Notes under the pieces: model-generated
What the model saw: only the letters and a program-made list of their open reading frames with translations
Told to the model about the DNA's origin: nothing
The model's database searches: none
Translations under genes and position numbers: made by a program
Source: Glaucostegus cemiculus
Taxonomy: Eukaryota
Reading direction: 5' to 3'
Assembly: GCA_976551045.1 (NCBI GenBank)
Contig: CDPCPM010000056.1
Span: 17,546,001 to 17,610,000, forward strand
DNA: 64,000 nt
Shown here: piece after piece, positions 1-64,000 of the stretch
Position numbering within the stretch: the stretch's first letter is position 1
How the letters are laid out: every line of letters begins with the position of its first letter

Positions 1-424
1 TTTTCTGCCTAAATCTCTCTTGCTACCTCACTTTCCCACAATGTAACTCTCCAAAGGTACCTTTTCCTATTATTTTATTCTTGTTGGATCAAAGCACTTT
101 GAAATACCCTGAAATGTTTGAACAAAATGCATCCAGCCTCTAAAATCTGCAACAGCTCTCAATAACATCACAGGTGATCTTCTATTCCAAATAAATTTTC
201 ACACTATCACCATATCTCTTGATTTCCTTTCCTACTCAAAAATCTTTCAGACAGTTCATTGAGTGCATTCAAAGACTGGCCTCCATTGTATCGCAGAGTA
301 GAGGAGTTTCTGGATGGGGATCTAAGGATTCATGTTTTGAGTGAATAAACGTCTTCTCACCTCAGTGCTGAATTATCCTAAGGTGAAGCCTGAGATCCAG
401 ACTCACCAGAAAGCATAACTAATA

Positions 425-770
425 CAGTTAGTGTTGTTACCTCATGGCTCAAAGGAGCCTGCTTGGATCTGAATTTGGGTGTTGTCAGTGTGGAGTTTGC
501 ATGTTCTCTCCATGACCACATGAAATTCCACTGGGTACACTAGTTTCCTCCCACATCCTAAAGTTGTGCTGGTAGGATAATTTATTGCTGTAAGTTGCCT
601 CTTAATGCATGTTAATGGCAAAAAGAGTCAAAGGGCAGTATCAGGCAAGTATGAGAGAGAATGAATTCCATAGATACAAGGAAATAGGGGGAGTGGAATT
701 AGTACTAATGGGATTGATCACTAGGGAGTTGACGTGGATCCAATAAGCCAAATGGCTTCCTCTTCTGTTA
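425..770 (+). mobile_element. Old, degenerate V-SINE (HE1-like)
   Basis: Contains V-domain-like GTGTGGAGTTTGCATGTTCTC...GTTTCCTCCCACATCC, followed by a CR1-like tail. Confidence 0.7.
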
Positions 771-2169
771 TTAAAGATTAAGATATTCCCAGGATACTTT
801 CATTCAATCACCTTCAAAAATTTTCTGTTTCAATGAAATCACCGCTCATCACTAGGAAACGCACGCCTTGCTTATACAACCTCTCTTCAGAAAACGCCCC
901 ACCCTCATAGCAGAAATTTAATTTTATGAATGCCCATGGCAAATCTGCTAGGGCAAGGATTTATTTTCTTAGGTAGATGACCAAAACAGTACAATGCTTC
1001 AGGTGCCATATATATTTGTAGTAAGACTTCTTCATTCTTATGACTCAATTGCTTGTGATGAAAGGTTAGAGTTAGAATTACTCCTCCAATTTTTGATTGT
1101 GCCTGAATTTAATCACTCAGCCATGCCATCAGCTATTAAGAAGCTCAGCCCTGAAGTTTCATCACTCAACTACACACCATCTTTCTTTACTCCTTTCAAA
1201 TGTTCTTTAAAATTTACCTTTTCCACCAAGCTTTTGATCATTCGCCCAAATGCTGCCACTAAAGGCTCAAAGCCAAATTTTATTTCATTAGTGTTCTAGT
1301 GAAGTAGCTTGGGATGTTTCACCATGTCAAAGTGCAGTGTAGACACAATGCTTTGTTGTTTGTACTGGAAAGATGTGTATAATTGAGCCCATCTATTTTT
1401 ATGGCTCTTGCTGTCACCCTGACACTTCAAATCTTCATTCACATCTGCCAAATTACAGCTGTTGATGACATACAATGTGGCTCCCTTGCATGTTGTAATA
1501 ATGGAATTGTGAATAACTAAGACAAATGTGAATTGCTGATGATGTGTTGAAGTAACATATAGTTTCACTTACCATCAGTGTGTGCATTATGTAGGCGCAT
1601 CGTTAACATTGCATCATATTAACATACATTGTGTACTACTGCCACATTTGTACTAAAATAGTGTAGATTATTGACAGTGTGTCACTACACTAATATACGA
1701 CAACAACAACGTAAGATATATTTGTATTTTGTCTCAAACATTATTCTCCAAAGGTGCTTTTCAGGAGTGTTACCAAAAAGACATCAACAGGTAGGGAGCA
1801 TTTAGGTTCTCTTTCTCTGTGATCTTCACTAACACCACTTCTTGCTAAAACCCCCTGATCCTCCAATTATAGCTTTTTAGTACATCCCTCCTCCTTTCCT
1901 CTCATTAACACAATGCAGCTTCTGCACTTATGACCCATGCTCTGGAATTCGTTCTCTGAATATCTCCTCCTCCCTTTCATTGCATCAAATCGGTTTCATT
2001 GACTATGTTGTTGGTTGCATTGTCTAATTCAGCTTTTCCTTACTTCTCCATATGTTGCTTTGGGATGTCTTTGTATGTTAAAAATATTTTATTGTTGCTC
2101 ACAAAATGGAATTAGCTTAGTGTATTGTTATAGTACGAATGTACAGTATAAATTGCAACTTGAACAATC

Positions 2170-2290
2170 AAGTATAGATGCTGGAAATATGCAATAAAAA
2201 CAGAAAATGCTGGAAACACTCAGCAGATCCGGCAGCATCTGTGTAAAGAGAAACAGAGTTAACATTTCAGGTTGAAAACCCTTCATTGAT
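2170..2290 (-). mobile_element. Penelope-like terminal repeat fragment with a degenerate hammerhead-like core
   Basis: The minus strand reads TCAATGAAGGGTTTTCAACCTGAAATGTTAAC...CAGATGCTGCC...CTGCTGAGTGTTTCCAGCATTTTCTG. Same motif family as the copies at 23.5, 26.9, 45.0, 52.2 and 58.5 kb. Confidence 0.6.
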
Positions 2291-3109
2291 TACTTTATTA
2301 TTAACCAGTATTAATCACTGTTATTCTTATGATTCTAATGTATAGTGTAAACCACTGACACTGACATTCCTTATATATAGTGGAAATCATTGAAATTTGA
2401 ATTACATTCAGTATGAATCATCAGCATCCCCAGTCCTGAAATGCACTGTTTTAATGTACAGTATGAACCACTGATGTCATTAATGGATGAATTTTGCTCT
2501 CAGTTTTAAATAAAAGGTGCTAACTGTTGCTCCCCTGGGGAAAAGGATAACTTGTTTTCCATTCTGGTACTGTGGGTTCTGAGGTGGCTGAAGAGGCTAA
2601 TGTGGGAACTGCAGACTGATGAGACAGGAGGTGTTGACAGGGTGCACAAGCAGGTGGCTTGTGAAGTGATTGCTCCTTCCCACTTTTATATTGGTATTCT
2701 ATATGCTCCCAATGGATGGTCTTGAGATCCCAAGTGACCCTTCTCCAATTTTTGAGTGGTCATGGGCCAGGAATAACCCCCTCAGGAATCTGTGGGATAT
2801 TCCTCTTTTAATGTTTGAGGACATTTGAGGTCTTGTGAAAAAAGGGATTACAGGAACTAAACTAGATATCACTGGACAGAATACAGCACAAATCTCCAGC
2901 CTTCCAGCCCAGACAGGTCACATACAAAATTTGAGCTCTGACATCACTTTCATGTTTTCAGTGATCAACTGCTGCTAACTAACCTGCTGATGGTCTTTGC
3001 AATTCACGAATAGGGCCCAATTTCAAATGCAGGTAATTCAAGTTCAGGCAAGCTGGCACAGGATAATTTCAGTCTTCATCTCTTAAGGCAGAGTGACTTT
3101 GCAGATGCA

Positions 3110-3450
3110 TCTTTCAGAGGAAGTGATCCAACCCGTGGACAAGCAATATCTTTTTCCCACTGTTGAGCGATCCAGTACCAGAGGGTATGTATTTAAGGTG
3201 AGAAGGGGTAGGATCAGAATAGATGTCAGGGGGCACGTTTTTTACTCAGCATGGTGGATGTCTGCAATGTGTTGCTTGATAGGGTGGTGGAGGCAAATTC
3301 ATTGGGCCTTGGGGGGGACTTGGATGGACACATGAATGAGAGGAAAATGGAGGCATATGGAATTTCTGCAGCTAGAAGAGATTAGCTAAGTCGACACAAA
3401 TTGTGGGCCGAAGGGCCTGTTCTGTGCTATACTGTTCTACTGTCTTATGT
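3110..3450 (+). mobile_element. CR1-type LINE 3' fragment
   Basis: Translates to LFPTVERSSTRGYVFKVRRGRIRIDVRGHVF (CR1 ORF2 C-terminus) and carries the tail GGGCCGAAGGGCCTGTTCTGTGCT. Confidence 0.8.
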
Positions 3451-3454
3451 TCTA

Positions 3455-3520
3455 ATAAGGCTTTGAGCATATCCTTGAATCTCTTCTTCTGTCCACCTGG
3501 TAATCTGTGGGATGTTGCAC
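3455..3520 (-). mobile_element. RTE-clade LINE 3' fragment (probably continues at ~2540-2830, on the other side of the CR1 insertion)
   Basis: The minus-strand peptide PGGQKKRFKDMLKA resembles the RTE ORF C-terminal motif. Confidence 0.55.
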
Positions 3521-5439
3521 TGAAACTCTCTATAATTAGAAAATCATTTTGGTACAGCATTTTCTCAGGGCTTCTGGGATCTGTGTGAACAGGTCAAGCA
3601 ACTGCGCAACTCCATAACCATTAGAGTGACGATTCATTAATGGGGAGTGCAGAAACAGAGAACATGTCAGTTCTTTCAATGTCACTTCAGGTACAGAAAA
3701 AATTAAATCAGTTGCAATGCATCTTCAGTACATAAATAAAAGATATGTGTATGCAATCTTGAGCATGTTTACCCCAAATCATTCCTCATCAATATTTCAA
3801 GCAAAAACTTTGTTGCTAAATTTGGGGAAACTTAACTTTAATGGTGTAATTACTTTTATTCTGAGTACATATATTAAATAAATATGTTGAAATATTTATA
3901 CCTATATGAGAATGCATAAACATATTAAGGACTCCAGCACTGGGGAAGAATAAATATTCCATATGAGAAATATATCCAATTAATTAATGATAATCCTCTT
4001 TAAATATTAATGACTCCATGTCTCAGCACTACACACCTAAAACATTGGTCACTAAAATCAGTTGGAGACAATCCTAAAGTGATGGAAAGAGAATAGTCGG
4101 ATGAAATGGAGCAAATTTGGAAAAAAAAGATTATTCAGATTAGTGTCACCAGTAGTGTTTTGAGAAGTGACTGACTGATCCATCGTAATGTGGAAAGAGA
4201 TTAAATTTGATCTCTCATTAAATTCATCAATAACATTGGAAATTGAACCAGTGAAGAAGAGAGTGTAACTCCTGTTGGCAGGTGACATGGTTTGATGTGA
4301 TTATAGCCTACTAGAGGAGAAGGGGTGGTGGGGGACAGTGTACCAGCATTTATTTCAAAATGTCCAGTTTTGTGTAGATGGCTTCCAGACATTCAGAAAA
4401 AGATATTCAATTGCAAATCAATTATGCTTGTTCAAGAGGTTTGTTTAGCCACCTGTTTTCAGGAGTTTTCCAAACACATTTGTCAAATCTCAATCAGATT
4501 TCTCGATCGGAAATCAACTAAACAGGTGATATATTTTATCGAGGGGACCTTGTTATGTACTCTTCAGGTTGAGACACGTCACTCATGGGAATCTTAAAAA
4601 TGGATCTTTAATACCTTGCTTTTTATGCATTGTCAGCATGACATATTCCTAGGTCAGATGCATTTTGCATCATGTACTTATATACAGCTCCTAAGATGGG
4701 AAAAAGAACTGCTCCAGTCATATTCTACACATAAGCTGATGACACGCAAGTCTACAGTGACACCACCTCTCTCAAGTGCTCCACAATATCAGATTTGTCA
4801 TGCTCTCTGCTTGACGTCCAGTACTGGATTTAAAATGCTGAAGCAGGAATGTATGTCTTCAGCCTCTGCCAGAAATTCCATTTTCTGTCCATAGGTTCCA
4901 TCTTTCCCTCTGACCTGTAGTCTTAGGTTGAATCAGATGATTTGCAAATTCACTGATTTTTTAGCCCCAAGCTAAGCTTCTATCTTTATCTCCTCACTAT
5001 CACCAAGACTGTCCACAAACACCTCCATATTATTCCACTGTCTCAAAGGATCTGATCTGGAACCTTTATTTATAGTTTTCTTACCTTCAGAAATAAACAC
5101 CTCAAGTATTCTCCTGATCAGACTTTCAACTTACAACCTCTGTAAACTGGAGCTCACAAACAATTCCCCTGCCCCTACATTACTTCACACTATCTTGATC
5201 ATCCATTACCCATGTGTTTGGTGACTTACATTGCCTCAGATTCCAATGATGTCCAATTTGAAAATCCATGTGTTCAATCCCCACCATAGCTTTGAGAATC
5301 CCTCTATCAGCTCTTTCAGCCTAACATAAACCGAAGCATTCTCTGTTTCTCCAGTTCTGATGTCTTCACTATTTCCTTTGCCCATCATTGATGCATTGAA
5401 CCATTTAGGTCTGAAGATCTGAAATTCCCCCTAACTTAG

Positions 5440-6900
5440 TGATGGAAGAAAGGTCATTAATGAAACAACTGAAAATGGTTGAGCCTAGGACACTGCTCTG
5501 AGAAACTCCTGCAGTGATGGCCTGAGATTGGGATAATTGACTTCCAATGACCACAAATAGCGTCCCTTCTGCAAGGGATACTTTCCATCTGTTGGAGTGT
5601 TTTCACTTTGATGCCATTTGACCTCAGTTTTACTGGGGCTTCTTGATGCCACATTTATTTAAATGCCGCCTTGATGTGAAGGTAGTCACTCTCACCAAAC
5701 CTCTGGAATTCAGCTCTTGGTTCCATATTTCAACAAGACTGTGAAAAAGTCTGGAGCAGAGTGGTTCCAGGAAAATCCTAGGCATCAATCAGCAAGTTAT
5801 TAATGAGTAGGTACCACTTGCTAGCACTATCATTACCAATCTTCCATTATCTCACTGATGATTGAGTGTAGACTGATTACATGGTAATTAGTCAGAAAGA
5901 ATGTATCCTGCTTTTTCTGAATAGGCCAGTGTTGTAACTGTACTGGAACAGGTTGGCTAGAGACATGGCAAGTTTTGGGTTTTGGATCTTCAGTACTACA
6001 GCCAGGATGTTGTCTGGTCCCATAGTCTTTGCTGCATCCAGTGCTCACAGCCATTTCTTGAATATAATGTGCAGTGAATTAACTTGGAAGTCTGGCTTCT
6101 CTGATGGTGAGGATCTCAAGAGGAAGCCGAGATAGATTATTCACTAACAGAACATGGTTACGAAAGTCTCAATGTTATCTTTACCATTCACACGCTAGCT
6201 CCATCATGGCTGAGGAAGGGGATACTCTTGGAACCTCCTCCTGATATCTTATATATGGCTACAATGCACAGCTTGATATGACAAGACTACAGAGCTTTGA
6301 TCTGATCCCTTGGTTATGTAACTTTGTCTGTTGAAAATTGTCTTTTCTGTCTAGCATGCATAGAAGGCTATGTCAGAGCTTCATCACGTTAGCAGTTCAT
6401 TTTCAGGTTTACGTGGTGCTGCTCCCAGAACATCCTTCTGCATTCCTCTTGGAACCAGGGTTGAACCCCAGCTTGTTAATAATGGGAGGGATGCTGGGCC
6501 ATGACATTATAGGTTGTGCTGGTGTACATTTCTGCTGCTCATGATCCACAGCACCTCATGGAGGCCCCAGACTTTGAGTGGTCTAAATTTTCTGAATACA
6601 TCCCATTTAGAACAAGTGTTGTGCCACACAACACAATGGAGGGTTTCCTTGGTGCGAAGACCAGACTGTCTCCACACATTTGCACAGTGGTCACTTTGAC
6701 CACTGCTATCACAAACAGGTGCAGATGCTACAGGGAGACTGGTGAGGACAAAGTTAAGTAGGGTTATTATGTTGGTTCACTTTTTATATGCCACAACCTA
6801 ACTTGTCAACTGTGTCCTTTAGGATTAAACCAGTGGTGGTGCTACCAAGTCATTTTTAATGGTCAAACACAGCTACAATATATTCTGTGCCTTTGCTACT
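5440..6900 (-). mobile_element. Old non-LTR retrotransposon (CR1/L2 group) ORF2 remnant
   Basis: The minus strand at ~5455-5520 reads ITAGVSQSSVLGSTIFSCFINDL (RT GVPQGSVLGP motif). Related copies lie at 10.3-11.4, 56.2-57.2, 58.6-59.0 and 61.7-62.5 kb. Confidence 0.7.
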
Positions 6901-6903
6901 TTT

Positions 6904-7162
6904 GGGCGGCACGATAGCGTAGCAGTTAGCGCAACGCTGTTACAGCGCCAGCGATCAGGGTTTGATTTCCGTCGCTGTCTGTAAGGAGTTTGTACGTTCT
7001 CCCGTGTCTGCGTGGGTTTCCTCCGGGTGCTCCGGTTTCCTCCCACATTCTAAAAGACGTACGGGTAGGTTAATCTGGGGTGTTTAAAATGGGCGGCGTG
7101 GACTCGTGGGCTGAAAGGGCCTGTTACCACGCTGTAAATAAAATTTAAAAATTTAAAATTTA
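6904..7162 (+). mobile_element. Young tRNA-derived V-SINE (HE1-like)
   Basis: tRNA-like head GGCGGCACGATAGCGTAGCAGTTAGCGC, intact V-domain GGGTTTCCTCCGGGTGCTCCGGTTTCCTCCCACA, CR1-like GGGCTGAAAGGGCCTGTT end and an (AAATTTA)n tail. CpGs are retained. Confidence 0.85.
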
Positions 7163-7169
7163 AGATCCC

Positions 7170-8300
7170 ATAACTCTGTTTCACAGGACTCTACCTGGTT
7201 CAATCTTGCCACCACCCCAAAATGACAGGCCATGTGCTCACTAAAGCAAAACTGAGTCCTCTGAAGCAGATATCATCCCTGCTACAGTTCTAAAACTTGG
7301 AGGAGAACAGCTTCTCTTGGAAGTTAGCAGCTTTATATTCCTTATCCGGAAAGAGGAGGGCATGGCAGAAGATGACAGTGACATTGTAATTGTAACCATT
7401 TTCAAGAAAAGAAACAAATCCAATTGCAGTAACTATAGAGAGGTCTCCCTGCTGTCTGCCACAGGCAAAATCATTGAATGGTTCTTCATAACCACCTCTT
7501 GCCAGTGGCCTGAGAGCTACTCCCTAACTCATACTGTAGATTGTGTCCATCGATAGGTACCATGGACACAATCTCCACCACGCGATAACACCAGGTAAAA
7601 TACAGGGAACAGCATCAACTCTTATACATGGCCTTTTACAACATTACAAAACCTATCATCTCTATCGACTAGGAGAACCAGTGAAGAACCATTGTGAAAA
7701 TCACTGCCCTCAGAAATTCAAGTAATGCTGCAAGTAAGTTTTTCATTGCACCTGTGCATACATGTACCTGTGTATATGACAATAAATTCGACTTTGACTT
7801 TTATACCTGCCACATAATACTAACCAATAGATCCATTACAGACCCAATTCCAGTGCAGACTGGGGCCAGGTGAAACTGTTTCTTTGCTCCAACCCTCTTT
7901 TTGTCTTTATTGCACCTCACCTCCAACAAACCCCATGTCTGAATGAAACTAATTTGGGAGACAAATGGAAAACTGTTCAACCTACTTCACCTCCACTCGA
8001 GAACCAAGAACAAAGGTCTGCAAGGTATTCCTGGAAAACGAGCATCGTGTCCCACAACTTGGCAACACTTCTCAGCAAAGACAGGTATCAGTAACAAAGT
8101 TCACTACCACCTTCAGTGCACAAGTACAGTCTTTGGTTGTCTCAGGAAAAGGATGTTTGAAACCTGAACCTGAAACTCAGTTCTAGGCTAAGTTTACATG
8201 CCAGCAGTGATCCCTACTCCCTTGCACATTTCAGATACACAGTCTGTCTCCAATAGGCACCTTAAAACACTGCAGAGTTATCACCAAAACTGTTGCAATG
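7170..8300 (+). mobile_element. RTE-clade LINE remnant
   Basis: The peptide DIVIVTIFKKRNKSNCSNYREVSLLSATGKII matches the start of the LINE RT domain. Downstream ISNKVHYHLQCTSTVFGCLRKRMF is RTE-like. Many stops and frameshifts. Confidence 0.7.
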
Positions 8301-8603
8301 TTTATATTTACTCCAATTTCAAGTGCATCAAGAGTACCATACAAATTAACTGACACTTTTCTCTGTATATTGATGGAGTGCTGATTTTAACCACCTGCAG
8401 TTAAATAGAATACAACTGAATTAATACTGGTACATTAGTTAGCTGGGTAACTATGCACATAATGAACTCAAGCTTGCAATGGTACCTAATTCTCTTGTTG
8501 CCTCATGCACCTTCAATAAAAATTGGCTCCAATATAATTATAGGAATCTTATTTTACCCCAAACACTCTGAATTAATTCATTCTGGTTGACAGAGTGCCA
8601 TAC

Positions 8604-8698
8604 ATGTCCATCCAATAAGAGACCTGACAGCACTGTGGTTTTATATCTCAACTGAAAGACAGCACCTCTGACTGCTCAGCATTCCCTTATATTGCACT
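8604..8698 (-). mobile_element. Deu-domain SINE fragment (SacSINE1/AmnSINE-like)
   Basis: The minus strand AGTGCAATATAAGGGAATGCTGAGCAGTCAGAGGTGCTGTCTTTCAGTTGAGATATAAAACC resembles the Deu-domain core as recalled from memory. Confidence 0.6.
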
Positions 8699-9311
8699 AA
8701 CGTTTACAAATGTGTTTTAAGCATATTGAATATATATGACAAATATATTGAAGCAATGTCTGTGGGAACAACTAAATTCACAGAGCAGGCTATGATGATA
8801 AAATTACACAACACAACTCAAGAGCACACTGACATTAGTAACAAATAACAGTATGACATTATGGACAGAGCTCAAACTAAATGAGAAAATAACTGCAAAA
8901 GAGAACAAAAAAACTGAATGAAAGAAGAAAATGTTAGAAACATATAGCTCAACATACACTAAGTTCAATTCTTGAGGAATCACAGACATTTTTTTTTCTC
9001 TTTTGAAGCAGCTAAACAAGTCAACAATTTTTTTTCCATGGATACCACTCTAATATTCTTTCAAAGTCACTGTTTTTTCATTTCCATACCACTTCACACT
9101 GAGAGTCAGAGTATGCTTTGACAGGTTTCATTAAAGATTTCCAGTTTGACATGTGGAGACAGAACTGAAGCACCTTTCAATCTGCCTGACTTTATTCTTT
9201 AACACAGCTGGTTATCATCTTTTAAAATTAACTTTTTACCATTGTTTTTTTTGCCCTCATGGAAGTCATGTTAAAAAATATAGTTCAACAACAAAAAAGA
9301 CTTATTCTATT

Positions 9312-9640
9312 TAGAACCATAGAACAATCCAGCACAATATAGGCCCTTTGGCCCACCATGTTGTGCCGTCCATCAAACCTCACACTATCTAACTCTTTCC
9401 TCCCACATATCCCTCTATCCCACATTCCTCCATATGCCTATCCAACAATCTCTTGAACGTGTCCAACGTATCTGCCTCTACCACCACCCCAGGCAGCGCA
9501 TTCCATGCACCAACCACTCTCTATCTATTCCTCTCAATATTTTATACACCTCTATCAAGTCTCATCTCATCCTCCTCCTCTCCAACCAGTAAAGCCCTAG
9601 CACCTTAAGCCTCTCCTCATATTCCATACCCTCTAATTTA
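9312..9640 (-). mobile_element. CR1-type LINE 3' fragment
   Basis: Reverse CR1 tail (AGAACCATAGAAC...AGGCCCTTTGGCCCACCATG) and CCACCACCCCAGGCAGCGCATTCCA. Confidence 0.8.
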
Positions 9641-10279
9641 AGTTGAAAGGACTTTCTAAATAATTAATTAATATGTATGTTGTGTGTGTGGGGGCGGGGG
9701 TAGAAGAAATAGAGGCAGGAGAAGGCCCTATGATCATACAAACCTGACCTGCTATGCAATATCATGGCTGCTTCTGTACCTTGTCCATTTTCCCATTCAA
9801 ATCCATATGCCTTCAGCCTATCAAACAAAGCCTTCAGTGCAGTCAATAACTGATCATCTGAAGCTCTCCAGAGTACAGAATTCTAAAGATTTATGACCAG
9901 CTGCAGAAAGAAGTCTTTCCTCAATACACAGAATATTGGCAGCATTTTGTGTTTTTAATTCTCTGTCAGTCACTGGGTACCTACCATCAGGACAGACCCA
10001 CAGGATGAGGTGGCACGGTTTGAGTCCTCAGCGATGATTTCAGAAGTGTCAGGGGCATTAAAACCTCTTTCAGGTTTTCACCTATTGGCCTCCCCCAGCT
10101 GATGAAACACTACTCCTTCATGTTTAACAACAGTTGGAAGCAATATTTAAAGTGACAAGGTCACAGAATGTACTCCGGGTGGGGAAATTCAATATTCCTC
10201 ACCAAGAATGGGTTGGTTACACCACCACAGACCAAGCTGGTACAATCCTGAAAAATGTATCTGCTGGATTTGGTATGTG

Positions 10280-11400
10280 GCAGGCCGTGAGCAAAACAGC
10301 TTGAGCAATAAACCAACATGACCTCATCCTTACCAACTTACCTTTAGTAAATGCATCCGTCCATGATAGCTTTGATAGATGTGTGGATATAATGCATGTT
10401 TTCCAGGAACACTTTGTAGACCACATAGTCCCTGTGGAGACAGAAACCCACCTTCACATTGTGTATTGTGGCACTACACTTATGCTAAATGTGATAGATT
10501 CAAAAGAAATCTGACAACCCAATAATGGGCATTGCTAAGGCACGGTGGACCATCAGCAGCACCAAAAATGTACACCATCAAAAACTAGCATCATGGCCCG
10601 ACATATCAAACCAGGAGATCAACAAAGGTTCAATGGGATATACACAAAGGCATGTTGGGAGCAGAGCCACACAAACCTAAAAATGTGGTGCTAACCTGGT
10701 GGAGATGTAACACAGGACTACATGCATGCTAAACATCAAAAACACTACGCAATGGCCAGAGGTAAACAATCTCGCAAACAACCAATCAGACTAAGGTTGA
10801 GCAGGCAAGCCACATCCAGTCAATGACAGGGGTGGACAACTAAACATCAACAGGAGGGAGAGGATCCAAGAACATCCCCATCAACATTGATGGCTGAGCT
10901 CAATGCAGGACTTGTGAGGACAAGGTTTAAGCATTTGCAATCATGATTAGCTGGAAGTGCCTAGTGGATGATACATCTCAGCTTTCACTTGTGATTCCAA
11001 CCTTCACAGAAGTTATCTTCATCCAGCTCTATTCACTCCACATTATATCAGGTAACAGGTGAAGGTACTAGATACAGTAAAGGCTATAAGATAAGACAAC
11101 ATCCCAGTTGTAGTGCTGAAGATCTGCACTCCAAATCCAGCTGTGCTTCCAGTCAAGTTGGTCTGGCCAGTATTAATACAATAATGGCAAATACCTGACA
11201 ATGCTGAACACTGTCCAGCACTGAAAGAAGAACAAATCCATTCCAACTAACTACCAGCTAATTAGTCTACTCTCAGTTGTCAGCAAAGTGATGGAGTGAT
11301 CATCTCCAACAAGGAAGAGTCCAACCACCTTCCCTTGATGTTAAACGGCATTAGTATTGCCAGGTTTCCCACTATCACCAAAGGGAATTGAGTTAACCTT
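10280..11400 (+). mobile_element. Old LINE ORF2 remnant, same family as 5440-6900
   Basis: Reverse-complement similarity to 5.9-6.8 kb, e.g. ACATCCCAGTTGTAGTGCTGAAGATC versus GATCTTCAGTACTACAGCCAGGATGT. Confidence 0.6.
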
Positions 11401-11409
11401 GACTAGACA

Positions 11410-12270
11410 CCCAATTCTTAAGCAATCTAGGATGCACCCCATCTGGGCCAGGTGACTTATCCCCTTTTGTTGCACGTAGTCTTTCTAGTACCTTCTCTTT
11501 ATCAATATTTACCCCATCCTGAATATCAACTACAGTGTCCTTTACTCCTGCATACATGGCTGACCTATTAAGTAAACACTTAGTCTATCACCCATGGCCT
11601 CTGCCTCCCTGAATGGATTTAATTTGGTTTTCTGAACAACAAACCTCTCCTAGTATAATCCTTTTCCTGTTCATAGGAAAATGCCAGAATCCATAATTAT
11701 AGAAGTGATAACAACACTTAAAAATGCATAATGCATTTAAGAAGAGTAAACATGGCTTTGTGAAAGGAAAATCATGGTTTCTGAAAGGAAAAACATCTAA
11801 GATCAATTAGAATTCTTGTCAAGAAATGTAATGAATGGGGAGCAAATAGATGTAGCATAATTAGATTTCCAAAAGGCATTCCATAAGGTGCCTTAAAGAT
11901 ATTTAGGGCTGAGAATAATTTATGAGCCTGATTCAAAGTTTAGTAAGCAGACAGGTTAGGTGCTGGTGGGGGAATCTGGAACTGGAGGCAGTGTCTCTGG
12001 CTAAGGAGTTGGCATTTTAATACAAAGATGAGGTGGAATTTCATCTCCAAGAAGGTTGTGCATTTCAACCCTAGAGAGTTATTGACACTGAGTCATTAAG
12101 TCATCAAACATACTCAAGACTGAAACTGATAGATTTTTGGATTACATAGAACTTGAGAGTTACCAGAATTGGAAGGCTAGGGATCAAATCAACCATTATC
12201 TTATTAAATAGAGCAGACTGGCAGGCCCAGATGAACTACTGGTGCTCTTATTTCTTGAGTTCTTATGTTC
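11410..12270. mobile_element. CR1 fragments: minus ~11410-11680, plus ~11740-12270
   Basis: The plus part encodes HGFVKGKS and LDFQKAFHKVP (RT motifs) and ends in a CR1-like tail with TTCTTATGTTC. Confidence 0.65.
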
Positions 12271-12561
12271 AGTCAGAGCAGTTTCAATGAATTAGTAACA
12301 GAGAAGAGTTTTCAATTTTACCATTCCTTTGGACAAATTCCCCTACCCCCCCCAAAAAAATTTCATTGCTCACTGTGACATTCATGAAAGATGTTTTTCA
12401 TTATTCAGATTTATAATTAAACCTGTGCAACACTTCCATGAACTGGCAGCTGCAATAGCCAAATATTGTACTTGGGCACAATGAGCAAACTTATCTACTC
12501 ATGACTACTGATTACTGGGGAGGGGCCCATGTCACTGTAGGTCTTATTGCCTATGGAAACC

Positions 12562-12610
12562 TCAGAATCAGAATCAGAATCAGTTTTTATTGTCACAACC
12601 ATATACATAC
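12562..12610 (-). mobile_element. LINE 3' tail with (TCTGAT)n repeat, Rex1/Babar-like
   Basis: TCAGAATCAGAATCAGAATCAGTTTTTATTGTCA is the reverse complement of TGACAATAAA plus a short tandem tail. Similar tails occur at ~7700-7800 and ~57345-57430. Confidence 0.45.
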
Positions 12611-14062
12611 ATAGTATGCATAGGAGCGAGATACCGTCCTCCTCAGGTGCTCGTCCCATTAAATAACAACCAACAGAGACACACAGACACACTTAACAGA
12701 ATAAACATTAAAAAACATTAAACATTAAAAACTACAGAAGTTAAAATTAAATTAATACACAGATTAAATTATAGATGGCTTGTAAATAAATACATAGTTA
12801 TTAAAGTGAATGGGCTGGTGGCGGGCATTTAAAGTGCTGGTGCATTTCTGTGCACCTAGCATGGAAACCTGACTATACCTTATTAGTAATCTCCATGGTA
12901 ATATTAATTTATGTTGGCTTTCAGAATAAAATACCACAACATGATTACTTCCCAATCCAGAAAAGAAATATTCTTGTGAGTTAATTGAAATTCAGATAAA
13001 GTAAAAAAAAGATGTAAAAAGTAAAGCAAAAAGTTGTGAACTGTGAATTGTACCTGGGTAATTAGTTGGAAATGCTCTTCAGATAAGGCAGCAGGTCCAT
13101 GATCTCTTAAGTGTTACTTGTTCTGCAAATATTACCTGGGCTACAAAGTATTTCCAGTATTTTCTGCTTTTATTATAGTAAATGCATGATTTGGTGCAAT
13201 GGACTACCATTGTGAAAGCAAATTCATTTTGATGCAATGAACTCCTTACAAAAAGAAAGGTTAAAAATCAGAAGGAAAGGATTATGTTTTCCGGCTCTTT
13301 TCCAGTGAAAGGCTACATTGAGTGCTGGGCAGCCTGGGACTAGGTTGTGCCCATAAATCTGCAGTTGCAGAGATGTTCCTAGTGACTGAACTGAAACTGG
13401 AGGATAAACTAAAATTTTAACAATACCTACCTTATATTGATCTCTTGTTTAAACCATCAAATTATATAATTAAAAGCATTGTAAATTAAGTGCTTAAATG
13501 CGTGCACTGTGAATGAACAACAGTTTAATGCTTGATCTATTAAACCTGGCCATTTTGAAAGCCTGGTCGACATCTATCCCCATCGCCCATTCCCATTTAA
13601 CGTTAATAATCGTTTCCCCCTTTTTCCTCTTCCATAAAGCCTTGTTTGTGCTTAAGTTTCATGCATGGCTTACGGTTGTTTTTTCTCTACCAAGCTAAAT
13701 AATTTCTCATCGATCCAGTCTTTTTATTAAGTCTTGCCAGTCCAGCAGCTCTGCTTTTTCTTCAGATATCTTCAGGCCAATTGAGTCCAGACGCTGGCAA
13801 TCAATACTTTGGGAACCTTAAAGGTCGAGGGTCAATGAGGACTTTGACAAATGCGTCAAATGTCCTTGACTTTTCCAATGCTCAGCCCAACTTTGGCCTA
13901 TTCTGATCTATCACTGATTTGCCGGGCTTGTCATAAGAGCAAATTTTGTTCCATTGATCGCAAAATGAAGTCTTGAATATCTGACGTTGGAATACCCTGG
14001 TGCGAGGAGGCAATGGCTGATAGGCAGCGTATGTCACGCCAAACAGGCGTGAGATTTCAGCG

Positions 14063-14126
14063 TGAGATTTTAACCCAACGCACGTAAATTGCAATACTTT
14101 GAATTAGTGGTCACAATGTGTATACA
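14063..14126 (+). repeat. 64-bp direct repeat, copy 1
   Basis: 60/64 identical to 16131-16194, without gaps. Confidence 0.95.
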
Positions 14127-14267
14127 AATATTTGGCTAAATACTCGGACACAAAAAAAAAGCCACGTAATACCCAGAAGAGAAGCGTCTCTCCAAGCAGT
14201 GACTCCACGGCGGGTTTTGGTTTGAGACCCCCTGACGGTATTTATCCGGCAGTTTAGTTTACCTCGA

Positions 14268-15338
14268 ATGTGCAATACCAATTATGACAAACAGAATTTC
14301 AAAAATCAATATCAGTCTTTTATGTCATTAAATAACAATGTGTGGTGCTCGAGTCATGCAATTTCAGTTCGGAACAACGATTTAACAAGATGTTGGGCAT
14401 TTTACTTTATAGGCTGTAATCATATTTCGCCATGTATGCGAATAAAGAGAATGTTTTCAAAACCAGTTAATAACATTGAACTGCGTTATAAAGCTGTGTT
14501 AAGAAGTGACTCTGTGCACGTTCTAGGGGGGGGGGGGGGTGCACAACGCCTGCGATGTTTACGGGCATCTCAAAGAGAACAAAATTACAAGGGTACACAT
14601 CAGGTACTGGAAAAGAGGGGAATTGGCGTTGCGCCTGAATCGGCAATGTGCTGCTCTTCGCGGCTTATCTTGCGGCCGTTCTGTTCCCAAACTTCAACTT
14701 TATATTTAGTGCCTTTAGGGCCCTGTGTCTGCGCACCAGGGGCGGAGATTGTGCCCGCGGCGCCTTCTCCCCGTCTCCCCGGGGTTGAGATAGCTCCTTC
14801 GATTAATAGATTTCCCTGCACTCATTTAATAAGGCATCGTCACCAATCGGTTGAGAGTTCACTGCCATTTGGTACCAGTGTGGTGAGCCAGGTGGTCGCA
14901 CCAGCGAGACAGATGCTGCTCTGGGACCATTTACCTCCCTGCAGAACCCTTCCTTTCCCGCTTTCCACCATCCCTTCTTCGAGCGGCCAGCGAAAAAGAA
15001 GCACTAGGGGAGTTGATGAGAGCCTCTGGGAGAGAGACAGGCAAGCCCTGGGCTATCGAACGACTGCTGAGAGTTCAGCCCAGCTATTTACATGGCTACT
15101 TGGGCCCAGCAAGAAACTCTTTATCGCAGACAGGGAAGCTTACAGCTGCGGCTTAAAATCTGCCCGCTCCAGAATGATCATGCTCTCTCCTGGGTTCTTT
15201 TTTGGACTGGGTGGGGGGAGGGGAGAGGAAGAAGAAAGACCCGCATTTGGGATGAGTTTAAATGACTCCCAGACTGTTCCGATCAGGAGTGACACCATTC
15301 TCGCTGGGATCAGACGAGTCCCCCAGGGCAGAATGTGA
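14268..15338 (+). CDS. Orphan 356-aa ORF, coding status unproven
   Basis: By far the longest ORF in the window. No recognisable domain, weak Kozak context, AATAAA at 15445-15450. Confidence 0.2.
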   Translation: MCNTNYDKQNFKNQYQSFMSLNNNVWCSSHAISVRNNDLTRCWAFYFIGCNHISPCMRIKRMFSKPVNNIELRYKAVLRSDSVHVLGGGGGAQRLRCLRASQREQNYKGTHQVLEKRGIGVAPESAMCCSSRLILRPFCSQTSTLYLVPLGPCVCAPGAEIVPAAPSPRLPGVEIAPSINRFPCTHLIRHRHQSVESSLPFGTSVVSQVVAPARQMLLWDHLPPCRTLPFPLSTIPSSSGQRKRSTRGVDESLWERDRQALGYRTTAESSAQLFTWLLGPSKKLFIADREAYSCGLKSARSRMIMLSPGFFFGLGGGRGEEEERPAFGMSLNDSQTVPIRSDTILAGIRRVPQGRM

Positions 15339-15700
15339 TAAACGGTCAGGGCAGCGGGTTAATAGGGGATGGTATTTAACTGAGAACACGTCTTTTTTTA
15401 AAAGTGCAATTTGTAAAGCAGGGGTTAACGCCGGATTAAAGCAAAATAAAACAATCTGCCTTGGCCAGTCGATAATTCTATAAACTGTAAGATTTATAGT
15501 TTCATAAGCGGAAAAGCTGACAGAGCGGAGAGTATCCAGGTCTAGTCTTTGCGAGGGGCCATACTTTATCTTCCCAGCTTGTGTCGGTGCTGTTATTTGC
15601 CGGGATGCCTTCTGCACACACCTGCTCTGTAAGCTTTCTTTAAGGTCGGCTTTCCAAAGGAAGCTCGCCCCCATTTGGCTATTGTTTATTTAGTTATTAA
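14600..15700. promoter_or_regulatory. GC/CpG-rich promoter-like segment
   Basis: Locally highest GC and CpG content, GC box GGGGCGGAG at ~14738, G-rich tract at 15209-15223, and candidate donors on both strands (14934 minus, ~15787 plus). Confidence 0.5.
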
Positions 15701-16130
15701 GCTGAGTTTCTTATGATTAACGTGTATTTCAACAGCGAAATTGGATTGACACATTATTAATAATTAATAATCAGTTTGCAGATCAGGTAACTTTTTTTTC
15801 CTCCCTTTCTATTGTCCATTAATAAGGAGGATAAATAACGATCAAACAGAACCACATAATAATTAACATTACAATAATATTCCAACTCTATTTCCTATAT
15901 TATTAACGAGGTCGCCCCATTCATAAATTTCCGCAGTAAAGTATTTTACACAATACTATAATAATTATTTTTGACTGGGATGCGATTTTAAAACAATGAG
16001 GAGGTCTCACTGAACCCCCAGAAGTCGGATAAATTTTACATATACAATAGCACCTTGATGTTGCCAGGCTAGAATAGGAGTCGGTTATCACAAGAGTTAA
16101 AAAAAGAATTTGAATCGGGTAGGCAAAGCA

Positions 16131-16194
16131 TGAGATTTTAACCCAACACACGTAAATTGCAATACTTTGAACTAGTGCTCACAATTTGTATACA
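16131..16194 (+). repeat. 64-bp direct repeat, copy 2
   Basis: 60/64 identical to 14063-14126. Confidence 0.95.
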
Positions 16195-16611
16195 TTACTT
16201 CCTGTAACCTTTGAGAAAATCAGCATCTTTTTTTAAAAAAAGAACATCTAATTATTATTGACCTTCCCTTGATGAAAAGGAAGCGTGTTTTTGTTTGCGT
16301 TATTTTCTATTGCACAATTTTATAACCGTAACCCTCCTCTGAGCCTCCAGTTGAAATAGACACGTCTCTGGGTAAATGTTAACTCTGCTGGCGATCAATT
16401 CACATTCTGTATGCTTGGAATTGTAAAGTTGCATTAAGCTTCGTAATGAGATCCTCATTGAAACATTGAAAAGAAATTAAGCCGTGTTGGGTGATTATCC
16501 TGTTAATTAACCCATTTCAACCTGTTCCCTTTCGATTAGGGCCCACCAAGATGGCTCTTTCCTGCTGTAATTTCACGTCCAGTTTTTTTTTCTCTTGCTC
16601 TTTTCTGGCAG

Positions 16612-16852
16612 TTGTATTTTGGTATATCGAGGGAGCAAAAGAAAAAGAGTGAGTGTAGACAGGATCTCTACCACCCTGCTAAATGAAGATTTGTCCAGCA
16701 TTTCTCCCCCTCAGGCCAAGAACTCCTGTATAAGGACAGGCCATTTGTAACCAGCATCCCAAGCCTCTTCCGACAATTAATATTCAACAACAGCGAGCTT
16801 ATTCAGATTCACACAACAGTGAGCTCATTAGGATGATGAAGTGCTTTTGCTG
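16612..16852 (+). other. Candidate exon (5'UTR or lncRNA)
   Basis: Strong polypyrimidine acceptor TTTTTTTTTCTCTTGCTCTTTTCTGGCAG and donor TG|GTGAGT. Ends with ATGATGAAGTGCTTTTGCTG. Confidence 0.45.
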
Positions 16853-19734
16853 GTGAGTGAATTTTTTTTGTTATATACGTAGATCTTCGGAACGAGCTAT
16901 TAAAATATAATAATTAAAAGTACACAAACCGGCTTGCCGTCGGCCCATTTTAAAGAAAAGTTTACTTTGGAACAATTCAACAATCATATTGTTACACTAT
17001 AATGTTAATGATTAAAAGTAAAGAATTCTTGGCGTTGAGGCTATATGAGGCCACGCCTAGAAGAAAAACTAGGACCATATTTTCAAATTGCAAGCAGAAA
17101 AACAAGTTAAATTATATTTACGAATTGTATAATTGATTAACATTTATACCAAGAACTACTATAATATGTATGCCAAAGTCTGTTAAAAGCCATGAGGCTG
17201 CTACCAAGTCTAATGAGGTGTTAAATACTGCAATCCAACACTACAAAAGTAACTTCGAACTTTTTATGATGATACCTTAAATTCGAAATGGCTTTTGGAG
17301 CAAATCTATCTCACTATTCACGTCAGCATTTAAAAGGTTAACGTGAAAACCGTACCAATGTAGATAGGCCGTTTTTCTCTGAAATAAAACCGAAAATATG
17401 AAATTAGACTCCATAATATATAAACAGTACGACAGATATTTGTGATTTCCTGTCTCATGACGAAAATACATATTAAATCTATATTTAACATGTTCATTAA
17501 AACCCCAATAAAATGTTCTATAACTTAAAGCAACAGATCTAAATAACTGTTTAGGTAGTCTATTCCTTGAAAAATTCTAAGTACGAGTGGGACTGATTTT
17601 TTTTAAAGTGGGTAGTGTCGCAATTAGATAGGGGTCTGAGGGCTGGTAACGATGATCTAAGAAGAAAGAGCGATCCCATAATAGAGCAACGCAATGATTA
17701 ATTCGACTCTGGTTGAAGGCGGTGTAGCACATTGATGTCTGCCAGCAGAATATTATTGATTAAACACCTCTATTTCTATTTTCGTGCAAATGAACTTGTA
17801 AGCATAGAAATCTGCAAGATTTTACATCGTCACTCTTCTAATAATTGATTCCCATCTGTTTTACTGTCCCATTTCACTAACTGCTTATCCCAAACGAAAG
17901 AATAAGGAAGAAATGGCGTTAAAGTGCTTTGACACCAGGCGAAGCCACCAGTTAGCATCAAACAAGCGCATGAAATATTTAATACAATGTTGAAATTCGA
18001 AGCAAGTGAAAAGAGTTGATAGCAGTTTCAGTGCTGGCTAGCTTACGAAAGGCTGGATGAATAAATGTGCTGCAGGGAGCCAGCACTTAGAAAGGCACAG
18101 CCTGAAGGCACCTGCACACCTTCTGATGCGATTTTCCGTCCTAATACTCGGCAGTCTACGAGGTTCAAGAGAGCATCCTGTCACAAATGATACTGTTTAA
18201 AATGAGGTCTTATTCTAGCTTGATGGTCATACATTAAGGAGCCGAAATTGCAACAAATGCCACTGCCTTTTGATCGATACCTTATCACGCCTCTTGACTT
18301 TCAGCTATTGATGGGCCAGAGGCATTGTTCATTTTTTTTTTCTCTTTTCACAAAGCTATTTGACTTGACTTGGGGGCTAGATTATTGACACGTACATGTG
18401 CATTTGGTGCTCCTTAGCGACACTTGGAGCTAGTAAAAAAGACCTTCGGGAGGCCGCCCTGACAAAAAAGGAAAGTGATGTATGGTCACTGGTGACCGTT
18501 GGTTGCAATGGCCGGAGAAAGAACATGGCCTCAGCAATCCGCAGGCTGCACTGGCAGATTACTTGTGGAAAATAAGAGCTGGAAGGCGCTTGTTATCAAC
18601 TGCGAATGAAATGTCCTCGTCCCTAGCCACCAGATTTAAGGGACTCTGGTTAGAAGAGTTCCACCCTGGTGGCTCGTTTGGGTCTGAGCCGAGGCAGGAG
18701 CAGTAATCCATGACATATCAATTATTTGACTTCTAGTCGAAAACTGCGCTGGGTTGTCAAACAATAGAATGATTTTCTTTTCCAGCGGTTTGCAAGTATC
18801 AAGATTCTAATATAGCATTTATATAAAACGGAGTAGCAAATAGAAACAGATTTTTAAATAGTCAATAAAAATGCACCAACCTCTATTATTGTATTCTCCA
18901 ACTTGACAATAAATCATAGGCACGAACCATTATATTTGGTAATGCTAACACAATTCAAGTTTCGTGGGAATTGCTAACAGCATAATTATTTTTGTATCTA
19001 TATTTTTAGACAGAATCTGTTCGTCCGCTCATGAGGATCTGTTCTTCAGCACCAGTGAAACCCCTTACAATCCTTTGCGTACGGATGGACAATGCACATG
19101 TGAGGGAAGCAAGAGGCACATAAGTAACTGTCCTCCTGTGTGTACGTAATGTAAATACAATTATGATATTTTAGAGTGATAAGGATAAAATGCTATTTTC
19201 AATAAAATGTGAAAAGTTGCGAAGTGTCTATGATCTTATAGGTTGCAAGATGATATTATCAAGATGCCCTTTCAACTTCTCTTGGTATGGTATAACCTAA
19301 TTAAGTTACTTCTGACATTTTCATCATTAGGTTAAATATGAGGAGCTTCCTATTTCATGTAACTTCCTACAGTTATAGTCTTGGAAGGCCAAGTCTTCTA
19401 TGCATTTTTTTCAAATTCTCGGATCATGCGATATGATTACGTTCTTCAAACAACCTGTAACTGCCAAGGGGCGATGAAATCCGGCATATGGCACAACTCA
19501 CTGAACTGTAAAGGCCAGGGTGTGGTTTCAACCCAGGTCGTGAGGTGTATGCGCCAACACACGACGCTTCCCCAGAGTGGAACACTAATTGGTTCAATGG
19601 CCGTGCTGACTCTGGAAACCTTGCACTGGACCAATGTAGCAAATAGAAATGTCATAGAGTTCTGTATGGGACGATTCAAACTTTAAAGAAATCCCATCAG
19701 CAGAGATCCGACTAAAAAGTGCCTACTTATCCCC

Positions 19735-20020
19735 TAAGAGAGGGGAGTCTACTACTGGAGGGTTTAAGGTGAGGCGAAAAGATTTAAAGGGGAACTGACG
19801 GGCAAGTTTTTCACACAGAGGGCGGTGGGTACGTAGAACGACCTGCCAGAGGAGGTGGTAGAGGAGAGTACGATTAAAATGTTTAAAAATATTTGTGCAA
19901 ATACATGGATAGGAAAGTTTTAGCGGGATAAGGGTCACATGCATGCAAATGAGATTAGTTTAGATCGGTTCTACTTGTTTGGTGAGTAGAGCCGAAGGGC
20001 ATGTTTCCATACTACATTAC
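19735..20020 (+). mobile_element. CR1-type LINE 3' fragment with CpGs retained
   Basis: Colinear with 47200-47490 (TTTAAGGTGAG...AGATTTAA...AAGTTTTTCACACAGAGGG). Confidence 0.8.
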
Positions 20021-21029
20021 TCAATTAATATTTGAATGCGCGGTGAATAAGGTGTTACGCGGAAATCTAAACCTGAAAATGTAATTTGAAAAATACTTTT
20101 TTTATTTAAAACTCCACGATAATTTTTAAAAACGCGCATCGTATCAAATGCCAACTCATGCTAAGGTACAGAGGATAATGGCCTGCTGATGATATTCCAC
20201 GATTCTGTATCATTCTAGTGTCCCATTGGTATTGCGGGTATTAATTGTTGCCTTTAGTTTAATTCTTTACCTCATAGACCTTTAACATTTGTTCCTTTTT
20301 AGCCACCAAATCTCCATTCTTCCTGGCCAGACCACGGTTTCCCGGCATCGTCCGATTCATCAAGTACAATATGAGCTTAGACAGTGTATGTCAGTGAACT
20401 GTCGGAGGTACGTTACTGCTAAGGCCTAGCTCCAGCGAGTAGCCACACGCCCTTAAACATCTTGAGGCAAATGTCAAATGCGCCTATCCTCAGCAATGTC
20501 ACCTACATACTTACAGGGTTAGGTGACAGATTGCTTCCCTGCAGGATATTAGTGAAGTACTTAAGTTATTTTCTGGTTTTGCTTATGTCAGTCCACAAAT
20601 TACTCGATTTATTGAATTTATTTTAACCAATTGAGTTTTAAACCCACAGTCTCTGGGTTACTGGTTCTGTGCCATAACGGTTGCATTACATCATTCCTGG
20701 AAACTTCATGCCGGGATTTCCTACGGCAAGCACGAAAAATATCTTCGATGTTCTTTGCTCTAGTGTTTATATATGTGATATGGATGTTGTTAGCAAGACT
20801 GCCATTTGTTTTCCCTCGTTAAATGCCCTGAAATCTGATGGACCTTCCTCTCAAATGGTTGATTCGGTTGAGGGATTTACTAGGCCATTTCAGGGGGCCA
20901 TTGAGTTATCCGCGTTGGTCGCCGACCGGAGTTGCATTTGAACGAGACTGACTAACCACGGCGCTTTATCTTTCCTATGGCTATTTTTACTTTGCAAGAA
21001 GCAAACAGCTTCATGCCTACTTATTATCA

Positions 21030-21560
21030 TACTGCACAGAAACAGGCCCGTCAGCCCATCATATCCATGCAGACCATCAACAACTTATCTGTACTAATTT
21101 CCTTTCCTAGCTCTTGGTCAGGAGTCTTCTATTCCTTGGGGGTTGAAGTGTTCATCTAAATATTTGTTAAACGTCTGGAGGGTACCTGCCTCCAGCCTTC
21201 CAGAATCTTTACCACCTTTTGGGTGAAATAAATTTTCCTCAGATCCCCACTAAACCTCTTCCACTTTACCCTCTGTCTATTGCCCCTTGGTTTAGACACT
21301 TCTACAATGGGGGAACGTTTCCTATTATCTAGCCTGCCTAATTCTCATAAATTGTCAGGACCACTTCAGCCGCCTCCGCTCCAAGAAAACTAAACACTAA
21401 ACACAGCCTATTCAGTCCATTTTCATAACTGCAAGTCTCCATCCCGGGCAACATCCTGGTAATTTTCTTCTGCACCTTCTTCAAAGCAATCACGTCCTCC
21501 TCACAGTGTGGCGAGCAGAACTGTACACAGTACTCCAGCGGTAACCTAACCAATGTTTAA
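21030..21560 (-). mobile_element. CR1-type LINE fragment
   Basis: ORF 21338-21553 encodes VRLPLEYCVQFCSPHCEEDVIALKKVQKKITRMLPGM. Confidence 0.85.
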
Positions 21561-22834
21561 TGAAGTTTAGAGATAGATAGGGCTCAACTCTTACTGGAGC
21601 TCACATTTCAAAGCTAAATTGAAAATTTCAAATTTGAACTCGTTCAGCAATATACCCACTATATCAAATGCATACGAAAGGGGAGCTAATTGAGTCGGAC
21701 TGGGTTACTGAAGTCAAATTACAGAGCAATTTCATAGTCGCTTACAATTAAACAGAAAGTTGGAGGACTGGAGGCACCAAAACTTGTTGAAGATTTTTTA
21801 CACCCCCCTCCCCCGCATAAAGGCAGCAGGTACACTTAACTTCCTCGTCCAATTCACTCCGTATCTCCGCATATGTTATGGTAAACCCGAAATCCATACT
21901 CCGCACGCCCTTTCATTGTTCCATCTGATGCGAATGAGGAAATGGGAATAACATTTTCCCCTTAATAGGCTTCAGACTTAAGTGGAAAACCCAGAAATGC
22001 TCAAGTCTGAATTGTGGCTGCTTGGGTCCAAGGTTAATCTCTGTGTTTAGGGAATATTTTCTGTCAAATTGATATTAAATTTAACATCTGTTAAGGGGAT
22101 GCAACAGACTTTATACTGGACCGAAGGTACATAGCATCCTGTGTGGGACTCAACCTGTGTCTCGCCGCTAAGTTTCACGATGGACGGAAGTCTGATAGAC
22201 TGGCTCTCTTATGTCACATTGCATCTCTTTCCACTTCCAAAGCATCACAATGAGTGAACGTTGAGTTATATTTGTAACTTTGGGTGGAAAACTAAATGCG
22301 GTACGGTGTCGAAAATGAATATGAGAACTCCAGACCAGAAGATTTGTTCATCGATTAGCATGGCTGATGAAAATCTAAAACATTAAGGATTTAAAATTAT
22401 AAATAAGGCCTTTGGTAAAATAAGATTGACCAATTATTAAAGCCAGTTATTACTTATACTTCAACATCATCCCTAAATAAGATTAACATGTTTGATATAT
22501 TTTCTTACCTCTCCCCTACTGAGGTCGTGCAGATGAGTCAGAAGCAATCTCTCTGAACCAAAAGTGCATGGCCCGGGGCTATTCAATTTACTATATTTGG
22601 AACACAGGCGAAGGCCAAATCTAAAGGTTAGGTCAGAAACAGAGGGAACCCTTCAATTGTTAGTTTAATGCCCTGCTTTGTGTGATTAACAATGCCAAGG
22701 TTTATATTTATCGGGCAACAGCTAAGTCATTAACAGTGTCGCGCCATGAAATATCTGAAGCAAGAAACCTTTGAGGTTTGGAACGTACATGTCCCGTTTA
22801 TTTTCAGCTGTGTTCATCCATCCTTCCCTCCATT

Positions 22835-23075
22835 NNNNNNNNNNNNNNNNNNNNNNNNNNNNNNNNNNNNNNNNNNNNNNNNNNNNNNNNNNNNNNNNNN
22901 NNNNNNNNNNNNNNNNNNNNNNNNNNNNNNNNNNNNNNNNNNNNNNNNNNNNNNNNNNNNNNNNNNNNNNNNNNNNNNNNNNNNNNNNNNNNNNNNNNNN
23001 NNNNNNNNNNNNNNNNNNNNNNNNNNNNNNNNNNNNNNNNNNNNNNNNNNNNNNNNNNNNNNNNNNNNNNNNNNN
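22835..23075. other. Assembly gap (N run)
   Basis: 241 N. Confidence 1.
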
Positions 23076-23480
23076 CACCCCAGCGGCGTACCCCGAACAT
23101 CGCCACTGTTTTTTTTTTACTTTTATTTCAATTGAACTATTAAATGTTTCGCTTGGAGTTAAAGTCCTAATATCTTTGATGCCACTACGCTTTATCCAGG
23201 GCCACGGCCAGAATGCCTGCATTCACACGCTGCTAAACTGAGACACTGGAAGTATTTCCCGGTATGCTGAACTTGTGGGGATTTGACTTTGTCTGGTGCG
23301 CCAGGCTTGTCTTTCCTCAGGAGCACTACACTGAAAATCGGTGTCCTAGGACCGCAAAAGTGGGTTGCTCACAACAGAAATCGGCATCCTTTACTTGTTA
23401 TAACAGGCAGGGGCTTTCCAAATGCTGTACAAAGGTCTCAGTAGAATAGGATAGGACTAGAGTTCTTCAATAAAATCGGT

Positions 23481-23670
23481 AAATGCTGAAAATCACTCAC
23501 TAGGCAAGGTAGCATCTGTGGAAAGAACAACCATTAACGTTTCAGGTCTGATCAAGAGCCTCGTATCTGAAATGTTCACGTTTTCTCGTCCCACAGAAGC
23601 TGCCTGGCCTGCTGAGTGTTTTCACCGTTTTGCTTTAATGTCCAGTATTTGCAGTTGGATTTTGCTATTT
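23481..23670. mobile_element. Penelope-derived fold-back element with a degenerate hammerhead-like core
   Basis: Inverted arms (GGCAAGGTAGCATCTGTGG / CCACAGAAGCTGCCTGGCC) enclose CTGATCA...GAAATGTT at 23548-23576. Confidence 0.6.
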
Positions 23671-24248
23671 TCATTTAGAGAGCTTAAGTGTTCACCCACT
23701 TTACTTCCTTGTCTCCCAACGTTGTTGGTATCACTCGTTGCAATGGTTTATGTTGTAACTTGCAAACAAATAACTTGAGTGAACAAACTTAAAATTCTCA
23801 CTTTCCACTGTTAACCCTTGGCCAGTTTCCAAGGGAAGGGATTCGCTAAAGACGGGTGATAAAACAGAACCGATGCAAGACGCTTCTCTGTAAATACATG
23901 CCCAGACAAAGTGCACATAAATAACTAAATATAGAAAGGGAACCTGAGTCACAAACCTTTATGTTACCACTGTGGATTCTCCCTGTGTTACCTTCCAACG
24001 TCTCATCCACCCCGTCTTTCTCTCCCACGTTGAAAAAGTAACGAGAATTGATTTAATCTGAGTTGCTGAGGGAAAAACTGACAACAACTATTTGAGTATA
24101 TCAGCCATAGGTTCTCCTCCTAATCTGGATTACAACATTCCGAATTAAAGATGAAGGTGCTAAAACATAATGTCGACCTATTCATGATATAAACAGGGTT
24201 CTTGTGAGGTACGTAGTCCAGCTCTAAGTTCTCCCTCATGATACCAAC

Positions 24249-24390
24249 NNNNNNNNNNNNNNNNNNNNNNNNNNNNNNNNNNNNNNNNNNNNNNNNNNNN
24301 NNNNNNNNNNNNNNNNNNNNNNNNNNNNNNNNNNNNNNNNNNNNNNNNNNNNNNNNNNNNNNNNNNNNNNNNNNNNNNNNNNNNNNNNNN
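24249..24390. other. Assembly gap (N run)
   Basis: 142 N. Confidence 1.
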
Positions 24391-24604
24391 TCTCATCGGG
24401 ACGCATGATTTCTACTGGCATTTACAACAGCTCTGAAGGGTATTTGTATATCAGTGAACAAATTGGGTGGACTATATAACTGATTAGACATGACGTCCGT
24501 TGTTTTGTCTGACATTAGCTACATCTGAGCTGTAATGGAAACGATGCTGATGAACAACGTTACTCTGTGTAAGATGAAGACGCTGAAGGTGACATTTCTT
24601 CACC

Positions 24605-24825
24605 CAGAGAATAGAGAATTGTGAATCTTTGGAATTTTCCACCCAAGAGGGATGTAAGGGCTCAGACGCTGAATATGTTCAAGACAGTGATCGATTGATT
24701 CTTGTACACCAAGGGAATCAGGGGGTTTAGGGTTGGTGCAGGAAAATGGCATTGAGGCAAAATATCACGATGATTGCATTGAAAGACGGAGCAGCCGCGA
24801 GAGGCCGAGTGGCCTGCTCCTGTTT
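24605..24825 (+). mobile_element. CR1 3' fragment
   Basis: GTGAATCTTTGGAATT...GAATATGTTCAAGACAGTGATCGAT...GAGGCCGAGTGGCCTGCTCCTG. Confidence 0.7.
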
Positions 24826-25239
24826 CAAATAAAGTGCAAGAGATTAGTGGGCCCAGTAACCATATAGAGGGGGGAATTGGTGCCTATTAACAGTCATCCT
24901 TTAAAATGGTATCTACCTTATTCGTGGAATCCAACGGTTTGGAAGAAGGCCATTCAACCCATCGCGTTAGTCTTGGTTCTTTGAAACAATGGTTCTCTTT
25001 AATCTCAACCTCAGTTCTCCATCCAACACCCACCAACAATAAAGTTATAATTGCTGCCCTCCGATTACACGCCCAGTTGCCCCGGAGATAGCATTCGATC
25101 TGATCTTACCACTTTATCATGCATTAAGTTCCAAGCTTGTCAAGGCTTGGTGCGGAAAATTGCCCTCCATTCCCCTATAGTTTTTTTTTCCTGTCAGCTA
25201 TTTTAAATCTATGACTTCTAGTTCGCGACCCGTTTCCCA

Positions 25240-26290
25240 AATAAGCAAAAAATACTCGCGATACTCAGAGAAACGGCGCTAAAGTTTCTTGGTGTCAAAT
25301 TTTTGAGATAAGATGTAGAGAACTGGTGAGAGGGAGGAACGAAAAGAAGGGGTTATCCATAAACGTAAGTGTGATTAATTGACAAAATAACGTGTGCGTC
25401 AAAGAGACAAGTCATGAAGTAAGAGATGGGCCTGGAGCAGAGGTAAATAGGATTAGCAGAATTAGTGGGTAAAATGATTGAATTAATTGTTAAAACCAGA
25501 TGATTGTGATGTGGCTGGTCAAAAGACAGACCGTGAGACGCTCTTGGTCTTAACGTGAGTTTCAGCAGAACGTTTCAAGAGGCTAGGCCCAGATACGCCA
25601 CAGTGCGAGGTGATTAGAGAATTAAAGTGTCGCGGTCATATATATGGAAGGAAAGGTGGATACTCCACAAAATTGTCAACCAATTACTTTTTTTTTTAGC
25701 TATAATGTGCACTCAGATAGTGTTCATTGATTCAGACATGGTATTTCCAGTGTAGAGGAGGAGAACACGTGGTGATAAGGTGGCTACTTTGCCGAACATC
25801 CCCATTTTCTATACAAGCATCCCTCGTTTGTCACTTAATTGCCCACCGCACCACTCTCATTATGACATTCCAGTCGCCACCCTCCTGCACTGTCCCAATG
25901 AAGTTCAAAATAATCTAATGGACCAGCATATTATTTTTCAACGAAGTTACGGCCAGTCGGATTTAGCACTGGGCTCAACAACTACAGACAATGATTCAGC
26001 TTTTCCTATTTACACTTAGTCTACACTCATCCAGTTTACTCGTTCCGTTGGCACTCACTGTTGCCTTTCATCATCATATTTTTTCTCATTAATCCCTCCT
26101 GTTTTGCATCCCATCAAATGCGGTCTTATGTTTCTTCCCTTTACCCCACCCACCCCTTTCTCTTCACGTTAAAATTACTTTATCGCATCCTTCTTATTGA
26201 ATCTGAAATAATAACTCTCTAGATGTCTAATATCTTATCTATCCGACATTTCCTATATTTATATCAGATCTCTATTTGTTCTATTAAAAT
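25240..26290. mobile_element. Degenerate Penelope-like element, inverted pair of 3' ends
   Basis: Plus strand HHSHYDIPVATLLHCPNEVQNNLMDQHIIFQ (~25850-25940) and minus strand RHFNSLITSHCGVSGPSLLKRSAE (~25561-25632) both resemble the C-terminus of the PLE GIY-YIG endonuclease. Confidence 0.6.
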
Positions 26291-26299
26291 CTTTGGTAA

Positions 26300-27800
26300 T
26301 AATTCTATTAGATATTCAGTAAGGAGAACAAACCCAGGTTCTCTAATGTCTCCTAGTCTCTGAAATCCCTTGTGACTGGTATCATCCAGCAAAGTTCCTC
26401 TATACCCATCCACCCCTCCCCAACACCTTGATCCCTTCCTAATGTTGAACAGAATTGTACACAATCCTGCAAGTGAAGTCTAAATAATGATTTATAAAGT
26501 TTTGACATGTCTGCATTGTTTTTTTTAATGTTTGTTGCCCCTATTTACAAAGCCAGATACATCCATTTCCAAGATCTGCAGAATTTTTGATTTCCACTTG
26601 CTTTTGTAACTGCCTTATCAATGGCTATCGTTAAGAACCGATGAACAAACACTATTCCCTAGTCAATCCCTCTTCATGTCAAAGCTGCACTGCCCATATT
26701 TAAGAGCAGATCATTCATAGAGCAATGGTTCCTAATACAGCGAGTGATCTAAAAACATTCTTCTCTTAAGTCACCCTTCACCATTACTTTCGAGAAACAA
26801 AGGACTGCAGATGCTGGAATCTAGATGAAAAACACGATGATGCTGGAGGAACTCAGCAGGCCAGGCAGCAACCGTGGAGAAAAGCAGGTGGTCCTGAAGA
26901 AGGGACCTGACCTGTAACATTGACCGCTTGTTTTTCTCCACAGATGCTGCCTGGCCTGCAGAATTCCTCCAGCATCGTCGCGTTTTTCACCATTACTTCC
27001 GGCCACCTATCCATTACCCAATTACATGCACAAATAGTCATGTCGTTTTAGTATCATATGCTTCTATTTCCTGAAAGTCTGTCATATGGCACTTTATCAA
27101 ATACCTTTTGAAAGTCCATATATACATCTACTACATTCATCCACATTCTTTCATACATTGTCATCCAAGGGGTGAAAGAGCATAATTTTATTTTCAGCCT
27201 AACTTCAACTCATCCGCTAGGAGGAAGTTCACAACTAAACATCACAACAGTATCTGAAAAGTATGTTGCCTTTTGATCAATGGAGTGATGACCATAACCT
27301 TCAAAAAGCCATTGTAGAAGTCCGTCGTCCACTGAATTAGGCTACGGGTCGTGGATTTGACAAACGAATAATATAAATCTCTTGAGGGCCAAATGTAACC
27401 ACCTGTGAAGATACTGAAGGCAAATTCCATCAGTGCTATCACACACAGGAAAGACTTTTTGAGCACAGAATATGGCTACTTCCATAGGGCAAATGGTCAT
27501 CATTTTATCTTAAAGAACCCAGTCAGGTTAGTACGACACAAATCCGCCTTTAACAAATCTGTGCTGGTTGCCCATGCTTCTCCAGGTGAAAATTAATTTT
27601 GTCTTTGATGCTTGTTTCTAATTGTTTCCATAACAACAACGTTATTTTTTTTTGGCTTTTATTGCCAGATCTGTCCATTCCCTATCTGAACAGGGCGTGA
27701 ACATTTGCTTCCTCCAATCCTCTGCCACCACTGGTATATGAAAGTTGGAAGACTTTGTTCCACTCTAGAGTCGCTAATCCACCGAGGTAACGTCCCACCC
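26300..27800 (-). mobile_element. Degenerate CR1 ORF2 remnant, interrupted by the element at 26790-26990
   Basis: TTTATCAAATACCTTTTGAAAGTCCATATATACATC is the reverse complement of DVYMDFQKVFDK. Further RT-like segments nearby. Confidence 0.6.
26790..26989 (+). mobile_element. Young Penelope-derived hairpin element with a hammerhead-like core and a 13-bp flanking direct repeat
   Basis: Arms ~26826-26893 and 26922-26989 pair. Core CTGAAGA at 26894-26900. TTCACCATTACTT at 26777-26789 and 26986-26998. Confidence 0.8.
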
Positions 27801-29681
27801 AGACCAAACGACAAGAACATTGAGTGATGCCAACTTAATCTTGTCTTGTTTTATCCTCCACCTTAATCTTGCTCGTTCCCTCTCTCCTTTCTCCCACTTC
27901 TGCCTCTTCACCAACCCTCAGCACCCACAGAAGATGTGTTCCTAATCAGTGGCATTGTTCTTCTAACTATATATGTTAAATGTCTGTGAAATGTTTGGGC
28001 ACCCTTTACGTTATTTATTTTTTCTTGGTGAGCTTTCTTTCCCCTTCTTATCTCCTTTTCACTTTCCTCATGTACTCTGTGCCAACTTTGCCCAGACACC
28101 GCCTTCTCTACCTGAATCCGCCTTAAACCTTTCCCTGATTTACTTTAATCTGTTTCCTTTGTCGTCCGCAGGGCTCTAGTTTTCGAAGGCCGTCCCTCCT
28201 CCTTATGAGAATATGTGCGATTTGTAAACGGACTCTCTCTGCCGTGAAGGCCTGTCATTGTTTAAGAAAACCGTCTTAGAATAAGAATCGGTACAATGAA
28301 TAACTTTTTTAATGGATTAGGGTGTTAGGAGGAAGAAATACATCTTTCCTTGAAGCATCATCTGCATTAGAACTCCTGCGACGAAATTACACAAGCTAAA
28401 TTGTCGTTAAGTAAATAAAGTTAACCTAAAGTTTCAAAGCGATCTGGCGCCTGAAATGAAAGGTTTTAACTTTCTTTTGTTAGCTCTTGAAAATCATGCT
28501 TTAATTCCGAGATAAAGAGGTGACGTGTCCTGCATTCCAGAAGGCGGTTTTGTTCTTGCTTCTGACGCATGGTATAGTGAGCCATGATGGAGTTTAAATC
28601 CTCCTGCCAGAAATTAAGGCGGCGTGTATATCAGTCTACAAGGAACAAGTGCCGAATGCAGAGGGCGAGAGAAAGAAAGTGGAGGACAGAAAGGGAAAAG
28701 AGAAAGCAAAATACACAAGAAAGGGTAGCAATACTGGAGGGAGGCAAATAAGGCCAAAGTCAAAAACTATAAAAAGAAAGTGGGAAAGTTTTTAAAAAGC
28801 GGAAAAAAAGGGCAGCCCTGCAGTCGGTGAAGGGAAAGCGTGGGGAATTAAAAGAGGGGTACAAGTCTGAGTTCTAAAAGTAGGCTCATTCTAAAAGTTA
28901 CTCAATATCGCCTTATTAAAAAGTATCTCGAGCGAAAGAGAGCATCCTTAAGAATGTCCACCAAGCAGGGCCTTGAGGAATTGTCGGTGCTGAAGTCAAA
29001 AAGCACAGTGGAGATTTAAACAAAAGAGAATTGTGATATGTGCTCAGTTAAACGTACTTTGTACGTATGAGCATTCGTCCTGTCTTTCTCAGAATTGTGT
29101 TTGTGCAACAATAAAGATGAAAGTGAACCACACGGTAATTGCTAATCTTCGCTGTATCAAATTTCCAACAATCCAAAGAGTAGAACTTCAGGTTCCCACG
29201 TTTAAAGCTAATGTAAACTATGGAATATCACTATGTAAGAACACAAAGGCCTGGATAATAAATTTGTGCGGTTGTAAAATCCAACCACTTAAATAAAAAA
29301 CGTTAATCGAAGTACCAGCAATGTCATGATATTCTCAAGGAGATGATATAATCTCCAATGAATCAGTGCTGACATTTCTTTAAACTTATATTCAACCATA
29401 TTTCGTGTTTTCCTCTCAATTCCTATTGATAACACACAATTTAGATTAACATCAAATATGGAACAGATTTTTGAAACTCCAGATTCCAATAAATTGAAAA
29501 AGCCCATCCGATAGTGTGTCTTTGGAGGTGTTTATATCCTTACCTACTTATTTTCGGCGCACTGGTTCCATGTGTGCGGATATCAATGTATTTCTCTCTG
29601 CTGTACATATGTACTATAAATGTTTTGATGACTGCACATGTGCCTGTCTCTCATGCATGCCCCAATTGTATGCATGTGTGT

Positions 29682-29823
29682 NNNNNNNNNNNNNNNNNNN
29701 NNNNNNNNNNNNNNNNNNNNNNNNNNNNNNNNNNNNNNNNNNNNNNNNNNNNNNNNNNNNNNNNNNNNNNNNNNNNNNNNNNNNNNNNNNNNNNNNNNNN
29801 NNNNNNNNNNNNNNNNNNNNNNN
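29682..29823. other. Assembly gap (N run), probably at a TG/CA microsatellite
   Basis: 142 N preceded by TGTGTGT. Confidence 0.95.
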
Positions 29824-31371
29824 ACATAAACTTCTGAAGAGTTATACTGAGTCCACAGACATTACATTTTGACGATTGCACTTTTGATTTTCTAACAGCT
29901 TTACAAACTGTTCTAAGCAGTTTGAAGTTTTAAATAGCAGCGTTAATTTAATTATTCAAGCTGCAGTGCTAGATATTTGATTTTCTAATATGTTCTTGGC
30001 ACAAACAGAGATCCAAACACTGGGCGCGGAGACATTTCTCCATTCATCTATAAATGCGTATCTACACTATGCAGATATGTATGTATGCGTGTGCATCCAT
30101 ACTGGTGAGATAAATAAATACTTATACAAAGAATGGTTCCAATGTACAAGCATGCCTTCACACTGTAGAGGCATAGCAGATGCATAAAATGTATCCTAAC
30201 AGTATACACATCAACAGATTGCACACACGCCTGCAATATTGCAGACTGTACCTATGAATATAGAATTGGCATATATGCATTACATATTATATAAAACACA
30301 AATATCCTTGGGATATGCATATCTATAGCATTGTACCCACTGAGGTACGCAGCCAGCAGCACCGACAGGACGAGTACACTCCGTGAGTTAGATAGTTCAA
30401 ATGTCAACTGTGCGCAGAATTATAAATATGTCTATACATGTGCAACTTTACACGAAATAGAAAGATCAAATTACTTATTTATGATATCATTCGCCTTTAT
30501 TCTCAGTCTTAACTCCTTTCATTTAGATAATTGATTTTTTTTCCCTGCCGTTTCTTAGGAGTAATTTGTAACCGCTTTTAAGATGCTTTAAAAATGATCA
30601 AAAGGGTTTCGAGCCACTCAGAGCCGAGTTTGGGGGGAAAGGAGCAGATTTTCCCAGTGACGGCATTTAAACTCCTTTGCCGCATATTGCTGACAAGTTG
30701 ATATTTCCCTGTTGCAGAGTTCCAAAAAGCTGAATTGAAACCCAGTAAAAGAATGAGGTTTGCATTTATTTTTCTCTCTCTCTCTTTTGTCTTTTTAAGG
30801 CTGTCAGAGTGCGTTAGTCTCTCAGAAAATTAGTCGTTTGGATCATCTTCTTACCAAAACAAAATCTGAGCTTTTTAAAGCAATACCGGATTATAGCAAG
30901 AGGCTTTGTTTTGCTAAATCGAAGGATTAGAGAAGATTTGCCACCATAACGTTGTGGTTTTATCGTCCTTTTATCCCTTCGTGTTGGTAAAGCTGTGTTG
31001 CTTCAGGATTAGGGTTTTACAAAGACCTTCCTTGTGCTGCTCTGAGGCAGATAGGTGCAAATCCACGGATATGGGAGGCTTGCCTAGGTTGCTCCTAGCC
31101 ACAAATCCGCATGTAAATTCTACTGCCGTCAAATCCAGTGGCCAGCAATATGGATTTTTCTCTTCTCCATAGTCAAGTTTAGAAAAAAAAACAGCTATAT
31201 GATGAAGTCCTTCACATGCTTCTTTAAACCGTTAAGATCTTGAGAATTTATTTTGTACGAGTCAAAGTATATCAGGGATAGTGCTTCCTAATACTTTATC
31301 AAAGGAAGAAAGCCTTTATTTGTATTCACATACTTTTGGTGATCATGTTTTCCTTTTAAAGCTGTCTGTGC

Positions 31372-31382
31372 AGAGAGAGAGA

Positions 31383-31426
<44 letters not shown>
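31372..31426 (+). repeat. Compound (AG)n(GT)n microsatellite
   Basis: Read directly from the sequence. Confidence 0.98.
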
Positions 31427-31428
<2 letters not shown>

Positions 31429-34400
31429 GAGTTTGCCAAATTATGTAATTAAAATAGTCAGTTCGAACGAGTAATGTTATTGTATACTACATATTGATAC
31501 ACATATTAACATTATAGATAGACAACACTGAATGTTTTAATTTAATGTTTTGACGTCGTCGCACAAGGGAATGATCCAGTAATGTATTCTATATATTATG
31601 TTCATGTTTGAGTGATTTGTTCTTCCTTCCAAAGTTCAGCTTTCTAAATGTATCAGAAGTGTGACCTGGAGATAATATACATCACGACAGCTGGCACTTG
31701 ATTCTAGAATGGCATTTCTTTTTAAGAACATTATAAATTGCTTTACTTTTATGAAGAATATCGCAGAAGTGCTGCTGATATTATCATAATTGCTTTACTT
31801 GTTATTAAATATGCCGCAACTGTAAGATAGTAGGGCATGGACTAGTCTCATTCTCTAAAGTATAGACTTAAACCCTTCATAGTCTTGTCAATGTGCATTA
31901 ACTGCACTTGCTACAAAATGCAATCCCCTCTGTCCAAAATAACACTACAGAGCAACATGACACTAAAATATATCAATGCCCCAATGCAGTTACATACATA
32001 CAGGCCCACGTGGATTGAGACACACCTTGACAAATGCACACTCACAAATACATATACAAACATAACGCACTTTGCTGAATATTCTCAAAGGCTTGCCAGA
32101 ATATATTACTTATATCATTAAAATTACACTGGATCTGCAATTAGTACAGGTTAGAAAATAAACCCTGACATCCACCAGTAGGATTAAACCACCATGTGAT
32201 CGCCACCCCATCGCCTAGACAAACTCCAAACATTTAGACCGATCAGATCAACAGGCTGTTTGACCCCTTTTATGAAGTGAAATACCCAAATAAAAGTCAT
32301 TTCCTTCCGTGATTGTTTTATGGTTACTGGCGGACGTCCACTGTGTTTATTGGCTCCATTCATCTGTTAGTTCCCAATAATTTAGCAAAATAAACTATAA
32401 TAACTTTGTTTCCTAAATTATTGGGGACTAAAGAATTCAAATGCATATTAGGAGAAACCGGGCGATGTTCACTTGGGATTTTGAAGGAAATCGTTGGAAG
32501 TGGTTTGGCAGAGGATATGGAAATCCTGAGACAAATCAAATGCATACCTACAGTCTTATTAAAATCCAACAGCTGCTCGATCAGGCTGGGACTTTGTGGC
32601 GCATTTCAGTGGTGGGATGGGGATGTGAAAGAAGCAGAAGGACAGGGCAAACACTTACATGCGTTTATGTTTGGAGTACACTTGTTTGCCACTCAAGCAC
32701 CATCCGAGATAGATATGTTTACTGCTACTCGGATGAGCGCAATTCATTTTAAACCACTCGTCGTTATCTACAGAATTGTTTTTTTTTAAATTTGCTTGGC
32801 TTTTAAATTGTATTTGTGCTTCGTATAAATATGAACACTTGTTGCAACTGAAACGGGACCAGTAAAGAGGAGGACATAGTTGTTCAGTAGCAATTCTAAC
32901 CTGGGGCTCAGGTCACTAGGATGCGAATATTCCTCTTATTATCAAGGTTTCCTCTATTTAGAAACGTAAATGTTTCCACTTTTTAGGAACACATTCGCGA
33001 CGAGCAAAACATACATAGTAGGATTCCACCACCCCGTAAACTAGGACGCGTTCTATTCTATGCAGGTAGTAGCATTTGTCTCAATATTTGATGGAAATCC
33101 ATTCGCACAAGTTCTGGGACACAATTTTAAATAATCTTTCAACTTCTATGATCTTTCATTTTAGTTTGTTCAGTGTTTACTAACTTTTTACCAAGTATGG
33201 AACTTCCACGTCATGTGATTTTCTTTCACTTTCTCTGTGACTTGGAACTAAACAAACTAGTTCCCAAATTTTTTAACAGGATTTCAACAATATCATTTGT
33301 GAGAACCCTCTCTGTAAATGCAACGCTAATCCAGAGAATTTGCACTATTCCTCAGGCTTTCGCTATAGAAAATAGGAACATGTGTGTATTATAAAGAGTT
33401 GTATGTGTGTGATTGAATTGAATTCAGCTGATCTACTGGATTAGGTTTAAAGCGAAATTCGACGTGCAAGACGGCCAATGAAGCCAACGAAAGAGAGTTG
33501 GTCGCACAAGAACAGAGAATCAAAAGCCGAGGCGAACTGACTCGGTGAAGTTAAACTAGGAGCTGATTATAATTTGAATCAATTCACGACAGGAATTAAT
33601 TCATGCTGGAAGTGTGGATGTGCTAATTTGGTCTAATGTAGAATTATATGGTCATCTCTATTTTCATGTAGCACTAGCATTTTATCGAGTGTGACCCTTG
33701 AAGGTGTAGAACCTTGCACCCATAACTATCTTGCAGTTCACCTTGGACAGAAAACGGCGTTATTATGCGGAAGATCGCGCGAACGTGTGCTCACTTATTT
33801 AGATTTATTTTGTTTCAAGATATTAACATTACACGTCCGAAGTGGAAAGTGAATGGATGTTCACCTATGCAAGCACGAATTAGACGGTCCACCTTTGAGG
33901 AAAAAGAATGAAGTATTATCTAATGTAATTGATGACCTTTTATGGAGGAGGCAAAGATTCTGCTACAACATCCTTCTCATTCAATTGTAGAGCGTAAACT
34001 GTGGGGCAGGTTGTTTAAGAGCTGAAGTTAGATTGTGTTTAAATGAGAAATAATGTCGGTAAATTGTTTCAAGGTTCTGTTTTCACTGGAAGAGTCAAGT
34101 TTCAAATGAAGAAGTTTCAGATCAGCATGAGTTAAGATCAAACTCTGGTTAAAAAAGAAAGAAAAGTTTCACTGCCTAAGCAAGCAACCCCGTCGCTTTT
34201 AGACATCAAATAAACGCCGAGCAGTTTAGGTGCAGACATAATTAATAATTTAGTATACATAAAATGTTAATGTGGGAAAAACGTGCCTTTAGTAATGATT
34301 TGCCTAATGCAGCGAATTGTGAAATGGGACTGATCAGATCATTTATTTATTAAATACAATCTAAACAAATCTATTCACTAACTTATGTATAAGGCGCTAG

Positions 34401-36909
34401 GTGGACGTCTATTTTTTTCGACTGGAATTGAAAATTATTTTTCTTCTTTATTGCAAATATCACCGTCGAGTCAAAGAAGGGCGGACTGTGACATATTTTC
34501 TTCAATTACACCACTGGATTTAAAGAGTGGGAATTTCAGTCGTAAATCAAAGCTCTAAGTTGATATGTGATAAAGTATCTGATAATTACATTTTGTTGTT
34601 TGTAGATCATTACTTTGGATTGAAATAATTTGGTTTTAAACTTGACAATAAAACGACATTAAAAGGAATTAATTACTCGGATAGTGCAAGTGAATGAACT
34701 CGGTAATGTGGAACACCGCTGCCTTTGTGACATTCAAATCACCTTAAACTCCTTCTTTGGGCACTTGTTTAAAAAAAAATGAAAGAAAATGACATTCCAG
34801 TCACCTAAAACTTTCTTAAACGAGATTAGAAGGAGAATTGGCGGCTCTTGTCATCAATAAAACGATTTTCTTTTGGTCGGTGTGTGAAGTACAGGTGTAG
34901 GAGAGGAGATCTTCGCTAACAGGTAGGTCTATTCACACAGCCTGCTGCCTAATTCTCCCACAGCCCCGCTCAGACGAAGCCAGCGCTAATAACATGTCGT
35001 GGAGATGGCTGCTGGCAAATTGCTTTGTTATTCTTGTCAGAAGAGGTCCCTAGGAACCAGTCAATTTTAAACGATACATCAAAATGATTAATTGCCTTTA
35101 AATGAGCATCTGTTGGGTACCCTTGGTCAGGTTGGTTGCAAAGTTGGAGGGGGGGGGGCGGGAGACAGGAAAGCGCAAAGGGCTGAAAAACATAATGTAT
35201 TCATAAAGTAAAAGTGATTAGATCTATTAATTAGTTGACAGCCGCCAATAGATTCTCTTTTCTACTTTCAGATGTTAAGTTGTTTTAAGGGGGAGGGAAT
35301 GGGGAGAGGGTTTCGCAGTGTGTTGGCGTGACTATGATTCTGAGACGACTCGGAGTCATTCCAAAGCTTTTTGTTGGCCCTTTCATTTCTCTATCTGTTT
35401 CAAATATTAATACTTAATTCAGGAAAAGAAAGTTGGCGGCATCAAAGCTGGCATTCTGGGGCCGCTAACAACGTTATTCTATGTGTTACTTAGGGAAGAA
35501 AGAGGTGGGGGAACTCTGAGCGTGAAGGTAGAAAAGGCAAAAGGTAGAAAAGGGGCGAGTTTGGAAAAGGAATCGGGCAAGTTCTCGTGAGCGCTTCAAA
35601 TTAAACATTGAGAAAAGGTAGAAGGAATGGGGACATGTTCTAGCGAAATCAACCTTCTTAATATTTTACTTCAAATCTTCTGATGGACTGGACACTAGTC
35701 TGCATTAAGCCCCACTGAAAGCTGGCTTTAAGGAAAAGCTGAGAGGAATTTATTCTCGGTTTAATTGCTTTAGAACGGCTCCCACAATGACTCATTTGAG
35801 AGATTTTGCGCCCATTTAAGTCCCTACTTTCAGCAGTTCACAAGTTAATCCCCTTTCATTCTGCAGACCCGCAGTTGGCTTGAGACAAGGGAGCCTGCTA
35901 GACAGAAACTTAAACATATAAGCGGCCAGTGTTTTAGCGGGTGTTTCCAAACAACGGCAGCAACAGCAGCGTGGAAACAAGAGAACTCTGTGGAAAAAAA
36001 AGGTGTGAGAGAAATAAAGGCGAGATGAAAGGAGGATTGGTGAAATATGCAAAATAAATAAAAAGACTGGAGATCTGTTAGTCAATATCAGGACAGCAGA
36101 GCTTAACGCTGCAATAAGATAGAAAATTACAACCCAGTGGTTAAAGAAAGCCACGCAAGTAGTTTAAATAACTAGACACAAATCTCACAGAGCAATCTTT
36201 TACGAGAAATGTCTCAACTATTACTCAATAAAGGTATTACCTCCCCTATATTAGAGCAAAGTTTTCTTCCGCACTATGGGAAGGAGACGCTATCGAGCAC
36301 ACATCAAGAAGAGACGGGCATTATTGCTTTAATCCTCTTACCAGTAGTCATTTTAAGGCAGCTTTTTGGTGTGTGGAATGGCGTCGTGTTGCCCCAATCC
36401 CAGTTTAAGCCGTCAGGGCTGGGAGAGATTGTATGGGAAGGACCCGGGGCTCTATTAGCAATATCCAGAGGGTTAGAGCCGTCCATTCTGCTGCGAAAAA
36501 GCATGACAAATCTGAAAAGCAAATAAAATCAACGGTTGAGTTCGTCAACCCTGTACCAAAAACTGTACAGCCCCCTACTAACAGGAAAATGATATCCGTG
36601 TACAGTAGACACTCCCCACTTAAATACTGAGCTATTTTTTTGTTCTGTGGGGAGGGGAAAAGTTGGTCCTTCTTGTCGAAAATATATCAGGAATTCTTTA
36701 TTGTGTTTTAATGTGTGAAGCTGATTTGATCTGTGCAGATAGGAACGTGACGCAGGTTGTTTTATAAGAAGTTTGTGCAGAAGTAAGAGGAAGACCAAGA
36801 GACCATGCTTTGATTGACATGTTGAAGGACCATTGAAATCCTGCAGCCTTGCTCTTGGCTCCTGAAGCACGCCAGTGGTTCTGTTTTAAACTCCTGCATC
36901 AGCCTACTT

Positions 36910-36942
36910 CCCAGCAGATGGCAACATACCCTATCATTGGCT
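36910..36942 (+). promoter_or_regulatory. CTCF-like motif plus reverse CCAAT (NF-Y) box
   Basis: CCAGCAGATGGCAAC at 36911-36925 fits CCASYAGRKGGCR. TCATTGGCT (reverse complement AGCCAATGA) at 36934-36942. Confidence 0.55.
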
Positions 36943-36959
36943 GCAACTTTCTAATGTAA

Positions 36960-37174
36960 ACTGCAGGAACGGAGTCTGAGAGACATCGAGAGAGAGGCAG
37001 AGCGATACCAAAAGAGAGACAAGAGGTGTCTGCAGACAGAAGTAAAACGACAGAACTGTCTCACTGAACAATTCAGAATTCTAAGTGTTAGATATTCTGT
37101 CTGCCTTTTTACTCAAGAGCCCTTGCAAGGAGTCTATCTTCCGTGGGCTAGTGGAAAGATTCGGGTTTAGAAAG
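36960..37174 (+). other. Candidate non-coding first exon (start approximate)
   Basis: Lies just downstream of the CCAAT box, has a GA-rich leader, and ends in a perfect donor AAG|GTAAGT (37175-37180). Confidence 0.5.
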
Positions 37175-39375
37175 GTAAGTGTAGAATTTAGTCTAAATTG
37201 AATATGTATACTGAACAAAACTATTCTGTTTCTCATTATCCTTGAATGTGCAACTAGTTGAAGCAGTATGTTTCACCTGCGTATACGTGTGTACACACTA
37301 ATGAAACCCTGCTCTTTGGTACACTTACAGGCTGATAGCTCGGATTTGTTTGCCTTCATGACAAGTTTAATTTGTGCTCGTCTGATGGTAATGATTTGGT
37401 TGCTGGTGGGTCCAAACATTTGACTCCTCGCTCTTTCTTTTATTTTCTTCCCTGTTTATGTCACGCGGCCAGTACACAGAATAGGAAGAGCGCGAAGGAA
37501 GCTGATCCTGAGCATTTTAAACGCTACATATCGGATGGTTTCAAATATCTCGGAATGAGTATCACTCTTGGTACACCGTCTTCCCCACCATCCCGCCCCC
37601 ATCAAACCTCCGTAAAGAAAAAAGCAAGTTGAGAGCAACCTCGTCAAAACATTTCCCACCTGACATCCAAAAATAAACTGGAATTTATTCCAAAAATCCA
37701 ACTTGTTACACTGCTTTGCAAATGCAGAACCTACCTTCTTGTCAACTGACAAGTTCTGAAAAAACTTTCCATTCAGAAAATAGCCTTGGATGGTATTTTC
37801 TTCCCCAAGCTTTCTGACATGTCTGGTAACTATCAAGATTTTAAGATTTAAATAAATACTGATGCCCGTGTTAGTTTTAAACTTGATAGTCTATATGTGT
37901 TGATTAAATGCCCTAACAGCGCAACATGCCTTATTTCCTGATGCTAGTTCTGTAATACCCCCGTGAACCCCACTCCTATGTTCTATTGAAATGCCTTTGG
38001 CAGAAAGGGGAATCGCGGGTGAGATGGGAAACTTACTCCCGATTCGCTCTTTCTCCATAAGATCATTCTAGAGTTGCGAAGGCTTTACAATACTTTGTTC
38101 TGATTGTTTGAGAAAAAAAGACTGCAATGAAAAGCGGAGGGTTAACTCAGCCCCAATGATGTGGAAGGAAAATTCCGGCTAACTTTCAGAATAACGACGA
38201 GTTAAATTCAGCTGGATTGTGAAGGGTCTTTCTGGATGGGATATACTTACCTCCAATATCGCCATGCCCTTGCGATAAGTTGTTTCGGAATTGTAATTAA
38301 ATGGGAGATTCCAGCTAAATATCTCAGCAAACCCCTGCGGGTCGGTTCCAATTTTCTTCCCGGAATTTCGAAGAAATTGACTACTTTTGCGATTCTGAAT
38401 TATTAACTTTAATAACTTGTTTGGCTAGATTAATAGATGACTAAAAAATGGAATTAATGTGAACAGGTATTACTGTTGCAAAAATGAATACATGAATGCG
38501 TGATGAAGTTATAAATGAAGACAGTATGGTCCACTTTAAAGTACTCTCACCGTTATTCAGTACAGCTGTAGCTGCCTTGTTGCCAATTCAGTAACTCTGC
38601 GCTGGTTGGTCATGTACCTGGGGTTTACTTTCCGGATGATCAAACAATTACCACTTGCGTCTCCCCACCCCGACTCTCTCCCCTCTCTCTTTCTGTTTCA
38701 CACATACGCACACACAGACAAACTAAATGTAATGGAGAAAGATGACAGTAACGGTGACCAGCAACTCAATAGAGCAGCGGAGTATATTTTACAGGTTCGG
38801 TAAATGCAGATTTAGTTCATGAGATAAGATACCAAGAAATGAAGACACGACTGAGAACTAGACTAATGCGGTAATTTCTGAATAGATAAAGATAGTTCCA
38901 AACTCATCTGAAACGAATTATAAATTAAATAATCAGTATTCCTAAAACAATTTTATTCGCACAGAGAGAATAAAGGTAGTGACATCTCTGTGTATGAATA
39001 TATTATGTACGCATACAAAACTTACCTGAATAATTTTAATAAACATTTATACCAACATTAAATACTTATGGTATTAGCTATATGTCTTCATGGGTCCAGT
39101 ATTTACAATGCCTCAACATATGCAGATAGATGCATAAATGATGTGTTATTCGTACACGTATCGGACAGCGTACGCAAAACCAGGAATGTCCGTCACAGTC
39201 TTGAAGAAAGGAATAGTTGGACAAGCAAGCATCGAAAATGGCAATAGGAAAAATGAAAGCGAAATAAAGACAAGAATCCAGACCAAGTTAGGAGAGGAAT
39301 GTGCAGCGCAAATGATGAGAAAGAGGCAGGTTTTCTGGAAACCGTATAAACTCTGGTGCATCTTCTTGGTACATA

Positions 39376-39376
<1 letters not shown>

Positions 39377-39442
<66 letters not shown>
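39377..39442 (+). repeat. (TG)33 microsatellite
   Basis: Read directly from the sequence. Confidence 0.99.
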
Positions 39443-39443
<1 letters not shown>

Positions 39444-42400
39444 TACACATTGTGTGGGGGGTGCTAGGGTTTGTGGGGGGTTGGGGGAGGTGGTTGTGGA
39501 ATCAACCTGGTGTCAGAGAGGATGATGAATGAACCGCACTGCAGTCGAAAGCTATTTCCACTTCTATTAGGTCCTGAGCCAAATGGGGATCAGGATGCAT
39601 ATTTTAAGGAATATCTAATAAATCTTGCCAAACTCGCCCCTACGGCGATGATCCCGATGCAGAGGTGACTGCTGAATGCTGGCCTACTTTGTAGCAAAGT
39701 AAATGTTTAGGAATCGCCTCTGTCGAAGTAATCAACATTCCTGGGCGCTGCTGTAAATCTCATTTCAATGAATTTTTTAAACTGTTTAGCAAGTGTCCAT
39801 AAATAATTACTTTCGTCCCAATGTACAAAGATTTAAGGAACAGAGTGGACCAGTGTAAGTGGCAAATCCCAGCGTTCTGAATTTAATCTAATTCAAGTGC
39901 AGTTCTATAAATCATGATTTTAAAACGCACAAGTAGCGCTCATGTTTGTTTAGTATGTGACCAAGGCCCATTTGACTTTATTTAATAATTAACAACAATT
40001 AAGAAACAATTAATTCTGTTGCATGTTTTTAATTTTGCGTCTGAGTATAATTGCGTTCAATTTCACTTGGAGTGACGGCCCACAATTACATACTCTTTAG
40101 CGCACTTTGACAGCGAGAAAACATCTCAATTAAGTATAATTAGCACATTTGAATATTGTTTGCCCTAAAGCTACACCCTAAAATATTTAATTATCACAAC
40201 TTAATTATTTAAACTAAAGTTGCCAGTGTTCCAATTATGTACAAACCCCTTTGGAATGTAAAGCAACTGTTTAACTGTATTTGTAGGTTTTGATGTCTCT
40301 TTATTATCTTCTATTGTAAAATATTAATAAGCACTTAACTAGTTTGCTGTCATTTTAATAATGCAAAAATAATGTAATTGTAAACACGCTGTTAAAATAT
40401 ATGTTGTATAAGCCTGTACCAGAGTTTCCAGAATTGACTGAAGGACAATATGTAGCGTATGAATATATTCATATTATTGCCCGAAATAATAAACGATTAC
40501 AGACGATACAGAAATGCCTCCCTTAGCTGCCAAAAGTCGCGCGTCTCATCTGAAAAAGAGACTTACATTTCTCCTTCTTCGGTGTCATCTCTCACCCTCC
40601 TACTCTCCATTTTTCTCTTGCTTTGATTTATGCAGTTCGATTAGGATTACTGTATATTTGGTTCCAGATCGTCGCTGCCGTTAGATTTGCCTTTGCCGAT
40701 GTAGATGACAGTAATAAATATATAATCATGTCCCGGAGCAAGGATCCCTTCCGGCAGCTCCGCCATGCCAAACTTTTAACACTGCACAAACCAGCAGATG
40801 ATCATCTTAAAGATGAAAATGCGGATAATCGTAACTTTTGTTTCCTTTTCATTTGTTACGGGAACAAAACTCGGAAAATGCATATTGAAGCCCGCTTAGT
40901 CTGTGCGGAAGACAATTGACCCGGGGACGTAATGAAGGAATAAAATAGCCACACAAATTCCATATGCCAAGTATTTTATCATTTTAAACTATATAGGCAG
41001 GTTGTAAAAATGTTTGATGACCATCTTCATGTTCAATGTATTTAAGAAATATTTATTACACTGTTTCTCAGTTATGCCAAATCTACTGTTCTCCCGTTAG
41101 CTCTAAACTCGATGTCTCTTTCGGGGTATCTGCTGATTATCTGTAGATATTTCGGATTAGTTGTGGCGCTACTAATTGCTATTGGATTTAAGGACGCTGT
41201 CTTTCTAGTACTGAAGTCGCTCGGGGCCCAACCCTTTCCACGGCCAGTTCTGTCTAAGACAATTCCCGGGATAGCAATTGTCAAAACAATACCTTTATTC
41301 GTTAACGAGTGCAAAGCTTCATCGTCTTTCTTGTTTTGATAATCTCTACCCCACCAGTGCTCCCGCCACATCCCACCACCTCCCCCCCCCCCATCCTAAC
41401 CACCCTTCCCCACTCTGACTCTCCATGTCTTTTCCCTTATTATTTGTCCACACGTCTTCTTTTGACATTCTGTCTCTGTCAACTCGCCTCTTCCCCGTCT
41501 TTCTTTTACCACCTTTTTTTTCTTCAACATTATCTTACATTGGAATGTGCATTCAGTTTAAGAACTTTGCGCAACTCCTAACCCAGAGAAATGCAAATCT
41601 CCATTGCCGAGACCCAAATGTCCTTTAATTTAGCATGGTAAAATCGAAGTTCATGAGAAATCTCAAACTAAATTATTGCTTCACCTTGAATATGCAGTGC
41701 AAGTGCTGAAACATTTTAACAATCTATTAGGGTTATTTGACATCACTGATGTTCCACATTTCAGTACCCAAGATTGCAGTAAATTTGTTCACTCCCCTGA
41801 GCCCCTGGGGAGACACAGCCAAGGCACCCATTTATATGCAGATTTACTGAATCAATAAAAGACAGTTTAAGATACACGTATGTACGGCATAATCTTAAAG
41901 GGTATTATGTTTATATGAAACCGTCTGAATATATACATATTTCTATATTAAATATAGATTCATACATCGTCACTGACTAAATATAGAGAAATACATTTTG
42001 ATATCTAGAATCTGTGCATGCGGAGTATATGAATGAGATTACTAGTGGATGGGTAGAATGAATCAATATCAATGGAGGAGACAGAGATATCCTTCAGTAA
42101 TTATGCAATTAAAGTTTGAGTTTAACCGGATTTAAGTCTCTTAACACGAAACAAATCGCCTGATTAAATTCGACCAAAAAAACCGCATCAGTCACACTAC
42201 ATTAAAGGGGATGGAGGTAATTATACCAATTACCTCTTTGTAATCGCGTGGTTCATAATTAATGGCTTTTCCCCCAACAGATAATTTGATAATAATAGAT
42301 AACACTGTTGCTGAAACATTTTGTCACCCTGTGGGTCACTCTCCATTTAGATAGAAAAAGGAAAATAAATTGAATCAGGATAAATCCAGAAAGTTTTGCT

Positions 42401-42521
42401 TCCCACTAAGTGCCAGCCTGTAGTGAATCTTTGCATATCAGATTGGAATTATACGACACCATTTTGACAATTGAAGCAATCTTGAATAGCCCAGTGTATA
42501 CCAGGTCCTACACTTAAGGGC

Positions 42522-42867
42522 ATTTAACATTAGGAATGGTCCATTATTTGCTATGGTCTTAACAGATTCTCTGCTACTTTTTAGCCTTCTTATCCATGTT
42601 ACTATTTTATCCCATATAGCATATAATATGCTTACTAGTTTCCTACACCTTGATGCCCATTCCACTGCAGTGAACAAAGTGACAGAAATAATGGGAGTAT
42701 TAGGGTAAATTCACCAATCACTTGATGGAGCTGCAGGCAAAATGGATCATTTACTCCATGGAAGCTAAATGGAATAAAATAGTAATCTAAACACACAAAA
42801 AGGCTAAAAAGTGGCAGCAGAAGCTGTTAAGACCATTGCAAATAATGGGTCATTCCTAATGTTAAAT
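42522..42867. repeat. Inverted-repeat (MITE or fold-back-like) element
   Basis: Arm 42522-42620 is the imperfect reverse complement of 42764-42867, e.g. ATTTAACATTAGGAATGGTCCATTATTTGCTATGGTCTTAACAG versus CTGTTAAGACCATTGCAAATAATGGGTCATTCCTAATGTTAAAT. Confidence 0.85.
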
Positions 42868-42879
42868 ACAGCCTTGAAT

Positions 42880-43330
42880 AGATTGCACACAGAGAAATGT
42901 GTGCAGTTCTGATCTCTGCTTAAAAAAAAGTAGTGAAGGAAGTGCAAAAGAATGTACACATTTTCCAGGAGTAACTTATCAGGTCTATGCCCTTTGATAG
43001 ATTAGATTCAGAGGAGAGCTTATGGAGGTTATTAAAGTAACAAAGTGCTTTGGTTAGGAATAGGAAAAAAAGCATTTCCACGTTTGGGTGAACTGGGGGC
43101 CCAAATGAAAAAGATTTTTGTTAACAGGTGAGATAGAGAACTTCTGTGAGATTCCTTTACACAGAATGCGCATAATTTGGATCTTGTACCCACACAATGT
43201 TGTTGAAGCAGATAGCACTGATACTTATAAGGGAAAGCTTGGTGTATACATGAAGCAGAGGGGAATCAAGGGGTGTGGGTACAGTGTGAAAAAGGTAATT
43301 AAAGTTAGAGGAGACTCAGGTTGAATTTAA
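42880..43330 (+). mobile_element. Degenerate CR1 3' fragment
   Basis: TGTGTGCAGTTCTG (CVQF) and the peptide VVEADSTDTYKGKLGVYMKQRGIKG. Confidence 0.65.
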
Positions 43331-44071
43331 ACGCTGGAAGTAATCATTTGAATTAGAGAGTAGAACAAGGCCTACAACTGTATTGCACAAATCTCTCTCC
43401 TGCGTTTTCTTTGAATATGCATTTCCAAATATGCCTTATAATCAGTCTGTATTGGGTGCTCCATGCAATGAGGTAAGTCTAGTGATGATTTCCACTGAAG
43501 TTAGCTGGTCACGAAAGATTACAATTAGATACACATATTATAAATATTGGACATGACAAGCTATAGTTAAAACTAAACATAATAAACAATTTGGTCACAA
43601 GTCATTCTATAAAACTCATCAACAATAAAGTGAAACGCATATGCTGATCGCATATCAATTTATAGTTATACCTGCCTATTGATAGTCTATGATGATCAGT
43701 GTTACCACAGGAATGTAAGAGTACATTATTTTTTGTTGTAAATCTGATACCATCCTTAATGCTGACTTTCCATTTCTACTCAAGAGTTTTACATAATAGC
43801 TGCAAAGTCATTGTAACTAAATAATAACACAAATACATTGCTGATACCAAACACTTTTAATGGCTCAATTATTAATCTGCTGCTACATGGGGAAATGAGG
43901 AATAAGGATGCAGATTCATTCTGTGGTTACAAGACATGTTTTGCTAGTTGTTCTCTGAAAACCTTGAGCCAGAGAAAGGAAAAAGGTTATCCAAAGTTAC
44001 CGTCACCAGTTGTCCTGCTGCAGTGTGCATATTCATGGTTTTCTAATGAAGGGAATCAGGTCAAGCACTAA

Positions 44072-44590
44072 TAGAACATAGAAAAGTGCAGTACAGGAAC
44101 AGTCCCTTTGGCCCACAATATCTGTGCTGAACGTGACGTCAAAGTAGACTAAATCTCTTCTGCCTGCACATGATCCATATCCCTCCATCCCTGCATATTC
44201 ATGAGCCTATCTAAAAGCCGCTTAAAAGCCACTTTTGTATCTGCTTTCACCACAACCCCTGGCAGCCCATTCCGGACACCTACCACTCTCTGCCCACACA
44301 TCTCCTTTAAACTTTTCCTCTCTCACCTTAAATGCATGTCCTCTAATATTTGACATTTCTACTCTAGAAAAAAGATCTGACTGTCTACCTATCTATGCCT
44401 CTTATAATTTTATAAACTTCTATCAGGTCTCCCCTTAGCCTCCAACGCGCCAGAGAAAACAATCCAAGTCTGTTCAACCTCTCCCTATAGCTTATACCCT
44501 CTAATCCAGCCAGCACCCTGGTAAACCTCTCCTGCATCTTCTCCAAAGCCTCCACATCCTTCCTGTAATGGGGTGACCGGAATTTCACAT
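44072..44590 (-). mobile_element. CR1-type LINE 3' fragment
   Basis: ORF 44385-44588 encodes SPHYRKDVEALEKMQERFTRVLAGLEGISYRERLNRLGLFSLARWRLRGDLIEVYKIIRGIDR. Confidence 0.9.
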
Positions 44591-44899
44591 GATGGCCTTC
44601 CCTTCATCCCTCTACTCTTGTGCATTCCTCATCATAAGGACATTCAGCACCTGTTAACAAGAAGTTCATCTGCACTGATGCACTGAAAAGTAGATCTTCT
44701 TTCTTTTCACTGTCAGTTTTTTTTCTTTTAAAAATTCATTATTTAATTAAAAGCAAGGAATTTTACAAAGGATTATTCTTATATAATTAATACTCATTTA
44801 AACTTAGTTTGTTCAACAATTTATTCAATAGTAATTATGGCCAAGGACACTATATTCAACAGAACTTACCCTTACTAAGGGTTTTTACAGTAAGACTAG

Positions 44900-45100
44900 T
44901 GCAATCTGCCCATCATCCTCACCCAGCCAGCCAGTCCCTGCTACACCCCTCCCCCTCACCTCTTTACACTGGATAGCACTCCTCAACACTCTCAGTCCTG
45001 ATGCAGGTTCTCGAACCGAAACATTGACCTTCCATCCAATTCCAGAGATGCTCCATGACCTGCTGAGTCCCTCCAGCAGTTTGTTCTTTTGCTTAAAGAT
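44900..45100 (+). mobile_element. Penelope-like terminal repeat with a hammerhead-like core
   Basis: GTC CTGATGC A GGTTC TC GAACC GAAAC ATT GAC at 44995-45028, then AGATGCT...CCTGCTGAGTCCCTCCAGCAGTTTG. Confidence 0.7.
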
Positions 45101-46549
45101 TTTTCTTCTCTCCACAGAATCCAATTGCTGAGAATTGCATTTTATATAAATTTCAATAAACCTGCAAAATATTCTCATGAATAAAACAGTGACACTATAC
45201 AACTCATAACATCTTTCCCATTGCTTAGGAAGTACAGCAAAGATGTGTAGCAATATAATTGATCAATTAAACAAGTGCAAAATCAAACATGTAGTGATTT
45301 AGAATGAATCCATGCAGTGAATTAATTCTTCAAAGGCCATTGGACCCTCTGAAATCTTGTAAAAATTGATTGTCCACTGATTTTAATTTGTTTGCAACCA
45401 ACAGAAACTGAAATAGTGGGAAACCAACTCATCTATCAGGATACTTGCATAATCTTTGTACCACTTATTTTATATAACACAATAGTTATACCCTCTCAAG
45501 CACAAAGTCTGCCTGTCCAATTAGAAAGCAGTGGTCCTTGTCAACAGGCCTTGCTAAATTTTCATTTCAGCTTTTTAACCTCCAGTTCACTTAAGACTTG
45601 ACAGAAGTTCAACCATGTAGGTGAGACATTTATAGCCCTTACTCTCAATTACAAAAAAAAATGCCATTCAAAAGAACAGTGAGTATAATTCAGGTAAGTA
45701 GTGGTGCATTTCAGGATTCATTAATTTAAAGAAAAGTAGAGTGAATTAAACCATTATCAATATAAATTCACTTTCAAAACTATATCAATAAAACCAGCAC
45801 TTTTAGTGACCAGTGACCAATGAGCACATATTATTGAAAGAAGGACTAGTAAAACTGAATGATAGGACAAACAAGCCCAAAAGTAAATGGTAACAAGTTT
45901 ATAGAAATAATGGGTTTCTTGTCTGTTTGTCTGTATAATATCCCTCAGAGCAAAGTGCATTTGCTCAGAAGTGTCTGTGGAATAGGTCAATTTAATGACA
46001 TTGTTTCATTGTAATAAATATATTGTTCAGAGCACATATAACAAGTCCCGAAGATAATGACAATTCTCCAATGATGTCCATTGATAATAAATGAGGTAGC
46101 TTTATGTCATTTTATGGAGATGTACATATGGCAATATGGTGGTTTGCTGCTTTTGTTGGTGTCAATTAATACTTCTTTCCATTAGTTTCTCTGTTCATTT
46201 TACAAACTTGTGTTCTCCAGCTACAAATTCATGAAAGCCTTGTACTGCTTAGTAAGACTCCATTATTTTGGTAGTTCTTTGCCCTCTTGCAATAAAGGTC
46301 CACATTCCTACTCTTAATTTCTTGATTGCTTGTGTTAACTGTACACTGGATTTGTGTGTCTTATACAAGGACACTATTTCTAAAAACTAACATTCCATTG
46401 TCTTTACCCCAAATGGTATTGGTAATTTTTTGTTCTACCTGCATGGTTCCCCACATTTTATTCCATCTTCTGGCTTCATACCCACTCACTAAACCTATTT
46501 TCCTCTGCAAACTGTTTCTGTCCTCATAATTTACTTTCCCACCTCTGTA

Positions 46550-47510
46550 CTAAATATTAACGATATGGATGAGAATGTAGGTGGCATGATTATAAAGGCT
46601 GCATATGACACCAAAACTGATGGTATGGTGCACAGTGAAGGAGCTTATCTAAGCTTACAACAGGATCTAGATCAATTGGGAAAGTGGACACAGGAATAGC
46701 AGATGGAACTTAACTCACCCAAGAGGGAATTATGCACTTTTGGAATTTAAACCTGGCAGGACTTACACAGTAAGGGACAGGATCCTGGGGAATGTTGTAG
46801 AACAGAGAGACCAAGTTATACAAGTATATTGTTCCCTGAAAGTGACAACACAGGCAGGCAAGGTGGTGAAGAACGTGAATGGCATGTTTGCCTTCATTGT
46901 ACAGGTCATTGAGTACAAGAGTTGGGATGAAATGTTACAGCTGTATAGGAGGTTGGTGAGACCATGCCAGTAATATTGTGTGTAGTTCTGGTTGCTATAT
47001 GATAGGAAGGATGTGAGAGAGTTCAGGAAAAAAATTATAAGGATGTTATTGGAACTGGAGGGCTTGAGTTATAAGGAAAGACTGGTGAGGCTGGGACTGT
47101 TTACCCTGTAGCAAAATAAACTGAGGGGTGACCTTACAGAGTTTAATAAGATCATGAGGGGCATAGATAAGATGAATGGTCACAATATTCTTCCCAGTGT
47201 GTGGGAGTCTAAAACTAGAAGGCAGAGATTTAAGGTGAGAGTGGAAAGATTTAAGTGGAACCTGAGGGGAAAGTTTTTCACACAGAGGGTAGTGGGTACA
47301 TGGAATAAGCTGTCAGAGGAAGTGGTAGGGGTGGGTACAATTACAAAATTTAAAAGACATTTTGACAGGTTCATGGATAGGAAAGGTTTAGAGGGATATG
47401 GGCCAAATGCTGGAAAGTAGGACCAGCTCAGGAAGATACCTTGATCAGCTTGGACAAGTTGGGCTGAAGGGCCTTTTTCCATGCTGCCTAACTCTATGAC
47501 TCCATGACTC
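46550..47510 (+). mobile_element. CR1-type LINE, ~950-bp 3' portion, inserted into an older minus-strand CR1 (~46200-46550 and ~47570-47830)
   Basis: ORFs 46740-46973 and 47154-47420 (RGIDKMNGHNILPSVWESKTRRQRFKVRVERFKWNLRGKFFTQRVVGTWNKL) and tail CTCTATGACTCCATGACTC. Confidence 0.9.
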
Positions 47511-50500
47511 TCTTGTATTGTCATTAAAATTGGATTATTACATTCACTCCCTACTTTTTAGTTATCACATAGACTCTGCATAGCTGATGCCCAGTACCAA
47601 CCTCTAGAAACCCCCACTACACCTACTCTTTGTTTTCTATCAACCAATCTTCCTTCTGAGTTAATATGTTACCATCAACCCATAAACCTGTATAATTTGC
47701 TGTAGCTTTTAGATAGCACCAGTGCCTTTTAGAAATTCAACACCACTGCATTCACCAGTGGTTAGTTACATTTTCAGAGAATTCTAATGAAGTTGTTAAA
47801 TACAAATTCCCTTTCACAGACAATTAACAATGGTTTTGTAGATCAGAATCATGGTCTGATGTGTATCTGGGGTGAGAAACAATCTGATTCTTTCCTCCAT
47901 GAATCTTCACTTTACATGGTCTGAGGTCAGGCCAGACTGACTCCAGATTAACACTATAAATTTATAGTTGATAATAAGTAAAGCCTCCTTGCCCCAGTGT
48001 TATGGAAACAGAGTAAGTCTAACCAAAAATCAGGGAAAAATGGCACTGTATGAATCCATCACTTGCATAGCCTTTGACTGACAGTGAAGTGTTGAGGCTG
48101 GTATTGGCACTGTTACTGTAAAGCTCCACTTTGAGTTATTCTGCCTCCGCACTGCTCTGCTGCAGGGCAAACTGGATTAACGTGTGGAGCTGTGTCCTAT
48201 AGCATTGGAACAATATTTCAATTTTTAATGTCAAAGGAATTGTCAGCTCTTTTGAATTGTTTTAAAATGAAGATAAAAAAAAATCTTGGGTGATCATAAA
48301 AATGGTGGGAGATTTTCTCCACAAAGTGACTTCAGTCCGGTTTCCAGAATACAATTGAATTAATTTCATGCATCACATTGTTTGTGTCAATGCAAGGCCA
48401 AAGCTACTTAGTGTAGAGCCAAACTGTGAAATATTGTATGATATGTAAATCTGCATCTAACCTATTGTTTCCCCACTAACAACTTTATTTCAAGAACATG
48501 TCAATGGACTGATTGGGCACACAAAACTTTAAAATTGAAGTTGAGAAAGTTGCCTTTGTACCATTTGGAATTATGCTGTTTAAAACTGTGTGCAACATTC
48601 CTTTCTTAATTATAAATGGTTATCTTGCACTAGAATAACTGCCATTATTTAAGACATGTTGTTCATCTTATGGCATGGAAATCAATGGCATGTTTCAGAA
48701 GTCATCATTTAAAAAAAAATCCTTATGCTTAAATTGAGGTTTGTGGAGGATTAGCAATAGAAGAGTTGAGGCCAGAATAGATCAGCCATGATCATATTGA
48801 ATGGCAAGCAGTCTTGAGGGTCCTGGTGGCTGCCTTCTGCCTCTATTTTCTCGCGTTCTTGCATTCTTATGTTATTTTGTGGTGCCAGAAACAATATAAT
48901 GTAATTTTTTTTTTCTCTGTAGAAAGGACATTTGGAATAGATTTTTCCTGATCACCACTTTTTATTTTGCATTCATTGAGATGTAGTTGCCAGTGTCTTA
49001 AATTGAAGCAATTTTTTCAATTTTTTGGGCATCTTAGACGTGTGTCAGGCATTCTCTGGTTAGATTCATCCTGTTTATGTGCACAAACCTTAAACTCGAT
49101 GACATGTATCAACCTAGAGTTCAGAAGAACATAGTCTGTTTCTGCTGCCAGTAAAATTTTTCAGTTTCCTACACCAGTCATTCCATTGCCCAGTTGAACA
49201 ATAGTGACAAATTAATTTCACTTGGTAGAAATTAGAATATTATTCTGCAGGCACTGGAACAAGCAGGTACTGGAATTGATCTTTTCATCATCAACAGAAT
49301 CATATTATCATAAACAAAAATGCACAATTCTGTGAATGTCAGCTACAGCTTCTACAGAATAAAAGAAGCACATCATGAAGCACTTACACTTGTATAATTG
49401 AGTAATGGATCATTTCAGGACAATGAGCAATGAATATCACAACTTTGATAAAGAACCATTATTGGAATTTACATATTTGGATCTGGCCACTTCTCCAATC
49501 TGATAAACATCAAAAAGGGCAAATTATTCTATGGCTTAGTAAAGTAATGAAGAAATGAGGTGAAAGAACTTAACTTTTACTTGTCACAGTTACCTGACTT
49601 TCCAATAATAATACTCTCAGAAACGTTTCCTGCCACTTCTGCAAATCACTCGTGTTGTAGATTTATAAATATTACAAGGAAAATAAAGTGAAATCATTAA
49701 AAAAGCAACAATAAAAACACTAACCCACACTCATTGTCTACTCCCTTGCACCTCCATCCTCTCCAACCTCAATGAATACCTTGACAGACAGGTTGCAAGA
49801 TCTCAGACCAGTAGTTCCAGTGCTGCATCCAGGCAGAATTCTGTTTATGCTGCTCAGCTTCAGCCTGGCTGGTGCTTAACTGCCCTGTATTTTCCTGAAT
49901 ACAGCTACATCAGAGCTGTTTCTAAAATGGTAAATGTTTCTATTTTGGGAAATGGAAGCCTGGCCTCTAAATATTTAAATGAAAGCTGTTTGGCTAGGTT
50001 TACAAACTGTCCATGGGGCACCACAGACCCACTGTGTATATTGTAAACTAGGCTTGACATTGCACTGGATTTATACTCCACAAAGTGCCAAACCATAAGT
50101 AATGAGGTGGCCCCTCCAGGGAGTCTCACTCTGCTTTACTCTAGAGGCAGGTCAGATCTTCAATCCAGATTTAAGCTGATGGAAAAATAAAATCCCATTG
50201 CATAGAAGGCAAACATGAAACTACAGGTGACCTACACATAAATATGAAAATAACTTCCCATTAACCATTTTATTTCAATGTTTAGCATTTCAATATTCAT
50301 CAGTTGCAACATTTGCATAATTACCTGTATATTAGAATAACCATCTCTTGATAGACTGCATTCAAATCCATGTAAAAGCAAACAAATTTCTGCCCTAGTC
50401 TGTGATATGCTCCAGTTCTCAAAGATTGCAGTATCCTAATTTTAATATATAAACTAATTTAATGTAGATTATGTAACAATTAGTAAAATCTACCATTTAT

Positions 50501-52124
50501 TGGCCAAAACTTGTTCAAAAATTTAGCCAAATTCTGCAGGAAAGCAATTGTGTCCTTATACAGTTCAATACATACAGCTGCCAATAATTACCCAACTGAT
50601 CCGGGTGTAATTTCCTGACTTTCCTCTTGTGCTCAAGGTAAGGGATATTAGTGCTGGGTAATGAAAAGATTCCATTTTCAAACACCATTTAGTGTCATTA
50701 TCAAGCACACCAAGGTCCGAATCAACACTGATGGATGGAGAGAAAAGATCCCTCTACTCTACCAACATGCCTCAACTCTGAAAGATCACCCTTAACTCCA
50801 CCCCCACCGCCACCCCCAAGACACACCCACCCAATGTACTATTCTTAATTTAGCAGACCAATCACTCTACCTGCCTTTTTGTCAGTTTGCCAGTGTAGTA
50901 TTTGGGCTGTTTTCTATGTAGCTACTCAGAACAAGAGTGAAGCTAGAGACATCCAAAATCAGTCTGAGGTGGATATAAATACAGGTGCGTGAAATGAATA
51001 TCCACTGTCCACACCGCATTACCACTCCCTTTTCATGATTCCAATGTATCAATCCAGCCTTATTTATCTTGTTACAGAATATGCTTTTAGAACATAGTAA
51101 TTAAACACTAAATTCCAGTCTAATAGTATAATAATTCTGAATGCTTTCTGTAGAAATATAAGTGGTCCTCTGCTAGATTTTACCAGGCCCCAATGTAAGA
51201 ATCTGATTGTTTTTCTTATTACTTTTTTTTAACATCCAACCTTCTGCGTTCATTTATAACAGATTGTAAAAGTCTTCCCACTTTTTAATGGCAAAGAAAT
51301 TGATCGTTGGAGGATTTACAGCTTTAACTTAAGTGAAGATCTAAAAAGGGATTAATGTAACTACACAATGGGATCATTGTAATTTGGAAACTAGTACAGG
51401 AACTGTTTCTATTGATTCAACTCCAAAAATTCAATTTTGAGACTCCATGACATTGTGATGTGAGGCTGTTCTCCAAACCCTTCTTTGCTGCAACTCACTA
51501 AAGAGAGGTTTTTGTACACCCCTTATCCACACCATTTTCCACTCTAATTGTAAACATTCAACTGAAACTACCTTTCTAATTGCAACTCCCTTCTAACTTT
51601 ACCTTATCATTACCCCTCGCTGACCATGCCACTTTGAAAACCTAGGTCTGATAGATGATTCTATTGCACCTTACTCCAAAGATACCTTGGGATATAATTT
51701 CAAGATTTGTGATATTAGATTTGATTTGCATTGAAGTGTTGTATACATTGAGATATTGTGCAACGAATTTGAGAAATTAAAGTGAAATGAATACCCAAAA
51801 TGGACGATATGACAAGGTTGAAAAGAAAGAAAAAGCTAGAGATAAATTTTATGCAAGTTTGGGCCTGAAAAGTTTGATGATTATAAAATTGAGAAATGAC
51901 ATTGGAAATAATAATTCCATTATTTTGTGATCCAGAATGAACTAGAATAATGAGTTTAAAGATTTTATAATGAATCTTGGTTTGAAATCAGCGAAGTTCC
52001 AGGAAGAATAGAACAAGAAGGAATAAGCAAGAAAAGTCAGAGGAATATTGTCCACAGCAATTAAAGGATTGTATTTTTAAAAAACTGATCTTGTGTCAAA
52101 TTTTGAAATTGCTAGAACTCTGAA

Positions 52125-52290
52125 TTATAAACAGGAAATATTGGAGACAGAAGGCACTTCATAAAGTATCTATAGAGAGAAAAACTTATTCCAGTTCTGG
52201 TGAAAGGTTAAAGACATGAAGTGTTAACTCTGTTTCCCTCTCCACTAATTCTGACTCACCTACTGAGTATTTCCAGCTTTTTCTGTTTCT
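52125..52290 (+). mobile_element. Highly degenerate Penelope fold-back or terminal repeat
   Basis: AGTT CTGGTGA...GAAGTGTT AACT...CTGAGTATTTCCAGCTTTTTCTGTTT, same family as 2170-2290. Confidence 0.5.
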
Positions 52291-55200
52291 ATGGCATAAT
52301 CATAGGTGTGATGCTGTGTAGGAGTACATTGCAATCGTACTTCAGGACATTGTTTTGTGATCTCGTTTACTAGTATTCCCAGGATGTTGCCCACTCACAA
52401 GTTTTCAACTTATTTTGTAATAGGGCATCATATACTGGTTAGTCAATGAACTGTGGATACTTTGTTGGAATGCATCATTACACATATTTGCAGTGTATCA
52501 AAATGTTCTAAGCGTAGTACTGTACAGTTTAACTTTATGATACATGTGTTTACATTGGGTTTTGCATTGAACCACGCAGGTGTGGATTAACATGACATAC
52601 CTCTATACATTTGAGTATTTTGTAGTTGTACATTTCAATACTGTGCTTGAAGTAGTGATACCCGCGTCCATTAGCATATCTTGGAGCCTCATGTTTGAAT
52701 TTGTATATGTGCTGAGTTAATAAAATGATTCATTTGCACTGATTTGATCAAAGCTTAGCTGGCTGTGATTGCCACCTGTTTAATCCATATTGAGTCAAAA
52801 TGTAATGCAAAAGTAATGTCAATTAGATAAATGTTTAAATGGAAACAAAGATTGCCTTAAATGCTGTTTATTAACATTTTCATAGGGAGAATGCACAGTA
52901 TCCAAACAGATTATTCAAACCAAATGATCTACTTCTTGCTTTTTAAAAATATATATCTTAGGTTCAAATATGAATTACAACAAAAATCTGACCTTCACAG
53001 TAGTTGAAGTGGTTCCAGACAGGAAGAATATTATTTGAAGAAATAGCATTCTAAAAAGTCAACAAAAGAAAAATTAAAAAGAGAACTCATCGTCCCCAGA
53101 AACAGATTGAGGTAGCCAGTGGAACATTTGATCATCGTCACCCTTTAAATGCTGATTCAGTTATATATTATTGAAGATATCATCCTGCGTAGAATCAGAC
53201 TTTACTGCCAAGGCTAACAATGTGTATGGGTAAATTAAATTGAAGAAACCATTCTATTTAGTGATTAAAAGTCATTTTTAACTGTGTAACACTGAGAAAT
53301 GGATGTAAGACAACCTGGTGTTAGGAGATAATTTCAACAAGCAATGAGATAAATTGAATCTGGAATCTTAGTCTTACTTGGATGCCTGGTCACCTTAGGT
53401 GGTTAAGTTGCCAGCAACACTTGAAATGTGATCAAGAATGCTTCAGTTCAGAGATTTCTACAAATCAGATCAGCTTAAAACACAGTCCACAACAGCTTAT
53501 TTTGTGGCATAGCTACTTAAGCTAAGCAATATTTAATATCTGCTACACAGATATTGCCATTAACCAGGCATATTATTTTTGGATAGATATGCAATAATGA
53601 TATTTTAATGAAGAATTTTCTTGCATGAATGCCAAAGGGCATCAAGGTATGGAACAAGCTTTTAGTAGACACTGTAATGATAGAACCAAAATAGAATCAA
53701 TTTGAATAAAGTCGATGAAATTAAAACTATCAATAACTAATGATGTCAAAACAGAAGGGATACTCTTCCAACAATAAAATGGGTCAATGGCTGATTTCTG
53801 TAGAACTAATAAATCACAAATAAAATAACAAACACCAACATTGCCTGATCCTGACCATCAGATGATCAATTACCGTTTTTTATAAATTCCATTAATGTCT
53901 TATTGAAAGAAAACTTCATACTACTGTAACTTAATCTCAAAGAATTTAATGATGCTATAATCACACCATTTAAACTCCTGAGCCAAATTACTAACTTATA
54001 AACAACTCACTACCTCAACAATTCACATTGATTGCATCACAATCATGAATTGTTCTGTGTGGGTTCTTCACAAATCATTTATATTGGCATCATTTAGCAT
54101 TGCTGTTTAATATTACCCTCAACCATTCTCCTATCACCTCCCTATTTAAAAAAAAGACTAAAAAAGAAATGAACGAATCAGTTCACATACACACCAGTAT
54201 GAATTATAATAGCCTGCAGTATTTTCAAAGCTCTGTATTTCAGACAGTTTTCAATCACTCAAGCTGTGCATGTTATCAGATTAGTGCATTAATGTGATTA
54301 TTATCTTGTGATCAATTGCAGTTATGCGCTATTCTTTATGTGAGCCTCCTCAACCTCCTAATTCCTACAGTCTTATGTTTAATGCAGTTCATTTATTATT
54401 TTAGTACTGAACCAAATAAACTTCAATTAAATTCCAGGGATAACAATTCCCTTGACTCCATCATGCTATGTATAAGCCACCTAAGCCCTTCACTTTATAT
54501 TACAGCTTGTTATGCATCCATAAGCGGTTTCAAATGTTCTTTGTATGAAGTTGGTAAAATGTGCCTTTCTTGGAGTGAAATTCACTTACAGGTCTGTTAT
54601 ATTTGACATGCTCCAAGCTGAATCACAGAGAATTGTTTTTAGTTCTTTCAATGCTTTAGATTCAATTTTATCCTTTTTCAAAGAATGTCACATACTTTCA
54701 AAAAATGGGAATGACTGTCCACTGGAATGGTAACAAGTAGAAAATGTTTTGATCCATTGAAATAATATTTCTGGAAGGATAGCAAATGGGTTGCTCTGTT
54801 GAAGTTATAGAATAGGAGAAAATCTCAAATAAATTGTTTTTCTGGTGAAATTATACGTAACAAACATAAACAGGAGAGCTTCTGTCCATTGAACTATATT
54901 TGCCTTTGGCTTTGATTAATACGGATCCGGCTTTATTTTGCATCAATTATACTGCCATATAAAAGTTTATGTACTTTCTCATGAAATGGTTAGAACTGTT
55001 CAGATCTTGAAAATCAAAAACAATGTTCACCTTAAACGTAGGAAATAAAGACAGGAAATGGAAAATCTATTGCCTATAATATATAGCAAAAACATCAGCA
55101 TTCAGTCCTATCCATAAAATATCTAAGTTTAATTACATATTTTTTGTTGCAAATTTATTTTTAAAAATTCTACGTAAATGTCCCATGGTAATTTTATCCT

Positions 55201-55864
55201 CCCACCAGTGTTGGAGCTATAATGTTTTGCTTTTTTAATGTCCAACTTCTTGGCCTGTTCAGATTGTAAATGGCATGCTTTAAACATCTTTTATTTTTCT
55301 GCTTTCAAAGTATAAGTTTTGCTATTTAGCTGTAAGTCATAATAGCCTGAAGAATGTATTTGATTTGATTCTTCATGTGGAGAACTGTGGCAAATCAGCT
55401 AGTATTTAATAACAAATAGATATGGGCATAAATAAATGACTTGCACATAAAGTAATAGTTAAGGTCACATCGTAAATAATGATGAACACATGAATATTAA
55501 GCCCAATCTTTTTAAAGTACTCCTAATGTCATTATATTCTTTCTAAGAACAGTCTAATATTCTAAATGATATCTCACCTCAGATCCAAAGTGTGATTAAA
55601 AATTGAATTCCTGGTTATTTTACTTTTGAATGCTATGCTCCTTATAAAGCAAAGAATATAATAAGTTTTAGCAATTTCTTTCACAATATGTCCTACAAAT
55701 TGCAGTATTATGATCTGTTATATTTGTTTATTTTCATCTGTGGGATGCAGATTTAAATCCCATCCATTCTAATGGGATGCTGTTTTTCCTCCTTATTGAT
55801 TATAGTGAAATACATTTGGAATTGTGTTAACCTGGCATCTAAGTGACACTCCACATCAACAAGA

Positions 55865-56120
55865 ATACAATAACACGAGAAAATAGCAGCAGGAGTTGAC
55901 CATCAGGTCCTTCAAGCCCGCCCTGCCACTCAATAGGATCGCGGGTGATCTATGCTGGTCTCAGCTCCTCTGCTGTGCCTGTCCCCATCACCCTCCATTT
56001 CTCAATCTTTCAAATATTTATCTCTGTCTATCTTAAATATATTTAATGATCAGGCCTCTACCACTTTCAGAGGCAGAGGATTTCAGAGATTCACCCCCTC
56101 TGAGAGAAGAAATTTCTGCA
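55865..56120 (-). mobile_element. CR1 3' end
   Basis: AGCAGGAGTTGACCATCAGGTCCTTCAAGCCCGCCCTGCCACTCAATAGGATC is a reverse CR1 tail. Confidence 0.75.
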
Positions 56121-56169
56121 TACTATCCACAAAATCTAAAGCAAATTGGCATTAAACCGACAAAATCTG

Positions 56170-58000
56170 TATTCATTGCCCATTCCTAATTGTCTCTGAG
56201 GAGGCAGTGATGAACCATTTTCATGAACTGTTGCAGTTTGTGTGATGAAAAGTGCAACTACTTTGTTTAGGTTCACTTGCATGATCGAGGTGCCACTGAC
56301 AAGGCGAACATTTGTTGCCCATTCTTAGATGCCCTTGAGTCATGGCAATCCTTGTAGTGAAAATACCTGCACAGTGCTATTGGGCAGAGAGTTCAGGATT
56401 AAAATCCAGTGATGATGGAGGACCAAGTCAGGATTGTGTACAACTTGGAGGTGAATCTACAGCTGTGGTGTTGCCATGCACCTGTTGTCCTTGTCCTACT
56501 TGACAATAGAGTTCATGGGTTTGGGAAGCGCTGTTAGAGCAGCCTGGGTAAGTAAATGAAGCTCATTTTGCTGATGACACACACTGCAGCCACTGTACAC
56601 AGTGGTGGAGGGAATGAATGCTTAGGGAGGTTCATGGATGTCAATTAAGTGCCGTGCTTAATCCTGAATGGTGTCAAGTTTTTGTGAGTTGTTAGCACTG
56701 CTGTTATCCAGGCAGATGGAAAGTATTCCACCACATTTCTGACTTATGCCTTCTAGAGAGTGGAAATACCTAGGGGTGACAGGAGGGAAGTTGTTAATTG
56801 CAGGATACTCAGCCTCTGGTCTGCTCTTGTAGCCAGAGCATTTATGTAGCCAGCCCAGTTGAGTTTCTGGTTATTGGTGACTTCTAGGATATTGTTATTG
56901 GGGTTTCAGTGATTTGTAATGCCAAGGGTCTCACTGGAAATGGTCGTTGCTGGCACTTTTGTGGTATAAGTGTTACTTGTTGTTCCAGCCCATGTCTGAA
57001 GCAGCTAATGATGCTTGGGCCTAGGACACTGCCCCGAGGAACTCCTGAAATGATGTCCTGGGACTGTAATGAATAACCATAACCATGATCCTTTGCACAA
57101 ATGACGACTCCAACCACTGGAGTGTTTTTCCCTTGATACCCTGGCTTGACTTTAGTTTTACCAGGGCCCCTTTGAGGCCATTCTCAGTCAAATGCTGCCT
57201 TAATGTAATTCTCATCTCATTTTGAATTCAGCTCTTTGGCCTTGGGTAGTAAGTTCCTATATTTAAACCCAGTGATGATCAAGGAAGCGATGTGTTCCCA
57301 GGTAAAGATTACATGTCACGTTGGAGAATTTGCAGGGATTGTGTAATGAATTGATCTGTATGACCAGTATGCAAGACAAGCTTTTCACTGTACCTCAGTA
57401 CATGTGACATTAATAAAGCACTTTACCAATTTAAATTTGGGAAGTGTTGTAAAGGAAGTCTTGGTGAAATGCTGCACCGTATTTTATAGATCATACTTAT
57501 TGTGGCTATGGGTACATTGGTGGAAGATCAGATGCTAATCATGTAGGCTGCTAAATCCTGAATAAATCCTGTTGACTTTAAGTATTGTTGAAGTTGCTGT
57601 CATCCAAGCAGGTGAAGAGTATTCCATCAGCTCCTGATTTCTGCCTTCTGGACAGTGGAAACGGAGGAGCTGAGCTTCAGAATGTCCAGACTCTGACCTT
57701 CTCTTAAGGCAAGAATATTTACATGGCTGGGGTCCAGTTGTTATTGGTCAGTCATGACATCCAGCGTGTTTAAGGTCAAGTAGTTAATGACTGTAATATC
57801 ATGGGGAGGTGGGTAGACTTTTATTTGTTCAGGATGGTTATTATCTACATTGTATCAAAAAAAAACACAGCAGCACACAATACTTTCCATAAAACCTTGA
57901 CTTTTTGGTTGCAAATTTATGAAATCATTGGTACTAGAGTAATGTGAATATTACATGCCATTTAGCAGCTCATGGTTGAATATAGCCCAGGTCTTATCTG
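56170..58000 (-). mobile_element. Cluster of old LINE ORF2 remnants
   Basis: Peptides QDIISGVPRGSVLGPSIISCF and GALVKLKSSQGIKGKTLQWLES. Confidence 0.7.
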
Positions 58001-58324
58001 GGACACTTGTTATTTGTGATATATATTAATGACTCGGATGTGAACGTAGAAGGAATAATTTGTAAGTTTATGGATGACACAAAAGTTCATGGTGTTGTGG
58101 ATAGCCAGTAAGGTTATCTAAGGCTACAGGAGGATACAGGCCATACCCAGGTAATGAATGGGTTCCATTTTTACAGATTAGCACAAGTCAATTTGGTTCG
58201 TAATTTGAAAAATACACAAAAATCATTTGATATGGTAACCACACCTCTGCAGTATAATGAATGTCATAAAAGCACATAAGACTGATAATTAAGAACAATT
58301 ACTAAAATAATTACTGAGTTGTTG

Positions 58325-58600
58325 CTTCTTGATGTTACTTTGGGCTTCATGGGAATGATGGAAGAGACCAAAGATGGTGAAGTTGGAGAGGGATGCAGAA
58401 TTAAAATGAGAAGCAACTGGAAGCTCAGGGTCACCCTTGCAGACTCAATGAAGGTGCTCTGCAAAGTTCAGGTGAAGGATCTTGACCCAAAATGTCGATG
58501 GTCCATTTCCCTCTACAGATGCTGCCCGACCCGCTAAATTCCTCCAGCAGTTTGATTTTTTTTTGCTCCAGATTCCAGCAACTACAGTTTCTTCTGTCTC
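58325..58600. mobile_element. Penelope fragment: minus-strand endonuclease end joined to a plus-strand terminal repeat
   Basis: Minus ~58350-58465 translates FAEHLH*VCKGDPELPVASHFNSASLSNFTIFGLFH. Plus 58469-58600 carries CAGGTGAAGGATCTTGACCCAAAATGTCGA...CAGATGCTGCCCGACCCGCT. Confidence 0.7.
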
Positions 58601-61600
58601 CTATTCTGCAAAGTTGTCACCCTGTCGGCGTTTTGGCAACATTTTCCAGCACATGGCTGATGAGAAGTAATCGGCTAGATTGGCTTTGTTGTGCTTTTTA
58701 CAGGTTGTACACACGTGTGGCATTTTCCACATTAATGGGTGTATGCCAGTTCTGTAACCACACAGGGACAACTTGGCTAGAGGCACAGCAAGGTCTGAAG
58801 GACAAATCTTCACCATGGCAGTTGGGATGTTTTTAGGTCTTCTGGACTTTTCTGTAACTGTTGCTCTCAGTTGCTTCCTGATATCGTGTGAAGTTAAATC
58901 AGCTAGTGACTGGCTATGGTGGTGGTGATGGTGGGGATCTCAGAAGGAGGCCAAGATAGATCACCCACTTGGCACTTGTGGCTGAAGATGGTTGGAAACA
59001 ATTCAGCCTTGCCTTTGGCATTAGGTACATCGGACTGAGGATCAGGATGTTTTATTCACTTAACATTTCAGCAAGGGTGGATTGCCCACAAAGGATTAAC
59101 AACATTTTTTTTGTCAAAAGTAAAAATATTAGTAGAATTTAAAGCAGCATCAAACTTAAAAGGTCAAGCTAAGGCAGCAACAATTTAATACAAAGCAGAA
59201 AGTCTCACATGGAACTTTTTGCAAACAGGATCAATGCCACACTGCATTTAGCTGAGCCAATAAAATCCTCTCTGATCTCCTTGCTCATGGAGTGCCACTG
59301 GATATTATGCTATGGCAACTGAACAACAACAGGAGAGTCATGTTTCCCGCTGGCCTCAACTGAAACCCATCAATACTGCCACTGGGCGAGTGCAACATAT
59401 TTGGCTGCTTAATGAAATATAAAGATTATTTTAAGCACTGTAAGCAGAATTCGACAGCCTGAAAAACAGAGCCTCCACTTGACAAATGCATTTGTAATTT
59501 AAAAAATGCTGTATAGGTTCTTTTCTATAATTGATTTATGTATTTCTTAAAAAGGAACTTAAACATGAGCAAGAACTGCTTAGTATCAGTGAACATTGTA
59601 ACAAATACTACTAAACCCTGAAGCTACAGTCACAGCAAAGCTTTCTGATGTCCAGCATTGCAACTCTTTTCAAAGAGATTTATTTCCCACCACATTAGCT
59701 GATTTATTGTAAATTGGAGACAGCCGCCAGCTTAAGCATGAGAGTGCTGGACTCCCAGCTAAGATGGAACACTAGTTTGAATTAGTGATGCATTCGCAAT
59801 TTGTTCAACAAACATATTTCTATTTTCCATTAAAGTTGTTCATGCCTCATTTGTATATTGTGCATTTCAGTGCATGATAGTGGAATAAGCTAAATCAGCA
59901 TGATAGTCTTTTCTCATTATTGCCTATTTTAGTGACCTAGATGGCTTCTACTCTTGCTTAAAATTCTTTCTTACTCCTGTTAAGTTTTACTTGGGTAACA
60001 AACATTTCCTTGGATGGGAAATCTGGCCAGCTACTTCAGGCACTTCTCCTGCAATGTTTTGCAAGTGGCCATGAACAGGTACATGAGGAAGCACCTGGGA
60101 TATTTTGCTGACTGCTTTGATCAGATATTCAATGCATATCCTCACATGTACAGTACTAACAAAACCACAACTGAATCCCACCAACATAATACACAGGATG
60201 TTGATGCACGAAAATGAACATAACTATCACTTAACAGTTTTTGTTTTCTTAAACCAAGTTTGACATAGTCTCTCATCAATGAAAATAATCATAAGATGTT
60301 CTCAGGGAGATCTCTAGTCGCTGTCAAACTTTTGGCTGAGGGTATTGTTATAAGTTGAACTAGTTTGTAAAAGCTTGTGGAGGTAATTGGCAAAGATATA
60401 TCTGAATTAACCATGAGCAGTTTTAAGCATTTTATCTTCAAACAGAAATTCCTGAACTTGGGAGCGTTCAATAAGCAAATAAGCAACGGCTCTAATTTAT
60501 GACAGATAAGTTGCAGGGTAATGTTATCTTTTTCCGTGAAAGAATAGATTAAGAACCAGATGATCTACTGCCAAAGCAATGGATGTTAAATCAATCAGAT
60601 AATTGGTTAGGAAGCTTGGTATTAACTGATAGAATCAAATACTTACTGGAAAGTTGTATTGCTCTGTAACTGCAAAGAGAAGGACTTTACCTCATTTACT
60701 TATAAAACTCTCCATTATTCAACACAGGATCTCTGCATATCACAACTGCTCTATGCAATTTATCACCAAGACTCCTATATTTTCTCCATAATATCTATCC
60801 CATGGCTTCTTAAAGAGTTTTGCATCATAATTCTATATTGGCCAGATTTTAGTTTGTACTCATGAAACTATCAGCATCGCTTTTATTAAATGGGAATCTA
60901 ACTGACACATCCATATTCCAGAAGTTACATCCAAACACAGAAATTCAGATGCTGTTGTCAGTGATACCCTGCTCCTCCTCATGGTGCACTGTTTTACAAC
61001 CTTCCCAGGGAAGGCTACAGAAACATGTGCACTGATGAGAACTTCAGATATTCCTAAACTATTCTCAGTGTAAATACCCTGAAAATGTTGCACTCTGCTC
61101 TGTGTGTAAGTGAATTTTTTATTGCATGGTAAACTATAAATGCTACTTAACAAACTCCTGATAAAAAAAATTGCACATATGAATTGCATTTATTCTCAAA
61201 TAAGTAATATTAAAAATATTTTTTTAAGATTTATCATATTGCCATTTCTACTTTAATTTAATATGTATTTTCCAGTATTTGCACTATGTAGAAAATTTAG
61301 TATGTTGTTAAAATTGTGCTTTTGACTTCCTAGTGTATCGAGTATTCAACCAGCTTGAACACATCATTGATGCTGAACACTAGAGCTCTCTTAGAAATGT
61401 TGCCTAACAGCAAATAATGCAAAACTTTAATCTATTACATCTGTTCATGGCAATGAAAGAATTTATAATAAAGAAGGCATTTATAACTTTTTATTACAGA
61501 TAATACAGTGCAAATCTGGCAGAACTTTAAACAATGATTATTACTGAGTTAATGCTGACTGCATAAGTCAAGAGCCATGGCTGCAATAACTGATTTTACT

Positions 61601-61729
61601 CTATTTTTTTTTGTTTTGCTTGGGAGGAGCTTTTTAAACCAGACTCATTGCCCCCTCGGAGAACCATAGAAAGATACCGCACATTAGGAGACTTCTTATA
61701 CTTATTCACTTTGCAGGATCAACCCAATC

Positions 61730-62500
61730 TTTGGCATGGCCACCATTTATTGCCCACCTTTAAACGACTTTGAGAAAGTTGTGATAAGCCACTTCGTTGA
61801 ACTGCTGCAATCCCTCTGGTGAAGATATTCCCAATTTGCAGTCGAGACAGAAGTTCCCCTTATTTAGAACTTGCAATCTTGAAGGAATGGGGATAGAGTT
61901 CCAAGTCAGGAAGGTGGACAGCTTGGAAGTGGACATGCAAGTAATGGCATTCCTACATACCTAAAGCACTTGCCCTTCTTGGTGATAGGTATTGCAGGTT
62001 TGGAAGGTGCTGTTATATTTGTTGGGCAAGGAAACTGAGGTGAATTTTATAGAAGGTACGCACTGCAGTGACTGGAAATTGGTGGCAGAGGGAAGGAATA
62101 TTTAGAGTGGTGGATGGAATTCTGATCAAGTGGGCTGCTTTTTCTCAAGTGTTGCTGGAGTGACATTTATCTAGACATGTGAAGAATGTTCCATCACACG
62201 TGTAAAATTATGTCTTGTAGATAGTGGAAAGACTTTGGGGTGTCAGGAGGTAAGTTGCATGCTACAGGATACCCAGTCTCTGATTTTTTTTCCTCTTGTA
62301 ACCACAGTATTTGTATGGCTAGTCCAATTGTGTTTCTGGTCAATAGTCACTTCCAGGATGCTGACTAAGGGGGTTTTGGTCATGATAATGCCATTGAGTG
62401 TCAAGGATAGTTGGTTAGACTCTCCTTTGTTAGAGATGTTCATTGCCTGGCCCTTCTATAGTGTGAATGTTGCTTGCCACTTATCAACCCATCCTTTGGA
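61730..62500 (-). mobile_element. Old LINE 3' remnant, family of 56170-57240
   Basis: Colinear with 56.3-56.98 kb. Peptide LSLTLNGIIMTKTPLVSILEVTIDQKHNWTSHTNTV. Confidence 0.65.
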
Positions 62501-63109
62501 ACATCAGTCCATTTAGCTCCATTCCCCTGCTCTGCCTCCACAGCCCTGCAAGCATTTCCATTTGTGCATTTATCCAATTCCCTTTTGAAAGCTACCTTTA
62601 AATCTGCTTCCATCCCCCTTTCAGTGTATGCATTAGAGATAATCAGAATGTGACACATTAAAGTTTTCTTCCTCTTGCCTTTGGTTCCTCTGCCTTAATT
62701 TTTTGTCCCCTGCTCACTGACCCTTTGCTACTGGAAATTATGTAAATAAATCTTCCATGTTTCTGAACATATTTTTTTAAATTTCCCCTTAATATTTACT
62801 GCTCTAACCAGTACAGTTAAAGCTTTACCAATCTCTCCAGCATAACAGTAGTCCTGTCATCATACTATTCTAGAAAATCTTCTTCATTGCTTTCTTCAAG
62901 TTTTGACATCACGTTCCAAGTTCTGATATCTGATCGTTGCAACACTAGGGCTTAACATAACTTGCTTGCTTTTGAGTTGAATGACTCAAGTTTTAAACCT
63001 AGGAATCTTGCAGGTTTTTTAACAGAAGTCTCAATTTATCTTGCCAAAGTTTTGTGTGTGTGCACCTGTAAATCATTCTGTCCCTCATCCCTTTTAATAT
63101 TTTATATGG

Positions 63110-64000
63110 ATCCATAGAGTTGTACAGCATAGAAACAGGCCCTTCAACCGTTGTGTCTATGCCAACTATCATGCCCATCTCTACTAATCATACCTGCCTG
63201 CATTAGTTCCATATCCCTCTATGCTTTGCTCATTTAGTAACAGTATTGTTACTGTTCCTCCACCACCTCCTCTGGCAGCTCATTCCAGATATCAATTACT
63301 CTGTGTGGGGAAAAAAAATGTGCCCTCAGATCCCCTTTAAACCTCTCACGTTAAATCTGGTTTAAGATGCCCCTAACATGGAAAACATATTCTGACTATT
63401 TACCCTATCTATGCCCCTCGTGATTTTATATATCTCTATCATGTCACCTCTCAGCCTTCTTTGTTGCAGGGAAAACAGACCCAGACTATCCAATCGCTCC
63501 TTATTATTCAAGTCCTCCAATCCAGGCAATATCCTGCTGAATCTTTTCTGCACCCTCTCTAGGTTAATCATATCTTTCCTGTAGTGTGGCAACCAAAACT
63601 GCAATCAATACTTCAAGTTTGGTCCAACTAACACTTTGTGCAACCGTATCATGATGTACCAACTCGTTGCATCAGCCAGTGATGGCAAGTATGCCTTATG
63701 CCTTCTTTACCACCCAGTCCATCCATGCTACCCCTTTCAGGGAATTATGTACTTGTAGGTAACTTATATTTTATGTAAGGTCACTCTGTTCAAATAGGAC
63801 CCTGCCATTCACTGTGTATGCCATTCACTGCCATTCTCTATTCACCTGCCCTGGTTTAACTTCCCAAAATGCATCCCTTCACACTTGTTGAAGGTAAGTT
63901 GCATCTCCATCCCCTTGCCCACTTTCCTAGTTGTTTTAGAACCTCAGACAACCTTCTTCACTCTTGACTACACCACCAATTTTGGTGCCATTTGTGAACT
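63110..64000 (-). mobile_element. CR1-type LINE, runs off the window end; an older CR1 lies at ~62500-63100
   Basis: ORF 63362-63604 encodes QFWLPHYRKDMINLERVQKRFSRILPGLEDLNNKERLDSLGLFSLQQRRLRGDMIEIYKITRGIDRV. Confidence 0.9.

Follow-up and report, generated by a model that had tools for sequence, protein, structure and literature searches.

The question raised by this locus is whether a short hairpin with a hammerhead-like motif at its apex is a mobile unit in its own right or a remnant of the activity of another element. It lies in the window, by which we mean the whole stretch of 64,000 nucleotides of Glaucostegus cemiculus DNA that was analysed (contig CDPCPM010000056.1, positions 17,546,001 to 17,610,000). 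Two inverted arms of 68 nt each (26826-26893 and 26922-26989), which are 87% complementary, enclose a loop of 28 nt, and the RNA fold of the hairpin has a minimum free energy of -128.1 kcal/mol and a z-score of -13.4, with none of 200 shuffled sequences being equally stable. The initial annotation was right in describing arms of about 68 nt that run up to a hammerhead-like core, and the loop reads as it was given there. The element itself spans 26792-26989 (198 nt), as judged from the alignment of 30 fetched family loci, whose starts coincide with 26792 and whose ends lie near 26989. The interval 26777..26998 proposed earlier takes in target DNA, and a description in terms of the arms alone missed an unpaired tail of 34 nt (26792-26825) on the left arm. 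Likewise, the extended helix I of 12 bp that had been assigned to the ribozyme is really a duplex between the antisense and the sense arm, an arrangement made by the inversion. In the family numbering used throughout, position 0 is the first C of the ribozyme core and corresponds to 26894. The features of the locus are the following.

26781..26791, plus strand: target-site duplication, left copy; 11 nt are certain, and with ambiguous ends it may reach 16 nt (26777-26792)
26792..26893, minus strand: inverted, 5'-truncated pLTR copy (left arm), family +28 to +130
26792..26825, minus strand: 34-nt Penelope tail, unpaired and on the left arm only, with piles of loose ends at both edges
26891..26893, no strand: GTC microhomology of 3 nt at the head-to-head junction, which is the hammerhead's natural short helix I
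26891..26989, plus strand: sense pLTR copy (right arm), family -3 to +95, stopping at the short tail-less end
26894..26921, plus strand: decayed minimal type I hammerhead, predicted cut after 26921
26990..27000, plus strand: right copy of the target-site duplication, one mismatch to the left copy

Both limits of the tail recur outside this genome. Contigs of three other organisms break at 26792 with 946, 1025 and 851 loose ends and, as a second break point, at 26825/26826 with 178-249 loose ends each, so that both end points are family-wide. The left arm agrees with the family majority sequence at 100 of 102 nt and the right arm at 89 of 99 nt. Decay is therefore uneven between the arms (2/102 vs 10/99 changes, p 0.017), which may reflect chance, the use of a different template copy or repair that was uneven within the hairpin. 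A microRNA identity of the hairpin was considered and rejected: on the window stretch Rfam returned, for microRNA families, sub-threshold matches only, which lie far below the gathering scores and are generic hairpin matches. A weak imperfect inverted repeat at 26700-26769 (25-nt arms, 72%) just left of the insertion site is probably due to chance, and about 100 nt to the right of the element 27090-27140 is a short piece of another high-copy repeat, visible as a depth spike in the contigs of three organisms.

The origin of the arms becomes apparent from the copies elsewhere in the genome. A DNA search with the window element covered 2.85 Gb of the animal's own genome, with 40 of 2,478 candidates scored, and copies of the hairpin are 83-91% identical among the matches listed. 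Exact matches number 1,070 for the 32-nt intact core and 5,315 for a 34-nt stretch of the arm, with none for the reversed controls. Among the 50 core matches that head the list, 42 run at least 73 nt upstream into a common pyrimidine-rich region; five of 50 core-anchored copies reach the locus edge at 1.4-2.0 kb upstream, 16 have an adjacent inverted copy and four are short hairpins like the window copy. Over up to 2.8 kb, five longer stretches are 78-80% alike, and their reverse transcriptase (RT) and endonuclease frames are broken. The search with an RT fragment gave 151 matches (150 of 11,271 candidates scored) with a longest open frame of 525 aa, and no intact ORF is found among the 150 scored matches. 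The right-arm sequence of the window lies downstream in sense orientation in 18 of 20 RT loci, or in 17 of 19 when the query's own locus is set aside; one of the remaining loci contains only an upstream inverted copy of the arm and one lacks arm sequence. The earlier suggestion of a one-off inverted and truncated Penelope insertion thus holds with respect to Penelope and fails with respect to its being a one-off event, as such stubs recur.

At the protein level, Pfam RVT_1 is matched by three of eight fragments (best E 9.1e-6, another 1.5e-3) and GIY-YIG by two of eight (best E 1.2e-3), in each case below the curated cut-offs. Three of the eight fragments are without a match, an earlier set of six decayed fragments gave no relevant match, a PDB profile search with 13 RT fragments returned nothing and, when longer relatives of the endonuclease fragment were sought among proteins, only one was found. 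The family's protein pieces contain a CX4CxxC linker, a cysteine pair within the GIY-YIG box (IIYCxxC...LLYxGET), RT motifs and a DKG motif, and a CX2-5CxxC motif in the RT-EN linker is given as a mark of Neptune/Nematis in the section of PMC8557442 considered here. Judged from these sequences, the parent is an abundant, decayed EN+ Penelope-like element (PLE) that encodes an RT, a zinc-finger-like linker and a GIY-YIG endonuclease, and by its motifs, not by a tree, it looks like the Neptune/Nematis type.

In each of 20 loci the tail passes into a common 5' region, which in one case is connected to the ORF; this continuity is that of a permuted pLTR layout. Partial tandems are present in 15 of the 20 loci with 15 different re-entry points. 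In these loci (L256-L275, around 1500) the pLTR, the tail and 45-420 nt of the 5' region are followed by a jump whose landing point, upstream of a second hammerhead, varies; the partial tandems may be template jumps or raw material for retrozyme-like units. Three raw RNA-seq runs from one study of another organism contain family-like reads on both strands. Read starts and ends do not pile up in these three fragmented-library runs, and the reads are mostly at most 95% alike, sister families included. Divergent reads, sister families and fragmented libraries therefore make the RNA-seq data uninformative on cleavage or on the window locus. Diverged (72-76%) pLTR-like pieces lie in the window at 2176-2272 (minus strand), 44992-45078, 58474-58588 and 23591-23617 (all plus strand), the last being a 27-nt match beside a masked stretch, and they probably belong to older sister Penelope families. 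Two LINE-type RT-motif frames of 514 and 283 aa near family copies (L092:3669-5210, minus strand, and L095:1-849, plus strand) are unrelated neighbours, and the window contains a stop-free frame of 370 codons at 14226-15335 (plus strand).

The hairpin is flanked by a direct repeat of 16 nt with one mismatch (26777-26792 and 26986-27001). Its certain part of 11 nt can be extended by 4 nt shared with the right end of the element and by 1 nt at the left end; the target duplication of 13 bp put forward in the initial annotation is accordingly real, whereas its length is 11 nt with certainty and up to 16 nt with one mismatch. Comparable duplications were sought in a sample of hairpins collected with a pattern that leaves the junction free (160 found, 100 listed, 70 fetched and 58 analysed, 7 unmappable ones and 5 mapped from the other arm being left out). 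Duplications of at least 11 nt flank 32 of the 58, with a mode of 14 nt (14 nt in 11, 13 in 7 and 15 in 5 hairpins), and a similar test applied to 294 mismatched flank pairs was passed by none. In a set of 45 short arm-anchored insertions, duplications accompany 7 of the 19 that are inverted and 4 of the 26 that are not. The right junction is bridged by one record of another organism with 41 nt of arm and 129 nt of flank (10 differences in 170), so that at least one relative has the insertion at this site. Two records, each from a different organism, extend 25 and 28 nt into the left end, below the 31-nt rule, and the flanks differ by about 5-7% between the window and the other organisms' contigs. 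No empty site was found in these contigs among the 15 joints listed, a further 182 being unlisted, so that the duplication is deduced from the repeats and not from a pre-insertion allele.

The loop can be read as a hammerhead consisting of a CUGAAGA box (26894-26900), a bulged A (26901), stem II (26902-26913) and a damaged GAAA box (26914-26917). In the family the core comprises CUGAAGA, a bulged A, a stem II of 4-5 bp, GAAAC and a palindromic stem III junction, so that the CUGANGA and GAAA boxes, bulged base, stem II and palindromic 15.2-16.2 of a minimal hammerhead are present. That the family carries the full CUGANGA/GAAA core, as the ribozyme claim made earlier implied, is borne out by the 1,070 exact intact cores. 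The window core differs from that of the family at four positions (26905, 26913, 26915 and 26919) within 28 nt; the first A of GAAA is changed, and the GAAA box, stem II and the stem III palindrome are not intact. The first A of GAAA is essential for the hammerhead, and the ribozyme core of the window copy is probably catalytically dead. The family triplet is GUU in 104 of 139 motifs and AUU in 33, the latter being the result of CpG decay. Helix I consists of 3 bp followed by a mismatch and possibly one more pair, and in uninverted copies the core is flanked by only 3 bp (GTC/GAC).

The hammerhead motif is matched 146 times in 792 kb of fetched loci, which were chosen for the family, and not once in the shuffled loci. 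Fold prediction for the monomeric family core gives a structure other than the hammerhead, and the scan with hammerhead covariance models to which the initial annotation had looked for confirmation matched no Rfam hammerhead family up to E 10, whether the query was the window stretch or a copy with an intact core. Core and non-core positions are equally conserved in 38 copies (95.3% vs 94.6%, p 0.69); selection on the core is not visible in this set, as expected for neutral decay after insertion. For covariation across sister families the fetched loci contain too few sister motifs. The arm also belongs to a sister family whose hammerhead differs in its stem II loop and has GUC as its triplet; this sister family dominates the loose ends of the RNA runs. 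In locus L039, just downstream of 1500 on the minus strand, two hammerhead cores stand directly in tandem inside an inverted insertion, the second being joined a few bases past the predicted cut of the first in a natural dimer-like arrangement.

The hairpin very probably consists of two pLTR end pieces of this abundant Penelope-like element that were joined head to head between target-site duplications, and it is likely an old dead end. The element's own RT-endonuclease would have nicked both target strands about 14 nt apart, and each nick would have primed a cDNA on element RNA, one from the +131 start and one from +97. Both cDNAs would have halted after about 100 nt, at the hammerhead or at the nearby 5' end of the RNA; their 3' ends may then have annealed via the 3-nt GTC/GAC match of helix I and been repaired, and the inserted copy would have decayed neutrally thereafter. 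Fold-back of a single cDNA is excluded for the window copy, since the tail is found only in the left arm and the core only in the right arm. The two-cDNA model leaves the unequal decay of the arms unexplained, and the window junction class recurs more than most (5 of 58 hairpins), which counts against the reading as a dead-end by-product.

The points at which copying stopped can be read from 90 arms anchored at +51..+84, which represent 90 of 100 listed places on contigs 2-7 only; a few of them are the two arms of one insert, and ends beyond about 600 nt are censored. Thirty-six of the 5' ends fall at -12..+19 and five at -44..-13 (p 8e-7), corresponding to a stopping rate of about 0.017 per nt at -12..+19 vs 0.002-0.007 elsewhere. 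A second method, applied to 70 of the 90 arms, placed 41 ends at -11..+48 and 3 at -100..-12, and 18 of 20 hairpins in which the pattern left room for about 24 nt upstream begin at -7..0. Self-cleavage of the hammerhead would provide an RNA end of another kind: the left arm would be the 3' product (+28 to +131), joined to a cDNA of uncleaved RNA. We consider this very unlikely. The inner end of the left arm at +28 does coincide with the predicted cut within an ambiguity of 3 nt, and five of 58 hairpins end there, but the complementarity of helix I offers microhomology at exactly this point, so that the match needs no cleavage. The inner ends of inverted arms range from +10 to +39, and +25 (6 hairpins) and +15, +20 and +35 (5 each) are as common as +28. 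Only 2 of the 90 anchored arms have their 5' end at +26..+31, around the predicted cut, which also led us to reject the cleavage site as a general source of 5' ends. The GUU triplet of the family, combined with a helix I of 3 bp, likewise speaks against cleavage, as does the anole element, for which the experiments described in the cited part of PMC11167929 indicate that cleavage is not needed for insertion and that no reads end at the cut.

What is less ordinary about this family is that the hammerhead itself, rather than its cleavage site, is where 5' ends accumulate, just behind a TATA/initiator-like pair, namely TATATA at -35 and TCAGTC with its A at -4. A pair of this kind is described for the Adineta pLTR (PMC3846280, in part), while a TATA-less internal promoter is described for Drosophila Penelope (PMC2377424, in part). 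The bases upstream of the -3 edge also resemble a splice acceptor, and many of the ends lie in stem II and are open to stalling or palindrome ambiguity; for both reasons the start-site reading is a lead. A spliced leader exon behind the -3 edge was rejected as the flanks of 45 short insertions are without a common upstream sequence, the four matching flank pairs looking family-derived; a very short leader exon is a possible cause of the edge. Our literature search, with Repbase, Dfam and subscription papers outside its scope, found no report of hammerhead-centred 5'-end clustering or paired priming in PLEs.

The initial annotation had offered as its second choice a ribozyme-bearing, retrozyme-like family of mini-elements, and had expected copies throughout the genome to share one junction of arm and core. 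A hairpin that is a discrete, non-autonomous element (MITE/SINE-like or retrozyme-like), with the Penelope enzyme copying its transcript as one unit, would agree with the 30 best BLAST matches, which span most of the element at 85-91%, with the window junction class being present in 10 of 83 hairpins examined and with the target duplications carried by hairpin copies. However, a BLAST search with the window copy selects for its own junction, and in the junction-free sample the 58 hairpins have 44 distinct junction pairs. The ten same-junction copies (among 83 hairpins from the junction-free and BLAST sets) share 0.133 non-CpG variants per pair vs 0.131 for the other 73, and their tail is on the left arm in six, on the right in three and unclear in one. 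With no excess of common variants and the tail on either arm, the window junction therefore recurs through microhomology and not through descent. Furthermore, short hairpins are a minority of family copies (4 of 50), and all 30 fetched loci contain the core pattern a single time, the 15 partial tandems all having different re-entry points rather than fixed units; identity with a non-LTR retrozyme was rejected on the latter grounds. The idea of a discrete mini-element is thus very unlikely and largely refuted: such stubs form repeatedly.

Of 55 classifiable hairpins, 52 have a tail on one arm but not on the other, where independent ends would allow at most 50% (p 1e-13), and in 36 of 58 the tail is on the left arm alone and the core on the right arm alone. 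It is extremely unlikely that the inversion arose by self-priming of an antisense transcript, as proposed for head-to-head PLE inversions in the consulted part of PMC3846280 and in keeping with family-like RNA read from both strands in a related organism, or by later DNA rearrangement of a single stub, since a later rearrangement would neither leave a target-site duplication around both arms nor bring the outer ends of 52 in 55 hairpins to the two sites where RT starts, and antisense self-priming alone does not explain a tail on exactly one arm.

For the origin from two cDNAs, the one-sided tails and the clustering of 5' ends suggest paired run-off reverse transcription. We put forward, tentatively and at somewhat less than even likelihood, that the stubs record PLE copying in vivo: one enzyme complex would prime two cDNAs at both tail-bounding starts on opposite target strands, and, where it engages the 5'-terminal pLTR of the RNA, both cDNAs would end by run-off at a transcription start a short way upstream of the hammerhead (the A at -4, 31 nt behind the TATA box). 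Mostly tiny insertions would result, and the ribozyme helices would supply the microhomology that closes the hairpin. The anole element offers a precedent in that, according to the sections of PMC11167929 consulted, RT starts at two internal sites bounding the tail and the protein, a predicted dimer, cuts and extends both strands.

The window copy is one of thousands of decayed pLTR stubs, ordinary and of little importance in itself. For annotation it matters that such stubs resemble MITEs or microRNA precursors and should be labelled as Penelope. The family statistics are relevant to the question of how inverted and tailed PLE insertions arise, and strictly one-sided tails together with a 5'-end pile-up over the hammerhead lead to concrete predictions for the anole in vitro system and for 5' RACE.

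An inverted 5' copy, a one-sided tail and a pLTR hammerhead are PLE traits already published in the accounts cited here, each of which is drawn on in part. Insertions of EN+ PLEs are described as containing an inverted, 5'-truncated copy and a one-sided tail of 30-40 bp (PMC8557442; PMC3846280). Our family resembles these complex insertions, including that of Adineta Pen2a (PMC3846280), in its pLTR hammerhead, the inverted 5'-truncated copy at the 5' end, the tail of 30-40 bp at one end, the target duplication and the partial tandems, and it resembles Pen2a also in the TATA and initiator-like motifs in the pLTR. In contrast to canonical EN+ PLEs, both halves are cut to about 100 nt here and the whole insert is a hairpin of 198 nt; the target duplication is about 14 nt vs 8-10 nt in Adineta (PMC3846280). 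The coding part follows the Neptune/Nematis scheme of an RT and then a GIY-YIG with CCHH-type cysteines, a CX2-5CxxC linker and DKG (PMC8557442).

With the minimal hammerheads of metazoan PLEs (min-HHR, PMC4209133) the family core shares CUGANGA...GAAA, a bulged base before stem II, a G-C closing pair, a stem III without a loop, palindromic 15.2-16.2 and the occurrence mostly as single dispersed motifs with some pairs on opposite strands. It differs in its stem II of 4-5 bp vs 7-8, in a helix I of 3 bp plus mismatch vs 4-5 bp in minimal type I hammerheads and in its GUU triplet, and the window copy is in addition without GAAA box and palindrome. Non-LTR retrozymes are likewise non-coding, bear a type I hammerhead, derive from PLE pLTRs and occur in cartilaginous fish (bioRxiv 10.64898/2026.07.22.740005; PMC7229834); they are, however, head-to-tail tandem units each with a hammerhead (bioRxiv 10.64898/2026.07.22.740005), whereas the window holds a single head-to-head insert, which has just one core, itself broken, and lacks a fixed unit. 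The likeness to PAc, the Poseidon element of Anolis carolinensis (PMC11167929), extends to two internal end points that bound the tail downstream of the pLTR hammerhead and to the copying of uncleaved hammerhead into DNA. PAc belongs to the Poseidon clade and its ORF begins inside the hammerhead (PMC11167929), whereas the motifs of the present family are Neptune/Nematis-like and its ORF appears to begin after the tail.
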